A DNA stretch of 64,000 bases from Synechococcus sp. (lineage in GTDB: Bacteria > Cyanobacteriota > Cyanobacteriia > PCC-6307 > Cyanobiaceae), in NCBI GenBank assembly GCA_047285535.1, contig JBJBDC010000001.1, positions 608,136-672,135 on the forward strand, read 5' to 3'. The notes under the pieces were generated by a model. That model saw only the letters and a list, made by a program, of their open reading frames with translations, had not been told where the DNA came from and did no database searches. How positions within the stretch are numbered: the first letter of the stretch is position 1; each line of letters opens with the position of its first letter. A program made the position numbers and the translations under genes. Positions 1 through 64,000 of this stretch are shown here, piece after piece.

Positions 1-235
1 TGTCTGTCACTATGAACTCAATCTCACAGATTTGACGCACCATCAACCGGATGCGTGGGCTCAGATCATGATTGTTGCGAAAATAACTACGAACTCGGCT
101 ACGCAATGTTTTTGATTTGCCGACATAAAGCAATCGATCTTCAGCATCGCGCATGAGATAACACCCTGGTTCAGCAGGGATTTCCTTCAAGCGCCGCTCA
201 AGGCGCTGCGGTTGCTCAAGCAAAGGACGCTGCAT
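1..235 (-). CDS. uvrC: Excinuclease ABC subunit C, 5' part (runs off the window start)
   Basis: Manual translation from ATG 235: [52 protein letters not shown]..., the GIY-YIG N-terminus of UvrC; not in the ORF track. Confidence 0.95.
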
Positions 236-290
236 TAGCTGAATCTAAAGACCTTGCTCTGCATAGGATCCAATGAGTACTGCATGGCTG

Positions 291-773
291 ATGCGAGCTC
301 TTTATCCGGGCAGTTTTGATCCACTGACTCTGGGACATCTCGATTTAATCGAGCGCGGTTCAAGTCTTTTCGGCGAGGTGGTGGTTGCTGTTTTGCAGAA
401 CCCGGGAAAATCACCGGCTTTCAGTCTCGAGCAAAGAATCGATCAAATTACGAAGGCGACGTCTCATCTCAAAGGAGTCACGGTGACCAGCTTCAACGGG
501 CTCACTGTCACCTGTGCTCAGCAACAACGGGCGGACTTGATTTTGCGTGGACTCAGAGCGATGAGTGATTTTGAGTACGAGCTCCAGATTGCCCACACCA
601 ATCGATCGTTGGACTCTGAATTTGAGACTGTTTTCCTTAGCACCGCTGCCCACTACAGCTTTCTTAGCAGTTCGGTTGTGAAAGAAGTGGCCAGGTTTGG
701 AGGTCAAGTTGACCATATGGTTCCCACAGTGGTGGCGGAAGACCTCAAGAGGTTCTTTAATTCGGCTTTATAA
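291..773 (+). CDS. coaD: Pantetheine-phosphate adenylyltransferase
   Basis: [20 protein letters not shown] (HxGH-like), [25 protein letters not shown]; start taken at ATG 291. Confidence 0.97.
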
Positions 774-783
774 GCCAGTTGTG

Positions 784-1734
784 ATGAGCGAGATTCGCTT
801 CACCGTGCTCGATCAGCTCGACCAGCTCGAGGAAATTGTCCTTGAAGGCAATCGAATCCCTTTCAGTGGGGGCAGGCTGGTCAACGAGCAGGATGCAATC
901 GAGATCTTGGATAACGTTCGAGCATCATTGCCTGGGCAGGTTGTTCAGGCAGATCAACTGCTGCAAAAACGAGATGAATTCATTTCATCGGCACGTAGTC
1001 AGGCCGATGAGATTGTTCAAAAAGCCCAACAGCAACGTGAACAACTTGTCAGTGCCGCGGCCGTGCGACAGGAGGCTGAGCGTCAAGTCAACGAGATGCG
1101 GGATCAGGTTCGCCAGCAATGCGAACAGCTTCTCCAGGGTTCCCGTCAGCAGGCCGCGCAGATGGAGCAAGACATGCAGTCAAAGCAGGCCCAATTGGAA
1201 CAACAATTTGCTGGCCGTCGGCAGCAGTTAGAACAAGAGGCCCTTCAACGCCGTCAACAACTTGATCAAGAAGCGCTTGAACTTAAGCGCCAATTGTCTG
1301 AGGCCCATGAACGCAATCGTCAGCAATCTGTTCAAGAGTTGGAGCAGATTCGCCACGAGGGAGTCAAACTACAGAAGGATGCACAATCTGAAGTCGAGCG
1401 GATCCATCAAGACGCTCTTCAGTTTCGACAACAGACTCAGCAACAATGTGAATCGTTGATCCAGCGCACGCGTCAAGATGCAGCCTCTGTTCAAGATGGT
1501 GCCAACCGTTATGCGGAGCAAACGCTTGGTGAGCTTGAACAAAGGCTGAAAGAGATGTCCCAGGTGGTTTTGGCGGGTCGACAGGAGCTCGTCAAAATTC
1601 AGATGATTCGACCTGAAGGCCTTCATCATGCAACCGACAGACCTGAATCCAACACACGCAATGGGAAATTTGAATCCATCAGCAAGGCTCGACGCGCAGC
1701 GTCTCGCCTCAAGTCACTGAAGGGCACGGGCTAA
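784..1734 (+). CDS. cdv3: DivIVA-like coiled-coil cell division protein (Cdv3-like)
   Basis: N-terminal LDQLEEIVLEGNRIPFSGGRLVNE, then a long Q/E-rich coiled coil; directly after coaD as is usual in cyanobacteria. Confidence 0.7.
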   Translation: MSEIRFTVLDQLDQLEEIVLEGNRIPFSGGRLVNEQDAIEILDNVRASLPGQVVQADQLLQKRDEFISSARSQADEIVQKAQQQREQLVSAAAVRQEAERQVNEMRDQVRQQCEQLLQGSRQQAAQMEQDMQSKQAQLEQQFAGRRQQLEQEALQRRQQLDQEALELKRQLSEAHERNRQQSVQELEQIRHEGVKLQKDAQSEVERIHQDALQFRQQTQQQCESLIQRTRQDAASVQDGANRYAEQTLGELEQRLKEMSQVVLAGRQELVKIQMIRPEGLHHATDRPESNTRNGKFESISKARRAASRLKSLKGTG

Positions 1735-2983
1735 GCCTGAACACTGCTCTCAGAATCTGGCCGATCGTGGCATTCGGTCGGCTTGCACCGTTTGAAATCA
1801 TGCTCACATACCGAGGTCCATCCTGGGTTTGGAGTATCCCGGAAATCGATCGCACACCGCTGATTGTTCCTGTTTTTCCCCAGAATTTCCCCTCGATCGG
1901 AGAACCGATGAAATAGTTGCGAAGAGTGCCTCGTCGTCCTGCAATGGCCATCGAGGCTTGGTAATAAGAGGCATAGGGATGTTGATCCATACGCATTAGC
2001 AAGGCAGCGATGGTTTGGCTTGAAACGCGATTATTACGCGAAAGGCCGCTCCCATCGGCAATTCTTAGCCCCTCTACTGGTATCCCTTGTTTCTGCATCC
2101 AAAGGTGCGCAGCAGCCGAAGCCGCTCTGACATCCCATTGGTCTGAGGCCTGTCTTAGCAGCACTTCTGCGGTGAAATTATGACTTTCAGTATTCGCGAG
2201 ACTCAGTAGAGCATGCATTGGTGCAGAGGTTTCCTCATGGAGGACGATGAGCGATTCTGTCTTGTTTGAATGCTGCATCTCCGGTTTGGGTAGAGCCTGT
2301 CTGACCTCGATGGTTCCGCCACGACGTTTCACCTCTTTTTTAAAAAGTGTCTCTAAACGGCGATAGGGATCACTAACCGCGCCTCCCAATGAATTGCTGG
2401 TTAAGGCAAGTCGAGTTATCGGTGCCCCATAGGCATAGGCGCGATCAGCAGGGTGCCAATCACTAGGCCACCAGTTTCGTCGAGGTTCCTCCCTGACCAT
2501 CAGGTTCACAGCTCCAGTGGAAGTACCTCTTGCACCTCCCTGCCCCATTGCTGCCAAAGCAAAACGTTGGAGACCTGCAATCCCTAGATCCGGATCACCT
2601 TGCCCCTTGAGCTCAAGAGTGCCATCAGGTCTTTGCACTAACTGGGTACGCAAGCGAAAATCTGGACCTAATTGGTCCAGCGCGAAGGCTGTACTGATGA
2701 GTTTTTGGTTGGATGCTGGAATGCGAGCCTTCGCACCATTGATGTCACTCAGTAAATCACCATCACTGTTGACAACTGATACGCTCCATGCGTTTGAAAC
2801 TGGATCAAGTAAGCGATTCAATGCTTGTTGAAGAGAAGCACAAGATCGTCCAAGTTTTTTAAGTTGAGGAAAAGGCTGACCAGAAGGGGGCTCTGGCAGC
2901 GAGAGAAAAGAAGGCTCTGCTGCGACTGGTAGTGAGGTTGTGCTGGCGAGTGCCAACGACAGGATGAGTACGGCCTTTTTCAT
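1709..2983 (-). CDS. dacB: D-alanyl-D-alanine carboxypeptidase/endopeptidase (PBP4, peptidase S13)
   Basis: Signal peptide; PASNQK (SxxK), SHN (SxN), DGSGLSR and KTGT motifs. Confidence 0.93.
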   Translation of the reverse strand: MKKAVLILSLALASTTSLPVAAEPSFLSLPEPPSGQPFPQLKKLGRSCASLQQALNRLLDPVSNAWSVSVVNSDGDLLSDINGAKARIPASNQKLISTAFALDQLGPDFRLRTQLVQRPDGTLELKGQGDPDLGIAGLQRFALAAMGQGGARGTSTGAVNLMVREEPRRNWWPSDWHPADRAYAYGAPITRLALTSNSLGGAVSDPYRRLETLFKKEVKRRGGTIEVRQALPKPEMQHSNKTESLIVLHEETSAPMHALLSLANTESHNFTAEVLLRQASDQWDVRAASAAAHLWMQKQGIPVEGLRIADGSGLSRNNRVSSQTIAALLMRMDQHPYASYYQASMAIAGRRGTLRNYFIGSPIEGKFWGKTGTISGVRSISGILQTQDGPRYVSMISNGASRPNATIGQILRAVFRLSPCPSVT

Positions 2984-3495
2984 TGAACCTTCACACCACT
3001 GACTGTTCCATTGATGCGGTAAAGGGGGCCTTCAAGCTCCACAGGTGTGCCGACTTTTAACTTGGTACCGGCAAGAACGATGCCTGATTTCGAAACCGTT
3101 GCATCGCCTTCGAGAACAAAGCGAGCATTCAACGTGCTATGGGTGGTCCGGTTTGGATCGGGTGCTGTCACCACACTTCCATCCGGTTGAACAGCTGCAA
3201 GAACACGCGTGATGTCGTCGATGCGAATCAGCCTGACGCTTCCTGCGGGCTGATTTCGAATGATGATGCTTGTTCGACCGGATGCAAGCGCGTTGTTAAT
3301 CAGACCCTCAGGATCAGCAGCACTGAGACGACGAACGTCCACCATGACTTCGACAGGTTTGACCGACCCGGTTGCCTTCGCAAATGTGTTGCTTAGCTTC
3401 GGACTCCAAAGCACACCCCCAACGGCAAGCAATGCGATGAGTCCAGCAGTTGCATCAAGAGGTGACAACCCTCTCAAGCGGTCTCTTAAAGCCAT
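2980..3495 (-). CDS. Conserved cyanobacterial membrane-anchored protein (DUF4330-like)
   Basis: N-terminal TM helix; IIIRNQPAG and GTKLKVGTPVELEG motifs; 4-bp overlap with dacB. Confidence 0.75.
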   Translation of the reverse strand: MALRDRLRGLSPLDATAGLIALLAVGGVLWSPKLSNTFAKATGSVKPVEVMVDVRRLSAADPEGLINNALASGRTSIIIRNQPAGSVRLIRIDDITRVLAAVQPDGSVVTAPDPNRTTHSTLNARFVLEGDATVSKSGIVLAGTKLKVGTPVELEGPLYRINGTVSGVKVQ

Positions 3496-3541
3496 ACCGG
3501 TTGTGTGGACTTGACCACACTAAAAGCGTTATCTGAGAACA

Positions 3542-4255
3542 TCAACCTCGCAGATCGTCAATGAAGCGATCTACAGCACCAAGTTGACGACCAAAACTAT
3601 CGTTCTCGCCGTTCAGCGCCAGGGCAATTGTTTCTGCATCTGGTTTTGAAGGCATTGCGCAGAGGAATCGATAACCATCTGGATGGGCTTTGAACAAATT
3701 CCAGAGGTCCTGTTCAGTTTGTAGTAATGCCCCCTCAGAAAGTGGCTCCAAATGGAAGGCAGATTTCCAGATTGAGAGAAAGCCTTGCCTTCGGCCTCGG
3801 GCAACACTGCCAATACCTACTCCGGCGTCTTCAAGTTTTCCATTAATAAGCACAACAGGTCCTTGCCATCCATTGCAAACACTTTCAATCATTTCGTAGT
3901 CGGTTGGTTGCGGTCCAATCACCAAAAGCAAGCGATTATTCAGCTCAGGATCAATACCGAGCGATAAATCCTTGAGTGCCAGGCAGTGGGAAGAGAGTTC
4001 ACCGCTTTCTCTCTTGGCAAGAGCAGCTGATCCGGCATCAGGCCAAGCAATCATCAACTCATATCCATCATTTTTTAGTGCAGTTGCGATGCGAATGACT
4101 GGCATCAAAAGCCTTAGTCCCTCAAATCGCCAGGTCACCGTCCAGCGTTGATGCTGAGATTGAGCTAGAGAATTTTTTAAGGAGTCGAGGGTCATCGCCT
4201 CGGCTTGTAGAAGATCGGCGGGGAGGAAGACGGCCAAACTGTCCTCGAAAGTCAT
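3542..4255 (-). CDS. DUF1995-family protein
   Basis: LPADL, WPDAGSAALAKR, NGKLED and VGIGSVARGRRQGF motifs; start moved to ATG 4255. Confidence 0.8.
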   Translation of the reverse strand: MTFEDSLAVFLPADLLQAEAMTLDSLKNSLAQSQHQRWTVTWRFEGLRLLMPVIRIATALKNDGYELMIAWPDAGSAALAKRESGELSSHCLALKDLSLGIDPELNNRLLLVIGPQPTDYEMIESVCNGWQGPVVLINGKLEDAGVGIGSVARGRRQGFLSIWKSAFHLEPLSEGALLQTEQDLWNLFKAHPDGYRFLCAMPSKPDAETIALALNGENDSFGRQLGAVDRFIDDLRG

Positions 4256-4268
4256 TGGTGGACGGTAC

Positions 4269-5465
4269 TTAAACGGCAGAGAGATTGTTTTCCAGAAGAT
4301 CGATCGCCCGTTGAATACGGTCATTGATCAGAGCCAGCTCCGATGGATCAATCCAGTAGCCAAGACTGAGCCGCAGCCCTGATCGCCGCCACTGAGGTTT
4401 AATTCCCATCGCTTCAAGGACTTGGCTATCACTGTCCTGACCAGATGTGCAAGCGCTGCCACTACTGGCTGCGACGCCTTGAAGGTCAAGAGCACGTACC
4501 AAGGCACGCCCAGACATTGGCTGACCACGTCGATCGCAGATCAGCAACGAAAGATGATGAGGAAGACGATCAATGGCATGGCCACTGAGATGGATTCCAT
4601 CTCTTTGACAAAGCATTTCAAGGAGGCAATCGCGTAATGATGCGATTCCTGATCCTGCTTCATTGATTTGATCTGCCTGACAGGGTCCGATTTCCTGCAG
4701 GGCAGCTGCCATTCCTTGTGCCAAGACCGGGGATTCAGTTCCAGCGCGAAGACCATTTTCTTGTTGCCCTCCCGCAAATAAGGGCTTCATCCTTTCCACC
4801 ATTTCATGTCTTAAGAGCAACAAACCGATACCTCTAGGACCACCACATTTGTGACCAGAGGCCGTCAAGAGGTCCACTGGAAGATCACTCCAGCTTGGGC
4901 AGCCTTGGCTCAGGACTTGGGAGGCATCAGTATGAAAGGGTATCTGTAGCGAACGACAGGCTTGACCCACGACCTGGATCGGTTGAATCGTTCCAACTTC
5001 GCTCTGCCCCCAAATCAAGGAAACGAGTTTTGTGGGAGGCTCAAGCAATCGATCCAGATGCTGCATCTGAATCCGGCCAAAGACATCTACTGGCCATGTT
5101 TCGACTGTCCATCCCAACGCGTTTAATTGTTGTGCAGCAGCATTAACAACGGGATGCTCAACAGCAGAAATGACCAGTCGTCCTGGAGATTCTCCCTTGG
5201 CCAGTCCAAGCAACGCGAGATGCGCCGACTCGGTAGCCCCAGATGTAAACACGATTTCTGATCGATCAATGTGAAGCGTTTGACCGATGGAAAGGCGTGC
5301 TCGCTCCAATGATTCAGCTGCATCACAACCGATGCGATGCAGACTTGATGGATTACCCCATGACCCATTCTGCGCATCCAGCATGGAAGACTTCGCGCTT
5401 TCTCTAAGGGGCGCTGTGGCACATCCATCAACATAGAAATAACGCTCTTCAGGATGAGCCATCAC
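4269..5465 (-). CDS. Cysteine desulfurase (class V PLP enzyme, IscS/NifS-like)
   Basis: GNPSSLH, FTSGATES, HTDASQ, SGHK (PLP lysine), SSGSACTS (catalytic Cys). Confidence 0.92.
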   Translation of the reverse strand: MMAHPEERYFYVDGCATAPLRESAKSSMLDAQNGSWGNPSSLHRIGCDAAESLERARLSIGQTLHIDRSEIVFTSGATESAHLALLGLAKGESPGRLVISAVEHPVVNAAAQQLNALGWTVETWPVDVFGRIQMQHLDRLLEPPTKLVSLIWGQSEVGTIQPIQVVGQACRSLQIPFHTDASQVLSQGCPSWSDLPVDLLTASGHKCGGPRGIGLLLLRHEMVERMKPLFAGGQQENGLRAGTESPVLAQGMAAALQEIGPCQADQINEAGSGIASLRDCLLEMLCQRDGIHLSGHAIDRLPHHLSLLICDRRGQPMSGRALVRALDLQGVAASSGSACTSGQDSDSQVLEAMGIKPQWRRSGLRLSLGYWIDPSELALINDRIQRAIDLLENNLSAV

Positions 5466-6606
5466 GATTCAATCGGGACAGGGTTCGTGCTTCTAATGAT
5501 TCACTTGCAATGTTGATGATGTCGTCCAGAGAAGTGGATGATAAAAATTGCTGGACTCGAGCTTGATCCTCATCACTTAGGCACTCATCTGGGTCGACGG
5601 AGTCATCGTTGCAGTCCGTTGAGCTGTCCGTGCGTTGAGGTTGAGTTGTTTGCGGCGTGGAGTTCTCAACACTGTTTGTGTTTCCTTGGTCTTCAAAAGT
5701 TGAAGACGTGATCTCTGTCTGCCTTGTTTGAGTGGATACTGTTTCTGGCAACAAGTCAGGATTAAGGACACCATCGAAGACCGAGACAGCTGGTCCAGTC
5801 ATAAACACTGATCCTTTGGAATCAGGCCAACTGATCTCAAGAGCTCCTCCAGGTAGCCAGACCTTGGCCTCACAGTCAGATAATCCAAGCAAGGTAGCGG
5901 CAACAAGCGTGGCGCAGGCACCCGTGCCACAGGCAAGGGTTGGACCAGCACCACGTTCCCAAATGCGTATACGAAGAGTCTGTCGATCAATGACTTGCAA
6001 GAAGTGAACATTTGTCTTTGCTGGAAAAAAGGAATGCACTTCTAATTGGGATCCCCAATGATCAAAAGGAATGGCTTCGATGTCTTCTACAGGAACAACC
6101 ACGTGAGGATTCCCCATGCCAACAGCAGCAAGCTGATGTTTTATGCCATCAAGATTGATCTCTCCTTGAGGAAGTCCAGAGCTGCCTGTTGAGAGTGTTG
6201 TGGGTATCTGATTGGGATCAAGGAAAGGCAATCCCATATCGACCCTAATCTGACCATCCTCCTGGAGTTCGGGGACAATAACGCCTGCCATGGTTTCCAT
6301 TCTCCAAGTTCTTCCAGGCTGATCCCCATCACTATCAGCAAGGAAACGGGCTAGGCAGCGGATGCCATTGCCGCACATCTCAGCTTCACTTCCATCCGCA
6401 TTAAAAATGCGCATCCTTAGTTCTTCGCCATGCTGTGCAGGCAGGGCCAAAATCAAACCATCTGCGCCAATGCCAAATCGGCGATCACACAGCTGGCGAA
6501 CCCAAATGGGATCTGGATCTCTGATATTGATGGGTAGTTGACCTGCGCGACCCTCCAACAGCACGAAATCGTTGCCTAAACCCTGATACTTGCTGAACGA
6601 AAGCAT
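5449..6606 (-). CDS. dapF: Diaminopimelate epimerase with acidic C-terminal extension
   Basis: KYQGLGNDF, EMCGNGIRC, GNPH, ERGAGPTLACGTGACA; start ATG 6606 (MLSFSKYQG). Confidence 0.96.
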   Translation of the reverse strand: MLSFSKYQGLGNDFVLLEGRAGQLPINIRDPDPIWVRQLCDRRFGIGADGLILALPAQHGEELRMRIFNADGSEAEMCGNGIRCLARFLADSDGDQPGRTWRMETMAGVIVPELQEDGQIRVDMGLPFLDPNQIPTTLSTGSSGLPQGEINLDGIKHQLAAVGMGNPHVVVPVEDIEAIPFDHWGSQLEVHSFFPAKTNVHFLQVIDRQTLRIRIWERGAGPTLACGTGACATLVAATLLGLSDCEAKVWLPGGALEISWPDSKGSVFMTGPAVSVFDGVLNPDLLPETVSTQTRQTEITSSTFEDQGNTNSVENSTPQTTQPQRTDSSTDCNDDSVDPDECLSDEDQARVQQFLSSTSLDDIINIASESLEARTLSRLNRDGSS

Positions 6607-6647
6607 GGACTCAAACTCCAGTGATGAAAGGGGCTCTAGGCTGCTGC

Positions 6648-6669
6648 CTAGGCCCAAGGTCTAGGCCCA
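6648..6669 (+). repeat. Left-end tandem 9-mer CTAGGCCCA-aggt-CTAGGCCCA (putative integrase arm-type sites)
   Basis: Matches 9948-9969 at 19 of 22 positions. Confidence 0.65.
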
Positions 6670-7673
6670 TAACTTGATTCGAAAACGCCAATCAATAGAT
6701 GAAGCAATTTAGGAGAACAGGCCCGCGAGGTAGTCTGAATCGCCACTGGGGATTCTCATTTGCAATTCGTTCTTGAGAATAAGCCCTCCATTTCCTCCTG
6801 CATCGTAGATACAGCCTGGAGTCTTAGGGAATAGGTGGTCCTAGATCTGGATAGTTCATCCGGGAATACTCCTTCTCTCCTTCCTGTTTGTCTGTCTTCC
6901 GTTGAGCTTTCTCTGTTCCCAGCTCGAGGCACTGCACTTGCCGATCGATCTAAGCCTCTTGGCCGGCATCCAGGTTGCGCAGCTCACGAGCTACTTGCTG
7001 GGCCAGCAGTTGATCTTCAGGAAGTTGTAGTGATGGTCATAGTTTTTGTCCTTAATAGGGGCTTGTTGTTGTTTTCGTTGGGTTTCTTCAGCGATCAGAT
7101 CTTCCAATCGTTAGATGAGTCTGACCATCTTGTCCTTTTCCTCCATCAGTTCATCGTTGATGTACTAAGAAGGAAGGTCTGGGTGTTTGAGGCAGTTCTT
7201 CGTGCTCCGTAGTGAGAGCCGTGCTGCCTTGAGTCGTGTCCTTCGCAGAACTAATGACTCGTTCTTGCGGATTGCCATGGAATTTGTTGTGTACATTTGG
7301 TGTCATGAAAGCCGCTTGACAGGGCTTGACCCGAGGCAAACGGAAGGCAAGAAAAAAGCCTCATAAAGCGAGCGCGAGGAAAACACGAGGTGCTTGAGCT
7401 TTAGGCACCCTATGGAAAGGATGGTGAAGCTAAAGAAAGCATCAGCATTAACCACTCAAAACTCGAAATTTTGGATTTATTCCCGAATAATGAGGCTCTA
7501 GAAAGACAATCAATATGAAGTTAAATCAACCATTTATCTTGCGAGCAGAGCAGACTATGCGGCATTTTTTATTCTCCCGCCAAGAAAAAAATAATGCAAA
7601 TTATAAGAAATGTTGGATAGACTTGTTTTCGATTGAATCTTGAAGCCAGGCTGTAGAAGAGTTTAGATTCCCA

Positions 7674-8183
7674 ATGAGAAAAACAATGCGTATTGGCGTC
7701 AGGACTATCACAATAGCTTTGGCAAGTTTGCTTCCTTCTTTTGCTAGCCCAGCGGTTGCTTTTGAACTAAACCTAACTCAACCAATACAGCCTCGTGTAA
7801 CTAAACCAATTGAACCTCCTCGATATCAAGACACTCCTGTAGTTACTCAACCTCCTGTATATCAGCCTCCTGTATATCAACCTCCTGTAGTTACTCAACC
7901 TCCTGTATATCAGCCTCCTGCATATCAACCTCCTGTAGTTCATCAACCTCCTGTATATCAACCTCCTGTATATCAACCTCCTGTATATCAACCTCCTGTA
8001 GTTCATCAACCTCCTGTATATCAGCCTCCTGTATATCAGCCTCCTGGGTATCACCGCCCCCATTATCCAACTATTCATACTTCAACTCCAGGGCCTTATT
8101 CGCCTCCACAGCTTGATCCAAATCAGCCATATAGGGAGCTTGGAAGGAGTTTAGGTCAGCTGTTCAACCAAATGCTGCAATAA
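7674..8183 (+). CDS. Secreted proline-rich repeat protein (PPVYQ repeats)
   Basis: Basic N-terminus, hydrophobic core and AVA cleavage motif; intact frame through 14 repeat units; non-repetitive amphipathic C-terminus (YRELGRSLGQLFNQMLQ). Confidence 0.8.
   Translation: MRKTMRIGVRTITIALASLLPSFASPAVAFELNLTQPIQPRVTKPIEPPRYQDTPVVTQPPVYQPPVYQPPVVTQPPVYQPPAYQPPVVHQPPVYQPPVYQPPVYQPPVVHQPPVYQPPVYQPPGYHRPHYPTIHTSTPGPYSPPQLDPNQPYRELGRSLGQLFNQMLQ
7833..8054 (+). repeat. Coding tandem repeat of 15/18-bp units (CARCCTCCTGTATAT; CAACCTCCTGTAGTTACT/CAT)
   Basis: Read directly; encodes [PPVV(T/H)Q (PPxYQ)2-3] x4. Confidence 0.97.
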
Positions 8184-8288
8184 CATCATCACTATATTTT
8201 TGATGATCTAGGGACTCAGCTCTCGATGCACCTCGAAGCACATGTAAATAATTGCTCTCCAATTGCAGCCTTATCGTATTTCATTTTT

Positions 8289-8310
8289 CCCCGCCACGTG
8301 CGGGGCTTTT
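8289..8310 (+). terminator. Putative intrinsic terminator downstream of the PPVYQ gene
   Basis: CCCCGC-CACGT-GCGGGG hairpin followed by CTTTT. Confidence 0.55.
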
Positions 8311-8320
8311 CTTAGACAGA

Positions 8321-8536
8321 TTAACCATTTGGATAGATGATCTGATAGAAGCGGCCTTCTTCTGGATCTGTTGAGTTATGACCCTCCACGGCCTCCCTTT
8401 TGTCTGAATGACTCAATGGGTTTTCACTCTCCAGCAAGTGATCAGGACCTGGAGGATGCAAGGCGCTAATAAGTTCCGTCAGCTCAAGCAACACTTGAAC
8501 GTTTCTTGATCGCATTGGGCTCATATCTTTTTTCAT
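8321..8536 (-). CDS. Hypothetical small protein in the island
   Basis: 71-aa ATG-initiated ORF downstream of the integrase on the same strand; no recognisable motif. Confidence 0.3.
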   Translation of the reverse strand: MKKDMSPMRSRNVQVLLELTELISALHPPGPDHLLESENPLSHSDKREAVEGHNSTDPEEGRFYQIIYPNG

Positions 8537-8712
8537 GTGCCACTCAATGTGTCAGTTTGGGCGCCCTCGCTAGTGAATGAGGGAAAGTAGTGAGATACAG
8601 CAAGGTCAGCCCTCGAATTGGTGTCCTTTTCCCATCGTTTTGCTGGTGTTTAGGTTTACTTATCCCGTCACCATCTGGGGTTTAAAGGAATTCCAGTGTT
8701 CATGCGCAGCAC

Positions 8713-9932
8713 TCAGTTCAGTTGACCCAGTGCCTTCCGCATCGTGTCCATATCAACGGCTCCATAGACACAGGTCTGTGTCTTCGGGGTGTGACCAAAC
8801 AACCCGCCGATGACTGACTCATTGATGTCTTTTGATCTGAAACACGTGGCTGCCCAATCACGGGTCGCCTTTGGGTTAACCCCGATGTGCTTGGTCCAGT
8901 GCATGGCCTCACACGACCGACCACCACGCTTGGGGCTGTAGGCCCGGGAAAGATCAATCCCCCACATGGTTCGTCGAGCTTCTCTTGCCGAAGGATTGGA
9001 AGCAGGTGCGGGTGAATCGGGATGACCCTGTCTCGGAAGACGTTCTTCAGTGAGCCTGTCGTGTGGCGCTTGACGCGAATGGTCTCCTCTTGAAGATCAA
9101 TGTCTTCCCAGCGCAGACCCCCTACCTCTGAAGCATGAGCACCTGCAAAGCGCAGGATGTGCCAAAGCAGTTGCTGGTGTCGCGGCAACTGCTTCCACTT
9201 CTGGTCTGCCTCATCCAGCGTCACAACATCCTTCTTCGTTTCTTTGTGCTTGACCCTCTTGGTAAGTCCTTCGAAGACGTTGCTCTCAACCCAGCCCTCT
9301 TCCAGGGACACAGCAAACAGTCCATTGAGGAAATGCAGACTAGTCTTGACGGTTGAGGGTTGGCACCTGCTCAGCTCATTAGCCCTCCAAGCCAGTGGAT
9401 CGTCACCAATGGCCTGCTGGATGTACTCCCTGCCGCTGTGCTCCATGAGCTGGCCCAGGTAGCGGCTCCATTCGTACGCAGTGCCTGTTGAAGGGTCCTT
9501 TAGGAGGCGTTGACCTGGTCATCAGATGATCGGGGCTTGTGAGGGCCTTAGCGGCGCCTTTCAGGACACCTTGGGCAATGTCCTGCAGCTCCGCGTATTT
9601 GGGGTTGATCGTTCCCTCGTCATCCAGGTGCATGGGCTCTTTGCTGACTTGCTGGACGAGGTCATGTCCATCAAGATCTGTAGGTGCCTTAGCAACATCT
9701 GGGATGAGGGATATCAGCTTTGCGCAGGCCTTAATTGCTTTCCCCTTGCCTCACGTATCAGCTGCTCTGACTCCTCCAGAAATACAGCTGCATTCCTCTT
9801 GACCTCGGACAGGGAGTCGCCCGCTTTGCGTATCCATGGGGCCTTGCCGATGACATCACGGCAATCAGGCGGCACGCTTCATTGGAAGAACCATTCCTTG
9901 TGGCCCTTCCTGCTTTTCAGATAGTTAGCCAT
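8713..9932 (-). pseudogene. Tyrosine recombinase/integrase pseudogene with DUF6538-like N-terminus
   Basis: Starts MANYLKSRKGHKEWFFQ*SVPPDCRDVIG (TGA at 9879-9881); frame changes near 9720, 9500-9450 and 8960; core LRFAGAHASEVGGLRWEDIDL, LKNVFRDRVIPIHP; C-terminal KATRDWAAT, LFGH, VYG. Confidence 0.88.
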
Positions 9933-9947
9933 CTTCTGGTCACCGAT

Positions 9948-9969
9948 CTAGGCCCAGGCTCTAGGTCCA
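9948..9969 (+). repeat. Right-end tandem 9-mer CTAGGCCCA-ggct-CTAGGTCCA (putative arm-type sites)
   Basis: Just upstream of the integrase ATG (9932); direct copy of 6648-6669. Confidence 0.65.
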
Positions 9970-10067
9970 GGCGTCCCTGAAATCAGTTGCTGACAGTGCT
10001 CTTCTGGCTTCTTAGCTACAGACTTTATTGAATTGCAGCATGACAAGTCCGATCCCTCTCTGATCCT

Positions 10068-10298
10068 ATGGACCAAAGTTCCTTCGATCCGAGTCTGCCA
10101 AGTATTCGCTTGTTGCAGATGTGGATTCGTGAACACAGAATTCTCAGCTTGGAATTGCTTGATGGTCGGCGCCTGATTGGTGTTCTGATCTGGCAAGACC
10201 ATCAATGTCTGGCGCTTCAACCAACTGATGCTGACGACCTGGTTTTGGTCAGCCGTGCAGCCATGCTTTTGGTGCGTCCGTTGCCTGCTGGGCTTTGA
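10068..10298 (+). CDS. hfq: Cyanobacterial Hfq-like (Sm-fold) protein
   Basis: FDPSLPSIRLLQ...GVLIWQD...LVSRAAMLLVRP, the cyanobacterial Hfq pattern. Confidence 0.88.
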   Translation: MDQSSFDPSLPSIRLLQMWIREHRILSLELLDGRRLIGVLIWQDHQCLALQPTDADDLVLVSRAAMLLVRPLPAGL

Positions 10299-10340
10299 AA
10301 ACGGAATTTATGTCACGATCTGTCCAAATGTTCCCTTGCC

Positions 10341-12944
10341 GTGACGGCTTCCTCGTTCCCATCCGCCAGCACAGCTGCGGCGCCTTGTGATCGTTACCAA
10401 CCCCTTGAAATCGAGGATCGATGGCAAGCGCTGTGGAAGGAACAGCGTCTTTATGAAACGCAGGATCCCAAGCCTGGGCAACGTCCGTTTTATGCCTTGT
10501 CCATGTTCCCGTACCCATCGGGCACGTTGCATATGGGACACGTTCGCAATTACGTCATCACAGATGTAATTGCCCGCGTTCAACGCATGCGTGGTGATGC
10601 CGTTCTTCATCCCATGGGATGGGATTCCTTTGGTTTACCAGCCGAAAATGCTGCCATTGAACGGAAGGTAGAGCCCGGCCTATGGACCGATAGGAATATC
10701 ACCCAGATGCGAGGTCAACTGGGTCGACTCGGGTTGTCGATCGACTGGAATCGAGAGTTGGCTACCTGTCATAGCGATTACTACCGCTGGACCCAATGGC
10801 TCTTCCTGGAACTTCATGCTGGCGGACTTGCTTATCAAAAAGAGGCAACCGTGAACTGGGACCCTGTTGACCAGACGGTTCTTGCCAACGAACAAGTGGA
10901 TGCCGATGGTCGCTCCTGGCGCTCTGGTGCGATCGTTGAACAGCGGGACTTGCGCCAATGGTTTCTGCGCATCACTGACTATGCCGATGCGCTGCTTGAT
11001 GATCTTGATCACCTGCAGGGATGGCCTGATCGGGTGCGCACCATGCAGGCCAATTGGATTGGTCGTTCCACTGGTGCTGAGATTGATTTCCAAGTTGATC
11101 AACATCCAGATCTTTCAATCACTGTGTTCACAACACGTCCAGATACTTTGTATGGAGTGAGCTATCTCGTTTTGGCTCCTGACCATCCGCTTGTATCTCA
11201 ACTTACAACTGAAAATGAATACGTTTCGGTAACTGCGTTCAGAGATTTGATGGCCCAACTTAGTCATGAAGAGCGCACGACTGATGATCAACCCAAACGT
11301 GGTGTGCCAACAGGATCAAGTGCCATTAATCCAGCCAATGGTGAATCAATTCCCATTTGGATCGCAGATTACGTCCTGTCTGATTTTGGAACGGGTGCCG
11401 TGATGGGTGTACCAGCCCATGACACTCGAGATTTCGCCTTCGCTCGGCAACATGAATTGCCCGTGCGCAAGGTCATTCAAGTGCCCGAAGCCGATGAGCA
11501 CGCCAATGATGGTGAAGCCTGGATAGGACCAGGCACCTTGATTCAATCAGCTGGCTTTAACGGCTTGACCAATGAAGAGGCTAAGATATCTATTGTGAAT
11601 CATGGGGCCGAAAATGGTTGGGCTCGAACTAAACGCCAATACAGACTTCGCGATTGGTTGATTTCCAGACAGAGATATTGGGGATGCCCAATTCCGATCA
11701 TTCATTGTGATTCTTGTGGTGCAGTTCCTGTCCCAAAAGAGCAACTACCAGTCAAACTTCCTACCGGGATTGATCTCAACGGTGCAGGCGGTTCCCCACT
11801 TTCTCTAGCTGAGGAATGGGTCAATGTGAGTTGTCCCAAATGTGGAAAAAATGCTCGTCGTGAGACAGACACCATGGACACGTTCATGTGTTCATCTTGG
11901 TACTTCTTGCGATTTGCAGATCCTCACAACAAGGAACTGCCATTTGACTCCAAAACAGTCAGAGATTGGTTACCAGTTAACCAATATGTTGGCGGAATCG
12001 AACATGCAATACTTCATTTACTGTATGCACGTTTCTTCACCAAGGCGCTCAAAGATCGCGATCTTCTAGATGTGAATGAACCTTTTGAACGCTTGCTGAC
12101 ACAAGGCATGGTGCAGGGCATTACTTACAAGAACCCTCGAACTGGTCGTTATGTCTCCACTCCCACGCTGATCGATGAAGCAGATCCGCGAGACCCGGAT
12201 GACGGAGGCCCCTTGGATGTGCTCTTTGAAAAAATGTCGAAGTCGAAGCATAACGGTGTTGATCCAGCATCTGTTATTGATCGTTATGGCGCTGATACAG
12301 CTCGTATGTTCATCCTTTTCAAAGCTCCTCCAGAAAAGGATTTGGAATGGGATGATGCCGATGTAGAGGGGCAATTTCGATTTTTGCAGCGTCTCTGGAG
12401 ACTTGTCGCCTCGGAGATCAATCAAGAAGACACGATCAATCCAACAAAAGAAGCAGACACAGAGATCAGGAGAGCAGTGCATCAAGCCATTCAGGCTGTT
12501 AGCGAGGATCTCAGTGGCGAATTTCAGTTCAACACAGCCATTGCTGAGCTGATGAAGCTCAGTAATGCCCTCTCTTCAGGCCTTCAACAGGCCTCAGATG
12601 GAGTTCGCAAAGAGGCAATGTCGGTACTCATCCGCTTGTTGGCTCCATTTGCACCACATCTCGCTGAGGAGTTTTGGCGACTCCTTGGCAGTGAAGAGAG
12701 CGTTCATCTTCAGCCCTGGCCGGAGCTCGATCCAAAAGCGCTCGTCAAGGAGTCGATTGATGTTGTGATTCAAGTCAAGGGAAAAGTTCGCGGATCGATT
12801 TCGGTAGCAGTCGATTGCTCGAGGGAAGAATTGGAGCGCTTGGCTCTTGCCAGCGATGTTGCTCAGCGTTGGTTAGGTGGGACCCCCCCAAAAAGAGTGA
12901 TTGTTGTTCCTGGGAAGCTCGTCAACTTGGTGCCGAGCACCTAA
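10341..12944 (+). CDS. leuS: Leucine--tRNA ligase
   Basis: [13 protein letters not shown] (HIGH), KMSKS and CP1 editing domain. Confidence 0.98.
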
Positions 12945-12948
12945 AAGT

Positions 12949-14547
12949 TCAGCTTTTGCTGAAGCGCAAGGATGCTGGTCTGTCCCAGCTTCCCTGTGCC
13001 AGATATCCACGATTGTTGGCTGTGAGGTGTCTAAGGATCCAAAAAATTGCCTCATTGGTCCCTGATCCAATCGCCTGCTGGATTTCCGCAGCCGATCTTG
13101 ATCCACCATCGGATAGAACCTCTTCCACCTGCCCTTGCAAGTTAATGACCGCTGCTGCCGCTTTTTTCCCTGCTTCGACACCCGGCTGATGATAGGCATT
13201 CACATTGACCAGTTCCCCGTAAAAACCAACTGCCCGCTCAAATAATGCAATCAATGCACCTAAACGACGGGCATCAAAGTTTCGCATACTGATACTTAAA
13301 CTTTGTCGTCCACCTTCAGTCAGAGCTGAACGAGTTCCTTGAAGAAAACCATCGAGGAAATCTCCAGGCCGCTCTCCATTGATTGGTGGGATCTCTTCTA
13401 CATCACGCAGCACTTCAATGAAAGTGACGAAAAAGTTATCGATTCCATCACGGAGTTGTTGCACATAGGCGTGTTGGTCAGTTGAGCCCTTATTTCCATA
13501 CACAGCAATACCCTGGTGGACTTCATCGCCATTACGGTCGAGGCGCTTGCCAAGCGATTCCATCACTAATTGCTGTAAGTAACGGCTAAAGACTTCGAGT
13601 CGATCTCGATAAGGAAGGACCACCATATCCCGCTTCCCTTTGCCTTCACCAGCGACATACCAAGACGCAGCCATGAGTGCTGAGGGATTTTTCCGCACAT
13701 CAGAGGCGCGGGTTGCTTCATCCATTTGCGCTGCTCCTGCAAGAAAACCACGAATGTCGCAACCGATCAATGCACCGGGCAGAAGGCCTACGGCACTCGT
13801 GATGCTTGTTCGACCGCCAATCCAGTCGAACATGTCAAACCGTTTAAGCCAATTCTCCTTTTGAGCCTGCTGATCGAGCTTGCTTCCGGCCATCGTGACA
13901 ACCACAGATTGCTCAGGCCAGATACCACCGGTTGATTCGAGTCGGTGTCTGGCTTGTTCCATCCCGAGGTGGGGTTCTGGTGTTCCACCAGACTTACTGA
14001 CAGTGATGACCAGAGTGGTGAGTAGTCGGTCTCCAAGACCTGAAAGCACCCGGTTCATGCCATTTGGATCGACATTGTCGAAAAAATGAAATGGCAGACC
14101 AACGTCTTGCTCCTGCAACGCTCGGATCATGAGCAGGGGGCCAAGCGCACTGCCACCAATTCCAATCCACAAAACGTCAGTAAAACTCTCTCCATTCGGC
14201 GCCTTAATCGATCCATCAAGAATGGCCTTGCCAAACTCATCGATGGCGTCGATTTCCTCAGAAATGCTCAAACCAACCTTGTGATCGGGAGCAAGTGGCG
14301 GATGACGTAACCAATAGTGCCCAACTTGTCGTTCTTCATCGGGGTTTGCGATGGCGCCTCCCTCAAGAGCCTCCATCGCTTTGAAGGCCTGCTCCAGTCG
14401 AGGAGTGAGTGTCTCGAGATCAGAGCTATTGAGGTGCATCCGACTGACATCAAGCCATATGCCGAGATCATCGTGATACCAAAGCAAATCGCAGAAGCGT
14501 TGCCATTGGGTCTGGCTATCGATGGCGCTGAAATCCGGGAAGCTCAT
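12949..14547 (-). CDS. pgi: Glucose-6-phosphate isomerase
   Basis: IGIGGSALG, SKSGGTPE, GGRTS, QLVMESLGK, QPGVEAGK. Confidence 0.97.
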   Translation of the reverse strand: MSFPDFSAIDSQTQWQRFCDLLWYHDDLGIWLDVSRMHLNSSDLETLTPRLEQAFKAMEALEGGAIANPDEERQVGHYWLRHPPLAPDHKVGLSISEEIDAIDEFGKAILDGSIKAPNGESFTDVLWIGIGGSALGPLLMIRALQEQDVGLPFHFFDNVDPNGMNRVLSGLGDRLLTTLVITVSKSGGTPEPHLGMEQARHRLESTGGIWPEQSVVVTMAGSKLDQQAQKENWLKRFDMFDWIGGRTSITSAVGLLPGALIGCDIRGFLAGAAQMDEATRASDVRKNPSALMAASWYVAGEGKGKRDMVVLPYRDRLEVFSRYLQQLVMESLGKRLDRNGDEVHQGIAVYGNKGSTDQHAYVQQLRDGIDNFFVTFIEVLRDVEEIPPINGERPGDFLDGFLQGTRSALTEGGRQSLSISMRNFDARRLGALIALFERAVGFYGELVNVNAYHQPGVEAGKKAAAAVINLQGQVEEVLSDGGSRSAAEIQQAIGSGTNEAIFWILRHLTANNRGYLAQGSWDRPASLRFSKS

Positions 14548-14651
14548 CTCTTGCGAGAATTTTCATCTCTGAACTTATCCGTGATTCTCCGAGTTGCCCA
14601 TGAATTGGAATATCGCGGTTATTCTCTCCGCAACATCGTGAACTGTGTTGA

Positions 14652-15428
14652 GTGAGTCTTTTTGGACGTCAGTTAATGGTCATGGCAGGAGCTCTGGGCT
14701 TCCTTTGTTTGTCCGTGTCCTACTTACGCAGCACTGCACAACTGCCATCGATCGATGCTGAGATCCAGACGCAACCCTTTCAGGGAGATCCAAGCGTCTT
14801 CAGCCCAGAGGAGCTTCATCTCCTTCAGCGTCGGTTTGGGGTCCATGGTCCTCAGACTCAACTTGCTCAATTATTTACCCGTGGTGTTGATCAGTTCCAA
14901 CCCCTACGAACGAAAACAGTCAACCGACTCCAAGCTCTTAAGCCGGTCATCAAGCGAGAAGCTCGCCGCCATCATGTCAATCCGATGTTGATCACAGCCA
15001 TTTTGTTCGATGAAATACAGCATTCCAAACCAGGCGAAGACCTGCCTTTTGTTGTGCACTCGGGCTTAGTGTCAACGCATGGTCCAGCTCAACTCGGGAT
15101 AAGTGAGTTGATTCATCAAGGAAGGCTGCCTCAAAAGCCATCAAGGATTGAAATTGCACAAGCTAGAAATTTATTAATGAATTCTGAAGCCAATGTTGAA
15201 TTGCTTGCGGCTAAATTAGCCCGCTTAAAAAGAGAACTTGGACTTCCCTCTGATCAAATTCTTATAGCCAGTCGATCCTATATTGATGCGAAGGCAATAT
15301 CGACACTGGCCTATCTTCACAACGGCAAACTTGATTATCCCAGGCGTGTGCACCGTTACATGCAAGATACTGAGTTGCATGGTTTGATCTATTCAGAACG
15401 ACGCACAGTGATGCAGCCACTGGTTTAG
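14652..15428 (+). CDS. Conserved membrane-anchored protein, probable lysozyme/SLT-like fold
   Basis: N-terminal hydrophobic anchor; ARRHHVNPMLITAILFDE, GPAQL, ANVELLAAKL and YLHNG resemble lytic transglycosylase motifs. Confidence 0.6.
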   Translation: MSLFGRQLMVMAGALGFLCLSVSYLRSTAQLPSIDAEIQTQPFQGDPSVFSPEELHLLQRRFGVHGPQTQLAQLFTRGVDQFQPLRTKTVNRLQALKPVIKREARRHHVNPMLITAILFDEIQHSKPGEDLPFVVHSGLVSTHGPAQLGISELIHQGRLPQKPSRIEIAQARNLLMNSEANVELLAAKLARLKRELGLPSDQILIASRSYIDAKAISTLAYLHNGKLDYPRRVHRYMQDTELHGLIYSERRTVMQPLV

Positions 15429-15447
15429 CAGATCTGGATCCTATGCA

Positions 15448-16371
15448 TTAAGAGCAAAGGGTCCCCAGTGCCGCAAGACGAACTTGTAACTGATGCCAAG
15501 CAAAACTTCTTGGATCAGCACGTTCTCCTCCAAGATCAACATGACGATGGGTCGTAATTGCTGCTGGATCAAAACCAAAGCGATCAATCCAGTTATTTAA
15601 AACAAGGGCTAATGAGTCATACTGGGCTTTTGTATATCCACTGTGAGTCGATTGATTATTAGCCCCATCTCGAGGCGTTTCTAAGCTTAAGTGAAGCGCA
15701 AAGTTATTGACTGACCCCTTGATTTTGGGATTTGTCACAGCCCACTCCCCGAGGAAAGCAGAATAGCCAGCCCCATAAGCACGCATCAGAGGATCGACAA
15801 GATCAACAATTTTTCCATCGAGGCCAATCAAGGTGTGATAACTCACTTGGTCTTCATCTCGGGGGTGGGGAGTCATAAAGGTGTTCACCGCCGATTGAAG
15901 TGAATAGACCGTTTCATGCAGAACCACGACTCTTGGATCGGGATTCAGGGATCCTCCCCAAGGATTCGTGCGATAACGCTTTCCGAAATTTGAAGGATCT
16001 GTTGCTACCGATATTCTCCTGTCTTCAAGCGAGCGTTGTTGTGCTTGAAGACGATTTTTGACTTTGGAATCAATGCCAGAACATTGTCTGGCCAGAGGGG
16101 AAGACCACGAGATTGACCTGGGGGGTTTCGGAGGATTGCTTGGATCAACGCTTTGACGCTCTTGAGTTGCGTCATGGCCGACCTCATCAAGCAGATCGAG
16201 GAGAGACGGAGTACTTCTAGCCTTTAATGAACCACTTTGATCATTGCCAAGCCAAGCCAGAACACCAATACCTAACGCAAGACAGCTACTGCCAAGGAGC
16301 AAGGCATTTCCCGGACGCTTGAAGCGATTCCTGAGCTGCTTCCATGTATGAGTCACACGATCGCAAACCAT
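15448..16371 (-). CDS. N-acetylmuramoyl-L-alanine amidase (Amidase_2 family)
   Basis: VVLHET, VSYHTLIG, AYGAG, TTHRHVD...DP; N-terminal TM segment; start uncertain. Confidence 0.88.
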   Translation of the reverse strand: MVCDRVTHTWKQLRNRFKRPGNALLLGSSCLALGIGVLAWLGNDQSGSLKARSTPSLLDLLDEVGHDATQERQSVDPSNPPKPPRSISWSSPLARQCSGIDSKVKNRLQAQQRSLEDRRISVATDPSNFGKRYRTNPWGGSLNPDPRVVVLHETVYSLQSAVNTFMTPHPRDEDQVSYHTLIGLDGKIVDLVDPLMRAYGAGYSAFLGEWAVTNPKIKGSVNNFALHLSLETPRDGANNQSTHSGYTKAQYDSLALVLNNWIDRFGFDPAAITTHRHVDLGGERADPRSFAWHQLQVRLAALGTLCS

Positions 16372-18050
16372 CGATCACGTAGGTCTTTTTGAAAAGATGT
16401 AGCCCTAGCGTCCCAGGCGATGTCCCAACGTTCCACAACTGGATCGTTTTTCTTCAGGATTGTGGAACCAAGCCGTCCGCGACGTGCATATAGAACTGGC
16501 ATTTCTTCAGGACCTTGCAACAGCGATTGCCAATGTTCGAGCCCCCTAAGCTTCCAATGATGAGCTCCGATCACTTCATCCCCTGGAACAAGTCCAGCCT
16601 GTTCAGCAGGACCTAAAGGATTCACTTGCTTGATTACAATTTTGCCATTTTGCTCAGCAAGTTGCATTCCTGCATCAGCCAATTGCGACTGAACAGCAAT
16701 TGTTTGAAGGCCAATCGCGCCTAAACAGTCTTGAATCGGAAGAGCGACTCTATTTTCAAGCCATGAAGGAAGATTCCCAGCTACAATTTCGCTATGACGA
16801 CTGATAACATCAACTATATCTGATGATTCATAGCCCTTCCTAGGAATCCCAAAGTGTTCCCAAAGATCTCTTAAAACATTTGAGAGTGAGGAACCTGCTT
16901 GCCTTAATTGTACATCTAGGCAAAAGGCTAATACAGTACCGAGTCGATAATAGCTGATCTGGGAACTAGAGTTTGCAGGTGTTTGCTTGTACAGTCTTAA
17001 CCATGCTTCACGAGAGCTGTCGGCCAAGGATTGAATCTCTCGTCCTGGATTGAGAAGTACATGAGAAACATCCTTCCCTAAGTCCTCAAGGAAAGTTTGT
17101 CGATCCGACTGACCTGCCAAAAGAGTCAAGGCTAAATCAAAATAACTAGTGATTCCTTCGGCAAACCAAAGTCCATCACTAATTTGGGCTTGATCGTATC
17201 GATATGGAATATAGGCACTAGGCCGGAGCCTGCGCACATTCCATTGATGAAAATATTCATGACCAATCAGTTGCAAAAGCTGTCTATATCCATCCTTTTT
17301 TGTTAATTTCTCCCAAGGAAATTGTAAAACTGCTGAGTTATCATGTTCTAGGCCGCCATATCCTTGATCTAATAGTTGAATTACCAATTGATAGCAATCA
17401 CCAGCAGGTGGTGGGGTCTTCATCAACCGACAGGCGGCTTGACAAACGTCTTGTATATCTGATTCCAGGGTCAGCGGCCAACCCATGGGAGGCTCACCAA
17501 TAAGGAGTACTTCATGTTGATAGCCACAAACAGAGAAGGGTCGAGCCTGGAACGGACCAGCATGAACAGGTGAATCAACAAGATGGTCGAAATCTTTTGC
17601 CTCGTATACCTCGTTCTTGCAAGGAAGAGGCAAATGCACTAACCAATCAGAAGGCAAAGACAACTGCAGATAATGGGGATTCCATCGTTCTCCTTCGATC
17701 AGCATGACAACAGCAGGAAGACATAGTGATGCAAAGTCTGGATCGAGATAATTGGTGCGGACCGTTAAAAGTCTCGCTTCCAATATGTAACTCAAGCGAA
17801 TGGAGTCCAAGCTAGGCAACTCCACATCCCAACGCGATGGTTCAACTCGTCTTGGCCGAACAACTCGTCCTGCTTGCTGAAGTTCTAGGCTATGAAGATG
17901 CTGTGCGTGGTCACGAACGGTGTATGAGCCAGGTGTCCAAACGGGCAAAATCCAGCTTTGGTGATGAACACGAGGTATCCACTCCAGTTGCACCTTGAGT
18001 TCCTGGCGTTCTGGTTGGCAAAGATCAATTGATATTTTGACGCCGCTCAT
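16353..18050 (-). CDS. M61-family metalloaminopeptidase with PDZ domain
   Basis: PVWTPGSY, GGLEH, HEYFHQWN, LWFAEGITSY; C-terminal PDZ (GPAEQAGL). Confidence 0.92.
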   Translation of the reverse strand: MSGVKISIDLCQPERQELKVQLEWIPRVHHQSWILPVWTPGSYTVRDHAQHLHSLELQQAGRVVRPRRVEPSRWDVELPSLDSIRLSYILEARLLTVRTNYLDPDFASLCLPAVVMLIEGERWNPHYLQLSLPSDWLVHLPLPCKNEVYEAKDFDHLVDSPVHAGPFQARPFSVCGYQHEVLLIGEPPMGWPLTLESDIQDVCQAACRLMKTPPPAGDCYQLVIQLLDQGYGGLEHDNSAVLQFPWEKLTKKDGYRQLLQLIGHEYFHQWNVRRLRPSAYIPYRYDQAQISDGLWFAEGITSYFDLALTLLAGQSDRQTFLEDLGKDVSHVLLNPGREIQSLADSSREAWLRLYKQTPANSSSQISYYRLGTVLAFCLDVQLRQAGSSLSNVLRDLWEHFGIPRKGYESSDIVDVISRHSEIVAGNLPSWLENRVALPIQDCLGAIGLQTIAVQSQLADAGMQLAEQNGKIVIKQVNPLGPAEQAGLVPGDEVIGAHHWKLRGLEHWQSLLQGPEEMPVLYARRGRLGSTILKKNDPVVERWDIAWDARATSFQKDLRDRWFAIV

Positions 18051-18421
18051 TCGCAAATGGCTGGATCGATCTGCTGTTGATCAACCGTCCTCAATACAGG
18101 GTTGAATGTCAGCCCATCTGCAGAACGTAGTGCTGACCTCAGGGCATAAGCCCGCAGAATTTTTTGCAATTGAACTTGATGACGCGCTGAATTTCTGCTC
18201 TGAGCGAGATCCACCATCAAAGCCAACGATCCATGGCTATCCCATCTCCAGCCCATCTGCAATCCACGCGAATCCGTTGCCACCAGTTCTGCTGGATAGA
18301 CCTCTTGGCTAAAGGCTTTGATCAGCCCAGGACGTTGCACCAAGTACTGCTGGGACAACAGAGTTTCCTCAAGAAGCTCAAGGTCTGTAATGACGGTTGG
18401 CAGGATGGTCAGGTGGGACAT
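18047..18421 (-). CDS. DUF1257 / Ycf35-like protein
   Basis: MSHLTILPTVITD... start typical of the family; ATGA overlap with the M61 peptidase gene. Confidence 0.78.
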   Translation of the reverse strand: MSHLTILPTVITDLELLEETLLSQQYLVQRPGLIKAFSQEVYPAELVATDSRGLQMGWRWDSHGSLALMVDLAQSRNSARHQVQLQKILRAYALRSALRSADGLTFNPVLRTVDQQQIDPAICE

Positions 18422-18430
18422 GATCATTTG

Positions 18431-19126
18431 ATGCCCGAGCCTTTGAACCATAGCCATTTTGTTCAGGATTCACTCAAGACCACTGCAGACCTGATCGCCC
18501 CTTCCATACAGGAATGGCCTCAATTTCATCCAGAGCTCCGATTAGGAGTAATGGCATCAGGTAGCGGTAGTAATTTCGAGGCTATTCATGATGCCATTTC
18601 AGCGAAAATGCTTAAGGCCGAGATCCGTCAGCTTGTTGTTAATAATCAAGGTTGTGGAGCTGAAAAAAGAGCCGAGCGTTTGAAGATCCCATGCAACTTA
18701 ATTGATCATCGTAAGTTTGAAAATAGAGAGAAACTCGATCAAGAACTAGTCAAGACATTTTTGCAGGCTGATGTGGAGTTGGTTGTTATGGCAGGCTGGA
18801 TGAGGATTGTCACGCCAGTTCTGATCGAAGCCTTTCCCAACAGGTTGCTCAACATTCATCCATCACTTCTTCCTAGCTTCAAGGGGCTGGATGCCATTGG
18901 TCAAGCTCTTCAAGCGTCTGTACGTGTCAGTGGCTGCACGGCGCACTTAGTGGAAGTTGATGTGGATGAGGGGCCGATTCTTGTTCAAGCAGCCGTTCCA
19001 GTTCGTGCCAATGACACACCGTCCTCTTTGGCTCAACGAATTCATTCCCAGGAGCACCGCATTTTGCCATGGGCCATTGCTATTGCCGGAGCGAAATGGC
19101 GGGGAATCAAGATGGACTTGGGCTGA
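18431..19126 (+). CDS. purN: Phosphoribosylglycinamide formyltransferase
   Basis: GVMASGSGSNF, MAGWMRI, NIHPSLLPSFKG, VDEGPI; start taken at ATG 18431. Confidence 0.96.
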   Translation: MPEPLNHSHFVQDSLKTTADLIAPSIQEWPQFHPELRLGVMASGSGSNFEAIHDAISAKMLKAEIRQLVVNNQGCGAEKRAERLKIPCNLIDHRKFENREKLDQELVKTFLQADVELVVMAGWMRIVTPVLIEAFPNRLLNIHPSLLPSFKGLDAIGQALQASVRVSGCTAHLVEVDVDEGPILVQAAVPVRANDTPSSLAQRIHSQEHRILPWAIAIAGAKWRGIKMDLG

Positions 19127-19131
19127 TGACG

Positions 19132-20196
19132 TCAAGGGTAAAAAGGTGAAAGTGCCAATCCTGTCTCTTCAGGAAAACCAGCCATCAGGTTGAGACATTG
19201 AATCCCCTGAGCTGCTTGTCCTTTCATCAAATTATCAATGGCGCTCATCAGCACCAGCCTGCCAGTTCTTTTATCCACCTGAACCGACAAAAAAGCTCGA
19301 TTGGTGTGTTTGGCCCACTTCGTGGCTGGATAGGTCCCAACAGGCAAAACCATTACACACTTGTGATGCCTGTAAAAACTTTCTAGGACGGTCGTGCAGT
19401 CTTCTGCAGTGAGACCTGGATCGCGCAATCTCGCATAAACGGTTGAGAGCAAACCACGCACCATTGGCACGAGATGAGGGGTGAATTGCAATTGAATTGC
19501 ACACCCAGCGACTTCACTTGCCATCTGTTCGATTTCCGATGTATGGCGATGGCCCACAACTCCGTAGGGAGTGATCGATTCAGAGGCTTCCGCCAACAGC
19601 AGATGCTCCTTGGCAGCGCGACCACCTCCCGATGTACCTGTTTTGGCATCAATGATCACACCATCCTGCTCTATGAGACCTTGCTTGAGAAAGGGCAATA
19701 GAGGTAGCAAGCTGGCAGTGGGGAAGCATCCAGGTGCTGCCACCAGTCGAGCCATTGCGATTTCAGGAGCATTCCACTCAGGCAATCCGTATACCGCCTC
19801 AGAGCACAGTGCAGCATCCTCTCGATGACAAAGGCGAGCTTCCTGGGCATAAACATTCGACCACTTCTCAAGCGAGCGATATCGGTAATCAGCAGAGAGA
19901 TCAACCACACGCACCCCTCGTTCCAAGAGGTTGGGCACTAAGCCGCTGGCCAGCCCATTAGGAAGGCTGAGCAAGGCCACATCAGCCCGATCGGCGATTC
20001 TGGCTGGATCAGGACTCTCTACCCGAAGATCATCTGCAAGCGGCAAAAAGGGGCAGAGCTCACTCCAACGCTTACCAGCACTCCGCTCACCACCGAGCAT
20101 GGTGATTTCAAAATTTGGATGAGACTGCAACAGCCTCAGGCTTTGCAAGCCCCCATAACCGGATGCTCCGATTACCGCAACTCGATTGATTGCCAT
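19132..20196 (-). CDS. argC: N-acetyl-gamma-glutamyl-phosphate reductase
   Basis: IGASGYGG, DLSADYR, AAPGCFPT, DNLMKGQA. Confidence 0.97.
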   Translation of the reverse strand: MAINRVAVIGASGYGGLQSLRLLQSHPNFEITMLGGERSAGKRWSELCPFLPLADDLRVESPDPARIADRADVALLSLPNGLASGLVPNLLERGVRVVDLSADYRYRSLEKWSNVYAQEARLCHREDAALCSEAVYGLPEWNAPEIAMARLVAAPGCFPTASLLPLLPFLKQGLIEQDGVIIDAKTGTSGGGRAAKEHLLLAEASESITPYGVVGHRHTSEIEQMASEVAGCAIQLQFTPHLVPMVRGLLSTVYARLRDPGLTAEDCTTVLESFYRHHKCVMVLPVGTYPATKWAKHTNRAFLSVQVDKRTGRLVLMSAIDNLMKGQAAQGIQCLNLMAGFPEETGLALSPFYP

Positions 20197-20296
20197 CACT
20201 GAGCAGAAAGATCGGCTGATCGTACTGGCGTCGATCATGATGAGTGCTTGTTGGATACCTAGAACGCTGAGCGATACAGCCAAAGCTGTCGAGCCC

Positions 20297-21907
20297 ATGG
20301 ATCAGATCTTTGATTCCATACCTGAAGCCCTAAGCGCTATCCGCAATGGAGAGTGTGTTGTTGTGGTCGATGATGAACGCCGTGAAAATGAAGGTGATCT
20401 GATTTGCGCATCGCAGTTTGCGACCCCTGAACAGATCAATTTCATGGCCACAGAGGCACGAGGGTTGATCTGTCTTGCCCTCGAGGGAGATCGGCTCGAT
20501 GCCCTCGATCTCCCTTTGATGGTTGATCGCAACACAGATGAAAACCAAACGGCTTTCACGGTGAGCATTGATGCTGGGCCTGAGCATGGAGTTTCAACAG
20601 GTATTTCTGCAGAAGATCGATCTCGGACCATTCAGGTTGTTCTTCAATCCGATGCGAGGCCCTCAGACTTGAGACGTCCAGGGCATGTGTTTCCACTCAG
20701 AGCCCGGTCCGGAGGAGTTCTTAAACGTGCAGGACATACCGAAGCGGCTGTTGATCTCGCCCAGCTCGCCGGGCTTATCCCATCAGGAGTGATCTGTGAA
20801 ATTCAGAATGCCGATGGCTCGATGGCCCGCCTACCAGAACTTCAGGACTACGCAAAACGCTTTGGCCTGCGTCTCATCAGCATTGCCGACCTCATCAGCT
20901 ACAGACTCCAGAACGAACGTTTTGTTCGGAGGCATGCGCATGCCGAGATGCCCAGTCAATACGGTCGTTTCCAAGCGATTGGCTTTCGTAATGAACTGGA
21001 CAACAGCGAGCATGTCGCTCTTGTGAAGGGTATCCCCGGACAATTGCAGGAACCTGTCCTGGTTCGCATGCATTCTGAGTGCCTCACAGGTGATGCTTTC
21101 GGCTCCCTTCGCTGCGACTGCGGTCCACAGCTAGAGGCTGCGTTGAGGCAAATTGAACAAGAGGGCGAAGGTGTTGTTGTTTATTTGAAACAGGAGGGAA
21201 GAGGCATCGGTCTGATCAACAAGTTGAAAGCATATAGCCTGCAAGATGGTGGTTTAGATACCGTTGAAGCGAATGAAAAGCTTGGATTTGGGGCTGATTT
21301 ACGAAACTACGGAGTTGGTGCTCAGATTCTTGGAGACCTAGGAATTCACCGACTGCGCCTGTTAACCAATAACCCGCGCAAGATTGCAGGTCTTGGTGGT
21401 TATGGCCTTGAAGTAGTCAGTAGGATCCCTTTAATCATCAACCCGAGTAATCACAATGCTGATTACTTAGCAACAAAACGGGACAAAATGGGGCATTTGA
21501 TTCATAAGCAGAGCTCTGATGATATTGTTACATTGGCTTGGGATTGTGGAGAAGAGCTAAGTGCAAACCTTCCAGATCTTCTTGGTAAAGCAGAAAAATC
21601 AGCATCTGAGCTAGGCCTCTCACTTCAACCGGAACAAACACCAAGACTCCTGGCCCTATGGGAACGTCCTCAGTTCGTCTGGACCCTTGCTGGAAATCCT
21701 TCTGCCATCAACTCGTTCCTCAAAACTCTGGCGTCTTGGAGTGAAACAAAACGACTTGGATTATTGAAGACTGAGAAGGCAGAACAGCGTTTACATCCTT
21801 CTTTACTACTCAATCGAGAGGACAAGAATCTGATAGATCTTCTTCGAAATGATTCGATTGGCTGGTCAGTTCAAGCTAACCAGCCAATCCTGATTCATTG
21901 GTCTTGA
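20297..21907 (+). CDS. ribBA: Bifunctional DHBP synthase / GTP cyclohydrolase II
   Basis: DDERRENEGD, RAGHTEA, RMHSECLTGDAFGSLRCDC, QEGRGIG. Confidence 0.97.
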   Translation: MDQIFDSIPEALSAIRNGECVVVVDDERRENEGDLICASQFATPEQINFMATEARGLICLALEGDRLDALDLPLMVDRNTDENQTAFTVSIDAGPEHGVSTGISAEDRSRTIQVVLQSDARPSDLRRPGHVFPLRARSGGVLKRAGHTEAAVDLAQLAGLIPSGVICEIQNADGSMARLPELQDYAKRFGLRLISIADLISYRLQNERFVRRHAHAEMPSQYGRFQAIGFRNELDNSEHVALVKGIPGQLQEPVLVRMHSECLTGDAFGSLRCDCGPQLEAALRQIEQEGEGVVVYLKQEGRGIGLINKLKAYSLQDGGLDTVEANEKLGFGADLRNYGVGAQILGDLGIHRLRLLTNNPRKIAGLGGYGLEVVSRIPLIINPSNHNADYLATKRDKMGHLIHKQSSDDIVTLAWDCGEELSANLPDLLGKAEKSASELGLSLQPEQTPRLLALWERPQFVWTLAGNPSAINSFLKTLASWSETKRLGLLKTEKAEQRLHPSLLLNREDKNLIDLLRNDSIGWSVQANQPILIHWS

Positions 21908-21910
21908 TGA

Positions 21911-22351
21911 TCAGTCGGTAACCGTAACAGATTCAATTCGACTGCCATTTTTCAACGCTAAGACCACATCCATGTCAGTTGTTTGCCCAAAAACTGTGTG
22001 AACTCCATCAAGATGAGGCTGGGCTTCATGAACAATGAAGAATTGGCTACCGCCAGTATTTGGGCCAGCATGAGCCATAGACAGTATTCCAGGCGCATGC
22101 TTTCTACTATTGATTTCGCAATCAATTGTGTATCCAGGCCCGCCTGTTCCTGGCATCCCTTTCGCCCCTTCACGACTGTTAGGACAGCCTCCCTGGGCCA
22201 TGAAACCATCAATAACGCGGTGAAAGGCAAGCCCGTCGTAGAAGCCTTCACGAGCGAGCTTCACAAAATTTGCGACGGTGTTCGGCGCATCTTGATCGAA
22301 CATTTCCAGCTTGATCTGACCGGCATCCGTCTTCATCAGGACTGTCGTCAA
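21911..22351 (-). CDS. Cyclophilin-type peptidyl-prolyl isomerase
   Basis: [31 protein letters not shown]; start (TTG 22351) inferred. Confidence 0.93.
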
Positions 22352-22421
22352 GGCACCAATGGCAAAGGTCAATCTTAGGCAAGCGAGCAGGATGGATCGC
22401 AAAGTCTCTCATTTTGAAAGC

Positions 22422-23330
22422 ATGAGCACAGATCCTTCTTCTCTCCACACAGCGCGAGTAGGCGTTATCGGGGGCAGCGGCTTGTATTCGATCGAAGGGC
22501 TCGAGACTGTTGAGGAGGTGACCTTGGATACGCCATTTGGCCCCCCTTCTGATTGTCTCCGAGTTGGACAACTCAATGGTGTTGATGTGGTCTTTCTTGC
22601 CCGTCATGGACGTTCACATCACTTACTTCCAAGTGAAGTGCCCTATCGGGCAAACCTATGGGCCATGAGGTCATTAGGAGTGCGCTGGTTGATTTCACTC
22701 TCAGCGGTGGGGTCACTTCAAGAACATCTGCGACCTCGAGACATGGTGGTTCCCGATCAATTCATCGACAGAACCACGCAACGGCCACAATCATTCTTCG
22801 GACAAGGGTGCGTCGCTCACGTCAGTCTTGCCGAGCCGTTCTGTAAAAATTTGAGTGATCTTTTGGCAGCAGCAGCTCTCGGTGCGATGCCAACTGGACA
22901 TCAACTTCACCGAGGTGGCACCTACCTCTGTATGGAAGGTCCTGCCTTTTCTACTAAAGCTGAAAGTGAACTGTATAGAACCTGGGGTTGTGACGTCATC
23001 GGGATGACGAATCACACTGAAGCCCGCTTAGCTCGAGAAGCTGAAATTGCCTACGCCTCACTCAGCATGGTCACTGATTTTGACTGCTGGCACTCGGATC
23101 ATGATGCCGTCACCGTTGAAATGATCATTGGTAATCTCAAAGCCAATGCAACGGCCACAGCACCAATCCTTTTTTCCTTAATGGAGAAACTACGCTGTGA
23201 AAGGCCCTCATCGTCTGCTCATAGCGCCCTGAAAGACGCCCTGATGACCCCAAAAGAAGCTGTTCCTGAAGAAACAAGAAAACGCCTTGATCTATTGACC
23301 AGTGCCTACTGGGGCCCAGCCGAGGGATGA
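22422..23330 (+). CDS. mtnP: S-methyl-5'-thioadenosine phosphorylase
   Basis: GVIGGSG, LARHG, EGPAFSTKAES, GMT, VTDFDCW. Confidence 0.95.
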   Translation: MSTDPSSLHTARVGVIGGSGLYSIEGLETVEEVTLDTPFGPPSDCLRVGQLNGVDVVFLARHGRSHHLLPSEVPYRANLWAMRSLGVRWLISLSAVGSLQEHLRPRDMVVPDQFIDRTTQRPQSFFGQGCVAHVSLAEPFCKNLSDLLAAAALGAMPTGHQLHRGGTYLCMEGPAFSTKAESELYRTWGCDVIGMTNHTEARLAREAEIAYASLSMVTDFDCWHSDHDAVTVEMIIGNLKANATATAPILFSLMEKLRCERPSSSAHSALKDALMTPKEAVPEETRKRLDLLTSAYWGPAEG

Positions 23331-23331
23331 A

Positions 23332-24267
23332 TCAATCACGCGCGGCATCCAGCTGGATGCCGCGCGCCAAAAGCGCGTCACGTAGGTTGTCCTCATGCTT
23401 TTGAAGCAGGGTTTGAGCTTCTCTTAATTCCATGGATCCTGCTGCCATGAGCAGTGCACATTTCACTGATCCGTGAGCCTGTCTCAGCAGTGGGAGTCCT
23501 TTCTCTCGTGATAATCCAATCATATCAGAAAGGATTCTCAGTGATCGATCAACAAGCTTGCTATTGCTAGCTGCTACATCAACCATCCGGTTGCCATACA
23601 CCTTTCCCAATTTGACCATCACTCCAGTCGAAATGATATTAAGAGCCATTTTTGTTGCTGTTCCAGCTTTCAAACGGGTGGAACCTGTCAATAATTCAGG
23701 CCCAGTGATCAAGCGGATGTTGATATGGCAAGGCATGGGCACTTGTTCTGTTGGAACGCATGCCATTGCAATGGCCAAAGCATTGATGTCCTTCGCAAAT
23801 TGGAGCGCACCACGTACATATGGGGTGGTCCCGCCAGCTGCAATCCCTACCAGGCAGTCATTCTTGCCGAATTGATGCTGTTTGAGATCATCCACTCCCG
23901 CAGACTCGAGATCTTCAAGCCCCTCAGAACTGCGAAGAAGAGCTGGCGCGCCCCCAGCCAGTACCCCTTGCACAAGCTCTGGAGGGCTGCAAAAGGTTGG
24001 CGGACATTCAGCTGCATCCAAGACACCAAGGCGTCCTGATGTTCCTGCACCAATGTAAAAAAGTCGTCCGCCTTGGCTCAAACGCAAAGCCACCGCATCA
24101 ACGGCTTCCGCTAGAGCTTCAGAAGCACCCTCCAAAGCTTGTTGGGGTTTTCGGTCCTCTTCAATGAAGAGGTGCACCAAATCTGAAGTCGACAACACAT
24201 CCAATTCAGTGCTGCGTGGATTCGACTGCTCTGTCGTGAGAAACCCTCGATCCTCTGAAGGTTTCAC
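23332..24267 (-). CDS. murQ: N-acetylmuramic acid 6-phosphate etherase
   Basis: TEQSNP, GAGTSGRLGVLDAAECPPTF, GSTRLKAGTATK. Confidence 0.96.
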   Translation of the reverse strand: MKPSEDRGFLTTEQSNPRSTELDVLSTSDLVHLFIEEDRKPQQALEGASEALAEAVDAVALRLSQGGRLFYIGAGTSGRLGVLDAAECPPTFCSPPELVQGVLAGGAPALLRSSEGLEDLESAGVDDLKQHQFGKNDCLVGIAAGGTTPYVRGALQFAKDINALAIAMACVPTEQVPMPCHINIRLITGPELLTGSTRLKAGTATKMALNIISTGVMVKLGKVYGNRMVDVAASNSKLVDRSLRILSDMIGLSREKGLPLLRQAHGSVKCALLMAAGSMELREAQTLLQKHEDNLRDALLARGIQLDAARD

Positions 24268-24665
24268 AGCAAACCCTCCAAGCGTCGTCGCACATCATCG
24301 AGACCATCACTCACCTCTTGGGACTGAACGTCATCGATCGGTTGATCCTCCATTTGCCAGTTACTAACATCTCGATTCGAACTGGGTGGAGCCAGCATCA
24401 AGCGTTCGTCATCAGTTGTCGGAACAAAGCCATTCTCCACGAGTCGAGCTTCGTAACCGGCTTCTTTGCAGAAGAGTTCCACCTCATGTTGATCGAGAGC
24501 TACGACGGTTGGGGTTGGAAAATCCTGTGCTTCCAACAGGCCTGCATAACGTTCTGCATCGTCGCAGTTTTCAAACATCAAAACCACGGTCTGACCAGAG
24601 AGTTCAAGGGAATGAATGCCCTCACTGTCCTGACCGGCGTCATAAAGAAGGACGTGAACAAGCAT
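24264..24665 (-). CDS. DUF3110-family protein
   Basis: EGIHSL, VLMFE..DDAERYAGLLEAQDF and C-terminal RRRLEGLL. Confidence 0.85.
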   Translation of the reverse strand: MLVHVLLYDAGQDSEGIHSLELSGQTVVLMFENCDDAERYAGLLEAQDFPTPTVVALDQHEVELFCKEAGYEARLVENGFVPTTDDERLMLAPPSSNRDVSNWQMEDQPIDDVQSQEVSDGLDDVRRRLEGLL

Positions 24666-24709
24666 GAGGTGTGTGACGTCAGTTTCAGTCTCTCATCGCA
24701 AGTCCTGGT

Positions 24710-25618
24710 TTAGAGACGCCCCTGATCCAAGCTCAATTCCTGAAGTCGTTGATAAAGAGCCTGTTCATCATCATTCAGATGAGCAGGAATGACGATGACC
24801 ACTTCCACGAGTTGATCACCTTGTTTGTCGTCCCAGGCGAGACCACGTTGGCGAAGTCGTAACAACCGGCCGCTGGAAGAACCAGGAGGAACTTGAAGGG
24901 TGACGGAACCCGACAACGTTGGTACATCGACAGCGCACCCCAGTGCTGCATCGGGTGGGAATAGCTCTAGGCGGTAATGAACTCGCAATCCATCTATGCG
25001 AAGCCCATCTTCAGTCACCACTTGAAGATGTAAAAAATGATCGCGACCGCCGGGCGCCACACCCTCCAGCCGAAGTCTCCAGCCGTCTCCTGCAAAAGGA
25101 GGTGTATCCAGCTCAATGACAGTGCCATCTGAAAGTTCGAGGTTCACTGTTGTGCCGTGCAGCGCTTGATCGGGGGTCAGTGAAACTGTGGTCTCAAGAT
25201 TTTCTTGCGAGCGAATCGGAGGAGGTGGTTGAGGCGATGCCGTAGGTCTGCGCTCGGGTGGCTCATGAGGATCATCATCTAGGGGATGGGATCCTGGAGG
25301 CTCCTGACGCGTATCTATCCCAAGAACAACGGCCAGATACTCCTCAAAGTCTGGAAAACCTGATGCAAAAGGGTCTTGAGTACTGGATTGGCCGTTGCGA
25401 CGTTGTTCCCAGGCGATCCGCTTGTTGTGATCACTCAGGACGGCATAGGCCTCATTGACGAGCTTGAAACGTTCCTCTGCCTGGCGATCATTACCATTGA
25501 GATCGGGGTGCCAACGCCTGGCTTCCCGCCTAAAGGCACTCTTCAGTGATTCCCCATCACTGCCAGGATCTAGGCCAAGGAGTGCCCAATAGTCGGGATC
25601 AGCGATAGAAGTCATCAT
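24710..25618 (-). CDS. DnaJ-class co-chaperone (J domain plus DnaJ C-terminal domain)
   Basis: HPD motif (WHPDLN), no zinc finger; directly downstream of dnaK. Confidence 0.92.
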   Translation of the reverse strand: MMTSIADPDYWALLGLDPGSDGESLKSAFRREARRWHPDLNGNDRQAEERFKLVNEAYAVLSDHNKRIAWEQRRNGQSSTQDPFASGFPDFEEYLAVVLGIDTRQEPPGSHPLDDDPHEPPERRPTASPQPPPPIRSQENLETTVSLTPDQALHGTTVNLELSDGTVIELDTPPFAGDGWRLRLEGVAPGGRDHFLHLQVVTEDGLRIDGLRVHYRLELFPPDAALGCAVDVPTLSGSVTLQVPPGSSSGRLLRLRQRGLAWDDKQGDQLVEVVIVIPAHLNDDEQALYQRLQELSLDQGRL

Positions 25619-27593
25619 CCCAGGGATCCATTCCTCGACGTCCCGTTCTCATGCGTTCATCAGAACGACTAGGTCCTGTGGACCAAGGGTCATCATCCCA
25701 ATCATCGTCTGCGAATAGTTCATCCTTCAGCGTCCCGAGTGTGCTGCGAATCCCCTGTAATGGGCCCCCCTCGCTAGTTCGTTCTGCGGAGAGTCGTCGA
25801 TTTAATCCAAAAAGGGCTTCTTGCAGGCCACTCACGCCAAGCTCCAATTGCTGTGGGTTGTCTTGCTCAAGAAAATCTTGGACATCGCGCATTGCCATCT
25901 CTACCGCTCTCTGTTGCCGTTCAGCGCCGTATGGACCGAGCTCAAGGGCAGCATCGCGTAATCGTCTCTCAGCTTGAGCGACCAAGGTGAGGGCTGCGTT
26001 GCGACGCTCGATCGCGGCCCGACGCCGTCGGTCGTCATCAGAACGAGCTTCCGCTTCCGCAAGAAGGGCTTGTAGTTCCTCTTCATTGAGATTAGAGCCA
26101 CCTTGGATCGCAACGGATTGCTTTCGTCCCGTTGTGCGATCTGTTGCACTGACTTGCAAGATTCCATTGGCATCAATGTCAAATGCAACCTGAATCTGAG
26201 GTACACCTCGGGGAGCAGGAGGAATACCTGATAAGCGAAAGCGTCCCAAAGACTTGTTGTCTTGAGCCATTTGACGCTCACCTTGCCAAACGTGTATTTC
26301 CACGGACGACTGATTAGCACCTGAGGTGCTGAACACATCGGATTGACGCACAGGTATGGGCGTATTTCTAGGAATTAAAACTTTCATCAGACCACCAACA
26401 GTCTCTAATCCAAGAGACAGTGGTGTGACGTCATTGAGCAGCAGGTCTCTCAACTCACCAGTGATGATTCCAGCTTGGACCGCTGCCCCAACAGCAACAA
26501 CCTCATCAGGGTTAACTGATTGACAGGGATCATGAGGAATCAATGTTCTCACAAGTTGCATCACCATTGGCATCCTGGTGCTACCACCAACAAGAACAAC
26601 ATCGTCGATGTCCTCAGCGAGCCATCCTGAATCCCGCAGAGCAGCCTGTACAGGTGTCAACAGTCGGTCCAGTAAGTCTGGGCAGAGACTCTCAAATGTT
26701 TTGCGATCAAGAGTGGTTTCAATATGAAGAGGTCCTTCCTGACCAGTTGCAATAAAAGGAAGTGAAATAGGGGTCGTAGACACTCCCGATAATTCTTGTT
26801 TGGCTTTTTCAGCGGCTTCAGTTAATCGTTGAAGGGCTTGACGATCTCTACGGAGATCAATCTCATGCTGTTTGAGGAATGTCTCAGCGAGCCAATCCAC
26901 AATGCGTTGATCAAAGTCATTTCCACCGAGTTGAGTATCACCGTTAGTGGCCTTTACATCAAAGACACCATTGGCAATCCGCAAAAGGGAGACGTCAAAG
27001 GTTCCTCCACCGAGATCAAAAACGAGGACACGACGAACTGCACTACGGTCAAAACCATAGGCAAGAGCCGCTGCAGTCGGCTCATTCAGGATGCGTTCAA
27101 TCGATAAGCCTGCTAGTCGGCCAGCGTCTCGGGTGGATTGACGTTGAGCGTCATTGAAATAGGCAGGAACCGTGAGGACTGCGGTATCAACTGATTCACC
27201 TAAGTAGGTACTGGCATCATCGACAAGCTTGCGCAGGATGCTGGACACCAGTTCTTCGGGGGCATACTCCCTTTCTGTCTGAGGACAAGCTACTCGGACA
27301 TTTCCCTGGTGATTTGCTCTGACCGTATAAGGAACTGTCAGTGTGCTGTCGTCCAGTTCGTCCCAATCCCGACCTACAAATCGCTTGAGATTTGAAAAGG
27401 TGTTGCGTGGATTGAGAACCAATTGACGACGTGCAGGCTGCCCAACCAACAGCTCTTCATCTTTGGTGTATCCAACGACAGATGGAGTCGTCCTCGTACC
27501 TTCGGCATTGGCAATCACTACCGGCCGACCAGCTTCAAGCACGGCCACTACAGAGTTAGTAGTACCTAGGTCGATTCCGACGATCCGGCCCAT
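25599..27593 (-). CDS. dnaK: Chaperone DnaK (Hsp70 paralogue)
   Basis: GIDLGTTNS, TVPAYFND, DLGGGTFDVS; C-terminal WDDD tail. Confidence 0.97.
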   Translation of the reverse strand: MGRIVGIDLGTTNSVVAVLEAGRPVVIANAEGTRTTPSVVGYTKDEELLVGQPARRQLVLNPRNTFSNLKRFVGRDWDELDDSTLTVPYTVRANHQGNVRVACPQTEREYAPEELVSSILRKLVDDASTYLGESVDTAVLTVPAYFNDAQRQSTRDAGRLAGLSIERILNEPTAAALAYGFDRSAVRRVLVFDLGGGTFDVSLLRIANGVFDVKATNGDTQLGGNDFDQRIVDWLAETFLKQHEIDLRRDRQALQRLTEAAEKAKQELSGVSTTPISLPFIATGQEGPLHIETTLDRKTFESLCPDLLDRLLTPVQAALRDSGWLAEDIDDVVLVGGSTRMPMVMQLVRTLIPHDPCQSVNPDEVVAVGAAVQAGIITGELRDLLLNDVTPLSLGLETVGGLMKVLIPRNTPIPVRQSDVFSTSGANQSSVEIHVWQGERQMAQDNKSLGRFRLSGIPPAPRGVPQIQVAFDIDANGILQVSATDRTTGRKQSVAIQGGSNLNEEELQALLAEAEARSDDDRRRRAAIERRNAALTLVAQAERRLRDAALELGPYGAERQQRAVEMAMRDVQDFLEQDNPQQLELGVSGLQEALFGLNRRLSAERTSEGGPLQGIRSTLGTLKDELFADDDWDDDPWSTGPSRSDERMRTGRRGMDPWDDDFYR

Positions 27594-27734
27594 AACCTCG
27601 CTTTTGGTGACTCCAAGCTAACGGTCCAGCCCCCTGGAACCAACCACCTCATAGGGAGTTTTGCTCAAGTATCAAAACAATCAGAGGTCTGTGCAGCTGA
27701 GGGGCTAGATTTTGAGTGTTGGTTATTCAACAAC

Positions 27735-28682
27735 ATGTCAATTCAGAAGAGTTCATTTCTTCTCCGACATAGGCCAGCATCAGAGAAGTTCGTCGATGTA
27801 AGTTTCAAAAACATAGTGGTATTGATGGCTTCCATGGTTGCCGTGATACTTATCGGCATCTTTCTCGTAGTTTTATGGGGTTCTCTTGAATCTATGGGGA
27901 GGTACGGACTGAGATTCCTAGTGACCTCTGATTGGAACCCTGTTAAAGACGAATACGGTGCTTTTACAGCAATCTATGGAACCCTGGTTACCTCCTTACT
28001 AGCCTTATTCATTGCCGTCCCTCTGGGTGTAGGAACAGCGATTTTTATTACAGAAAACATAATCCCAAAAAGGATTAGGGGAGCTATCGGATTCATGATT
28101 GAATTATTGGCAGCCATACCTTCTGTTGTTTTGGGATTGTGGGCAATATTTATTTTAGAACCCTTTATTCGACCCTTCCTATTGTTTTTACATAATCATT
28201 TTGGATGGATACCTATCTTCAATACAGAACCACTAGGCCCAGGAATCGCCCCTGCGATTCTAATTTTAGTTGTCATGATTTTACCTATCATAACCGCCAT
28301 AACACGTGACTGCCTAAATCAAGTACCTATTAAACTTCGTCAAGCAGCCTATGGCGTTGGCACAACAAGATGGGGAGCCATTATCCACGTCATTCTTCCC
28401 GCTGCATTCTCTGGCATTACTGGCGGAGTCATGCTTGCCCTTGGAAGAGCCATGGGAGAAACCATGGCAGTGACAATGATTATTGGTAATTCAAATGTTT
28501 TTAGCTGGTCACTACTTGCTCCAGGTAACACTATCTCAGCAATGATTGCAAATCAGTTTGGTGAAGCCGATGTTGGGCAACTATCGTCTCTTATGTACGC
28601 AGCATTTGTCTTAATGATACTGACATTAATTGTCAATATCATTGCCCAGTTGTTTGTCAAACGGATGAGCCTAAAGTACTAA
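27735..28682 (+). CDS. pstC: Phosphate ABC transporter permease PstC
   Basis: LAAIPSVVLGLW, GRAMGETMAV. Confidence 0.96.
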   Translation: MSIQKSSFLLRHRPASEKFVDVSFKNIVVLMASMVAVILIGIFLVVLWGSLESMGRYGLRFLVTSDWNPVKDEYGAFTAIYGTLVTSLLALFIAVPLGVGTAIFITENIIPKRIRGAIGFMIELLAAIPSVVLGLWAIFILEPFIRPFLLFLHNHFGWIPIFNTEPLGPGIAPAILILVVMILPIITAITRDCLNQVPIKLRQAAYGVGTTRWGAIIHVILPAAFSGITGGVMLALGRAMGETMAVTMIIGNSNVFSWSLLAPGNTISAMIANQFGEADVGQLSSLMYAAFVLMILTLIVNIIAQLFVKRMSLKY

Positions 28683-28683
28683 A

Positions 28684-29586
28684 ATGACATATACAACTAT
28701 TTCCAGATCATCCCAAGGAGTTCCAGATCTCAACTACAAGAGCTGGAGACAAAGGAACATCTCGAGCCGCTTGCTCTCCTTGATATCAGGTCTATTTGCA
28801 TTGGTCTCAGTTGTCCCACTGCTAGCAGTTCTGTCTTATATTTTATACAAAGGCTTTGATCGTATTGACCTGGCTCTGTTCACACACCTTCCACCGCCTC
28901 CGGGGCTGGAAGGTGGTGGCATTGGAAATGCAATTATTGGTAGCATTGTTGTTACTATTTTAGGCGCTTTAATTGCTGTTCCGGTTGGCGTTGGTGGTGG
29001 TATTTACTTAGCTGAATACTCAACTGCTCGTGGCTTTTCCAGATTAATCCGATTTGGATCGAATGTACTTGCCGGGGTCCCATCAGTTATTGCTGGTGTC
29101 TTTGTCTATGGAGTGATCGTCTCAACACGGTTACTTTTTGGCCAAACGTTTAGCGCTGTAGCGGGTGGAGTCGCACTTTCTATATTGATGTTACCAACAA
29201 TTATTAAAACGACTGATGAAGGTCTGAAATTGGTTTCAGATGACCTCAGGAGAGCGGCATTGGGCGTGGGTGCATCAAAATTTGTCAGCGTGACTCAGAT
29301 AACACTCCCCAAAGCCTTTGCTCCCATTGTCACTGGAATCGTATTATCGATTGCGAGGGCCGCTGGTGAAACAGCACCTTTGATCTTCACTGCACTGTTT
29401 TCCCCATTCTGGCCAAGAGGAATACTTGAGCCGATTGCAACTTTATCTGTTTTAATCTATAATTTTTCATCATTACCTTATGAAGCTCAAATTGAGCTTG
29501 CCTGGTCCGCATCATTCATTCTTGTTGCCTTTATACTAATAACGAATATAGGTGCAAGATGGCTGACAAAATCATTCAAAGAGTGA
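28684..29586 (+). CDS. pstA: Phosphate ABC transporter permease PstA
   Basis: GVPSVIAG, ARAAGETAPL. Confidence 0.96.
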   Translation: MTYTTISRSSQGVPDLNYKSWRQRNISSRLLSLISGLFALVSVVPLLAVLSYILYKGFDRIDLALFTHLPPPPGLEGGGIGNAIIGSIVVTILGALIAVPVGVGGGIYLAEYSTARGFSRLIRFGSNVLAGVPSVIAGVFVYGVIVSTRLLFGQTFSAVAGGVALSILMLPTIIKTTDEGLKLVSDDLRRAALGVGASKFVSVTQITLPKAFAPIVTGIVLSIARAAGETAPLIFTALFSPFWPRGILEPIATLSVLIYNFSSLPYEAQIELAWSASFILVAFILITNIGARWLTKSFKE

Positions 29587-29649
29587 CAATAACAAACCCA
29601 TGACTACACATTTTGCATTTAATCAAATCATTCTCCACGAGACATCAAA

Positions 29650-30468
29650 GTGACAATCTCATCACCCAAGGCCCCAGAGGATCCCTTGCAAGACATTTGC
29701 ATTTCAATACGAAACGCAACAATTAGTTATGGCGGTTTTGAAGCTGTTAAAAATATTTATTGTGACATCCCAAGAGGAAAAGTTACCGCATTAATTGGCC
29801 CTTCAGGTTGTGGCAAGTCAACGATACTACGTGCTTTAAACCGTATGAACGATTTAATTGATGGTTGTACACTCAAAGGAAGTATTTTATTTGACGGGGT
29901 TGATTTATATGGACCAAAAGTAGATCCTGTAGAAGTGCGTCGAAGAATAGGTATGGTTTTCCAACAACCAAATCCATTTCCTAAGAGCATCTATGAAAAT
30001 ATAGCTTTTGGTGCACGAATCAATGGATATAACGGTGATATGGATGCATTGGTAGAGCAGTCATTGCGTCAAGCTGCTATCTGGGATGAATGCAAAGATA
30101 AGCTAAAACAAAGTGGAAATTCACTCTCAGGTGGACAACAACAACGGCTTTGTATCGCACGTACGATCGCCATTCAGCCAGAGGTCATTCTGATGGACGA
30201 ACCATGCTCAGCCCTCGATCCAATCTCAACTTTAAAAATTGAGGAAACGATGCACGAGCTTAAAAAGCGATTCACTATTGTCATCGTCACTCACAATATG
30301 CAGCAGGCTGTTCGTGTTAGTGACATGACTGCCTTCTTCAATGCAGAAGCGGTTCAAGGCGGATCAGGGAAAGTCGGTTACCTTGTTGAATACAATGACA
30401 CAGACAGGATTTTCAATTCACCTTTGCAGCAAGCAACAAAGGATTACGTCTCCGGGCGTTTTGGATGA
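29650..30468 (+). CDS. pstB: Phosphate ABC transporter ATP-binding protein
   Basis: [42 protein letters not shown]. Confidence 0.97.
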
Positions 30469-30471
30469 TTA

Positions 30472-30506
30472 CCCTAGTCCCTAGTCCCTAGTCCCTAGTC
30501 CCTAGT
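30472..30506 (+). repeat. Heptamer tandem repeat (CCCTAGT)x5
   Basis: Five exact copies starting 4 nt after the pstB stop. Confidence 0.97.
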
Positions 30507-31080
30507 CTCACAGAGAAACGTAAAGAGTGACGATGTCATTGATCAATAGTAAACAGTGAACTCTATTAATGAAGTGGTCCATATCCAAGCCATGAATAAC
30601 AAGAATAGACTCAATTATTTGCGTCTCGTAAATGATAAGCCCAGTATTAGAGTGCTGTCATTGTCTTCGCTATTGCAATAGTGTTAGAGCTGTTGTTCTG
30701 TTGTATATCAATAGCGATTCAAAGTCATCAGCCATGCTGCTGTCAATAATATTTTTTCAGTTTTGCCTACTAATACAAGAAAGCGCAGCTTCCAGCCAAA
30801 TTAAAAGATGATTGCTTTTAGCCCTTCTTGATGAATAACTTATGCTATCAATAGAGAGGCAATAGAGTCCATTTCGGAAAATAGGAATCTGAAATCTTAT
30901 TATTTAATTCTCTGGTGTTGTTATAGTTCATTGTCTTCGGAAAGAATAAATCGCAAATCAAAAGGATGGATTCCCTCATTTGATAGGAGAATTATTTTTT
31001 TCAACTTATGGAGACAATATGATTTTTGATTTGAATAGCAGGTGAACACGTGTGTCCCAATCCTTGATCAATCATTGGGA

Positions 31081-31109
31081 TTAAAAAACCCCTCATTGGC
31101 GAGGGGTTT
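31081..31109 (-). terminator. Intrinsic terminator of the tRNA-Ser gene
   Basis: Minus strand AAACCCCTC-GCCAAT-GAGGGGTTT followed by a T run, just past the tRNA 3' end. Confidence 0.8.
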
Positions 31110-31119
31110 GTGGCTGGAA

Positions 31120-31206
31120 CGGAGAGGGAGGGATTCGAACCCTCGATAGAGTTGCCCCTATACAGCATTTCCAGTGCTGCGCCTTCGACCACTCGGCCAC
31201 CTCTCC
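31120..31206 (-). tRNA. tRNA-Ser (GGA)
   Basis: GGAGAGGTGGCCGAGTGG...CAGCA-CT-GGA-AA-TGCTG, long variable arm, GGTTCGAATCC, CTCTCCG; 87 nt, CCA not encoded. Confidence 0.97.
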
Positions 31207-31252
31207 AGTGGCTTGAATGAGAATGTAGCAGGGCGTTTCCTTAGGGACTGAG

Positions 31253-31621
31253 ATGAGACCCAAACACACAGTCACAATCCACTGGCCACAGGCGGGGCGG
31301 ACAATCTCGCATGAAGTACCAGAGGGTGAATACATCTTGAAGAGCTTTGAACAGCAAGGAGACATCCTTCCCTTTTCCTGCCGTAACGGCTGCTGTACGA
31401 CTTGTGCTGTGCGGGTGCGGAGTGGATGCTTGGATCAAAGTGAGGCGATGGGCCTTTCCAAAGAGCTCAGGAAACAGGGCTATGGACTTCTTTGCGTGGC
31501 CAAAGCGTTTGGCCCAGTGGAAGCGGTCACTCAAGATGAAGATGAGGTCTACGAACTTCAGTTCGGACGTCATTTTGGTCTTGGCCAGGTCCGGCCTGGT
31601 CTTCCTTTAGAGGATGAATGA
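31253..31621 (+). CDS. 2Fe-2S ferredoxin
   Basis: LPFSCRNGCCTTC ... LLC. Confidence 0.92.
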   Translation: MRPKHTVTIHWPQAGRTISHEVPEGEYILKSFEQQGDILPFSCRNGCCTTCAVRVRSGCLDQSEAMGLSKELRKQGYGLLCVAKAFGPVEAVTQDEDEVYELQFGRHFGLGQVRPGLPLEDE

Positions 31622-32487
31622 TGCAAACAGTGCTTGATTGCTTACAAACCGCTCGAAACGCTGAACTCGACACCAGCACCCAAAACAACCTGGCAGAGAT
31701 CGCTCGTGCTGCCTCAAACAGAGGTGGAGCAGTCCTCATGAATCACTATGGACGACTCAGCCGTATCGAAAACAAGGGACGTGTTGGTGATTTAGTCACT
31801 AACGCTGATGTTGCTGCTGAGCAAGTTGTTCTTGAATTTCTACGGGAGCAGACTCCTCACATCGGGATCCTTGCCGAGGAATCTGGATCGAGTGGAGTTC
31901 CAGGTCAGCTTTGTTGGTGTGTTGATCCTCTCGACGGAACAACAAATTTTGCCCACGGCTATCCCTTTTTTGCCACGTCAGTAGGGTTGGTTTGGAACGG
32001 ACATCCTGTTTTGGGTTCGGTGTCAGTGCCATTCCTTGAAGAGATTTATTGGTGTTCTCCCAGCCAAGGGAGTTATCTCAATGATCAACGGATTCATGTG
32101 ACGGATTGCAGCAAAATGGAGGAAAGTCTTTTAGTTACTGGATTTGCGTATGACCGTCGTGAAGTGAAAGATAATAATTACGCCGAATTTTGCTGGTTAA
32201 CACATCGATGCCGCGGAGTGCGACGTGGTGGTGCAGCTGCGGTGGATCTTGCATTCGTTGCAGCAGGGCGCTTGGATGGATATTGGGAAAGGGGTTTAGC
32301 CCCATGGGATCTCGCTGCTGGAGCAGCATTAGTCTGCTGTGCTGGAGGCAGTGTCAGCGATTACAAGACGACAGAATTTGATGTTGCAAACGGCAGGATT
32401 CTTGCCACATCACCGGAGCTGCATCAGCCACTCTGGCAAGAGCTTGATCAAGTCAAAGCTTTTCATCCAGAGAGCTACGGTGCCTGA
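31618..32487 (+). CDS. Inositol monophosphatase family protein (SuhB-like)
   Basis: DLVTNAD, LAEES, CVDPLDGTTNF, WDLAAG. Confidence 0.93.
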   Translation: MMQTVLDCLQTARNAELDTSTQNNLAEIARAASNRGGAVLMNHYGRLSRIENKGRVGDLVTNADVAAEQVVLEFLREQTPHIGILAEESGSSGVPGQLCWCVDPLDGTTNFAHGYPFFATSVGLVWNGHPVLGSVSVPFLEEIYWCSPSQGSYLNDQRIHVTDCSKMEESLLVTGFAYDRREVKDNNYAEFCWLTHRCRGVRRGGAAAVDLAFVAAGRLDGYWERGLAPWDLAAGAALVCCAGGSVSDYKTTEFDVANGRILATSPELHQPLWQELDQVKAFHPESYGA

Positions 32488-32533
32488 ATAACAACGTCAT
32501 AAGATGATTGATCGTGATTGATTCAGTAGCTGG

Positions 32534-33712
32534 ATGGCACTGCAACCCGCCACTGGCGCCCGAGATCTGAATCCTAAGCAGGTCCAACAAAATCAGGAGC
32601 TACGTGAACAATTGGCGGTGGTCTATCGCCACTGGGGGTATGACGAAGTCTCACCACCTCAGGTAGAACGTCTGGATACACTCATGGCCGGTGGAGCAAT
32701 AGCCAGTCACGATGTTGTGCGTCTGGTCTCTGACGATCCTCTAGGACTGCGACCAGAGATGACAGCTTCGATTGCAAGAGCTGCCTGTACGAGGCTGAAG
32801 GACCGTACAAGACCCTTGAGACTCTGGGCTTGCGGCACTATTTTCGAAAGTCGGACAGCTGAAGAAGGTGGACTTTGCATAGAAGAAAAACTTCATAGCG
32901 GTGTCGAACTGTTTGGCATTAAGGAACTCGGAGCTGAGCTCGAACTCCTCACTCTGCTTCTGCAAGCGATGAATGCACTCTCTCTAGACGCTGAACATCA
33001 GCCTCGTCTGCTGATTGGACATACCTCCTTAATGGATTTAGCTCTGGCCCCGATCAACGCACAATCCCGAGAGCGGATCCGAACCTGTTTGGTTCAATAT
33101 GATCGCCTCGGTCTAGAAGCAATGGAGATCGAATCCTCAACATTGAAGGAGCTTGTGGATTTACTCGACTATCGCGGACAACCGAAAGAAATACTTGAAC
33201 TGTTGGAAGGCCACTTCGGCAACCAACAAGTGCTCGCAGACTTGAAACGCTTATTTGAGCATCTAAGTCCCCTTGCGGATGAACAATCCATCGCAATCCA
33301 ATTGGATCCAACCTTTCATCCTCATCATGAGCTCTACGATGGATTAGTGTTTCAAGTTGTTTGCCAAGGGATCTCAGCTCCTGTGGTGATTGCCCGTGGG
33401 GGAAGATACGATGGATTAGTGCAGCGATGTGGAGAAGTCGAAAAGAACGCTGCCGGCGTAGGATTTAGTTTCTGTTTGGATGATATTCGTAATCTTCCAG
33501 CATCTACTTCAGACGAGAAACCTAAGCAGGATAGTATTTTGATCTGCTGGAGCAAGAATTCGAGTCTTGAGAAGGCGTTATTAAAACAGAAAAACTGGCA
33601 TGCACATGGTCGAATCGCTCTGTGTGATCTCACGGCTTGCAACGACCGAACAGAAGCCGAGCAAAAGCTTGAGAGGTCGAATTGCAGCTCATTTGACTGG
33701 CTGATTGACTAG
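32534..33712 (+). CDS. hisZ: ATP phosphoribosyltransferase regulatory subunit
   Basis: MALQPATGARD, LRPEMTASIAR, GVELFG, GGRYD, GFS. Confidence 0.92.
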   Translation: MALQPATGARDLNPKQVQQNQELREQLAVVYRHWGYDEVSPPQVERLDTLMAGGAIASHDVVRLVSDDPLGLRPEMTASIARAACTRLKDRTRPLRLWACGTIFESRTAEEGGLCIEEKLHSGVELFGIKELGAELELLTLLLQAMNALSLDAEHQPRLLIGHTSLMDLALAPINAQSRERIRTCLVQYDRLGLEAMEIESSTLKELVDLLDYRGQPKEILELLEGHFGNQQVLADLKRLFEHLSPLADEQSIAIQLDPTFHPHHELYDGLVFQVVCQGISAPVVIARGGRYDGLVQRCGEVEKNAAGVGFSFCLDDIRNLPASTSDEKPKQDSILICWSKNSSLEKALLKQKNWHAHGRIALCDLTACNDRTEAEQKLERSNCSSFDWLID

Positions 33713-33742
33713 ATTGTTATTGACATAGCAAGGTGTGAAACC

Positions 33743-33967
33743 ATGGCGCATACCATCATCAGCGATATCTGCGAAGGAGTAGCTGACTGTGTTGACGCTT
33801 GTCCTGTTGCATGCATCCAGCCAGGAAGCGGAAAGAATAAAAAAGGAACAGATTTCTATTTCATAAATTTTGATACGTGTATTGATTGTGGCATTTGCCT
33901 TCAGGTTTGCCCAGTTGGAGGCGCAATTATTCCAGATGAATGCCCAGAACTCCAAAAAGCTGACTAA
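33743..33967 (+). CDS. Bacterial-type dicluster ferredoxin (3Fe-4S/4Fe-4S)
   Basis: CEGVADCVDACP and CIDCGICLQVCP. Confidence 0.93.
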   Translation: MAHTIISDICEGVADCVDACPVACIQPGSGKNKKGTDFYFINFDTCIDCGICLQVCPVGGAIIPDECPELQKAD

Positions 33968-34555
33968 CACGTCACTGAATGTGGGGAAGCAAGTATTTAA
34001 CGAGAAGCTAATCAATCTCATTCTTAACCCTTAGAGAACAAGTTGTATAAACGTTTCTAATTTTTGGACAAACACTAGAAACACATAACATCAGTCATGA
34101 TCACAGAGCAAACCAAGCAGGATTATATAGTCTGCCTATTTGCTGGAAATTGTAGATCCTGCCTCATAGCATTAGAATTTAAGCAATACAATTCAGACAA
34201 GGAGAACTGACTTGAAACTTCCAGCAATCTTAAAAAGCTAATCTTAAAGCTAAACACAAGCCGAATCGTGATCGAATACCAAGCATGCATTCATTCAAAA
34301 AATATTTATGGCGATCAATGAATAGGATCTAAACAATAGCCGGCCGTGGTATTATTGAGGAGGAATATGATTAATCTGGATTCTCTATTGCTTATACACC
34401 TAGGCTTCCTAATACTGGAACAAACCAGGCTGAACATGACAACTAGGGCGATCAACGCGCTAAAAGCGTAATCAAGAGGTTCGGGGAACCCCCAATACTC
34501 CATCTTGTGCTTTAACTGTCCGCATCTCTAAAATTCTTTTTTTAGGGCATTGATC

Positions 34556-36460
34556 ATGGCGGTGATGGAAGAGCAGGGTCAGATCAAGATCCACACCGAA
34601 AACATCTTCCCAATCATCAAAAAGGCTGTTTATTCTGGTCACGAAGTATTCCTGCGTGAACTGGTTAGTAATGGTGTCGATGCGATTAGTAAAAGGCGCA
34701 TGGCTGCAATGGCAGGAGATTGCAGCGAAGGAGACGATGGTCTGATCAAGATTCATGTGGATCGATCTGCTAAAACCATAACCATTTCTGATAACGGAAT
34801 CGGCATGACAGCCGATGAAGTGAAGAGATACATTAATCAGGTTGCCTTCTCAAGTGCAGAGGACTTTCTAGAGAAATACAAACAAGAAGACGATGCCATC
34901 ATCGGTCACTTTGGCCTGGGGTTCTATTCAAGCTTTATGGTTTCGGATCGCGTTGAACTGGTCACTAAATCCGCAAAACCTGACAACGATTCCGTTCGCT
35001 GGAGTTGCGACGGCTCGCCTAACTTCACCATTACAAGCGGCGATCGATCTGAACCCGGTACCGATGTTATTCTTCATCTGATGGAAGACGAATTGGAATA
35101 TATTGAACCAGCAAGAATACGCAACCTAGTTAATACTTATTGCGACTTTATGTCGATCCCAGTTCAACTTGAAGGTGAAACTATTAATAAGATGATAGCT
35201 CCTTGGCGCAAGAGCGCCCGTGAATTAACCGATCAGGATTATATAGATCTTTATCATTATCTATATCCATTTCAAGGAGATCCATTACTTTGGGTTCATC
35301 TGAACACAGATTATCCTTACAATTTACAAGGAATTCTATTTTTTCCAAAACAAACTGGCAGAGCTGATTGGGAGAAAGGAGAGATCAAACTTTACTGCAA
35401 TCAAGTTTTTGTAAGTGATTCGATAAAGGAGGTTGTTCCTCGGTACCTCCTTCCTTTAAGAGGCGTGATTGATTCGCCTGATATTCCTTTAAATGTAAGC
35501 AGAAGTGCCTTGCAAACCGATCGAAGAGTAAGATCCATAGGTAATTTTGTTGCGAAAAAAGTATCTGATCGTCTTCGTAGTCTGAAAAAAGATGATTCCA
35601 AATTATATGCAGATGCATGGGAATCTTTGGCCCCTTTTGTAAAGATAGGAGCTATGGAGGATGATAAATTTGCAGAGCAAGTGGAAGAACTTATTCTATT
35701 TGCAACCAGCGCTGATCCCTCAACGGAAGATGGCGGAGATCCATTTGCAGGCAAAGAGCACGCCTACACAACCTTTGCAGGGTATCGAGGGAGAATGAAA
35801 AGTGATGAAAAAAAGATTTTGTATTGTACAGATGAAGTATCACAGTCTGCAGCATTAAATTTGTGGACATCCCAGGACAGGGAAGTCTTATTTGCAGAAA
35901 CAGTGATTGATAGTCAATTCATCCCATGGCTGGAATCTCGCCATAATGAATTTACATTTCAGCGAGTTGATGCAGAATTAGACGATTCACTAAGAGAGGA
36001 GTTACCCGAAATTAGCGATGCCGATGGAGAAACCAAGAGTGAGAGCATTCGAAAACTAATCAAAGAAGCACTTTCTAATGATAAAGTAACAATTCAGGTG
36101 CAATCGCTTAAATCCGGATCTGAGAGTCCAGCTGCATTAATTTTGCTTCCCGAGCAAATGCGACGCATGAATGATATAGGTGCATTGATGGACCAGAAAC
36201 TCCCTGGCTTACCAGATCATCATGTGCTGCTAGTAAACCAAAAACATCCCCTTGTGGAAGGATTGCTGAAGTTACAAGCAGGCGGTGTGATTGTTGGTGA
36301 TTCAGGTCAGTCGCCTAGTGAACAACTTGCAAGAGATCTGGCTCAACATCTTTATGCCACCGCAAAGCTATCGGTAGGAGGGCTAGATCCACGGGAGCTA
36401 GCTGCGTTCCAGGCAAAGAACCTTCAATTAATGTCGCAGTTAATGGAAAGAGGTCTTTGA
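34556..36460 (+). CDS. htpG: Chaperone HtpG (Hsp90)
   Basis: FLRELVSNGVDA, DNGIGMT, IGHFGLGFYS, PLNVSRS. Confidence 0.97.
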   Translation: MAVMEEQGQIKIHTENIFPIIKKAVYSGHEVFLRELVSNGVDAISKRRMAAMAGDCSEGDDGLIKIHVDRSAKTITISDNGIGMTADEVKRYINQVAFSSAEDFLEKYKQEDDAIIGHFGLGFYSSFMVSDRVELVTKSAKPDNDSVRWSCDGSPNFTITSGDRSEPGTDVILHLMEDELEYIEPARIRNLVNTYCDFMSIPVQLEGETINKMIAPWRKSARELTDQDYIDLYHYLYPFQGDPLLWVHLNTDYPYNLQGILFFPKQTGRADWEKGEIKLYCNQVFVSDSIKEVVPRYLLPLRGVIDSPDIPLNVSRSALQTDRRVRSIGNFVAKKVSDRLRSLKKDDSKLYADAWESLAPFVKIGAMEDDKFAEQVEELILFATSADPSTEDGGDPFAGKEHAYTTFAGYRGRMKSDEKKILYCTDEVSQSAALNLWTSQDREVLFAETVIDSQFIPWLESRHNEFTFQRVDAELDDSLREELPEISDADGETKSESIRKLIKEALSNDKVTIQVQSLKSGSESPAALILLPEQMRRMNDIGALMDQKLPGLPDHHVLLVNQKHPLVEGLLKLQAGGVIVGDSGQSPSEQLARDLAQHLYATAKLSVGGLDPRELAAFQAKNLQLMSQLMERGL

Positions 36461-36520
36461 ACACCCACTTTGCTAAGGTATGACTACGGTTAATACCCAT
36501 CGCTTCTAAAGGTCCTCGTT

Positions 36521-36757
36521 ATGTCACGGGTGTGTCAGCTCACAGGTACTCGCGCTAATAACGGCATGGCTGTGAGCCACTCCCACATAAGAACAAAAAA
36601 GTTGCAACAGGCCAATTTGCAACAACGTCGTCTTTGGTGGGCAGAGGGTAAGCGTTGGATCAACCTTCGCATCACAACACGTGCGTTAAAAACAATTCAA
36701 AAGAAAGGTTTAGGTGCATATGCTCGTTCTCTTGGCATCAATCTCGCCAAACTCTGA
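36521..36757 (+). CDS. rpmB: 50S ribosomal protein L28
   Basis: MSRVCQLTG...[10 protein letters not shown]...NLQ. Confidence 0.97.
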
Positions 36758-36791
36758 TTCTTTCTAGAGTTTCGCGACTTGAATTGTATAG

Positions 36792-37343
36792 ATGAACAGG
36801 CGATCATTCATCCAAATAGTTTTTTTTGGATTTCTAGCCCTTGTAAGTCGCCCCCAACGCTCACTAGCCTTAGGTGGAAAGTTACCTGAAGTAGGATCCC
36901 TAGCTCCTGACTTTGAGTTACCAGGTGTAAGCATTCTTGCCCCCCAACAGACTCAATGGAATCTCAGGAGTTTTAAAGGGCGTTGGTTGGTGCTTTATTT
37001 CTACCCAAGGGATTTCACTTCTGGGTGCACGATCGAAGCGCACAGCTTTCAACAAGCACTGCCAATGTTCAAATTGGAAGGGGCAGAGGTTTCAGCAATC
37101 AGTGCTGACTCTGTTAGTGATCATGAATCGTTCTGCAGTTCTGAGAAGCTGGCTTTTCCATTGCTGTCCGACCCGAATGGTGACGTGAGCAAGGCATACG
37201 GATCCTGGATGGCTCCGTACTCCATGCGACATACGTTTCTAATCGATCAAGACTCAGTGCTCCGTGCAGTCTGGACTGGAGTGCGCCCTGTTGGCCATGC
37301 CAAGGAAGTACTTAATCGACTTCGTGAACTCAAGGCCAATTGA
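36792..37343 (+). CDS. Peroxiredoxin Q/BCP with Tat-like leader
   Basis: VLYFYPRDFTSGCTIEA; N-terminal NRRSFI twin-arginine-like signal. Confidence 0.9.
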   Translation: MNRRSFIQIVFFGFLALVSRPQRSLALGGKLPEVGSLAPDFELPGVSILAPQQTQWNLRSFKGRWLVLYFYPRDFTSGCTIEAHSFQQALPMFKLEGAEVSAISADSVSDHESFCSSEKLAFPLLSDPNGDVSKAYGSWMAPYSMRHTFLIDQDSVLRAVWTGVRPVGHAKEVLNRLRELKAN

Positions 37344-37411
37344 GCATTCTGCTCGTGTTAGAGGTAGGGAGTTGAACTTGGCTCAATGGAGCCGCTCGTG
37401 AGGATTCTGCT

Positions 37412-38911
37412 ATGGCGATTGAAAAAGGGCAGAGTCCTTTTATCCTTCTATATCACAGAACTCCATTCGATGAAGGCAAGGATGAGAATGGCAACAGGGT
37501 TTGGTGCGATCAAAAAAGTCCTAATGGAATTATCCCTACACTGAGAAACCTATTTCGTACTCGAGAAAACGGTACATGGATCGCTTGGAGAAAAGTAGAT
37601 GCAATCGAAGATTCAAATGATGAACGCATCGCGATGTCAAATCCAAAACCTTTTACATTACGAAGGATTCCACTTGAAGAAAATCAAATATCTAGTTTCT
37701 ATCATGTTACATCAAAGGAATCATTCTGGCCCATTCTTCATACTTTTCCAACATATTTTGATGTTAACAATGCGGATTGGGAGATCTTTGAAGAGGTTAA
37801 TCTTCGTTTCGCAACAGCAGCCTGCCATGAGGCTGCTGAATCAGCAACAGTATGGGTACATGATTACAACCTTTGGCTCGTTCCTGGATACATTAGAAGC
37901 TTAAGACCTGACTTGAAAATTGCATTTTTTCATCACACTCCATTTCCTGGTAACGATGTTTTTGCAATACTGCCCTGGCGTGAGCAAATAGTTGAAAGTC
38001 TGTTGAGTTGCGATGTTGTTGGCTTCCATATCCCAAGATATACAGAGAACTTTGCCCGTGCAGCTAATTGTCTATTAGGTGCAAAGAAAGGCTCAAAACA
38101 ACCTGTTAATGCAAGATTTGTGTCTATCGGATCAGCATTAACAGAACCTTCGGAAACACCTTGTTTATTTTACAAGGGGCGTGAAATTAAACTTTTGTCT
38201 TCACCTGTTGGAACATCACCTGATGTTATTTTAAAACTGGCTGACAGAGATGATGTTCGAGAGCTTGCCGATAAGATCGATGATGATACGAAAAAAGGGA
38301 GAAAGCTTATTTTATCGGCCAGTCGTGTCGACTACACCAAAGGTAATGAAGAACTTCTGCTTGCATTTGAACGCCTATTAGAACGTCGTCCGGATTGGCA
38401 TGGAAAGGTTGTTCTAATGCTTGCTTGTGTTGCAGCGGCAAGTGGAATGAAGATCTACGAAGAGACTCAACGAACCATTGAAGAAACTGCAGGACGAATT
38501 AATGGACGATTTAGTCTTATCGATTGGGTGCCAATACGATTTTCAACACGTCGAATTCCATATGAAGAGATGGTGGCATGGTTTACTCGGTCTGATATTT
38601 GCTGGATCACGCCTCTTCGTGATGGCTTAAATCTAGTCGCCAAGGAATATGCAGCTGCTCGTAAGGATCGAGGTGGGGTTCTTGTGTTGTCTGAGTTCAC
38701 TGGAGCTTCAGTTGTACTGAATGGTGCTGTCTTAACTAATCCTTACTCTCATCGTCAAATGGATGAAGCCATTGAACGCGCTCTGGAAATGCCGGAGACA
38801 GAGCAAATTCAAAGAATGAGCAGGATGAGTCGTGCCGTTGAAAGTTTTACTGTTAGTGATTGGGTCAACGAACAAATGAGCGCACTCGACAATCACCCCT
38901 CAGCTGAATAG
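37412..38911 (+). CDS. ggpS: Glucosylglycerol-phosphate synthase (GT20)
   Basis: YHRTPF, KSPNGIIPTL, WVHDYNLW, RVDYTKG, DGLNLVAKE; followed by a sugar ABC transporter. Confidence 0.92.
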   Translation: MAIEKGQSPFILLYHRTPFDEGKDENGNRVWCDQKSPNGIIPTLRNLFRTRENGTWIAWRKVDAIEDSNDERIAMSNPKPFTLRRIPLEENQISSFYHVTSKESFWPILHTFPTYFDVNNADWEIFEEVNLRFATAACHEAAESATVWVHDYNLWLVPGYIRSLRPDLKIAFFHHTPFPGNDVFAILPWREQIVESLLSCDVVGFHIPRYTENFARAANCLLGAKKGSKQPVNARFVSIGSALTEPSETPCLFYKGREIKLLSSPVGTSPDVILKLADRDDVRELADKIDDDTKKGRKLILSASRVDYTKGNEELLLAFERLLERRPDWHGKVVLMLACVAAASGMKIYEETQRTIEETAGRINGRFSLIDWVPIRFSTRRIPYEEMVAWFTRSDICWITPLRDGLNLVAKEYAAARKDRGGVLVLSEFTGASVVLNGAVLTNPYSHRQMDEAIERALEMPETEQIQRMSRMSRAVESFTVSDWVNEQMSALDNHPSAE

Positions 38912-40182
38912 TGAAAAGATTAATCCTTCGAAGACGAGTACTGGCAATCATTACTGGTCTCATTATTTTCATTGCCACCATTCGTTTAGCTAATGCAAGA
39001 GAGATAGAGTCAATATCCTTTCTTTTTCCAGCTCCATATGCAGATGCTACAAGTGAATTGGTTCAACAATTCAATCGAGAAAACCATGGAAAGATAAAGC
39101 TCAATATTATTCGTGGTCCATTTGCCACTGATGCTGTGTCTGATTTAGCTATTAGCAGTTTACTTTTAGGTCGTGCACCATTTGATGGATTGCTAATGGA
39201 CGTCACTTGGTTACCAAAATATGCAGCGGCTGGTTGGATTGAACCACTTGATTCATATTTTGATGAGAATGACGTGACTTCATTGGCAGAAGGTGCAAGA
39301 GAGGGTAATTTCTACAATGATCATTTATATCGGTGGCCATTGGCTGCCGATATGGGATTGTTGTATTGGAGAACTGATTTGATGGATGCTCCTCCTCAAA
39401 CACCTCAGGAACTTATTTCAATCAGCAAATCCATACAAAAAGAAAAAAAGGTTGAATGGGGATATGTTTGGCAAGGTCGTCAATATGAAGGTTTAAGTTG
39501 TGTTTATTTAGAAATGATTAAAGGTTTTGGCGGATTCTGGTATCACCCAAATGATAATCGGATTGGCCTGGATCAATCAGCGGGCGTCACAGCAGCAGCA
39601 TGGCTCAATTCACTCATTGAACAGGGTGTAAGTCCAGAGGCAGTCACAAATTTTGCAGAGCCTGAGGCTCTCCAGAGCTTTAGAGCAGGAGATTCTGCAT
39701 TCATGCGTAATTGGCCTTATGCCTGGTCAGAACTCCAACAACCTGACAGTCCCATTAAAGGGAAAGTTGGTGTTACTACTATGGTTGCAAACCCTGGATA
39801 TTCAACATCCACCAACGGTAGCTGGGGTCTAACAGTGTTGAATGAATCCAGTCATATTGAGGCTGCTGTCAAGGCAATACGTTTTCTCACTAATAATGAT
39901 TCACAAAAGCAACTATTTCTTCAACATGGTTATACACCTACTAAAAAAAGTATATTTGAGGACCCTTTACTCCTTGAAGAAGAGCCAATCCTGAAAGAAC
40001 TAGACCGTGCACTAAATGTTTCAAAAGCAAGGCCTGAAACTCCCCTTTATGCACAAATCAGTGATGTCTTACAGCGTCAATTAAGCGGAGTGCTAACAGC
40101 TGAGCAAACCCCTCAACAGGGTATGTCACAAGCCACACGTAATACGCAAGAAATCCTGATATCAGCCGGAGAACAACGATGA
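38911..40182 (+). CDS. ggtB: Glucosylglycerol/sugar ABC transporter substrate-binding protein
   Basis: SBP family 1 features (YEGL, FMRNWPYAW, ARPETPLY); substrate inferred from position next to ggpS. Confidence 0.8.
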   Translation: MKRLILRRRVLAIITGLIIFIATIRLANAREIESISFLFPAPYADATSELVQQFNRENHGKIKLNIIRGPFATDAVSDLAISSLLLGRAPFDGLLMDVTWLPKYAAAGWIEPLDSYFDENDVTSLAEGAREGNFYNDHLYRWPLAADMGLLYWRTDLMDAPPQTPQELISISKSIQKEKKVEWGYVWQGRQYEGLSCVYLEMIKGFGGFWYHPNDNRIGLDQSAGVTAAAWLNSLIEQGVSPEAVTNFAEPEALQSFRAGDSAFMRNWPYAWSELQQPDSPIKGKVGVTTMVANPGYSTSTNGSWGLTVLNESSHIEAAVKAIRFLTNNDSQKQLFLQHGYTPTKKSIFEDPLLLEEEPILKELDRALNVSKARPETPLYAQISDVLQRQLSGVLTAEQTPQQGMSQATRNTQEILISAGEQR

Positions 40183-41060
40183 TCATATTGTTATTAATTC
40201 CATCATTGCTACTTCTTCTCATTGTTTTTGTTGTACCCTTGCTTCGCTACTTGTGGTTAAGTTTTCATGCTGATTCGGTTGTAACAGGATTAATTCCGAT
40301 TCCTAACCATGGTGCTAATTGGGTCAGGTTGATCAGTGATGAAAGATATTGGCAGGCGCTAGGTCAAACCTTTCGATTTGCCGGGGTTTCTGTTTGTGTT
40401 GAATTGGTACTTGCACTTTGTATCGCTCTTCTTTTGGATCAGAGATGGCGAGGTCGAAGTGTTGTGCGGGCAATAACACTGATACCGTGGGCACTCCCAA
40501 CAACAGTGATGGCCTTAGGATGGAGATGGATTTTCAATACACCTTACGGGCCTATCGATCATCTCACCAATTTGATTGGTATCGGATCATTGAATATCCT
40601 CGGTGAACCAAATTTTGCTTGGTTGGCTACCGTTTTTGCAGACGTATGGAAAACAACTCCCTTTGCAGCTTTAATTATCCTTGCAGGGCTGCAAACGATC
40701 CCTTCAGATCTCTACGAAGCTCTTCGCCTGGAGGGGGCACAATCATTATCGATCCTTCGTCGCATAACTCTTCCATTGCTTCGTCCTTATATTCTCCTAG
40801 CATTGCTATTCAGACTAGCTCAAGCCTTTGGAGTGTTTGATTTGATTCAAGTCCTCACTGGTGGAGGTCCTGCAGGCAGCACGGAAAGTGTTGCTTTATA
40901 CGCCTATTTGAATGCTCTTAGATTTCTAGATTTCGGCTACAGCGCCACTCTAATTATTAGCAGTTTTATTTTTATATGCATGACTTGCATAGTGGCTTGG
41001 TTTTGTATTAAAGCATTTTTCCCTCAGCATTCACTGCCTAAGGAGCTCACTAAATCATGA
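40179..41060 (+). CDS. ggtC: Sugar ABC transporter permease
   Basis: DVWKTTPF, LQTIPSDLYEA; MalF-like. Confidence 0.8.
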   Translation: MIILLLIPSLLLLLIVFVVPLLRYLWLSFHADSVVTGLIPIPNHGANWVRLISDERYWQALGQTFRFAGVSVCVELVLALCIALLLDQRWRGRSVVRAITLIPWALPTTVMALGWRWIFNTPYGPIDHLTNLIGIGSLNILGEPNFAWLATVFADVWKTTPFAALIILAGLQTIPSDLYEALRLEGAQSLSILRRITLPLLRPYILLALLFRLAQAFGVFDLIQVLTGGGPAGSTESVALYAYLNALRFLDFGYSATLIISSFIFICMTCIVAWFCIKAFFPQHSLPKELTKS

Positions 41061-41869
41061 GCAAACGTTTTCTAATATTAATTCTTTTGGTCTGGTCTTT
41101 AGGCCCGTTATTTTGGCAAATTTATACTTCCTTCAGTACCGAGGCAGCTCTCGTTCAACCTTTTTCTTCCATTGATCAACGCTGGACTTTAATTCATTAT
41201 CATAGCATTCTCTCTTCCAATCCTCCATTCTGGCGCTATTTAATTAACAGCTTCATTGTCGGCGTTGCATCAACTTTTCTGTGTTTATTCTTGGCCATAC
41301 CTGCCTCTTATGCATTGAATAAAATTTCAACAAAGATTGCTGCGACAGCTCGTTTGGGACTGGTAGGAGCAGCATTATTTCCCTATGTACTACTTTTCTT
41401 GGCATTATTAGAGATTGCTCGTGATCTTAACCTTGGCAATAATCTATTGGCTTTAAGCATTCCTTATGCAGCTCTAACACAACCTCTTGCGGTGCTTTTA
41501 CTCAGCAGCGCCTTTCATAATATTCCTAGTGAGTTAGAGGATGCTGCAAAACTGGAGGGTCTTAGTCTCTGGCAACGGTTACGTTGGGTTTTAGTGCCGT
41601 TGATTGCACCAGCGACTGCAAGCACGGCTATATTAGTTTTTCTTTTTTCCTGGAATGAATATCCTATAGCATTGACATGGATCAGTGAATCCAGCAAATT
41701 AACGCTGCCAGTTGCCATGGCAAGGATCGCTGGGTCTTCGGTTTTCTCAGTCCCTTTTGGTGCTTACGCTGCAGCAACAGTTCTCGGTTCAATCCCCCTT
41801 GTCTTACTGGTTTTGATTTTCCAGAAACCTATTGTTTCAGGCCTCACTAGCGGAGCTGTAAAAGGATGA
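41057..41869 (+). CDS. ggtD: Sugar ABC transporter permease
   Basis: IPSELEDAAKLEG, SWNEY, GLTSGAVKG; MalG-like. Confidence 0.8.
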   Translation: MSKRFLILILLVWSLGPLFWQIYTSFSTEAALVQPFSSIDQRWTLIHYHSILSSNPPFWRYLINSFIVGVASTFLCLFLAIPASYALNKISTKIAATARLGLVGAALFPYVLLFLALLEIARDLNLGNNLLALSIPYAALTQPLAVLLLSSAFHNIPSELEDAAKLEGLSLWQRLRWVLVPLIAPATASTAILVFLFSWNEYPIALTWISESSKLTLPVAMARIAGSSVFSVPFGAYAAATVLGSIPLVLLVLIFQKPIVSGLTSGAVKG

Positions 41870-42837
41870 CTCTTCAGATTCAAAATTTGGGGAGATGTAT
41901 TGGTCAGCACTGGATTGTTCGCCATCTTAATCTTCATGTTGATGATGGAGAATGTGTTGCACTTGTCGGGCCTAGTGGTTGCGGTAAAAGCAGCACTTTA
42001 CGACTGATTGCGGGCCTAGACCAGGCAACAGATGGAGATATCTTTCTCAATAATGTCAACGTAACGCGCTTCAATGCTCGTCAGAGGGCCATCGGAATGG
42101 TCTTTCAAAGTTATGCTTTACTACCTCATCTGAGTGTTAAAGAAAACCTTGAACTTGGACTTCGAGTTCGAGGTGTTCGAGCTTCTGAAAGGCGAAATCG
42201 TATTCGTGAGATGCTCGATTTAGTGCAGCTCAATGACCGAGCTGAGGTTTTGCCAGCCCAGTTGTCTGGAGGACAGCGTCAGCGAGTCGCTTTAGCCCGG
42301 GCTTTACTGAGAGATCCAGATGTTTATTTACTCGACGAGCCAATGAGCAATTTAGATGCACAACTACGGGAGGAATTGCGGCCTGAATTACGTCGTCTGG
42401 TGCTCCATCGTCATAAACCTGTCATTCATGTCACTCATGATCAGCATGAAGCGATGGCTGTCGCTGATCGTATTGCAGTGCTCAATGCCGGGCATATAGA
42501 ACAGGTGGCTACTCCTGAGGAACTTTATCATCATCCTGAGACATTGTTTATTGCTCAATTTATTGGGCGCCCACAGATCAATTGTCTCTTGCCTCAACAG
42601 GACATCATTCGTGCTGTTAGGCCTGAAGATATTTACTTTTCTCCTCAGGGAATCCATTGCCAATTGGTGTCACGCGAATGGCTTGGAAGTTCTCAACTTC
42701 TCTACTTAGAATCACCACAAGGTCCTTTAAGAATGGCATGCCCAACTCACACTGAGATCCCTGAGTCTCTAATAGTCAACTGGAATTCATCATCAGAGCA
42801 TCATTTTGATTCTTTGACAGGTCAAAGGATCAATTAA
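41866..42837 (+). CDS. ggtA: Sugar ABC transporter ATP-binding protein
   Basis: [32 protein letters not shown]. Confidence 0.82.
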   Translation: MTLQIQNLGRCIGQHWIVRHLNLHVDDGECVALVGPSGCGKSSTLRLIAGLDQATDGDIFLNNVNVTRFNARQRAIGMVFQSYALLPHLSVKENLELGLRVRGVRASERRNRIREMLDLVQLNDRAEVLPAQLSGGQRQRVALARALLRDPDVYLLDEPMSNLDAQLREELRPELRRLVLHRHKPVIHVTHDQHEAMAVADRIAVLNAGHIEQVATPEELYHHPETLFIAQFIGRPQINCLLPQQDIIRAVRPEDIYFSPQGIHCQLVSREWLGSSQLLYLESPQGPLRMACPTHTEIPESLIVNWNSSSEHHFDSLTGQRIN

Positions 42838-43046
42838 CTCCTATGTTTGATCATGGTGAAACCTATCGATCATTTTTTCGCTTGTTACTAGTCTTACTTG
42901 ATGTCACTCTCTAGAGATCTAGACTATAGATAGAGAACTGGGATGTCAGTTCATTTTGTTATTCATTTATTTACTCATAAGTCATGAATCTATCTATTGC
43001 CTTTACGTCATTGTCATTAGCCGCGTAGACAATTTGCCCTTACCTT

Positions 43047-44126
43047 TTAATCACTCATACGCAAAGCCATTTTTAATACTCTCTCATGCTCCATTGATTT
43101 TGTACGGATGGACTCAAGCATCACCAGTGAAGGTGGCTTTAACAAGCATCGCCTCCATTGATTGAATAATGCTTCACGATCTGGCAGCTCATTTAAATCA
43201 GACCATGGCGCCCCTGCTGTTCTGGCTGCGGCCTCCACTTTTGGATCGTAGCTCAAGGCCGAAGTAGGACATTGACTAATCATCGACAAAATCAGAGCAT
43301 GCAATCGCATGGCGATGACCAAACTTGCCTCACAAAAAATTGCCTGCACATGTTGAATATCCTTTGCAATCACTGTTGATGATTGCTTGGCAAGTGTTTC
43401 TGTCACTAAACCTCTGGAACAAAGTGATGACAGTAAATCGACATCCTGTTGTCCATGAAAGGCTAACCATGTAACGCTCAAACCTGTTTCTTTGCACAGT
43501 TTGTCGACTGCCTGAAGCAAAATTGACCAACCTCTGTCGCTGAGTAAAGACGTTGGTCTCCAACACAACACAATATTCCCTCCTCCTTGATGAGGATGCA
43601 TTGGATAGTTCCAGACTGGATCTGGAGCCACTGACATTGATCTTTTTACTCCTAGCCATCGGGCCAAATCCATCGATGCATCATCTCTCCACGTGATGAA
43701 TGATGGATAATTCAGAGATCTGCGCACCAGAAAACGGCTGAATGAATGCTTCAATGGACCTAGTCCCTGTCCCCATAAAACCACTGTCTTTCGATTCACT
43801 CTTGCCGCTAGAATTACAATTAAGTAGTAAATAAGACTTCTGACACTGGTGCTGTCCTGTAGCAGACTACCTCCACCAAGTACAACCACTTGGACCTTGC
43901 TAATACTCCTTATAATTGTTTTGAGCGATCGTCTATTGACTACCACAGCATTGGGAACAATCCTACGAACAGCTTCTGAGTCATGGCCCGTAATCACCGG
44001 TTGCCATGTGCTTGGCAGTTGACGAATCAACACCTCTAAGAGGGCATCATCTCCAAGATTGTGTTCTCCGTAGTAACCGCAGAGCAGAACACGCCTTATC
44101 GGTGAAGCTTGAGCCAAGCCAGACAT
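43047..44126 (-). CDS. csaB: Polysaccharide pyruvyl transferase CsaB
   Basis: GYYGEHNLGDDA, GGGSLLQDSTS, MRLHALI, YDPKV. Confidence 0.92.
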   Translation of the reverse strand: MSGLAQASPIRRVLLCGYYGEHNLGDDALLEVLIRQLPSTWQPVITGHDSEAVRRIVPNAVVVNRRSLKTIIRSISKVQVVVLGGGSLLQDSTSVRSLIYYLIVILAARVNRKTVVLWGQGLGPLKHSFSRFLVRRSLNYPSFITWRDDASMDLARWLGVKRSMSVAPDPVWNYPMHPHQGGGNIVLCWRPTSLLSDRGWSILLQAVDKLCKETGLSVTWLAFHGQQDVDLLSSLCSRGLVTETLAKQSSTVIAKDIQHVQAIFCEASLVIAMRLHALILSMISQCPTSALSYDPKVEAAARTAGAPWSDLNELPDREALFNQWRRCLLKPPSLVMLESIRTKSMEHERVLKMALRMSD

Positions 44127-44201
44127 TCATCAGAACATGGATAGTCCCATTATCGTCGGCCTGCTACTCCTAGTTTGGATCCATCTTTTGATTCTGACGC
44201 T

Positions 44202-44504
44202 ATGCATGACCTCTCGTTGGCAACATGGTGGATCCACGTGGCTTCGGTTTTCGAGTGGTTGTTAGCGATGGTTCTGATTGCTCAACGCGGTTTCCGTCAA
44301 TCTCAACTAAGCATGATCTGGCTTTCGGCGGCGATGATTCCAGCTCTTGTAAGTGCTATGGCCGCATGCACGTGGCATCTTTATGACAATTCCGAGAGTC
44401 TTCGCTGGCTTGTGACTCTTCAGGCTTCCACGACCCTTCTGGGAAACGTCACTTTGGCCATTGCAGCCTGGAATCTACAACGCGAATCTTTGGTGAAGAG
44501 TTGA
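44202..44504 (+). CDS. DUF2499 / Ycf49-like membrane protein
   Basis: LSLATWWIHVASVFEW, AMAACTWHLYDN. Confidence 0.85.
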   Translation: MHDLSLATWWIHVASVFEWLLAMVLIAQRGFRQSQLSMIWLSAAMIPALVSAMAACTWHLYDNSESLRWLVTLQASTTLLGNVTLAIAAWNLQRESLVKS

Positions 44505-44830
44505 CAATGCATGTTGATCCGGCACCACTTTTTGCAATTTCACTACTCCCCTACCTTGCCTTTCTTCATTATCTGGGGCGAAGCCAACAACTTCCAAAAT
44601 TGACCGTTACTGGATTTCAACTCACCTTGCTTTTCGTTGCTGTGACCATCGCGGCTTCAGTGATAGCCGTAGTTCACTACCACTCTGAATTAGTTGCTGT
44701 GGATTGGCTGCACGGTGGTGCTGAGTCCTTTCTCACCTTGAGCAATGGCTGCATTGTGGTCGGTCTATTCAGAGCTAAATCGGATAAACCAGTAAATAAC
44801 TCTTACGAGGAGGAGTCCTTGGGGCGTTGA
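44501..44830 (+). CDS. DUF3593-family membrane protein
   Basis: LFAISLLPYLAFL, VDWLHGGAESFLTLSN. Confidence 0.85.
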   Translation: MTMHVDPAPLFAISLLPYLAFLHYLGRSQQLPKLTVTGFQLTLLFVAVTIAASVIAVVHYHSELVAVDWLHGGAESFLTLSNGCIVVGLFRAKSDKPVNNSYEEESLGR

Positions 44831-44863
44831 AATTGGAAGATAAGGTGTCGCTTGTTGCGCTGC

Positions 44864-45121
44864 ATGTTCACCCCTCTTCTCGCTATCGCCCCCGCCTCCG
44901 TCTCCTGGTCACCCAAAGTTGCCCTTGTGATGATCGTCTGCAACATCATCGCCATCGCGATTGGTAAAGCCACCATTAAGCATCAGGACGTGGGCCTCAA
45001 ATTGCCCAACCCCTCTTTCTTTGGTGGTATGAGCCACGCCAGCATGGTCGCAACCACGAGTCTGGGACACGTGATTGGAATTGGGGCCATTCAGGGGTTA
45101 GCAGCTCGAGGCGTTCTTTAA
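44864..45121 (+). CDS. psaK: Photosystem I subunit PsaK
   Basis: WSPKVALVMIVCN, TTSLGHVIGIGAIQGL. Confidence 0.95.
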   Translation: MFTPLLAIAPASVSWSPKVALVMIVCNIIAIAIGKATIKHQDVGLKLPNPSFFGGMSHASMVATTSLGHVIGIGAIQGLAARGVL

Positions 45122-45152
45122 GTTCAACCTCCTGGAATCAGAAGCTTCGCGA

Positions 45153-47096
45153 TCAGCCAGCTGAGGTCACCTCAGCTGGCATTTTTTGTTCGAGTTTGAG
45201 TGAGCCAGCTGTAGTCAGCACGAAATGATTCTTGATGCGCACCGCCATTTGATCAGGTGTCAAACCCAAAGCCTCAAAACTTTGTTGAGGTGTGGCGTGA
45301 TCAACCAGCTGGTCGGGAATTCCGATCCGGAGCATGGGCAGAGTTAGTCCTTTCTCCTGGAGTGATTCGAGAACGGCAGAGCCAAATCCACCCGCCAATG
45401 CTCCTTCCTCCATCGTGACGATCTTGCCGATCCGTTGCGCCATTGGATGAATCATCGCTTCGTCCAGTGGACGCAAATAACGCGCATTGATGACTGCAGC
45501 CTCCACGCCAACTGTTGACAAGCGTTCAGCAGTTGCCATGGCCTTTGGAACCATTGCGCCATAGGCAACGATCAAAACATCCTTTCCTTCACGTAGGACT
45601 TCTCCACAGCCGATAGGGAGTGCCTCCCAGCCTTCTTCCATGAGGGGAACCCCCTCTCCTGGGCCGCGAGGGATTCTTAGGGCAGTTGGCCCATCGTGAT
45701 TGAGACAAGTCACAAGCATCTGCTGAAGTTCTGCTTCATCCTTAGGAGCCATCACCGTGAAATTAGGAATCGCACGCATATAGCTGATGTCGTACTGTCC
45801 TTGGTGTGTCGGGCCATCGGCTCCGACGATTCCAGCCCGATCAAGAACAAAAGTCACGGGTAATTTTTGAATACCTACATCGTGAATGAGCTGATCGAAA
45901 GCACGTTGTAGAAAGGTGCTGTAGATGGCAACAACTGGTCTGAGTCCATTGCATGCCATTCCTGCGGATAAGGTCACGGCATGCTGCTCAGCAATGCCAA
46001 CATCGATGTATTGGTCTGGAAGAGCCTTTTGAAGAATGTCTAAACCGGTCCCTGTCGCCATAGCGGCTGTGATTCCTACAACGCGAGGATTCTGCTCGCA
46101 AAGTTTGACTAGAGTTTGGCCAAAGACCTTGCTATAGCTCGGTGGTTTAGGAGTTTTACTAGGTCTTGCTTTACCTGTACTGAGATTAAAGGCTGATTGA
46201 GCGTGATATCCGACTTGATCTTCTTCGGCATAGGGGTATCCCTTGCCCTTCTTGGTGACAACGTGAACCATGACAGGACCACCCTCACGATGAGCGGCCT
46301 GAAATGTGCGCGTCATCTCAGTAATGTCATGACCATCGATTGGCCCCATGTAGGTGAAACCAAGTTCTTCAAATACTGCACCAACTTTGGGGACTGCTAG
46401 TCGACGCATGCTTTCTTTGAGTCGATTGAGTTCTGGTGGTATCTCCCCACCCATAAATGGAAGATTGCGAACACTTTCCTCAACGCTTCCGGATAAGAAC
46501 TGGAGAGGAGGACTAAGACGCATCCGGTTGAGATAGGTCGAAAGCGCACCAACTGGTGGGGAAATCGACATGTCGTTGTCATTAAGCACAACGAGCAGTG
46601 GAGTGGTTGGCAAATGGCCAGCATGATTAATAGCCTCCAAGGCCATCCCTCCAGTCAGCGCACCGTCCCCAATCACAGCAACGCATTTGTAATCAAGGCC
46701 CAGACGATCACGCGCTATAGCCATCCCTAGGGCTGCCGAAATGGACGTGCTGGCATGCCCGGCGCCGAAATGATCAAATCGGCTTTCTGATCTCTTCAGG
46801 TATCCAGCAACCCCGCCTTGCTGACGCAAGGAGTCAAATCGTTCAAATCGTCCTGTAATTAACTTATGTGGATAGGCTTGATGCCCTACATCCCAGACGA
46901 CTTTGTCTTGATCGAGATCAAGGGTTTGATACAGAGCCAGAGTTAATTCGACGACACCTAATCCAGGACCAAGATGTCCGCCGCTATTGGACACCACTTC
47001 CAAATGGCGGTCTCTGATCTGTTGCGCAACCTCCTCAAGCTGCGCCAATGGCAGTCCTTGCAGCTGATTCGGATGGGTTATTTCGCTCAGATGCAT
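45153..47096 (-). CDS. dxs: 1-deoxy-D-xylulose-5-phosphate synthase
   Basis: [41 protein letters not shown]. Confidence 0.98.
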
Positions 47097-47175
47097 TCCC
47101 ATCTCTTGACCGATCTCTTCAATCTAGGGGCCCCACCGCCCCTTCGCGATCTTCTGGGGTTGTCAGACTGTCGAG

Positions 47176-48702
47176 ATGGATCATTACTTGCCAAGGATCC
47201 TGCGTGCCCGTGTCTATGACGTGGCCCGGGAAACCCCTTTAGAACTCACGAAAATTCTCAGCCGAAGGCTGAACAACAGCGTTTGGTTGAAACGGGAAGA
47301 CCTCCAACCTGTTTTTTCATTCAAGTTGCGAGGTGCCTACAACCGCATGGCTCAACTCTCGCAAACCGAGCTCAAACGCGGAGTGATCGCATCAAGTGCA
47401 GGTAACCATGCCCAAGGCGTCGCTCTCAGCGCAGCGCATCTCGGATGTAGGGCTGTGATCGTGATGCCCGTTACCACTCCTTGTGTCAAGGTCGATGCCG
47501 TTCGCCAGCTTGGAGCAGAGGTTGTGCTCCATGGTGAGACTTACGACGAGGCTTATGCAAAAGCCAGATCTCAAAGCGAAGCAGAAGATCTGTGTTTTAT
47601 CCATCCATTTGACGATCCAGAAGTCATCGCTGGACAGGGAACTGTTGGGATGGAAATTCTTCGTCAATGCCATCAACCTCCAGACGCGATCTACGTGGCC
47701 GTCGGTGGCGGTGGATTGATCGGGGGGATAGCTGCTTATGTGAAAAGTCTCTGGCCGGCTGTTCAGATCATCGGCGTTGAGCCCCATGATGCCGCAGCCA
47801 TGACCCTGTCCTTAGAGGCAGGTCAACGGATTCGCTTGCCACAGGTTGGGCTCTTCGCGGATGGTGTAGCGGTGCGAGAGGTAGGAGAACACACGTTTGA
47901 ATTGGCCAAGAAGTACGTCGATGACATCGTTACGGTCAGCACTGATGAAATCTGTGCCGCGATAAAGGATGTGTTTGAAGACACCCGATCAATTCTTGAA
48001 CCAGCTGGCGCCCTCGCTGTGGCTGGCCTCAAAACTGATGTAAGTCGGAGATCACTTGAAAATCAAAATCTTGTTGCCGTCGCCTGTGGCGCCAATATTA
48101 ATTTTGCTCGCTTGCGTTTCGTCGCGGAACGAGCCGAACTCGGTGAAGAGCGCGAAGCCATGCTCGCGGTAGAAATTCCAGAGCATCCAGGAAGTCTTCG
48201 GATGCTATGCGAATTACTGGCAAATCGCAGCCTCACTGAGTTCTCTTATCGCATGGGGGCTGGGGAGCAAGCTCACATTTTTATGGGTGTTCAGGTCAGC
48301 GGTCTCGATGACAGAACAGCCTTGATCTCACATCTCAAAACCCATGGCTATGCCTGCCTGGATCTCAGTAACGATGAACTCTCCAAGGTGCACCTTCGAC
48401 ACATGGTCGGAGGTCGGCTTCCAGCCAGCTCGTTTAAAAGTGATGCCAAAGAACTTCTTTATCGCTTTGAGTTTCCAGAGCGACCTGGAGCCTTGATGCG
48501 CTTTGTGACAGCCCTGCATCCTGAATGGAGCATCAGCATTTTCCACTACAGAAATCACGGCGCTGATGTTGGCAGGATCGTCGTTGGAGTTCTTGTGAGT
48601 GCCGACGACCTCAAGGAATGGCAATCGTTTCTTGATGATCTTGGTTACAGCAGTTGGGAAGAAACGAACAATCCCGCATATCAACTTTTCCTTGGTGGAT
48701 GA
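47176..48702 (+). CDS. ilvA: Threonine ammonia-lyase, biosynthetic
   Basis: KREDLQPVFSFKLRGA, SAGNHAQG, two ACT-like domains. Confidence 0.97.
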   Translation: MDHYLPRILRARVYDVARETPLELTKILSRRLNNSVWLKREDLQPVFSFKLRGAYNRMAQLSQTELKRGVIASSAGNHAQGVALSAAHLGCRAVIVMPVTTPCVKVDAVRQLGAEVVLHGETYDEAYAKARSQSEAEDLCFIHPFDDPEVIAGQGTVGMEILRQCHQPPDAIYVAVGGGGLIGGIAAYVKSLWPAVQIIGVEPHDAAAMTLSLEAGQRIRLPQVGLFADGVAVREVGEHTFELAKKYVDDIVTVSTDEICAAIKDVFEDTRSILEPAGALAVAGLKTDVSRRSLENQNLVAVACGANINFARLRFVAERAELGEEREAMLAVEIPEHPGSLRMLCELLANRSLTEFSYRMGAGEQAHIFMGVQVSGLDDRTALISHLKTHGYACLDLSNDELSKVHLRHMVGGRLPASSFKSDAKELLYRFEFPERPGALMRFVTALHPEWSISIFHYRNHGADVGRIVVGVLVSADDLKEWQSFLDDLGYSSWEETNNPAYQLFLGG

Positions 48703-48765
48703 TTCGTAGTCACACATGGCCAAAACGGCCTTCAGCGGTAATTTGATGAAGGCTTTGAGGGGGCG

Positions 48766-49299
48766 GTGATGGCAGAACCATCAGAACGAAGCAACAATCC
48801 GGAGTTCAATCTCTCCCTTGTTGCTCGTCTAGAGGCAATCCTTTATTTAAAAGGCAAAGCCATGTCCCCTGCTGAACTTGCAGCGCTTGCCGACACGACT
48901 GAAAAGGAAACTGAGCAGGGCTTGTTAGCCCTAGCAGCCGGATACGCACAAAGAGACACGGCCCTAGAAATTCATGAGAACAGTGGTCGCTATAGCCTTC
49001 AACTAAGGGCTGGCCTCGGTGAACTTGTTCGTAACCTATTACCCGTCAACCTCTCAACAGCCACGCTGAGAACGCTCGCCACGATCGCTCTCAAAAGACG
49101 CATTCTGCAGTCGGAGCTTGTGGACTTACGGGGTTCAGGAGCCTATGACCACATCAAGGAACTTCTGAGTCAGAACTTCATTGAACGGAAACGGCAAAGC
49201 GAAGGGCGCTCGTATTGGCTCAGTCTTTCTGAAAAGTTTCACCGCACATTTTCCGTTCTTCCTGATCGGGGTAACTCAGAACCTGATCAGGCTGCATAA
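48766..49299 (+). CDS. scpB: SMC-Scp complex subunit ScpB
   Basis: LEAILY, LSTATLRTLATIA, LRG; winged-helix pattern. Confidence 0.92.
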   Translation: MMAEPSERSNNPEFNLSLVARLEAILYLKGKAMSPAELAALADTTEKETEQGLLALAAGYAQRDTALEIHENSGRYSLQLRAGLGELVRNLLPVNLSTATLRTLATIALKRRILQSELVDLRGSGAYDHIKELLSQNFIERKRQSEGRSYWLSLSEKFHRTFSVLPDRGNSEPDQAA

Positions 49300-49332
49300 A
49301 GTTCCTTCATTCCCCACAGTCGAGAACCACCA

Positions 49333-49635
49333 ATGGATTTGAGTTTTGTTTCCACCTTTCTCCAGATCATTGCGCAGACCTTGCAGATTTATTCCTTTGT
49401 CTTGATCGTGCGAGTCCTTCTCACCTGGTTCCCGAATGTGGATATGGGGAACCCAGTGCTCAGCACAGTGAGTTCGATCACTGACCCTTACCTCAATGCC
49501 TTTCGAGGACTGATTCCTCCTCTGGGAGGCCTGGATTTATCCGCAATTCTCGCTTTCATAGCCCTCAGCTTGATGCAGCAACTCTTGATGTCAGCCAGCT
49601 TTGCCTTTGCAGGTGGGTTTGTTAATTACGCCTAA
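49333..49635 (+). CDS. YggT/YlmG family membrane protein
   Basis: RVLLTWFP, TDPYLNAFRGLIPPLGGLDLS. Confidence 0.92.
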   Translation: MDLSFVSTFLQIIAQTLQIYSFVLIVRVLLTWFPNVDMGNPVLSTVSSITDPYLNAFRGLIPPLGGLDLSAILAFIALSLMQQLLMSASFAFAGGFVNYA

Positions 49636-49656
49636 GAAGGATGTAAGCCCATGAGC

Positions 49657-49986
49657 TCAGCGGTCATCACCACTCCCTTGCAATTGTCCACGATCTGAGC
49701 GATCACGCAGTTTCTTGAGGTTTTGAATGGCCACATCTTCCAGCTGATACCCAAGTTCACTGGCGAGTTGAGACACGTACCAGAGCACATCACCGAGCTC
49801 CAGTGCGATCTCAGCTCGCACCTCATCATCAAAGTGCCCGGCTCGATCGCGAATCACCTTCTTCACTTTATCTGCAACTTCCCCAGCCTCACCACTGAGA
49901 CCAAGGGTTGGATAGATCGGATTTTTTCCTGCATCTGGGTAGAGAGCGGTTCTTCGAGCTGCTACCTGATAACCATTGAGGTCCAT
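49657..49986 (-). CDS. MazG-like nucleoside triphosphate pyrophosphohydrolase
   Basis: LGLSGEAGEVADKVKK, ELGDVLWY, GSGDDR. Confidence 0.9.
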   Translation of the reverse strand: MDLNGYQVAARRTALYPDAGKNPIYPTLGLSGEAGEVADKVKKVIRDRAGHFDDEVRAEIALELGDVLWYVSQLASELGYQLEDVAIQNLKKLRDRSDRGQLQGSGDDR

Positions 49987-50075
49987 ACAGTTCATGTGGA
50001 AGAGAGTCATCATTCAACAAGTTTTCGAGAGCCCATGGGCTAGACGGTAGATTCCGCAAGCTTCAAGTCCTGTGG

Positions 50076-51860
50076 ATGGCTCAGATCGATCTAAACCGTA
50101 GAACCAAGATCGTGGCCACCATCGGGCCCGCAACGGAAAGTCCTGAACGGATTCGAGAGTTGGTTCAAGCCGGCGCGACGACGTTTCGATTGAATTTTTC
50201 TCATGGTGATCACAGTGAGCACGCAGAAAGAATTGCCACCATCCGACAGGTGTCCCACGAACTGGGCGCTCACATTGGCATTCTCCAGGATCTACAGGGT
50301 CCGAAAATCCGATTAGGTCGATTCGAAGAAGGACCGATCACTCTTGCCAAGGGTGATCAATTCGCTCTGACTGCCAAGCAGGTGAGGTGTAACCAGACGA
50401 TTGCAACAGTGACTTACGACAAGCTGGCTGAAGAAGTCTCTGTAGGGAGTCGGATTCTCCTGGATGATGGACGTGTCGAGATGAAGGTTGAGCGTGTTGA
50501 CGCTGTTGACCAAACTCTTCACTGCTCAGTTTCAGTTGGTGGTGTTCTGTCGAACAACAAGGGCGTCAATTTTCCAGATGTGCAGCTTTCTGTAAGAGCA
50601 CTGACACAAAAGGATCGGCAGGATCTCGCCTTTGGCCTTCATCAAGGGGTGGACTGGGTAGCACTGAGCTTTGTCCGCAATCCCTCTGATATGCAAGAGA
50701 TCAGAGAATTGATCCGCAAGCATGGGCACAGCACACCTGTCGTCGCAAAAATCGAAAAATTTGAAGCGATCGATCAGATTGACGCGATTTTGCCACTTTG
50801 CGATGGGGTCATGGTTGCCCGTGGTGATCTAGGCGTCGAGATGCCTGCAGAAGAAGTTCCACTGTTGCAAAAAGATCTCATCCAAAAAGCGAACAGCCTT
50901 GGGATACCGATCATCACAGCTACCCAGATGCTTGACTCCATGGCCTCCAGCCCCAGACCGACTCGGGCTGAAGTGAGTGATGTAGCCAATGCAATTCTTG
51001 ATGGCACAGATGCGGTCATGCTTTCTAACGAGACAGCTGTTGGTGACTTCCCAGTTGAAGCAGTGGAAACAATGGCCACGATCGCCAGGAGGATCGAACG
51101 TGATTATCCTCAGCGTCCGATCGACAGCCATTTGCCCAGCACGATTCCAAATGCGATTAGTGGTGCGGTGAGCAGCATTGCTCGCCAGCTCAACGCTGCG
51201 GCAATTCTGCCCTTAACCAAAAGTGGCGCAACTGCTCACAACGTGAGTAAATTCAGACCCTCAACGCCGATCCTTGCCATCACCAGTGAAATCAGCGTGG
51301 CCCGCAAGCTTCAGTTGGTTTGGGGTGTTACACCTCTGTTGATTGAAACGCAGAAGAGCACCACCGCTACCTTCACTCTCGCCATGGGTTGTGCCCAAGA
51401 GATGGGTGTGCTTAACGATGGCGATCTCTGCGTGCAAACAGCTGGAACACTGGCAGGTGTCAGTGGATCTACAGATCTCATCAAAGTGGGCATTGTGAGT
51501 GCGGTCCTGGGCAGAGGCTCAGGGTTTGGAAGTGGATCAGTCAGCGGAAAGGTGCGCATTGCAATGTCTGCTAGTGATTGTGCCCGACTTGAGCCAGGGG
51601 ACATTCTTGTGGCTCGCGACACTTCAGCCGAATACTTAGATGGAATCCGCGATGCCGCTGCAGTGATCACCGAACAGCCTGGAGAGGACTCACATGCTGC
51701 CGTGATAGCGAAACGTCTTGGCGTACCGGTAATTACAGGTGTGGCCAATGCCACAAGTGATTTACGGGAAGGAGAAGTGGTGACCTTGCACGTGAAAGAT
51801 GGCGTTGTTCATCGTGGGACGAGCAGCAATCTCTCGATGAAATTAGACACCATGCTCTGA
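50076..51860 (+). CDS. pyk: Pyruvate kinase with C-terminal PEP-utiliser domain
   Basis: TKIVATIGPA, RLNFSHG, MVARGDLG, ATQML. Confidence 0.98.
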   Translation: MAQIDLNRRTKIVATIGPATESPERIRELVQAGATTFRLNFSHGDHSEHAERIATIRQVSHELGAHIGILQDLQGPKIRLGRFEEGPITLAKGDQFALTAKQVRCNQTIATVTYDKLAEEVSVGSRILLDDGRVEMKVERVDAVDQTLHCSVSVGGVLSNNKGVNFPDVQLSVRALTQKDRQDLAFGLHQGVDWVALSFVRNPSDMQEIRELIRKHGHSTPVVAKIEKFEAIDQIDAILPLCDGVMVARGDLGVEMPAEEVPLLQKDLIQKANSLGIPIITATQMLDSMASSPRPTRAEVSDVANAILDGTDAVMLSNETAVGDFPVEAVETMATIARRIERDYPQRPIDSHLPSTIPNAISGAVSSIARQLNAAAILPLTKSGATAHNVSKFRPSTPILAITSEISVARKLQLVWGVTPLLIETQKSTTATFTLAMGCAQEMGVLNDGDLCVQTAGTLAGVSGSTDLIKVGIVSAVLGRGSGFGSGSVSGKVRIAMSASDCARLEPGDILVARDTSAEYLDGIRDAAAVITEQPGEDSHAAVIAKRLGVPVITGVANATSDLREGEVVTLHVKDGVVHRGTSSNLSMKLDTML

Positions 51861-51878
51861 TTTAGGTCTTTTGCGTTC

Positions 51879-53108
51879 ATGGCCAGCAAGCTGCCTCTCT
51901 CCGACATCGTCGGTATGGCCCTCACCACCGTTAAGGCGAACCGACTACGAAGCTTTCTCACCATGTTGGGCATTGTGATTGGCAATGCCTCGGTCATCAC
52001 GCTCGTTGGTGTGGGGCGAGGAGCACAGAACCTTGCAGAGGATCAACTCAGCAGTCTTGGAGCGAACGTGTTGTTTGTGGTTCCTGGAACCAACGACACT
52101 CGTCGGCAAGGAGTTGCGTTTCCTCGGACACTGGTGCTTGAGGATGCCAAGGCGATTGCTCAACAAGTGCCGAGTGTCAAACGTGTTGCTCCTCAAATCA
52201 CAGCCAATGAAGTCGTTCAAGCTGGTGCCAGAAGCTCTAGTGCATCCATTTCAGGCATAACCCCTGATTTCTTGCCTGTTCGCAGTTATGAGGTCGCTCA
52301 AGGGCGGTTCATCAATGCAGAGGATGAAAAAAGTGCGAAGACCGTTGTAGTGATTGGTCCTGACCTGCGCGATAAATTGTTTCCCTCACGTTCAGCCGTT
52401 GGGCAGAGCATCCGAATCAGAGATCAAAGTTTCAAAGTGATTGGAGTGATGGAGCCAAAGGGCGCCGTCTTCGGTTCAAATCAAGATGAAAACGCCTACA
52501 TCCCACTGACAACAATGGTCTCTCGGCTCACAGGCCGTGATCCCACCTATGGAGTGAGTCTTAGCTTTATCAGCGTGGAAGCTCAGGATGAGCAAAGCAC
52601 TGGAGCCGCCAAATTTCAAATCACCAACTTGCTTCGGCAACGGCATCGCATCCTGCGTAAAGATGATTTTGCGGTCAGATCTCAGAAAGACGCCCTCACC
52701 ATCGTTGGCACAATCACCGGCGGGCTAACCCTGATGCTCGCTGCTATTGGAGGTGTGTCGCTACTGGTTGGTGGTATTGGAATCATGAATATCATGTTGG
52801 TATCGGTCAGTGAGAGGACGGAAGAAATAGGTCTGCGCAAAGCCCTGGGCGCACGCAGCTCGGACGTTCTTAGACAGTTTTTGGTCGAATCACTGGTTCT
52901 GGCGAGTCTTGGCGGTGTGATCGGTACAGCTCTTGGCCTTGGGACCGTTTCTGCAGTTGCCTTGTTGACTCCCTTACCAGCCACGATTGGCGTTTCAACG
53001 ATTGCGATCACCGTTGGGCTTTCTGGCTCAATAGGCCTGTTTTTCGGTGTCGTCCCTGCCAGACGAGCAGCAATGCTCGATCCGATCGTTGCCTTGAGAA
53101 GCCTGTAG
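51879..53108 (+). CDS. ABC transporter permease (MacB/FtsX family)
   Basis: [40 protein letters not shown]. Confidence 0.92.
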
Positions 53109-53173
53109 TCAAGCCGCTGAAGCAACGGTTGAGCGGAGGAAACTCTTACAGTCTGTGCATTCTCAGTGAATCT

Positions 53174-55102
53174 ATGAATCAGCGTTGGCGTCAGATAGCC
53201 CTCTGGATTCTCCCAATAGGCGTTGCCTTACTTCTGGTGTGGCAGTTTGTTGGTAGCGGAACGCTCAATAATCTTGCTGGAACTGGTTCATCAAGCGGCG
53301 GAACAACAGTTGCGCCTAGAAACGCAGCCGTAGCTCGGATGAGTTATGGCCGATTTCTTGACTACGTTCAGTCTGGTCGAGTCACCGCAGTCGACATCTT
53401 TGACGGCGGTCGTAATGCAGTCGTGGAGGCTGTAGACCCTGATCTTGATAATCGAGTTCAAAGACTCCGTGTTGATCTTCCTGGATTAGCACCAGAATTG
53501 ATTAATACACTCAAAGAGGAAGGTATCAGTTTTGATATTCACCCACCTAAGACCAATCCACCAGCATTAGGAATTTTGGGGAACCTACTTTTTCCGTTGC
53601 TACTCATAGGCTCACTTATTTTTTTAGCACGTCGTTCTAATTCAATGCCTGGTGGCCCTGGTCAAGCGATGCAGTTTGGGAAGACAAAAGCCCGATTTGC
53701 AATGGAGGCTGATACTGGCGTGAAATTTGACGACGTAGCTGGAGTTAGTGAAGCAAAGCAAGATCTGGAAGAAGTTGTTACATTTTTGAAGCAACCTGAA
53801 CGTTTTACTTCTGTAGGAGCACAAATCCCCAAAGGTGTTTTGTTGGTTGGACCACCTGGCACAGGCAAAACGTTATTGGCAAAAGCGATTGCAGGAGAAG
53901 CTGGAGTCCCATTCTTTTCACTCTCAGGCTCTGAATTCGTTGAGATGTTTGTCGGAGTTGGTGCTAGCCGTGTCCGAGATTTGTTTAAACGCGCTAAAGA
54001 AAATAGCCCTTGTCTTATCTTTATTGATGAGATCGATGCTGTAGGACGTCAACGAGGAGCTGGTATCGGCGGTGGCAACGACGAGCGTGAACAGACTTTA
54101 AATCAATTACTCACAGAAATGGATGGTTTTGAAGGAAATAGTGGAATCATTATTCTTGCAGCCACCAACAGACCTGACGTTCTTGATTCGGCGTTGATGC
54201 GTCCTGGACGTTTCGACCGCCAAGTCACAGTCGATGCACCAGATATCAAGGGCCGACTTTCAATTCTCGAAGTTCATGCCAGAAACAAAAAACTCGATGA
54301 ACACCTAACGCTCGAAAGTATTGCGCGTAGGACTCCTGGATTTACGGGTGCTGATCTGGCTAATTTGCTTAACGAAGCAGCCATTCTTACAGCTCGACGA
54401 CGCAAGGAAAGCATTGGAATTTCTGAAATCGATGATGCTGTTGATCGCATCATTGCTGGCATGGAAGGTCACCCACTCACCGATGGTCGAAGCAAGAGAC
54501 TGATCGCTTATCACGAGGTTGGTCACGCTTTAGTGGGCACCCTTGTGAAAGATCATGATCCTGTTCAGAAAGTGACTTTGATTCCTCGTGGTCAAGCCCA
54601 GGGATTGACATGGTTTTCACCAGACGAAGAGCAAATGCTTGTGTCTCGCGCACAACTCAAAGCGCGGATCATGGGTGCTCTTGGAGGTCGAGCAGCTGAA
54701 GATGTGGTCTTTGGGCGCTCAGAAGTAACGACTGGTGCAGGGGGTGACATCCAAATGGTGGCGTCAATGGCCCGCCAAATGGTCACTCAATTTGGGATGA
54801 GTCAATTGGGTCCAATGGCCCTTGAAGGTGGGAATCAAGAAGTTTTTCTTGGGCGTGACCTGATGACTCGCAGTGATGTTTCTGATGCAATCTCCAAGAA
54901 AATAGACGAGCAAGTTCGTTTAATCGTTATGAAATGCTATGAAGAAACCGTTGAACTCGTGGGAAAGCATCGCCAAGCCATGGACAAATTGGTGGAGCAG
55001 CTGATCGAACAGGAGACAATGGATGGAGATGAATTTAGAGCTGTCGTTTCTGAATTTACCGATATTCCTGGGAAAGAGCGCTTTACTCCCCTTCTTGCTT
55101 GA
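53174..55102 (+). CDS. ftsH: ATP-dependent zinc metalloprotease FtsH (FtsH2-like)
   Basis: [18 protein letters not shown] region, HEVGH. Confidence 0.97.
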
Positions 55103-55112
55103 GCGAAAGAAA

Positions 55113-55151
55113 AACCTGAACCAATTAGTGTCTACTTAAATGGTTCAGGTT
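55113..55151. terminator. Inverted repeat between convergent ftsH and clpP
   Basis: AACCTGAACCA (55113-55123) pairs with TGGTTCAGGTT (55141-55151). Confidence 0.6.
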
Positions 55152-55200
55152 CTGTACTAATCAGGATCGGCGTTAAACCAACATCATCGGAGGTAGTATT

Positions 55201-55791
55201 TCAAACAGAATGGACAGGACTTTTATCAATCACGTTATCAATAAGACCATATTGCATCGCTTCTTGAGGTGACATAAAGAAATCTCTATCAGTATCTGTT
55301 TGTATTTTTTCCAGAGCCTGACCTGTTCGGTCAGCCAATTCACGATTCAGGCGATCCTTAAGGAATAAAATTTCATCAGCTTGAATTCGAATATCACTGG
55401 CCTGACCACTCGCTCCTCCTAACGGCTGATGGATCATGATTCTTGAATGCTGAAGACTACTTCGCTTGCCCTTGGCTCCTGAACAGAGAAGAAATGCACC
55501 CATACTGGCCGCAAGTCCAACGCATACCGTATGAACATCTGGCTTGATGTGTTGCATGGTGTCAAAGATTCCAAGTCCGTCATAAACAGAGCCACCTGGA
55601 GAATTGACATACAAGAAGATTTCCTTTTCAGGGTCTTCCGCCTCAAGAAACAGAAGCTGAGCCACAATTCGGTTCGCGGAATCGCTCGTGACGGGCTCAC
55701 CCAAAAAAATGATTCGTTCTCTTAAGAGACGGGAATAAATATCAAAAGCCCTTTCTCCTCGTCCAGATTCCTCGATCACGATCGGGATCAT
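55201..55791 (-). CDS. clpP: ATP-dependent Clp protease proteolytic subunit
   Basis: [38 protein letters not shown]. Confidence 0.97.
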
Positions 55792-55872
55792 GTTGCATAG
55801 TGCCAATTGGAATAATCCTAACGGCGGCATCAGCGGCGCTATGGTCTTAAGTCAAAATCGGGTTGAAGGACC

Positions 55873-56601
55873 TTGACGGATCATCAAACGATCGCTGACA
55901 GCAAGCGTGCCTTCCATAAAGCGTTTCCCTATGTGATTCCTTCCCTTTACAGGAGGACGGCAGACGAGCTCTTGGTAGAGCTGCATCTTCTTAGTCATCA
56001 ACAGCATTTCAAAAGCGATGCCTTATTTGCTGTTGGCTTGCGACAGGTTTTTACTGCTTTCACGAAGGGGTACAAGCCTGAAGCCCATCTGGAAGAACTC
56101 TATTCAGCTCTCTGCACCAGCAATGGATTTGATCCGCTTGTCTTGAAACAACTGGCTGAAGGATCTACATCAGCGGTCTCAGGTCACAGCATCGATGAGG
56201 TTCGGGAATGGCTTTCCAACCGAGGAAGTGGAGCTCCTGAACCTTTGGCGAGCGGTCTTGCCAGCGTTGGTGGGGGATCGTTTCACTACTCGCGATTGAT
56301 GGCCGTCGGCTTGCTGAGCTTGCTTTCCGCCGCCCAAGGAGGGGAACCATCCGATCCAGAACATCTCAAAAATCTGGCTCACCAAATTGGTGAGCAGTTG
56401 GGCCTATCCAAGCCCCGTCTCGATAAAGATCTCGGCCTCTACAAATCAAACCTTGAAAAAATGGCTCAGGCCGTTGAGCTCATTGAGGAAACCTTGGCAG
56501 CAGAACGACGCAAGAGGGACCGCAAACAGAGTGGTGCTCAGTCTGAAGCCTCTGAAGTGGCAGGCTCAGATGAGGCACCCTCTGATGTGAGCACTAATTG
56601 A
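55873..56601 (+). CDS. psb29: Photosystem II biogenesis protein Psb29/Thf1
   Basis: TIADSKRAFH, ELLVELHLL, YSRLMAVGL, KDLGLYKSNLEKM. Confidence 0.94.
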   Translation: MTDHQTIADSKRAFHKAFPYVIPSLYRRTADELLVELHLLSHQQHFKSDALFAVGLRQVFTAFTKGYKPEAHLEELYSALCTSNGFDPLVLKQLAEGSTSAVSGHSIDEVREWLSNRGSGAPEPLASGLASVGGGSFHYSRLMAVGLLSLLSAAQGGEPSDPEHLKNLAHQIGEQLGLSKPRLDKDLGLYKSNLEKMAQAVELIEETLAAERRKRDRKQSGAQSEASEVAGSDEAPSDVSTN

Positions 56602-58031
56602 CCACGGATTTCCCACCAAGATTGCTGCCTCCTGGCACTCGGATCTAAAGACGCGATAGCCGGTTTGATGCGAACAGTCAAAGAATCTGCTTGTTTAAGA
56701 AGAGCAGGCCAGGAACCACTCATGAGTCCCAGAGAAGAAAGGCCTCGAGGTCGTGCATTGAATAGCAAAACTGAATGATCTGGAGCTGGAATTTTGTGAT
56801 AAAAGGGTTTCTTTTCAGGGAGTATCGCCAGTCCAGCACTTAAAAGTTCTGGATGATTACTTTGTTGCAACCAACGCCAACCGCCCACAATTCGAGACTT
56901 TCCATCATGGTTGTCAGTCCAGATCTTTGTACTCCCAGGTTGACCCTTGACTTGAGAGGGTTTTTGCAGCTGAAAGCCCCTTTCTTTAAGGCGTTGACTC
57001 ACACGATTTAGCACCGATCCCCAAGTAGCTGCCCCTCCGGGTAAAGGGGCTTGAAATTGAAGGCCTGCTCGATAAGAACCTTGCTCCTGCTGCTCTAAAC
57101 GTAGCGAGAATGGTGCATTGGCTAGCTCTGCACGAACAGATTGATCAACTCCATACAGCGATTCCAAAGGCTGCTGAATGATTTGCCGATTGAGCAACGT
57201 CCCGAGCATTAAATCAACACGTTCACCATGAACTTCCATCAGGCTGGTCTGGTCCAGATCAGAAGGCATCTGACGATGAGAAGCAGAAATAATCCAACCT
57301 TTCTTCGGCTGCACTGCAGCTACAGCGAGCGATCTGTCACCAACGATTCCACCCCAAATGAGCTTGTTGCCACTTAAACGAAGCGCAAGACAGCCGTAAC
57401 GGGCTTGTTGCAGCAACGGTGCCATTGTCCCGCTGATGACAGCCAGAGCATCGCCAGTCCAGTAAACAGCTGGAGCCTTGGCCAGACGCTGCATACAGCG
57501 GTTCTGAAGCGAGTTTGGTTGAGCAGGAAGTTCTGGCTGATGTTTGAGCCTTTCAATCAATTGTTGACGATGTAGCTCATCAGAGCCGAGCATCGTCAAT
57601 CCCAAAACTTGATGCTTGCGAAGATTCTTAGTGTTGTCAGCGATGAGATGATCGGGAAGGATTAAATAGGCATCGCCATCCTCTGACCATCCCTGCCACC
57701 AAACGGAACGACCCTGTCGTCTCCATAAGTCGGCAGCACGAGTCAGCCCAAGTCGCTGATTCCAAAGCTGTGGAGCAGGCCGACCTGAATCTCCTTGAAA
57801 AGCCTGAATCAAGCTGAAAGCAGCAGAAACACGACTCAATCCAGCAGGGATGCCTGTGACCTCCTGCACCGGGTCGGTCAGCAGGATGCCAAAAAAACCG
57901 CTTAACAAAACAGTCGCTAAGCCCAAAGAAGTGACGGGCAGAGACTGAACTGTGGATCGATAGCTGGAGATCTTCAGAGGGGAGTCAGTTGGGACCACTG
58001 GAACGCCTTCGACGACGATCCTTCCACTCAA
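56538..58031 (-). CDS. Hypothetical membrane-anchored protein (true start probably downstream of 58031)
   Basis: Long ORF with an N-terminal hydrophobic segment; track start overlaps the upstream 49-aa ORF. Confidence 0.7.
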   Translation of the reverse strand: MSGRIVVEGVPVVPTDSPLKISSYRSTVQSLPVTSLGLATVLLSGFFGILLTDPVQEVTGIPAGLSRVSAAFSLIQAFQGDSGRPAPQLWNQRLGLTRAADLWRRQGRSVWWQGWSEDGDAYLILPDHLIADNTKNLRKHQVLGLTMLGSDELHRQQLIERLKHQPELPAQPNSLQNRCMQRLAKAPAVYWTGDALAVISGTMAPLLQQARYGCLALRLSGNKLIWGGIVGDRSLAVAAVQPKKGWIISASHRQMPSDLDQTSLMEVHGERVDLMLGTLLNRQIIQQPLESLYGVDQSVRAELANAPFSLRLEQQEQGSYRAGLQFQAPLPGGAATWGSVLNRVSQRLKERGFQLQKPSQVKGQPGSTKIWTDNHDGKSRIVGGWRWLQQSNHPELLSAGLAILPEKKPFYHKIPAPDHSVLLFNARPRGLSSLGLMSGSWPALLKQADSLTVRIKPAIASLDPSARRQQSWWEIRGQLVLTSEGASSEPATSEASD

Positions 58032-58134
58032 CAGCGGAAAGATAAACGACGATCACACTGACAAAAACCAAAAGGACAGAAGCGATGAGCGCCAGTACCT
58101 GACTGACGATGGGAGCTTGCAGTGTTTCGCTCAC
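57985..58134 (-). CDS. Small single-pass membrane protein (49 aa), not in the ORF track
   Basis: GTG start 1 nt after the petN stop; MSETLQAPIVSQVLALIASVLLVFVSVIVVYLSAVEWKDRRRRRSSGPN. Confidence 0.75.
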   Translation of the reverse strand: MSETLQAPIVSQVLALIASVLLVFVSVIVVYLSAVEWKDRRRRRSSGPN

Positions 58135-58135
58135 T

Positions 58136-58237
58136 TCAGAAGTTCAGCGTGCCATCACCATTACGGCCCCAAACCACCATCGCGATTGAAAAGCTGAAGA
58201 CAGCAGCAAGGGATGCCCAGGCAACAGTAAACAACAT
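58136..58237 (-). CDS. petN: Cytochrome b6f subunit PetN
   Basis: Manual translation [33 protein letters not shown]. Confidence 0.96.
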
Positions 58238-58315
58238 TGAAATGACGCTTGAATGGGAACAGTTTACCTAGGTTCTTCCGGTGAACTGACTGGTTTGTTC
58301 ATTCCTTTACTTCTT

Positions 58316-58612
58316 ATGACGATGACCACTCCTGGAACTACGAGCGTTGTTCAGCAAGAACGCACAACGATGCGATACCCCAATGCCAGAGTCATCGTTC
58401 TGAACGATGACTTCAATACTTTTGAACATGTGGTGGAGTGTCTTTGCAAAATCATCCCCGGAATGAACAGCGATAAAGCTTGGTCACTCGCTCATCAAGT
58501 TGATCAAGAGGGTGCCTCAGAAGTCTGGGCGGGTCCTCTCGAACCCGCAGAGTTGTATCACCAGCAGCTCACGAGTAAGGGACTCACCATGGCTCCACTT
58601 GAGCGTAACTAA
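58316..58612 (+). CDS. clpS: Clp protease adaptor ClpS
   Basis: VIVLNDDFNTFEHV, GLTMAPLE. Confidence 0.94.
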   Translation: MTMTTPGTTSVVQQERTTMRYPNARVIVLNDDFNTFEHVVECLCKIIPGMNSDKAWSLAHQVDQEGASEVWAGPLEPAELYHQQLTSKGLTMAPLERN

Positions 58613-58617
58613 TAAAA

Positions 58618-60018
58618 ATGACCACTTCCATTGAAATGAACAGTTTCAAAGGACTTCGTTGGTCCACTTTGCTCCGATTGAGTTTGTTTCAAGCTTGCTT
58701 AGGAACCCTGGCGGTACTTTTTACTGGTACCTTCAATCGAATTTTGATCACAGAACTTTCGTTTCCAGCTCTCCTTGCTGGCGGTGGACTTGCATTTGAA
58801 CAACTTGTCTCACCAGCCCGAGTGCTGTTCGGTCATCTCAGTGACTCAAATCCATTGTTTGGTAGGTATCGAACTCCCTATGTTCTTTTAGGAACGATTG
58901 CGATCTGCCTGTTAGCGATTCTCAGTGTACCGGTGAGCTTCAGGGTGAAAGAAGCCCTTGATAGTGGTTCTCCCCTACTAGCCAGCGCAGGAATTGCTGC
59001 ATTCTGTGGTTTATTCGCTTTGTATGGACTTGGCACGTCCATGGCAAGCACGTGTTATCTAGCTCTCGTCATCGATCGCACTACCGAAGAACAAAGATCG
59101 AGATGCATCGCTGTGATCTGGTCGATGCTCACGGTTGGAATCATTGTCGGAGCCATTGCCATCAGTCTTGCCGTCCGCAGGATCGATGGCATTTCAGATC
59201 CAATAATCCTGCAAAGCTGGCTTCAGAAATTCATGATTGTCATCACAGCGATCGTCATGTCATTAGCGATTATCTCCACATGGGGAGTGGAACAACCAAC
59301 AGGAACTGGCAATACTTCTGCCATTCAGGATCTAATCACCATTCGAGATGCCTGGGGGGTGATCAGCACGAGTCGACAGATCATGGTCTTCTTTGGCTTT
59401 CTTGTATTGTTCACTCTCGGGCTTTTTCTTCAAGATCCAATTCTGGAAAGTTTTGGAGCTGAAGTCTTTGCAATGCCAGTTTCAAAGACCACTCTTCTTA
59501 ATGCATGGTGGGGATCAGGAACACTTGTGGGCTTGATGACAGCTGGCTGGTTTATTACACCAAAAATTGGAAAACTATCAACAGCACGACTTGGTTGCTG
59601 GCTGGTTATGGGATCGTTGTTGCTTTTGCTGATCAGCGGATGGCGGCAAGTTTCTGGGTTCTTGCCTGTCGTGATGCTGATCTTCGGCCTAGCCGCTGGT
59701 ATCAGCTCAAACAGTGCATTGACCCTAATGCTTGATCTGACATTGCCTGAAATGGCAGGTACTTTTGTAGGAATTTGGGGATTAGCTCAGGCTCTGTCCC
59801 GCGGTTTCGGAAAAGTGATTGGTGGCGGTCTGCTCGATCTTGGCCGACACGTCCTACCCAATGCCGGTCCTATGGCTGGTTACGCACTGGTGTTCTCAAT
59901 AGAAATTATTGTGATGGCTTGTGCCCTGATTGTATTAAATCAACTCAGCATCAACAAATTCAAGGAAACGACAACACAACGTCTTGAGATGGTTTTGATG
60001 GCGGAAATAGACGGTTGA
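58618..60018 (+). CDS. BCD-family (PucC-like) MFS transporter
   Basis: LRLSLFQ, FNRILITEL, LQDPILESFG, LTLMLDLT, GIWGLAQA. Confidence 0.88.
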   Translation: MTTSIEMNSFKGLRWSTLLRLSLFQACLGTLAVLFTGTFNRILITELSFPALLAGGGLAFEQLVSPARVLFGHLSDSNPLFGRYRTPYVLLGTIAICLLAILSVPVSFRVKEALDSGSPLLASAGIAAFCGLFALYGLGTSMASTCYLALVIDRTTEEQRSRCIAVIWSMLTVGIIVGAIAISLAVRRIDGISDPIILQSWLQKFMIVITAIVMSLAIISTWGVEQPTGTGNTSAIQDLITIRDAWGVISTSRQIMVFFGFLVLFTLGLFLQDPILESFGAEVFAMPVSKTTLLNAWWGSGTLVGLMTAGWFITPKIGKLSTARLGCWLVMGSLLLLLISGWRQVSGFLPVVMLIFGLAAGISSNSALTLMLDLTLPEMAGTFVGIWGLAQALSRGFGKVIGGGLLDLGRHVLPNAGPMAGYALVFSIEIIVMACALIVLNQLSINKFKETTTQRLEMVLMAEIDG

Positions 60019-60019
60019 G

Positions 60020-60247
60020 TCAAGCAGCGGGTGTACTAGAGGAACAGGTCAAGGACAACATAGCCTTGGTTCGCAGTCGTTGGTGCTGGGCTGTGAAAAC
60101 ATATTGAACAACTTTGCCTGGACAAAGGGCGAGGCCCCTTACTTCGTCACCATGAACTTCGGTGGTCAGAATTTTGGCTTTTGGACCCATGCGCGATCTC
60201 AGAGGACCTGAGACCTCATTCCTGAGTGAATCGACTGATCGGAGCAT
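60020..60247 (-). CDS. Conserved hypothetical small protein
   Basis: 75-aa ATG ORF filling the gap between core genes; EVHGDEVRGLALCPGKV. Confidence 0.65.
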   Translation of the reverse strand: MLRSVDSLRNEVSGPLRSRMGPKAKILTTEVHGDEVRGLALCPGKVVQYVFTAQHQRLRTKAMLSLTCSSSTPAA

Positions 60248-60319
60248 GACTCACATTGAACACCTAACTGTTCTCTAGCCAAATTGGCTAAATTAAACAA
60301 TCTAGATTTTGAATCCAGG

Positions 60320-60604
60320 GTGGGTCGTCTTGTCGTCACACACAGCACCTACTTGAAAGGGTTGATTCCTTGGCTTAGGGAACTGGCAAGTGATCCACAA
60401 GTGCAGACCATCACACCAGGAGTGATTGCACGAGTCAAAGGTCGTTGCCAGGAGCTAACACTGAGGCCCTCCATCCCGATCAAAGGGGGATTTAAACTGA
60501 TGGCACGTCGAGGAGGAAGCGCTCAGGAGGTCTTTGTTATCACGACTCTCGATAAACCTGCCTTGATCGATCGGATTGCATCTACCAAATCGACTAATTA
60601 TTGA
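60320..60604 (+). CDS. DUF2103-family protein
   Basis: GRLVVTHSTY..GLIP, TITPGVI, GGFKLMARRG..AQEVF; GTG start at 60320. Confidence 0.85.
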   Translation: MGRLVVTHSTYLKGLIPWLRELASDPQVQTITPGVIARVKGRCQELTLRPSIPIKGGFKLMARRGGSAQEVFVITTLDKPALIDRIASTKSTNY

Positions 60605-61020
60605 CTGATTATAACTATCACGAAGTCGACATAGTTGATCCAGAATCAATGAAATTAAAATTTCGCACTGAATCAAGTATTAGGCTATTTCAAATATTCA
60701 ACCGACAAGTATTCGAGGCATGACAATGAATCATTTGATCATCTTTTGTATTTCACAGAAAAAGGCGGTAATAAAATCGGATAATGTCAATAGATTAATC
60801 AGCGGAATATGGCTGACACAAGCTCGTTAGAGCCAAGCAATAGTTCACTTACTGCAATTGAATCAAAGAAGCCTGCCCTTGAAAATGATATTTTAACCTA
60901 ATCTTGAAAGGATTGGTTTTTAAAACAAACGATTCCCCATCAAATATTGGATTATAGATTATGATCGCACTAAAGAGGTGAACAGACTTTCACGTTATCA
61001 GGAATCACTAGGGGCTTTCC

Positions 61021-61221
61021 ATGTCTATAGACAACCGCTGCAAGGAGCAACAGACAACAGCCAAGCAAATGGTTATCGACTTCAAGCACACCAAACCTGG
61101 CTCTAATGAGCAGCTACGTGCACTGATAACCCTGAGTTTTTTAGTCGGCATGTGGTCTGACTTCCTCAAACATGAGGTAGAGAGAATGGATTTTGCACTA
61201 GAGCTAGAAGCAAACATCTAG
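61021..61221 (+). CDS. Small hypothetical protein, picocyanobacterial type
   Basis: 66 aa; DFKHTKPGSNEQLRAL..LSFLVGMW resembles a small family I recall from marine picocyanobacteria (not verified). Confidence 0.65.
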   Translation: MSIDNRCKEQQTTAKQMVIDFKHTKPGSNEQLRALITLSFLVGMWSDFLKHEVERMDFALELEANI

Positions 61222-61875
61222 CGTTATTCAAATTCCAAGGGATAGAGTAAAGAAGACACATTCTTAATACCGGCTATTCCAAAGATATCACTCCCTTCTA
61301 CTGCTCAAAACACCGTGGACATTAGCCTTGTCTTCGTCTCTGGAGATGTTTATTGATTTCTTGTCAAGATAATCAATCTAATAGCAAACTTAGCCAACCT
61401 TAATATAGACAGACTAATGTCTGACCCCCGACAGAATAACAAAATCCCTCTCTGGTTCACACTTGACATCGCATGCAGTCAAAAAAGCAAACTCAATACC
61501 GAGCAATATCCAAACTATCCCAATCATGTGCTTAAAATGTTCGCTAAGCGAATGACATGATTTCAATCAAACTGAGAGCGAATAACCTTTGTTCGTGAAA
61601 CGCCTGAATGCGTTTGATTTCGCTCAACGCTGATATTTACGCTTAAGTAGTTGCAGTCTCTAGTTGTCAGTGCACCAGTCCAACATTGAGAGCCTGTTAC
61701 ATCCAGTCAATTTAAGGAGAATACGCACTGATCGACTGAGTTACAACCTAGGGGGAATTGGCATTGAGATCAGTCAATCCAAGAGTGATGCATCGATAAG
61801 GTGTGTAGCGGACAACCTTACAGCTACCTGCATATCGAAGCGTTCAATACACATCATCGCCAGTGAATTAAGGAA

Positions 61876-62094
61876 ATGACATTCAGATTTATATCACTAT
61901 CATTTCTTCTTCAGTTCTTTGGTACTCCAGCTGTTATATCAGCTGAAAAAGCTTCACTTTCATTTGGACCGGTTGCAGTACCAAGTCGTCTCATGACTCA
62001 ATGCATAATCCAGGAAAAAATCAACCGTCCTGTCTCACATCCAGACTTCAAAACAGAATGCAAATCACATAACATTGACTATTCAAAATATTGA
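61876..62094 (+). CDS. Small putative secreted protein
   Basis: AAGGA upstream of ATG; hydrophobic leader ending VISA; two Cys. Confidence 0.45.
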   Translation: MTFRFISLSFLLQFFGTPAVISAEKASLSFGPVAVPSRLMTQCIIQEKINRPVSHPDFKTECKSHNIDYSKY

Positions 62095-62176
62095 AGCAAC
62101 TCTCTAGGTACCAATTGATCTCAAGAGTGCAAGAAAAGCTTGCAGCAAACCACTGCTGAGAATCGAAGAATACAAG

Positions 62177-62416
62177 ATGTTTCTCTGTTTAACCTATCAA
62201 GAAGGCTGAGTAAAGAGAACAGAGCATGAAGTTAATCGCTGTTACTTTGAGGCAGAAGATTGCTGATGACGAGGCTGGAGTGTTGCATGTCTTGATGTTC
62301 TTGAAGCCGCTGAAACCATAAATGTGGCTGGTCTTTTGCGAAGGTTTCCTAAGTGGGATGTGGTGAGAGTTGTCGCAGGTGAGACTTCGCAACACAGTGT
62401 GCAATCATTAGGGTAA
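62177..62416 (+). pseudogene. Degraded 80-codon frame with three in-frame TGA stops
   Basis: MFLCLTYQEG*VKRTEHEVNRCYFEAEDC**RGWSVACLDVLEAAETINVAGLLRRFPKWDVVRVV...; TGA at 62207, 62264 and 62267. Confidence 0.45.
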
Positions 62417-62445
62417 ACCGCTCTGCCGTGGGAGCCCCAGTGTTC
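62400..62445 (+). repeat. 46-bp direct copy of an internal 6S RNA segment
   Basis: 44/46 identical to 63361-63406; last 30 bp identical. Confidence 0.95.
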
Positions 62446-62805
62446 ATCTAGAAAACTGGGTGAGCACTACCCGTTCAACTTAAGCTGCACCTGTACGAAA
62501 ATGATTATCACTTATGCAACACATTGCCTCGGTATTATTACTGTTCGGCTAACCATCATATAAGTATTTGCACTGATCGTTTAACCGCTAAGCATTTATA
62601 CAGAACCCCTATATCGATCCTGTATCGGTCCACTTTGAATAACAATCAAGAAAGCTAATCCAGAACGCTCTGAGACACGCCTACAAGCCTCTGCAAGCAG
62701 CGAAAGAATAATACGTATATCAATCAATCACAAATGCAACGCGTTGTAGAGCCTTAGAGGTACTATTATTGTTTAAGGTTTCATGAAAGAATTTAAAAGA
62801 ACTAA

Positions 62806-63192
62806 ATGCGCAATTTAATAAGCTTTTTCTCGGTTGGAATAATGTTCGCCGCTAATCAAGTACATGCGGGTGAACCATGGGGAATTTATAGAACTTCATT
62901 GTCTCATCGCCCAACTCTATATCGATACGCTGGTCACCACGACCGCATTCTGTATGTTCAAGAAAAAGACCCCCAAACGAATTTAATCGAAACTCTAAGG
63001 GTTGACTGCGATGGAATGAAAATAATCGTGCTTGGTGAAAAGAAAGAATGGAAAAAAATAGAGGGCATATGGATAAACCAATTAGGTAAAACCTCTAGCA
63101 TATTTATTCCTCGTAAGTTTAAGTTTTGGTGTTTTCCTGGAGGTGAACCTAGAGATATGACTTGGCCTGACTGCAAATGCCCATGTAAGTAG
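62806..63192 (+). CDS. Putative secreted hypothetical protein
   Basis: Signal peptide ending VHA; AT-rich; Cys-rich C-terminus (DCKCPCK). Confidence 0.65.
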   Translation: MRNLISFFSVGIMFAANQVHAGEPWGIYRTSLSHRPTLYRYAGHHDRILYVQEKDPQTNLIETLRVDCDGMKIIVLGEKKEWKKIEGIWINQLGKTSSIFIPRKFKFWCFPGGEPRDMTWPDCKCPCK

Positions 63193-63290
63193 CGGGTCAC
63201 AAGTGAACTGATCACAGCACTCACTAGCCCCAAACCTTCACAATCACATCGAATCCAATCACCACAGCTTATGGAGCCAGCCCCTTCCGG

Positions 63291-63528
63291 TAGTGCTCTA
63301 GTTCGTGGTTTGGTTAGTGGTTCAAGGAGGGTTTCGTTACGATTAAACTTTGAGAACTATTGCAATCATTGGGGTGAACCGCTCTGCCGTGGGAGCCCCA
63401 GTGTTCGACCTGGAGTTACCAGAAGGGGTGAAAGATTTCGTGAGGATTCGTTTCCAGCTACAGGGCCGGTTTACGGCACCAACACGACAGTCACCCCAAG
63501 TCGAAAGAGAGTCAGATCAGAGCACTAG
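63291..63528 (+). ncRNA. ssrS: 6S RNA
   Basis: Cyanobacterial 6S-like core (GGGAGCCCCAGTGTTC...GTTACCAGAAGG...TTTCCAGCTAC...ACGGCAC...CGAAAGAG), next to the purK 3' end; TAGTGCTCT 63291-63299 pairs with AGAGCACTA 63519-63527; ends approximate, strand from recalled homologues. Confidence 0.85.
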
Positions 63529-63557
63529 AAAAAGGCTGTCACCAACAAAGCAGTTCT

Positions 63558-64000
63558 CTACCAATTTAAGGGAAGAGGCCAAATTTCACGTATCGTTTCC
63601 AACATTTGTTGTGCATGCTTTCCGCGCTCCTCAGCTGTGTTGCCGTTGAGAAGGGTTGTAACGTGACCAACTTTTCGCCCAGGAGTTTCTTCTTTCCCAT
63701 ACCAGTGGAGATACACCTCCTCAATCATGCTTAATTTAGAAAGACGTTCTTCCAGTGGTTCGCCATAATCAGCATTCAATCCAAGCAGATTAACCATTAA
63801 AGAACCGTCAGCAACCAATTCTGGGTTAGGCACCTCCAGCCCCGCAGTGATACAAAGCTGTTGATCAAACTGGCTACTGGAACAAGCCTCAATGGAAAAA
63901 TGACCTGAATTATGAGTTCTAGGAGCGATTTCATTAACATAAATGCCCGTTGAGCCGTAGAACAACTCCAACGTCATCACCCCTACATAACTAAGCTTCG
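63558..64000 (-). CDS. purK: N5-carboxyaminoimidazole ribonucleotide synthase, 3' part
   Basis: VNEIAPRTHNSGH, MVNLLG, HWYGK, GRKVGHVT; runs off the window end. Confidence 0.95.
   Translation of the reverse strand, partial: KLSYVGVMTLELFYGSTGIYVNEIAPRTHNSGHFSIEACSSSQFDQQLCITAGLEVPNPELVADGSLMVNLLGLNADYGEPLEERLSKLSMIEEVYLHWYGKEETPGRKVGHVTTLLNGNTAEERGKHAQQMLETIREIWPLPLNW

Follow-up and report, generated by a model that had tools for sequence, protein, structure and literature searches.

The window analysed here, a 64-kb stretch of Synechococcus sp. DNA, carries an intact dapF gene (5449..6606, minus strand; 385 aa) and, divergent from it, an hfq-related gene encoding 76 aa (10068..10298, plus strand). 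DapF was assigned by the equivalog model TIGR00652 (285.5 bits; cut-off 114.65), and the hfq product matched Pfam Hfq_1 (68.5 bits) and NCBIfam Hfq_rel_Cyano (NF047718; 65.3 bits, cut-off 52). Between the two genes lie a tyrosine integrase pseudogene (8716..9932, minus strand), an orphan cargo ORF of 169 aa (7674..8183, plus strand) and an interior in which ORF scans revealed no recognisable gene (6670..7673). Eleven interior ORFs (ten of them, plus ORF 6835-7209; 36–125 aa) had no Pfam or PHROGs match, and the same interior gave no match in Rfam. The cargo ORF encodes a hydrophobic N-terminus and PPVYQ/PPVVTQ repeats with 15/18-nt periods (7799-8061), and its database matches were low-complexity and Extensin-like only. 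A terminator-like hairpin lies nearby at 8289-8305, and GC content is 0.385–0.44 in the GC windows from 7400 to 8199.

dapF begins at 6606 with ATGCTTTCGTTCAGCAAGTAT (MLSFSKY). A second dapF start lies on the same strand beside hfq, where a dead nine-codon ORF, ATGCTGCAATTCAATAAAGTCTGTAGCTAA (MLQFNKVCS*; 10041-10012), is separated from the hfq ATG at 10068 by a 26-nt spacer (10042..10067). An earlier note on this DNA had reported both starts, as our re-reading of the sequence confirmed, and had predicted an empty allele joining 6597 to 10033 in relatives without the island, with an hfq–dapF spacer matching that of the window. Such an allele is present in L001, the nearest of the relatives examined (DapF 84% and hfq 81.6% identical to those of the window). 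In L001, 26 nt separate the divergent hfq and dapF genes, the spacer is identical to that of the window at 23 of 26 positions, and dapF starts directly behind it with ATGCTGCAATTCAGCAAG (MLQFSK).

Relative to this empty site, the window contains an insert of 3,435 bp between TTCA at 10032-10029 and TTCA at 6597-6594. The insertion, its exact borders and the swapped codons are read directly from the comparison; hfq and the 26-nt spacer beside it are native flanking DNA outside the element. At the hfq-side junction (attR; 10012..10041, minus strand), native dapF nt 1–13 (ATGCTGCAATTCA, 10041-10029) are identical to L001 at 13 of 13 positions, and the match stops at nt 14, where element DNA begins. 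At the dapF-side junction (attL; TTCA at 6594..6597, minus strand), agreement with L001 starts at nt 10, and the differences beyond TTCA (nt 21, 24 and 30) are all synonymous; dapF is native from nt 10–14 onward. Only the crossover segment TTCA (10029..10032, minus strand, on the hfq side) can belong to both the host-derived and the element-derived side. Its occurrence in the same register at both ends had been pointed out before, and the L001 comparison makes it more than chance. Codons 1–3 of the window dapF (ATG CTT TCG, MLS; 6598..6606, minus strand) differ from L001 at nt 6–9 (TTCG vs GCAA) and are element-supplied, as is the leader ahead of them (6607..6647, minus strand), which carries a ribosome-binding-site-like GGAGTTT at −13 to −7 and is missing from the empty site. 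Because these codons are fused in frame, DapF remains whole but with a Q3S change, in agreement with the proposal of an insertion at codons 4–5 that brings its own in-frame start.

The two junctions agree at 12 of 18 positions: CATGCT is followed by four differing nt, TTCA, two differing nt and AA. The recognised site is therefore longer than the roughly 4-bp shared core previously supposed. Strict identity at the crossover is nevertheless confined to TTCA, and a 7-nt overlap would contain four mismatches, which would imply that the recombinase tolerates mismatches, that the overlap is narrower or that changes came later. The native site, as in L001, is an imperfect inverted repeat, with CATGCT and AGCAAG around the 7 nt GCAATTC. 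We consider it highly probable that the insert is a site-specific integrative element of 3,435 bp that recombined with the first 13–19 nt of dapF and supplied the gene with a new start. In the proposed sequence of events, strand exchange would have taken place in or beside TTCA, in dapF codons 4–5, with the exact cuts placed by inference. The native ATG CTG CAA would have been left beside hfq as the dead ORF, and the element's ATG CTT TCG, with an element-borne GGAG and leader ahead, would have been joined in frame to the remaining dapF. We infer that the element would provide a promoter for dapF and perhaps one for hfq too. A crude scan for sigma-70 consensus sites, which counts against our explanation, gave nothing promoter-like ahead of 6606 on the dapF strand.

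The native arrangement is widespread. A divergent hfq lies upstream of dapF in 18 of 22 cyanobacterial loci, in 15 of these 18 at a distance of no more than about 100 nt, and the gap is also tight in L006 (26 nt) and L004 (23 nt). The start MLQFSKY, which the earlier note had named for marine Synechococcus, occurs in 81 of the 120 DapF relatives listed, and P0050, identical to the window DapF at 376 of 385 positions (98%), starts with MLQF. Residue 3 is otherwise T in 13, A in 8, H in 5 and S in 3 of the 120 relatives listed; since it varies among lineages, a changed third codon alone is no mark of integration. The same events could also be read in the opposite direction, with the island ancestral and lost by precise excision from L001, L004, L006 and the P0050 genome, so that MLQF would be the repaired state. 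This differs from our reading in direction only, not in mechanism. Site-specific recombination is reversible, and the 98%-identical DapF that lacks the swap fits gain here or loss there. Against such a loss stand the tight hfq–dapF spacing and LQF start across distant lineages (15 of 18 loci; VLQF in the freshwater Cyanobium loci) and the prevalence of MLQFSKY, and a native site can be rebuilt by excision only where it preceded the island. We therefore regard an ancestral island as very unlikely and retain insertion into dapF as the preferred explanation.

The presumed recombinase gene adjoins the hfq-side junction and is dead, a state missed by the earlier note. Alignment by tblastn with the intact relative P0003 revealed a TGA at 9881-9879 (codon 18, Arg in P0003) and three frameshifts (near 9750-9720, near 9520 and near 8960-8946). 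The in-frame piece of 190 aa is 79% identical to P0003. It reached only 21.1 bits with PF00589, below the cut-off, because the gene is broken; intact relatives scored 33.4 (P0003), 29.2 (P0038) and 27.5 bits (P0017; cut-off 27.1), and P0003 matched the phrog_1 integrase with 125.6 bits. At E<=0.001, 47 of 651 candidates matched (351–430 aa; best 79% identical), and alignment with those of about 405 aa starts at residue 1. Synechococcus KORDI-52 and SYN20 are examples of strains with intact family members. The proposed DUF6538-type classification held at the level of the family, where P0017 scored 29.1 bits with PF20172 (DUF6538; cut-off 27), but not for the window's own N-terminal piece, which had no Pfam hit at E<=0.01. 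P0003 scored 18.6 bits, below the cut-off; precomputed PF20172 was present in 2 of the 47 matches, and DUF6538 in 30–94% of members of Atlas look-alike clusters.

The catalytic residues of the family were predicted by profile alignment to XerC-like 4a8e and XerD 1a0p, with Arg-Lys-His-Arg-His/Trp-Tyr as the canonical set. In this alignment, a nearly invariant His appears to replace the first catalytic Arg and a Lys the first catalytic His, while the second Arg, the GH motif and the Tyr appear to be retained. His plus Lys..Arg-Asp was found in 10 of 29 family members and relatives, and the rest are mostly canonical. The element's own tyrosine integrase, of this family with a DUF6538-like N-terminus, would have carried out the recombination, and its later decay would have locked the island in place. 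The island is a fossil: with the integrase decayed, it is fixed, leaving dapF reliant on the start that the element brought. No intact copy was seen, and 80 loci contained no island-like sequence by blastn and tblastx. Neither an excised circle nor an attP was seen, and this, like the missing intact copy, counts against our explanation.

Paired 9-mers stand near both ends of the island. One pair, CTAGGCCCA ggct CTAGGTCCA (9948..9969, plus strand; 13-nt period), lies 15 nt upstream of the integrase ATG, and the other, CTAGGCCCA aggt CTAGGCCCA (6648..6669, plus strand; 13-nt period), lies 41 nt from the dapF ATG. Together they form a direct repeat of 22 nt, identical at 19 positions and in the same orientation. 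Three of the four exact copies of CTAGGCCCA in the 64 kb are at the island ends; allowing one mismatch, 17 copies were found versus 9.05 expected, a number that none of 100 shuffles reached. The 9-mer pairs in direct orientation are likely to be arm-type integrase binding sites. As the longest direct repeat bracketing the region, the 22-nt repeat might itself be taken for the attachment core, with a dapF that had always started with MLSF. The empty site contradicts this, and we regard it as extremely improbable. L001 lacks the repeat, the 41 nt at 6607-6647 and the 59 nt of element DNA that separate the core from the 9-mer pair near the integrase (9970..10028, minus strand); its spacer continues directly into ATGCTGCAATTCAGCAAG.

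In another genome, L002, dapF is adjoined by a second element of a different, phage-like kind, with its own single-subunit RNA polymerase. Upstream of this dapF, the 9-mer TGGGCTTAC occurs twice with a 13-nt period, followed by 41 nt to the ATG, and the position of GGAGTTT is identical to that in the window, so that L002 is a second genome with matching upstream geometry. Without gaps, the upstream regions are identical at 34 of 70 nt, the best of about 20,800 registers in L002; the next-best register gives 31, making 34 only slightly higher. A contig of 33,444 nt, as long as that of L002, is the recorded location of the integrase P0038 (54% identical); this related integrase thus apparently resides on L002's contig. 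P0038 was not found within the 20.9 kb of L002 examined. Across the integrase and DapF lists, contigs of equal size coincided four times versus 0.66 expected by chance. One of the four is chance, since its 2,150-nt contig cannot hold both genes, and the listed sources of the 15,727 pair differ.

These observations also bear on whether the insertion was site-specific at all. The hfq–dapF gap might simply collect foreign DNA, with the ATGCT....TTCA likeness due to chance or to a decayed target duplication. Unrelated DNA does lie between hfq and dapF in L003 (864 nt), L005 (3,779 nt) and L007 (390 nt); these three loci harbour no integrase and show no leftover dapF start. In the window, however, both borders fall within coding sequence, in frame and at the same 4 nt; an inward-pointing integrase gene lies some 100 nt away from one border; each border is flanked by paired 9-mers; and the upstream geometry recurs in L002, apparently together with a related integrase. 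The four differences are moreover adjacent (TTCG vs GCAA) with the other 13 nt unchanged, unlike a decayed duplication. We therefore regard non-specific insertion as very unlikely, and site-specific integration into dapF is preferred.

The island matches the mechanism of elements that target dusA and prfC; the target gene dapF is new. In dusA elements, a tyrosine integrase inserts the element into the 5' end of a housekeeping gene and the element provides an in-frame replacement (Farrugia et al. 2015, PMC4482086; Durand et al. 2021, bioRxiv 10.1101/2021.06.18.448947). Imperfect direct repeats at both junctions are common to those elements and the window island. The target and host here are dapF and a marine picocyanobacterium rather than dusA and a proteobacterium, and the replaced 5' end comprises 3 codons with one residue changed; in IMEVchUSA3 some 35 residues are replaced, at 61% identity. 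Integrases of the dusA elements are defined by their position next to the 5' end of dusA, but the one in the window is found beside the remnant, toward hfq; the dusA integrases and the window family were compared by shared Pfam domain only. Excision has been demonstrated for dusA islands. SXT is a conjugative element of roughly 100 kb. SXT/R391 elements at prfC likewise target a 5' end and bring a new one; the window island is a 3.4-kb fossil in which Pfam and PHROGs ORF scans found no transfer genes. Because these elements already target and replace 5' gene ends, the principle is not new.

Among marine picocyanobacteria, the island resembles the tycheposons of Prochlorococcus, described as small integrase-bearing cargo elements with degenerate copies whose integrases are fragmented (Hackl et al., bioRxiv 10.1101/2020.12.28.424599). 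They are reported at the tmRNA gene and at six tRNA genes, accompanied by partial repeats of the tRNA, and the main text of that preprint contains no occurrence of 'dapF'. The junctions here lie in dapF instead; the sole tRNA in the window is tRNA-Ser (31119-31207). Arm-site-dependent phage integrases of the lambda type use short repeated sites in direct orientation; these occupy both arms, some tens of nt away from a short core, and one set is located just upstream of int. The 9-mer pairs would fit this layout. Judged by Pfam, the family's N-terminal domain is DUF6538-like and does not have the arm-binding fold of lambda.

We extend this reading to other elements only tentatively. A marine Synechococcus integrase family, with His for the first catalytic Arg and Lys for the first His, may dock at the first 13–19 nt of dapF, carried by elements ranging from near-minimal islands to phage-like ones with a single-subunit RNA polymerase. 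Each would bring a ribosome-binding site, a start codon and probably a promoter, so that the element would take over the expression of an essential peptidoglycan gene together with the region upstream of the divergent hfq. That the whole family targets dapF is our inference; the junction pair read is that of the window, and L002 is known from its dapF-upstream geometry. If true, dapF would be an island-seeding site of picocyanobacteria overlooked by tRNA-centred surveys. A point against our explanation is that the 47 integrases gave no match to the picocyanobacterial loci at E<=0.1. Upstream of dapF, clusters P0052, P0093 and P0096 read EPSS(I/R)LEFEE-MIQF in frame, where the window equivalent is EPLSSLEFES-MLSF, and the window leader stretch 6607..6647 corresponds to LEFE in the upstream frame of these clusters.

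On the minus strand of the window, dapF begins at 6606 with ATGCTTTCGTTCAGCAAGTAT (MLSFSKY), and a second dapF-like start, ATGCTGCAATTCAATAAAGTCTGTAGCTAA (MLQFNKVCS*), lies at 10041–10012, 26 nt from the ATG of the divergent hfq at 10068. Both starts had been claimed in the earlier note, and both were read in the sequence. The 385-aa DapF scored 285.5 bits against TIGR00652 (cut-off 114.65), and the 76-aa neighbor of the remnant scored 65.3 bits against a cyanobacterial Hfq-related model (cut-off 52). The gene after hfq, which has HMGH and KMSKS motifs, is presumably leuS.

A search of genome contigs with DapF residues 1–285 gave at least 600 stretches; 596 proved to be relatives, and the search yielded 80 loci. 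By title and identity, 22 of these were counted as cyanobacterial (L001–L020, L042, and L054); the other 58 served as background for the island and integrase searches. Of the 22 cyanobacterial loci listed, 18 have a divergent hfq upstream of dapF; no hfq was found there in L002, L009, L042, and L054. The hfq–dapF gap was 26 nt in L001 and L006, 23 nt in L004, approximately 39–100 nt in 12 further loci, and 390, 864, and 3,779 nt in L007, L003, and L005, respectively. The closest locus among those listed was L001, which is 84% identical to the window in DapF and 82% in hfq, and which reads hfq, a 26-nt spacer, and then ATGCTGCAATTCAGCAAGTAC. Its spacer agrees with that of the window at 23 of 26 positions; past the spacer, the window remnant is identical to L001 over 13 of 13 nt and diverges thereafter. 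At the other junction, the first 30 nt of the window dapF differ from L001 at nt 6–9, where TTCG stands in place of GCAA, and otherwise only at three synonymous positions. L001 thus carries the empty allele that had been predicted, with MLQFSK beside the hfq spacer, and its alignment to both window junctions gives an insert of 3,435 bp, measured between the TTCA copies (10032–10029 and 6597–6594).

The native start was also found at the protein level. P0050, a DapF from a 1.2-Mb contig that is identical to the window's at 376 of 385 residues, starts with MLQF, and S3Q is among its nine differences. Among the 120 DapF relatives listed, 81 started with MLQFSKY, 13 with MLTF, eight with MLAF, five with MLHF, four with MIQF, three with MLSF, and one each with MISF and LLQF, and the N-terminus was unreadable in four.

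The best account of these junctions is lambda-like site-specific integration into the start of dapF. Strand exchange would have taken place at or beside TTCA; native codons 1–3 stayed beside hfq, and the element leader, a GGAG, and ATG CTT TCG were joined to dapF from codon 4 onward. With the integrase dead, the arrangement is frozen. Only 26 nt separate the two genes at the native site, so the former upstream DNA of dapF and hfq now lies 3.4 kb away, which offers a natural test of the transcription of both genes. Promoter activity in the element ends would be implied; a promoter consensus scan of the dapF strand near 6606 found no site.

The attachment site proved to be more extended than the core of approximately 4 bp that had been proposed. 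TTCA is present at both junctions, but their likeness covers 12 of 18 positions: CATGCT, four differing nt, TTCA, two differing nt, and AA. The native site in L001, CATGCT GCAATTC AGCAAG, forms an imperfect inverted repeat (5/6) around 7 nt and may represent a tyrosine-recombinase core, in which this arrangement is common. Near both island ends lies a 22-nt unit consisting of two 9-mers 13 nt apart, in direct orientation at 6648–6669, 41 nt from the dapF ATG, and at 9948–9969, where 59 nt separate it from the core and 15 nt from the integrase ATG downstream. The 64-kb window holds four exact copies of CTAGGCCCA, three of them within these units; when one mismatch is allowed, it holds 17 matches against 9.05 expected, a count reached in 0 of 100 shuffles. 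These 9-mers are read as candidate arm-type binding sites. The 22-nt repeat was also considered as the attachment core itself and was ruled out, since the repeats, together with the 41-nt and 59-nt stretches, are missing from the empty site of L001 and so cannot be the crossover core. The fourth exact copy of CTAGGCCCA lies far from the island (28233–28241), and an inverted one-mismatch copy lies inside it (6836–6844).

On the minus strand, a tyrosine integrase pseudogene occupies 9932–8716, with its start approximately 100 nt from the hfq-side junction. Compared with P0003, an intact relative, its codon 18 is TGA instead of Arg, and its reading frame shifts near 9750–9720, 9520, and 8960–8946. 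As dapF, hfq, and leuS are whole, these lesions reflect decay rather than poor sequence. The island also carries an orphan 169-aa ORF on the plus strand (7674–8183) with proline-rich repeats, whose 31 matches in the protein search were all low-complexity proline repeats. This ORF has a hydrophobic N-terminus and at least 11 in-frame PPVYQ/PPVVTQ/PPVVHQ units at 7799–8061, with periods of 15 and 18 nt; it sits where the island has its highest AT content, with a promoter-like site at 7463–7491 and a terminator-like hairpin at 8289–8305. No recognizable gene was found in the approximately 1 kb at 6670–7673, thirteen small island ORFs gave no credible Pfam or PHROGs match, and Rfam gave no match within 5000–11000. 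GC content was 0.555 in the integrase, 0.458 in the rest of the island, and approximately 0.505 in the flanks. Neither blastn nor tblastx matched the island to any of the 80 loci.

An in-frame 190-aa piece of the integrase was used as the query against 651 candidates of 334–2,000 aa (E ≤ 0.001), which yielded 47 protein matches of 351–430 aa, the best being 79% identical. Named relatives were from Synechococcus KORDI-52 (70%), SYN20 (56%), and one Synechococcus MAG. Precomputed domains included PF00589 in 46 of the 47 and PF20172 in two; P0003 scored 33.4 bits against PF00589 and 125.6 bits against phrog_1. The enzyme had been described as a DUF6538-type integrase; among its intact relatives, P0017 exceeded the DUF6538 cut-off (29.1 bits, cut-off 27), and P0003 scored below it at 18.6 bits. 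In a 50%-identity library of 1.84 billion proteins, 120 relatives of P0003 passed E ≤ 1e-10, and 39 passed E ≤ 1e-30. A tblastn search of 50,697 phage records with P0003 gave two Bacillus phages (28% identity); no cyanophage was among the matches. When the 47 integrases were searched against the 80 loci by tblastn, five weak matches were obtained (E 0.03–0.09), none in cyanobacterial loci. Alignment of a 25-member profile to XerC-like and XerD structures placed His at the first catalytic Arg and Lys at the first His, with the second Arg, the GH motif, and Tyr retained. In the family, GxHxSE replaces GxRxSE and PKAxRD replaces PHxLRH (P0003 residues 266 and 355–359), at approximately 9140–9125 and 8880–8865 of the window. 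Of 29 members and more distant relatives, 10 carry both changes; most others are canonical.

A second element was found at L002, a locus from a single-cell Synechococcus genome whose DapF is 82% identical and whose dapF starts ATGTTGCAATTCAGC. The 10 kb upstream are unrelated to hfq throughout and encode a 960-aa single-subunit RNA polymerase (PF00940, 76.4 bits; phrog_414, 277.7 bits), approximately 24% identical at most to phages in the collection, and a small-terminase-like ORF (phrog_891, 29.8 bits). All ORFs of this phage-like insertion (L002 1–10000), possibly a prophage or satellite of a type not yet described, are co-oriented with dapF. Directly upstream of dapF, TGGGCTTAC occurs twice with a 13-nt period, followed by 41 nt to the ATG, with GGAGTTT at −13 to −7; the window shows this geometry too. 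In an ungapped comparison, the window and L002 agree at 34 of 70 upstream nt, a value reached in 0 of 20,000 shuffles; this register was the best of approximately 20,800 in L002, the next best giving 31. P0038, an integrase 54% identical to the window piece, is recorded on a contig of 33,444 nt, the length of the L002 contig (QCUZ01000004.1), and was absent from the 20.9 kb of L002 searched.

In three groups of DapF relatives, P0052, P0093, and P0096 (1, 41, and 7 member sequences), an in-frame EPSS(I/R)LEFEE precedes MIQFSKY; the window counterpart is EPLSSLEFES before MLSFSKY, and P0088 has a weaker version. In these three groups, an upstream same-frame ATG is called as the DapF start. When the longest-contig sizes of the 47 integrases were compared with those of the 120 DapF matches listed, four coincided (3,094, 2,150, 5,108, and 15,727 nt), and 0.66 were expected by chance from a local-density estimate. 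The 2,150-nt coincidence was set aside as chance, being too short for both genes. From the single visible junction of L002, the translated upstream frames, and the indirect contig-length coincidences, we infer that the integrase family as a whole may target dapF; the window is the one case in which an occupied site was read at both junctions. Unrelated DNA without an integrase fills the gap in L003 (9137–10000), L005 (6222–10000), and L007 (4642–5031), with neither a dapF-start remnant beside hfq nor paired 9-mers upstream of dapF, so these spacers do not support a shared mechanism. The L005 gap has ORFs of 268 and 185 aa, and in the two loci whose gaps are longest, the third dapF codon is changed as well (MLTF and MLAF); such gaps may be older integration scars.

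The principle of targeting and replacing a gene 5′ end is already known: dusA-specific elements, and SXT at prfC, target the 5′ end of a gene and supply a new one. The tycheposon preprint (bioRxiv 10.1101/2020.12.28.424599) places Prochlorococcus islands at six tRNA genes plus the tmRNA gene, and dapF occurs nowhere in its main text, whereas the island described here sits at a protein gene. What is new here is the target gene, the host group, and how short the replaced segment is; the active site of the integrase, predicted from the profile to be non-canonical, is possibly new as well. In full-text literature, dapF or diaminopimelate epimerase was not found together with integrase and Synechococcus, and DUF6538 was not mentioned; dapF, attB, and integrase do co-occur in two papers, of which the one listed appears to be an E. 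coli study on another subject. Attachment at a protein gene would extend the classes of island seeds to one that tRNA-repeat-based scans miss. The case is also compact, as three codons, GGAG, and a leader suffice to keep the essential dapF alive, and the scar is a single Q3S. With a scar of one residue, odd second or third DapF codons could mark past integrations cheaply, once the genome context is checked.

Upstream of its ATG, the window dapF frame is open for 17 codons across the leader of the element, as far as a TTG at 6657 (6607–6657, minus strand), and the element may encode an N-terminal extension of DapF. The window's own DapF is present in the protein collection (P0051) only as a 321-aa form from Met65, without the swapped N-terminus. 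At its other end, DapF extends approximately 100 aa past the DAP_epimerase domains, and the TIGR00652 match stops at residue 281 of 385. This extension lies at 5449–5750 of the window (minus strand), 10850–11131 of L002, and 10850–11086 of L005, and its tail, which ends in ...FLSSTSLD..I.LA..SLE.RT.SR, is kept among marine Synechococcus DapF matches of 365–398 aa.

What the first reader, a model, noticed from the sequence alone, without database searches (positions are those of the whole stretch)
62400..63406. Internal 46-bp piece of 6S RNA duplicated 961 bp upstream: ssrS as a possible integration target
Seen: TGCAATCATT(A/G)GGGT(A/G)AACCGCTCTGCCGTGGGAGCCCCAGTGTTC at 62400-62445 and 63361-63406 (44/46, same orientation), bracketing an AT-rich orphan secreted-protein gene. 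The upstream copy can close its own hairpin (CCCAGT...ACTGGG) and is followed by GAGCACTA, which also ends the intact 6S RNA. Established: partial duplicates of tRNA/tmRNA genes mark att sites. Inference: either the 6S gene serves as an attachment or recombination hotspot for cargo, or this is a truncated 6S-derived RNA. No integrase is adjacent, and the copy is internal rather than terminal, which does not fit a simple att model.
Basis: partly seen in the sequence, partly recalled or inferred. Interest (0 to 1): 0.7.

Follow-up and report, generated by a model that had tools for sequence, protein, structure and literature searches.

The report
Insertion scar at 6S RNA gene
A 46-base copy of the tail end of the 6S RNA gene lies 961 bases beyond the gene and, together with the gene's own tail, brackets a small piece of foreign-looking DNA, which is the usual footprint of mobile DNA inserting into the end of a small-RNA gene.

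Summary
The 46-nt direct repeat (62400-62445 / 63361-63406, 44/46) is real and far beyond chance. Rfam places 6S RNA on the minus strand (63559->63372), just downstream of purK. The repeat is therefore the last 35 nt of ssrS plus 11 nt beyond it: a terminal 3' piece, not an internal one. The extra copy lies downstream of the gene in the same orientation. This is the classic layout of a restored target gene plus a displaced 3' fragment.

The two copies bracket 915 bp of low-GC DNA (0.41 against 0.48) carrying one orphan gene. This sits inside a 2.8-kb variable stretch between ssrS and a convergent DUF2103 gene.

Among 63 related picocyanobacterial ssrS loci, two more marine Synechococcus (MIT S9507, CUG2176) carry their own partial 3' ssrS copy downstream. 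In CUG2176, three relatives supply the empty site, which shows a 2-kb insertion bounded by the duplication. In 40 measured loci the ssrS-DUF2103 gap ranges from 13 bp to 8.6 kb.

No integrase was found anywhere, so the inserts are remnants or cassettes mobilised in trans.

ssrS is already a known prophage attachment site in Acinetobacter. My searches found no report of it in picocyanobacteria. Verdict: a real, modestly novel member of a known kind.

The parts
63372..63559 (-). ssrS, intact 6S RNA gene (cyanobacterial Yfr7/6Sa type)
   Evidence: Rfam RF00013, 83.4 bits, model 1-187 of 187. Folds as a rod with a 14-pair closing stem. Lies directly downstream of purK, as described for marine picocyanobacteria (PMC1242208, passages).
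63558..63998 (-). purK C-terminal part (runs off the window end), conserved left neighbour of ssrS
   Evidence: Pfam ATP-grasp 1.6e-15 and PurK_C 7.2e-15.
63361..63406 (-). Proximal repeat copy: last 35 nt of ssrS (3' strand of the closing stem and adjoining internal loop) plus 11 nt downstream; attL/attR-like
   Evidence: position relative to the Rfam alignment.
62400..62445 (-). Distal repeat copy: displaced or duplicated 3' fragment of ssrS, 44/46 identical, same orientation, 961 nt downstream of the proximal copy in gene orientation
   Evidence: nhmmer E = 8.1e-6 against a profile of Synechococcus 6S 3' ends. Shares the window-specific CTCCCAC variant with the intact gene; this variant is unique among 42 aligned Synechococcus 6S 3' ends.
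62446..63360 (.). Bracketed insert (segment A), 915 bp, GC 0.409
   Evidence: No nucleotide similarity to the corresponding gap of the nearest relatives L001-L005. 0 Pfam matches at or above a curated cut-off and no recombinase among the 24 window stop-to-stop frames.
62806..63192 (+). Cargo ORF, 128 aa, signal-peptide-like N-terminus and Cys-rich C-terminus; orphan
   Evidence: No Pfam or PHROG family. Of 5 hits, 1 is real (P0001, 97%, 116 aa); the others are repeat-protein noise. Atlas best score 0.87, below the usable level.
60605..62399 (.). Segment B: further low-GC (0.402) variable DNA between the distal copy and the DUF2103 gene; only small orphan ORFs
   Evidence: No similarity to relatives. 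No further degenerate ssrS copy: best local score 20 against a shuffle maximum of 24.
60284..60604 (+). DUF2103 gene, the conserved convergent neighbour that bounds the variable stretch
   Evidence: Pfam PF09876 7.3e-17. Found beyond ssrS in 40 related loci at gaps of 13 to 8597 bp.
62439..62468 (+). 13-pair imperfect hairpin spanning the junction between the distal copy and the insert; unexplained
   Evidence: + strand z -2.5, 2 of 200 shuffles.

Best explanation
The pair of 46-nt repeats is an insertion scar of the attL/attR type. A small circular piece of foreign DNA carrying a copy of the 3' end of ssrS recombined with the resident ssrS inside its last 35 or so nucleotides. This recombination (1) kept a complete, functional 6S RNA gene, (2) placed 915 bp of low-GC cargo, one orphan secreted-protein gene, directly behind it, and (3) left a second copy of the 3' end of the gene on the far side of the cargo. 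The locus between ssrS and the convergent DUF2103 gene is a recurrent landing pad in marine Synechococcus.

Shown: the repeat, its terminal position and orientation, its recurrence in other lineages, an empty versus occupied site in one of them, atypical composition, and orphan cargo.

Inferred: the catalyst was a site-specific (tyrosine-type) integrase supplied either by a larger parent element later lost by deletion or in trans by another element; the cassette entered as a circle; and it may still be excisable by recombination between the two copies.
For: 1. ssrS is on the minus strand, so the repeat is its 3' terminus plus 11 nt, and the second copy is downstream and direct. [quoted passage not shown]

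2. Recurrence. An nhmmer profile of the last 60 nt of 6S was run over all 80 fetched loci plus the window. Extra copies appeared only in the window, in L011 (MIT S9507; 45 nt; 6.9 kb downstream) and in L039 (CUG2176; 51-55 nt; 2.0 kb downstream). That is 3 of the 63 genomes with a complete ssrS 3' end (62 loci plus the window), each downstream and in direct orientation, and each matching its own clade's 6S variant.

3. Empty versus occupied site. L039 12651-13911 (partial copy plus flank) aligns in one piece with the intact ssrS 3' end plus flank of L026, L034 and L038 (71-77% over 1.27-1.35 kb, E = 0). The DNA behind L039's intact ssrS is unrelated.

4. The ssrS-to-DUF2103 gap is 13 bp to 8.6 kb in 40 loci: 100 bp or less in 12, more than 3 kb in 8. 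Three further loci have 4.9 to 9.8 kb of other DNA before the record ends.

5. Inserts are 6 to 12 GC points below their genomes. Cargo is made of orphans or small picocyanobacterial families (DUF1651, DUF3104).

6. ssrS is a documented prophage attachment site elsewhere. In Acinetobacter baumannii a 60-nt repeat overlapping ssrS lies at both ends of a 52-kb prophage and is single in strains lacking it (PMC8914354, passages). ssrS is also among the top prophage hotspots in that species (PMC11998280, passage).
Against: No recombinase was found anywhere. It was absent from 54 window ORFs of at least 110 aa, from 117 stop-to-stop frames of the three inserts and from 118 ORFs of at least 90 aa in 25 ssrS-downstream gaps.

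No attP-like copy of the sequence was found in 50,697 phage records or 72,556 plasmid records.

For the window itself no empty-site relative exists. The nearest relatives (78-82% PurK identity) share no sequence in the gap.

The edges of the identity block differ among the three cases. It starts 35, 44 and 52 nt before the 6S end and stops about +11, 0 and +2 nt after it, so a single conserved core site is not demonstrated.

Both window copies share a substitution (CTCCCAC) seen in none of the 41 other Synechococcus loci aligned. The block also runs 11 nt past the conserved end of 6S. The incoming copy was therefore essentially identical to this lineage's own gene. That fits a cassette circulating within the lineage, but equally fits RecA-type recombination on short homology.

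Only 3 of 63 genomes show the feature.
Confidence: 0.65

Rival explanations
1. The geometry is the same, but no dedicated integrase was involved. A circular or circularised DNA fragment from a close relative, carrying about 46 nt of the ssrS 3' end plus cargo, integrated by host homologous recombination (a Campbell-type single crossover on short homology). The direct repeats can later delete the cargo in the same way.
For: No recombinase in any of the three inserts or in 25 gap regions. Both window copies carry a window-specific substitution, and the identity runs 11 nt past the conserved 6S end. The block edges differ between the three cases.
Against: 46-53 nt is near the lower limit for efficient RecA-dependent recombination (established knowledge, not tested here). 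In three independent events the block ends within about 11 nt of the RNA's 3' end, which looks like selection for gene-restoring att sites, as at tRNA genes. The origin of a circle carrying exactly that fragment is itself best explained by an earlier site-specific excision.
Confidence: 0.2
2. The distal copy is a functional RNA element. Either it is a truncated 6S-like RNA on the minus strand, or, on the + strand, it is a 46-nt antisense-to-6S segment in the leader of the cargo mRNA that pairs with the 6S closing stem.
For: A hairpin can form at the junction (+ strand z -2.5, 2 of 200 shuffles). The copy lies 360 nt upstream of the cargo ORF on the same strand.
Against: No Rfam match at E up to 10. 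No similarity to 6S outside the 46 nt. The minus-strand fold is not better than shuffles (z -1.3). No promoter-like site near 62300-62480 on either strand. The copy has two C-to-T differences in the part that closes the 6S stem. The partial copies in L011 and L039 have different neighbours.
Confidence: 0.05
3. Chance similarity or an assembly artefact.
For: None found. Reads are not available to me.
Against: 0 of 100 shuffles; E = 2.8e-16. The same architecture occurs in a complete chromosome (L011, NZ_CP138970.1) and in a 2.1-Mb contig (L039). A 46-bp repeat 961 bp apart is shorter than typical reads.
Confidence: 0.02

Closest known systems
Genomic islands integrated in tRNA/tmRNA genes (Islander definition; PMC4383910, abstract seen in the listing)
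   Same: Integration into the 3' part of a small stable-RNA gene. The gene is regenerated, and a displaced 3' fragment in direct orientation marks the far end. Low-GC cargo. Repeated use of one site.
   Different: The target is the 6S RNA gene, not a tRNA or tmRNA gene. No integrase lies within the bracketed DNA. The insert is only 0.9 kb (2.0 and 6.9 kb in the two other genomes).
Prophages at ssrS in Acinetobacter baumannii (Phi19606 and others; PMC8914354 passages; PMC11998280 passage)
   Same: The same target gene. A direct repeat overlapping ssrS lies at both ends of the inserted DNA and is single in strains without it.
   Different: Those are intact prophages of about 52 kb in a gammaproteobacterium, with a 60-nt repeat. 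Here the host is a marine picocyanobacterium, the cassettes are tiny and integrase-less, there are no phage genes, and the ssrS sequence is unrelated.
Tycheposons and tycheposon-like insertions of Prochlorococcus and Synechococcus (bioRxiv 10.1101/2020.12.28.424599 passages; PMC8995045 passages)
   Same: Marine picocyanobacteria. Islands are seeded at the 3' side of small RNA genes. Partial target copies separate successive or degenerate insertions. Small cargo of unknown function. Degenerate remnants without integrase are described.
   Different: The reported targets are six tRNAs and tmRNA (Prochlorococcus) and tRNA-Phe (Synechococcus). '6S RNA' and 'ssrS' occur 0 times in the preprint and '6S RNA' 0 times in PMC8995045 (listing). 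The defining recombinase and replication genes are absent here.
Cis-mobilisable elements (CIMEs) derived from integrative elements: att-flanked DNA lacking its own recombinase (recalled from memory, no call)
   Same: Bracketed by att-like direct repeats, carries no integrase, and could only move with an integrase supplied in trans.
   Different: No cognate integrase-bearing element is known for this site in cyanobacteria. Mobility is untested.
sRNA genes as prophage targets in E. coli and Salmonella (ryeB, ryeE; PMC3603311 passages)
   Same: Structured small-RNA genes other than tRNA serve as integration sites.
   Different: Different RNAs, enterobacterial hosts and full prophages.

Membership tests
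Integrative island at a small-RNA gene (tDNA-type attL/attR arrangement) | Intact target gene plus a second, partial copy in direct orientation on the 3' side | tested here: met
Integrative island at a small-RNA gene (tDNA-type attL/attR arrangement) | The duplicated block reaches the 3' end of the target gene, so the gene is restored | tested here: met
   The block covers 6S nt 153-187 of the Rfam model plus 11 nt beyond. The gene scores 83.4 bits over the full model and keeps all 14 closing-stem pairs.
Integrative island at a small-RNA gene (tDNA-type attL/attR arrangement) | Integrase (tyrosine or serine recombinase) gene inside the bracketed DNA | tested here: not met
   0 recombinase matches in 24 stop-to-stop frames of window 60605-63360 and 93 frames of the L011 and L039 inserts. 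0 in 54 window ORFs. 0 in 118 ORFs of 25 related gaps.
Integrative island at a small-RNA gene (tDNA-type attL/attR arrangement) | Empty site in related genomes: target gene followed directly by the distal flank | tested here: inconclusive
   Window: the nearest relatives share no gap sequence. L039: met, with L026, L034 and L038 as empty sites. L011: not resolved; L007 shares the flank but has 3.2 kb of other DNA and no detectable fragment.
Integrative island at a small-RNA gene (tDNA-type attL/attR arrangement) | Atypical composition and accessory gene content of the bracketed DNA | tested here: met
   GC 0.409 against 0.484. The orphan ORF has one homologue.
Integrative island at a small-RNA gene (tDNA-type attL/attR arrangement) | Excision to a circle with attP, and regeneration of attB | not testable with these tools
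   Needs reads or PCR.
Tycheposon | Element-encoded recombinase plus a replication or packaging module | tested here: not met
Tycheposon | Attachment site in one of the reported tRNA or tmRNA genes | tested here: not met
   The site is ssrS. The only tRNA in the window is tRNA-Ser(GGA) at 31119-31207, 31 kb away.
6S RNA (RF00013): is the distal copy a second 6S gene? | Rod-shaped fold with closing stem, central bubble and terminal loop, reaching the Rfam gathering score | tested here: not met
   No hit at E up to 10 in 62000-64000 apart from the intact gene. Only 46 nt are shared.
Cis-mobilisable (recombinase-less, att-flanked) element | att-like direct repeats at both ends and no recombinase | tested here: met
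Cis-mobilisable (recombinase-less, att-flanked) element | Mobilisation by a cognate integrase supplied in trans | not testable with these tools
   No cognate element was found in the data that could be searched.

The most novel reading that the evidence does not exclude
The 3' end of ssrS is a genuine, still-active attachment site in marine Synechococcus. It would be a new island seed beside the tRNA and tmRNA sites known for picocyanobacteria. It would be used by a family of very small, integrase-less cargo cassettes (0.9-7 kb) that excise as circles carrying a 45-55-nt ssrS tail and are moved by an integrase supplied in trans. A candidate source is phage-derived elements such as the T7-like RNA-polymerase-bearing insert that sits directly behind ssrS in Synechococcus UW140 (L032).
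Probability: 0.3. Interest if true: 0.6.

Novelty: new member of a known kind. Interest (0 to 1): 0.45.

Why it matters
Flexible genes of marine picocyanobacteria are concentrated in islands seeded at a handful of tRNA and tmRNA genes. Adding the 6S RNA gene would extend the map of landing pads in Synechococcus. Tools that look only for tRNA or tmRNA fragments miss this site.

It would also give a defined 28-46-nt probe for fishing the corresponding circles or integrases out of viral, vesicle and cellular metagenomes.

Because 6S RNA is a global regulator of RNA polymerase, elements that rebuild its 3' closing stem could also subtly alter it.

The individual instance in this window is small: one orphan gene.

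Tried and rejected
1. Third or older ssrS fragment at the far end of the low-GC stretch: none. BLAST-short over the window found none, and local alignment of 60560-62395 scored 20 against a shuffle maximum of 24.

2. Longer, decayed 6S copy around the distal fragment: rejected.

3. Inverted 10-mer GGTAGTGCTC near both ends of the insert (62462-62471 and 63289-63298). About 0.4 such pairs are expected by chance in 915 bp (my estimate), so I do not count it as evidence.

4. Integrase remnants: none.

5. attP-like copies in phage records (only chance hits to coliphages at E of 0.1 or above) and in plasmid records: none.

6. Homology of the window's gap to relatives, at DNA level and at protein level for the 128-, 72-, 71- and 66-aa ORFs: none.

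7. Degenerate fragment in L007, where L011's flank homology predicts one: none above shuffle level.

8. The search for homologous proteins on the 128-aa ORF timed out. It was replaced by the exhaustive representative search.

9. Protein atlas for the 128-aa ORF: best score 0.87, below the usable level.

10. Literature. Searches found ssrS as an att site only for Acinetobacter (passages read). None concerned cyanobacteria. One search was swamped by 'SSRs'. Searches were format slips and were corrected and re-sent.

Full report
OBSERVATION

The window holds a 46-nt direct repeat at 62400-62445 and 63361-63406, with 44 of 46 positions identical and a spacing of 961 nt. Its 28-nt identical core occurs exactly twice in 64 kb, and none of 100 dinucleotide shuffles gave two matches. 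BLAST of the ssrS region against the whole window gave E = 2.8e-16 for the second copy and nothing else above noise. The repeat is real.

STRAND AND POSITION

Rfam's 6S model (RF00013) matches only the minus strand, 63559 to 63372, over the full model at 83.4 bits. No other hit appears in 62000-64000 even at E up to 10. The gene begins right after the stop of a minus-strand purK (Pfam ATP-grasp and PurK_C). This is the conserved position of 6S/Yfr7 in marine picocyanobacteria (PMC1242208, passages).

The RNA folds as the expected rod, whose closing stem pairs nt 5-18 with the 3' strand at 63376-63389. The repeat is therefore the last 35 nt of the gene plus 11 nt beyond it. The extra copy lies downstream of the gene in the same orientation.

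That is why the piece looked internal and upstream, and why GAGCACTA seemed to end the RNA. That 8-mer in fact lies near the 5' end, and sharing it is at chance level.

SURROUNDINGS

Upstream of the locus the window is ordinary core genome, running thf1, an unknown 497-aa ORF, clpS, pucC and a DUF2103 gene ending at 60604. GC falls from about 0.48-0.49 to about 0.40 between 60605 and 63360. This 2.8-kb stretch lies between the convergent DUF2103 gene and the 3' end of ssrS.

The distal repeat copy divides the stretch into two segments:
- Segment A (62446-63360, 915 bp) holds one 128-aa ORF with a signal-peptide-like N-terminus. The ORF has no Pfam or PHROG family and one real homologue, 97% identical, among 1.84 billion representatives.
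- Segment B (60605-62399) holds only small orphan ORFs.

No recombinase is present in the window: 0 of 54 ORFs of at least 110 aa and 0 of 24 stop-to-stop frames of the stretch. No further, more decayed ssrS fragment was found.

RELATED GENOMES

With the PurK fragment I fetched 80 loci with up to 10-kb flanks from one-genome-per-species contigs. The nearest are marine Synechococcus SAGs and MAGs at 78-82% PurK identity. The window's own species is not among them.

6S follows purK in 64 loci, and 62 of those have a complete 3' end. I searched each locus with its own 6S 3' end, and searched all loci plus the window with an nhmmer profile of the last 60 nt. Extra copies appeared in only three genomes:
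- the window;
- L011 (Synechococcus MIT S9507, complete chromosome; about 45 nt; 6.9 kb downstream);
- L039 (MAG CUG2176; 51-55 nt; 2.0 kb downstream).

All three copies are downstream and direct, and each matches its own clade's 6S variant.

THE DECISIVE COMPARISON IS L039

Its partial copy and the following 1.2 kb, up to the DUF2103 gene, align in one piece with the intact ssrS 3' end and flank of L026, L034 and L038 (71-77% identity over 1.27-1.35 kb, E = 0). The DNA behind L039's intact ssrS, and the DNA in front of its partial copy, match nothing in those relatives.

L039 is therefore an occupied site, with a 2.0-kb insert bounded by a 51-53-nt duplication of the ssrS tail. The three relatives are empty sites.

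For L011 and for the window no empty-site relative was available.

HOTSPOT BEHAVIOUR

In 40 loci where both genes are seen, the distance from the end of ssrS to the DUF2103 gene runs from 13 bp (WH 7803) to 8,597 bp (MIT S9507). It is 100 bp or less in 12 loci and more than 3 kb in 8. Three more loci have 4.9 to 9.8 kb of unrelated DNA before the fetched record ends.

The inserts are 6 to 12 GC points below their genomes. They carry orphans or small picocyanobacterial families such as DUF1651 and DUF3104.

One locus, L032 (Synechococcus UW140), has phage-derived genes directly behind ssrS. These are an 810-aa T7-like RNA polymerase (PHROG 414, 4e-144; 27-28% identical to cyanopodovirus polymerases) and a scaffold-like protein. 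Its far end lies outside the 10-kb flank.

WHAT IS MISSING

No integrase was found in any insert or gap. No phage or plasmid record carries the block.

The edges of the identity block differ between the three cases. In the window both copies share a substitution found in none of the 41 other aligned Synechococcus loci, and the identity runs 11 nt past the conserved end of 6S.

These points allow a rival reading in which host homologous recombination on short homology, rather than an integrase, joined a circle to the chromosome. They do not change the geometry, which is an insertion at the gene's 3' end with target duplication.

MECHANISM

The best reading (confidence 0.65) is an attL/attR-type scar. 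A circle carrying an ssrS tail and cargo recombined within the last 35 or so nt of ssrS. This restored the gene and left the second tail beyond the cargo. The recombinase was either lost with the rest of a larger element or acted in trans.

Rivals are RecA-type Campbell integration (0.2), a functional 6S-derived or antisense RNA (0.05) and artefact or chance (0.02).

COMPARISON WITH WHAT IS KNOWN

ssrS itself is a documented prophage site in Acinetobacter baumannii, with a 60-nt repeat overlapping the gene at both ends of a 52-kb prophage (PMC8914354, passages; PMC11998280, passage). Other sRNA genes serve as sites in enterobacteria (PMC3603311, passages).

In picocyanobacteria the described seeds are six tRNAs and tmRNA (tycheposon preprint, passages; '6S RNA' and 'ssrS' occur 0 times) and tRNA-Phe in Synechococcus (PMC8995045, passages). 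Searches found no paper linking 6S RNA to integration in cyanobacteria. Subscription journals and supplements were not covered.

VERDICT

It is a new member (a new host group, with tiny integrase-less inserts) of a known kind of insertion site. Interest is moderate.

Noticed in passing
L032:10624-20435 (Synechococcus sp. UW140, NZ_UCOB01000003.1): Directly behind ssrS lie at least 9.8 kb of low-GC DNA (0.451 against 0.572). It carries 13 minus-strand ORFs, including an 810-aa T7-like single-subunit RNA polymerase (27-28% identical to cyanopodovirus RNAPs) and a 236-aa scaffold-like protein in an unusually compact order. This looks like a phage-derived element or remnant. Its far end and any integrase are outside the fetched flank.
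   Followed up: partly
L040:13558-15027: The island behind ssrS in MAG xHP1_bin.305 encodes a 489-aa DUF4041 + T5orf172/MUG113 protein (phrog_1847, 3.3e-129), a type common in phages and mobile or defence islands. The contig ends before the DUF2103 gene.
   Followed up: no
L006:14114-15297: Three tandem Nif11-domain peptide genes (leader type of prochlorosin-like precursors, from recall) lie in more than 9.8 kb of DNA behind ssrS in MAG CUG2213. No DUF2103 gene lies within reach.
   Followed up: no
L046:515-2020 and L047:9324-10829 (both from contig QBWA01000009.1, Prochlorococcus SAG AG-315-B03): A 1,506-bp stretch (purK 3' part, ssrS and about 190 nt beyond) occurs twice, 100% identical and about 26 kb apart, on one contig. 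It is either a true duplication or a single-cell assembly chimera.
   Followed up: partly
L001 (CBDCRZ010000020.1): This contig is titled as a Sansalvadorimonas MAG but carries the Synechococcus-type purK-ssrS-DUF2103-pucC-clpS synteny at 75-88% identity to the window. It is probably a mis-binned picocyanobacterial contig.
   Followed up: no
window 62462-62471 and 63289-63298: The 10-mer GGTAGTGCTC occurs only twice in the window, as an inverted pair 16 nt and 62 nt inside the two ends of the bracketed insert. This is roughly chance level for 915 bp, but the placement is suggestive of arm-type sites.
   Followed up: partly
window 62439-62468: A 13-pair imperfect hairpin straddles the junction of the distal repeat copy and the insert (+ strand z -2.5). 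Its function is unknown.
   Followed up: partly
window 31119-31207: The only tRNA in the window is tRNA-Ser(GGA) on the minus strand, set among core genes. No partial copy of it was looked for.
   Followed up: no
window 62806-63192 and 62842: The single homologue of the cargo ORF (P0001) is annotated from the internal Met13, and a promoter-like site overlaps 62815-62843. The true start, and hence the signal peptide, is uncertain.
   Followed up: no
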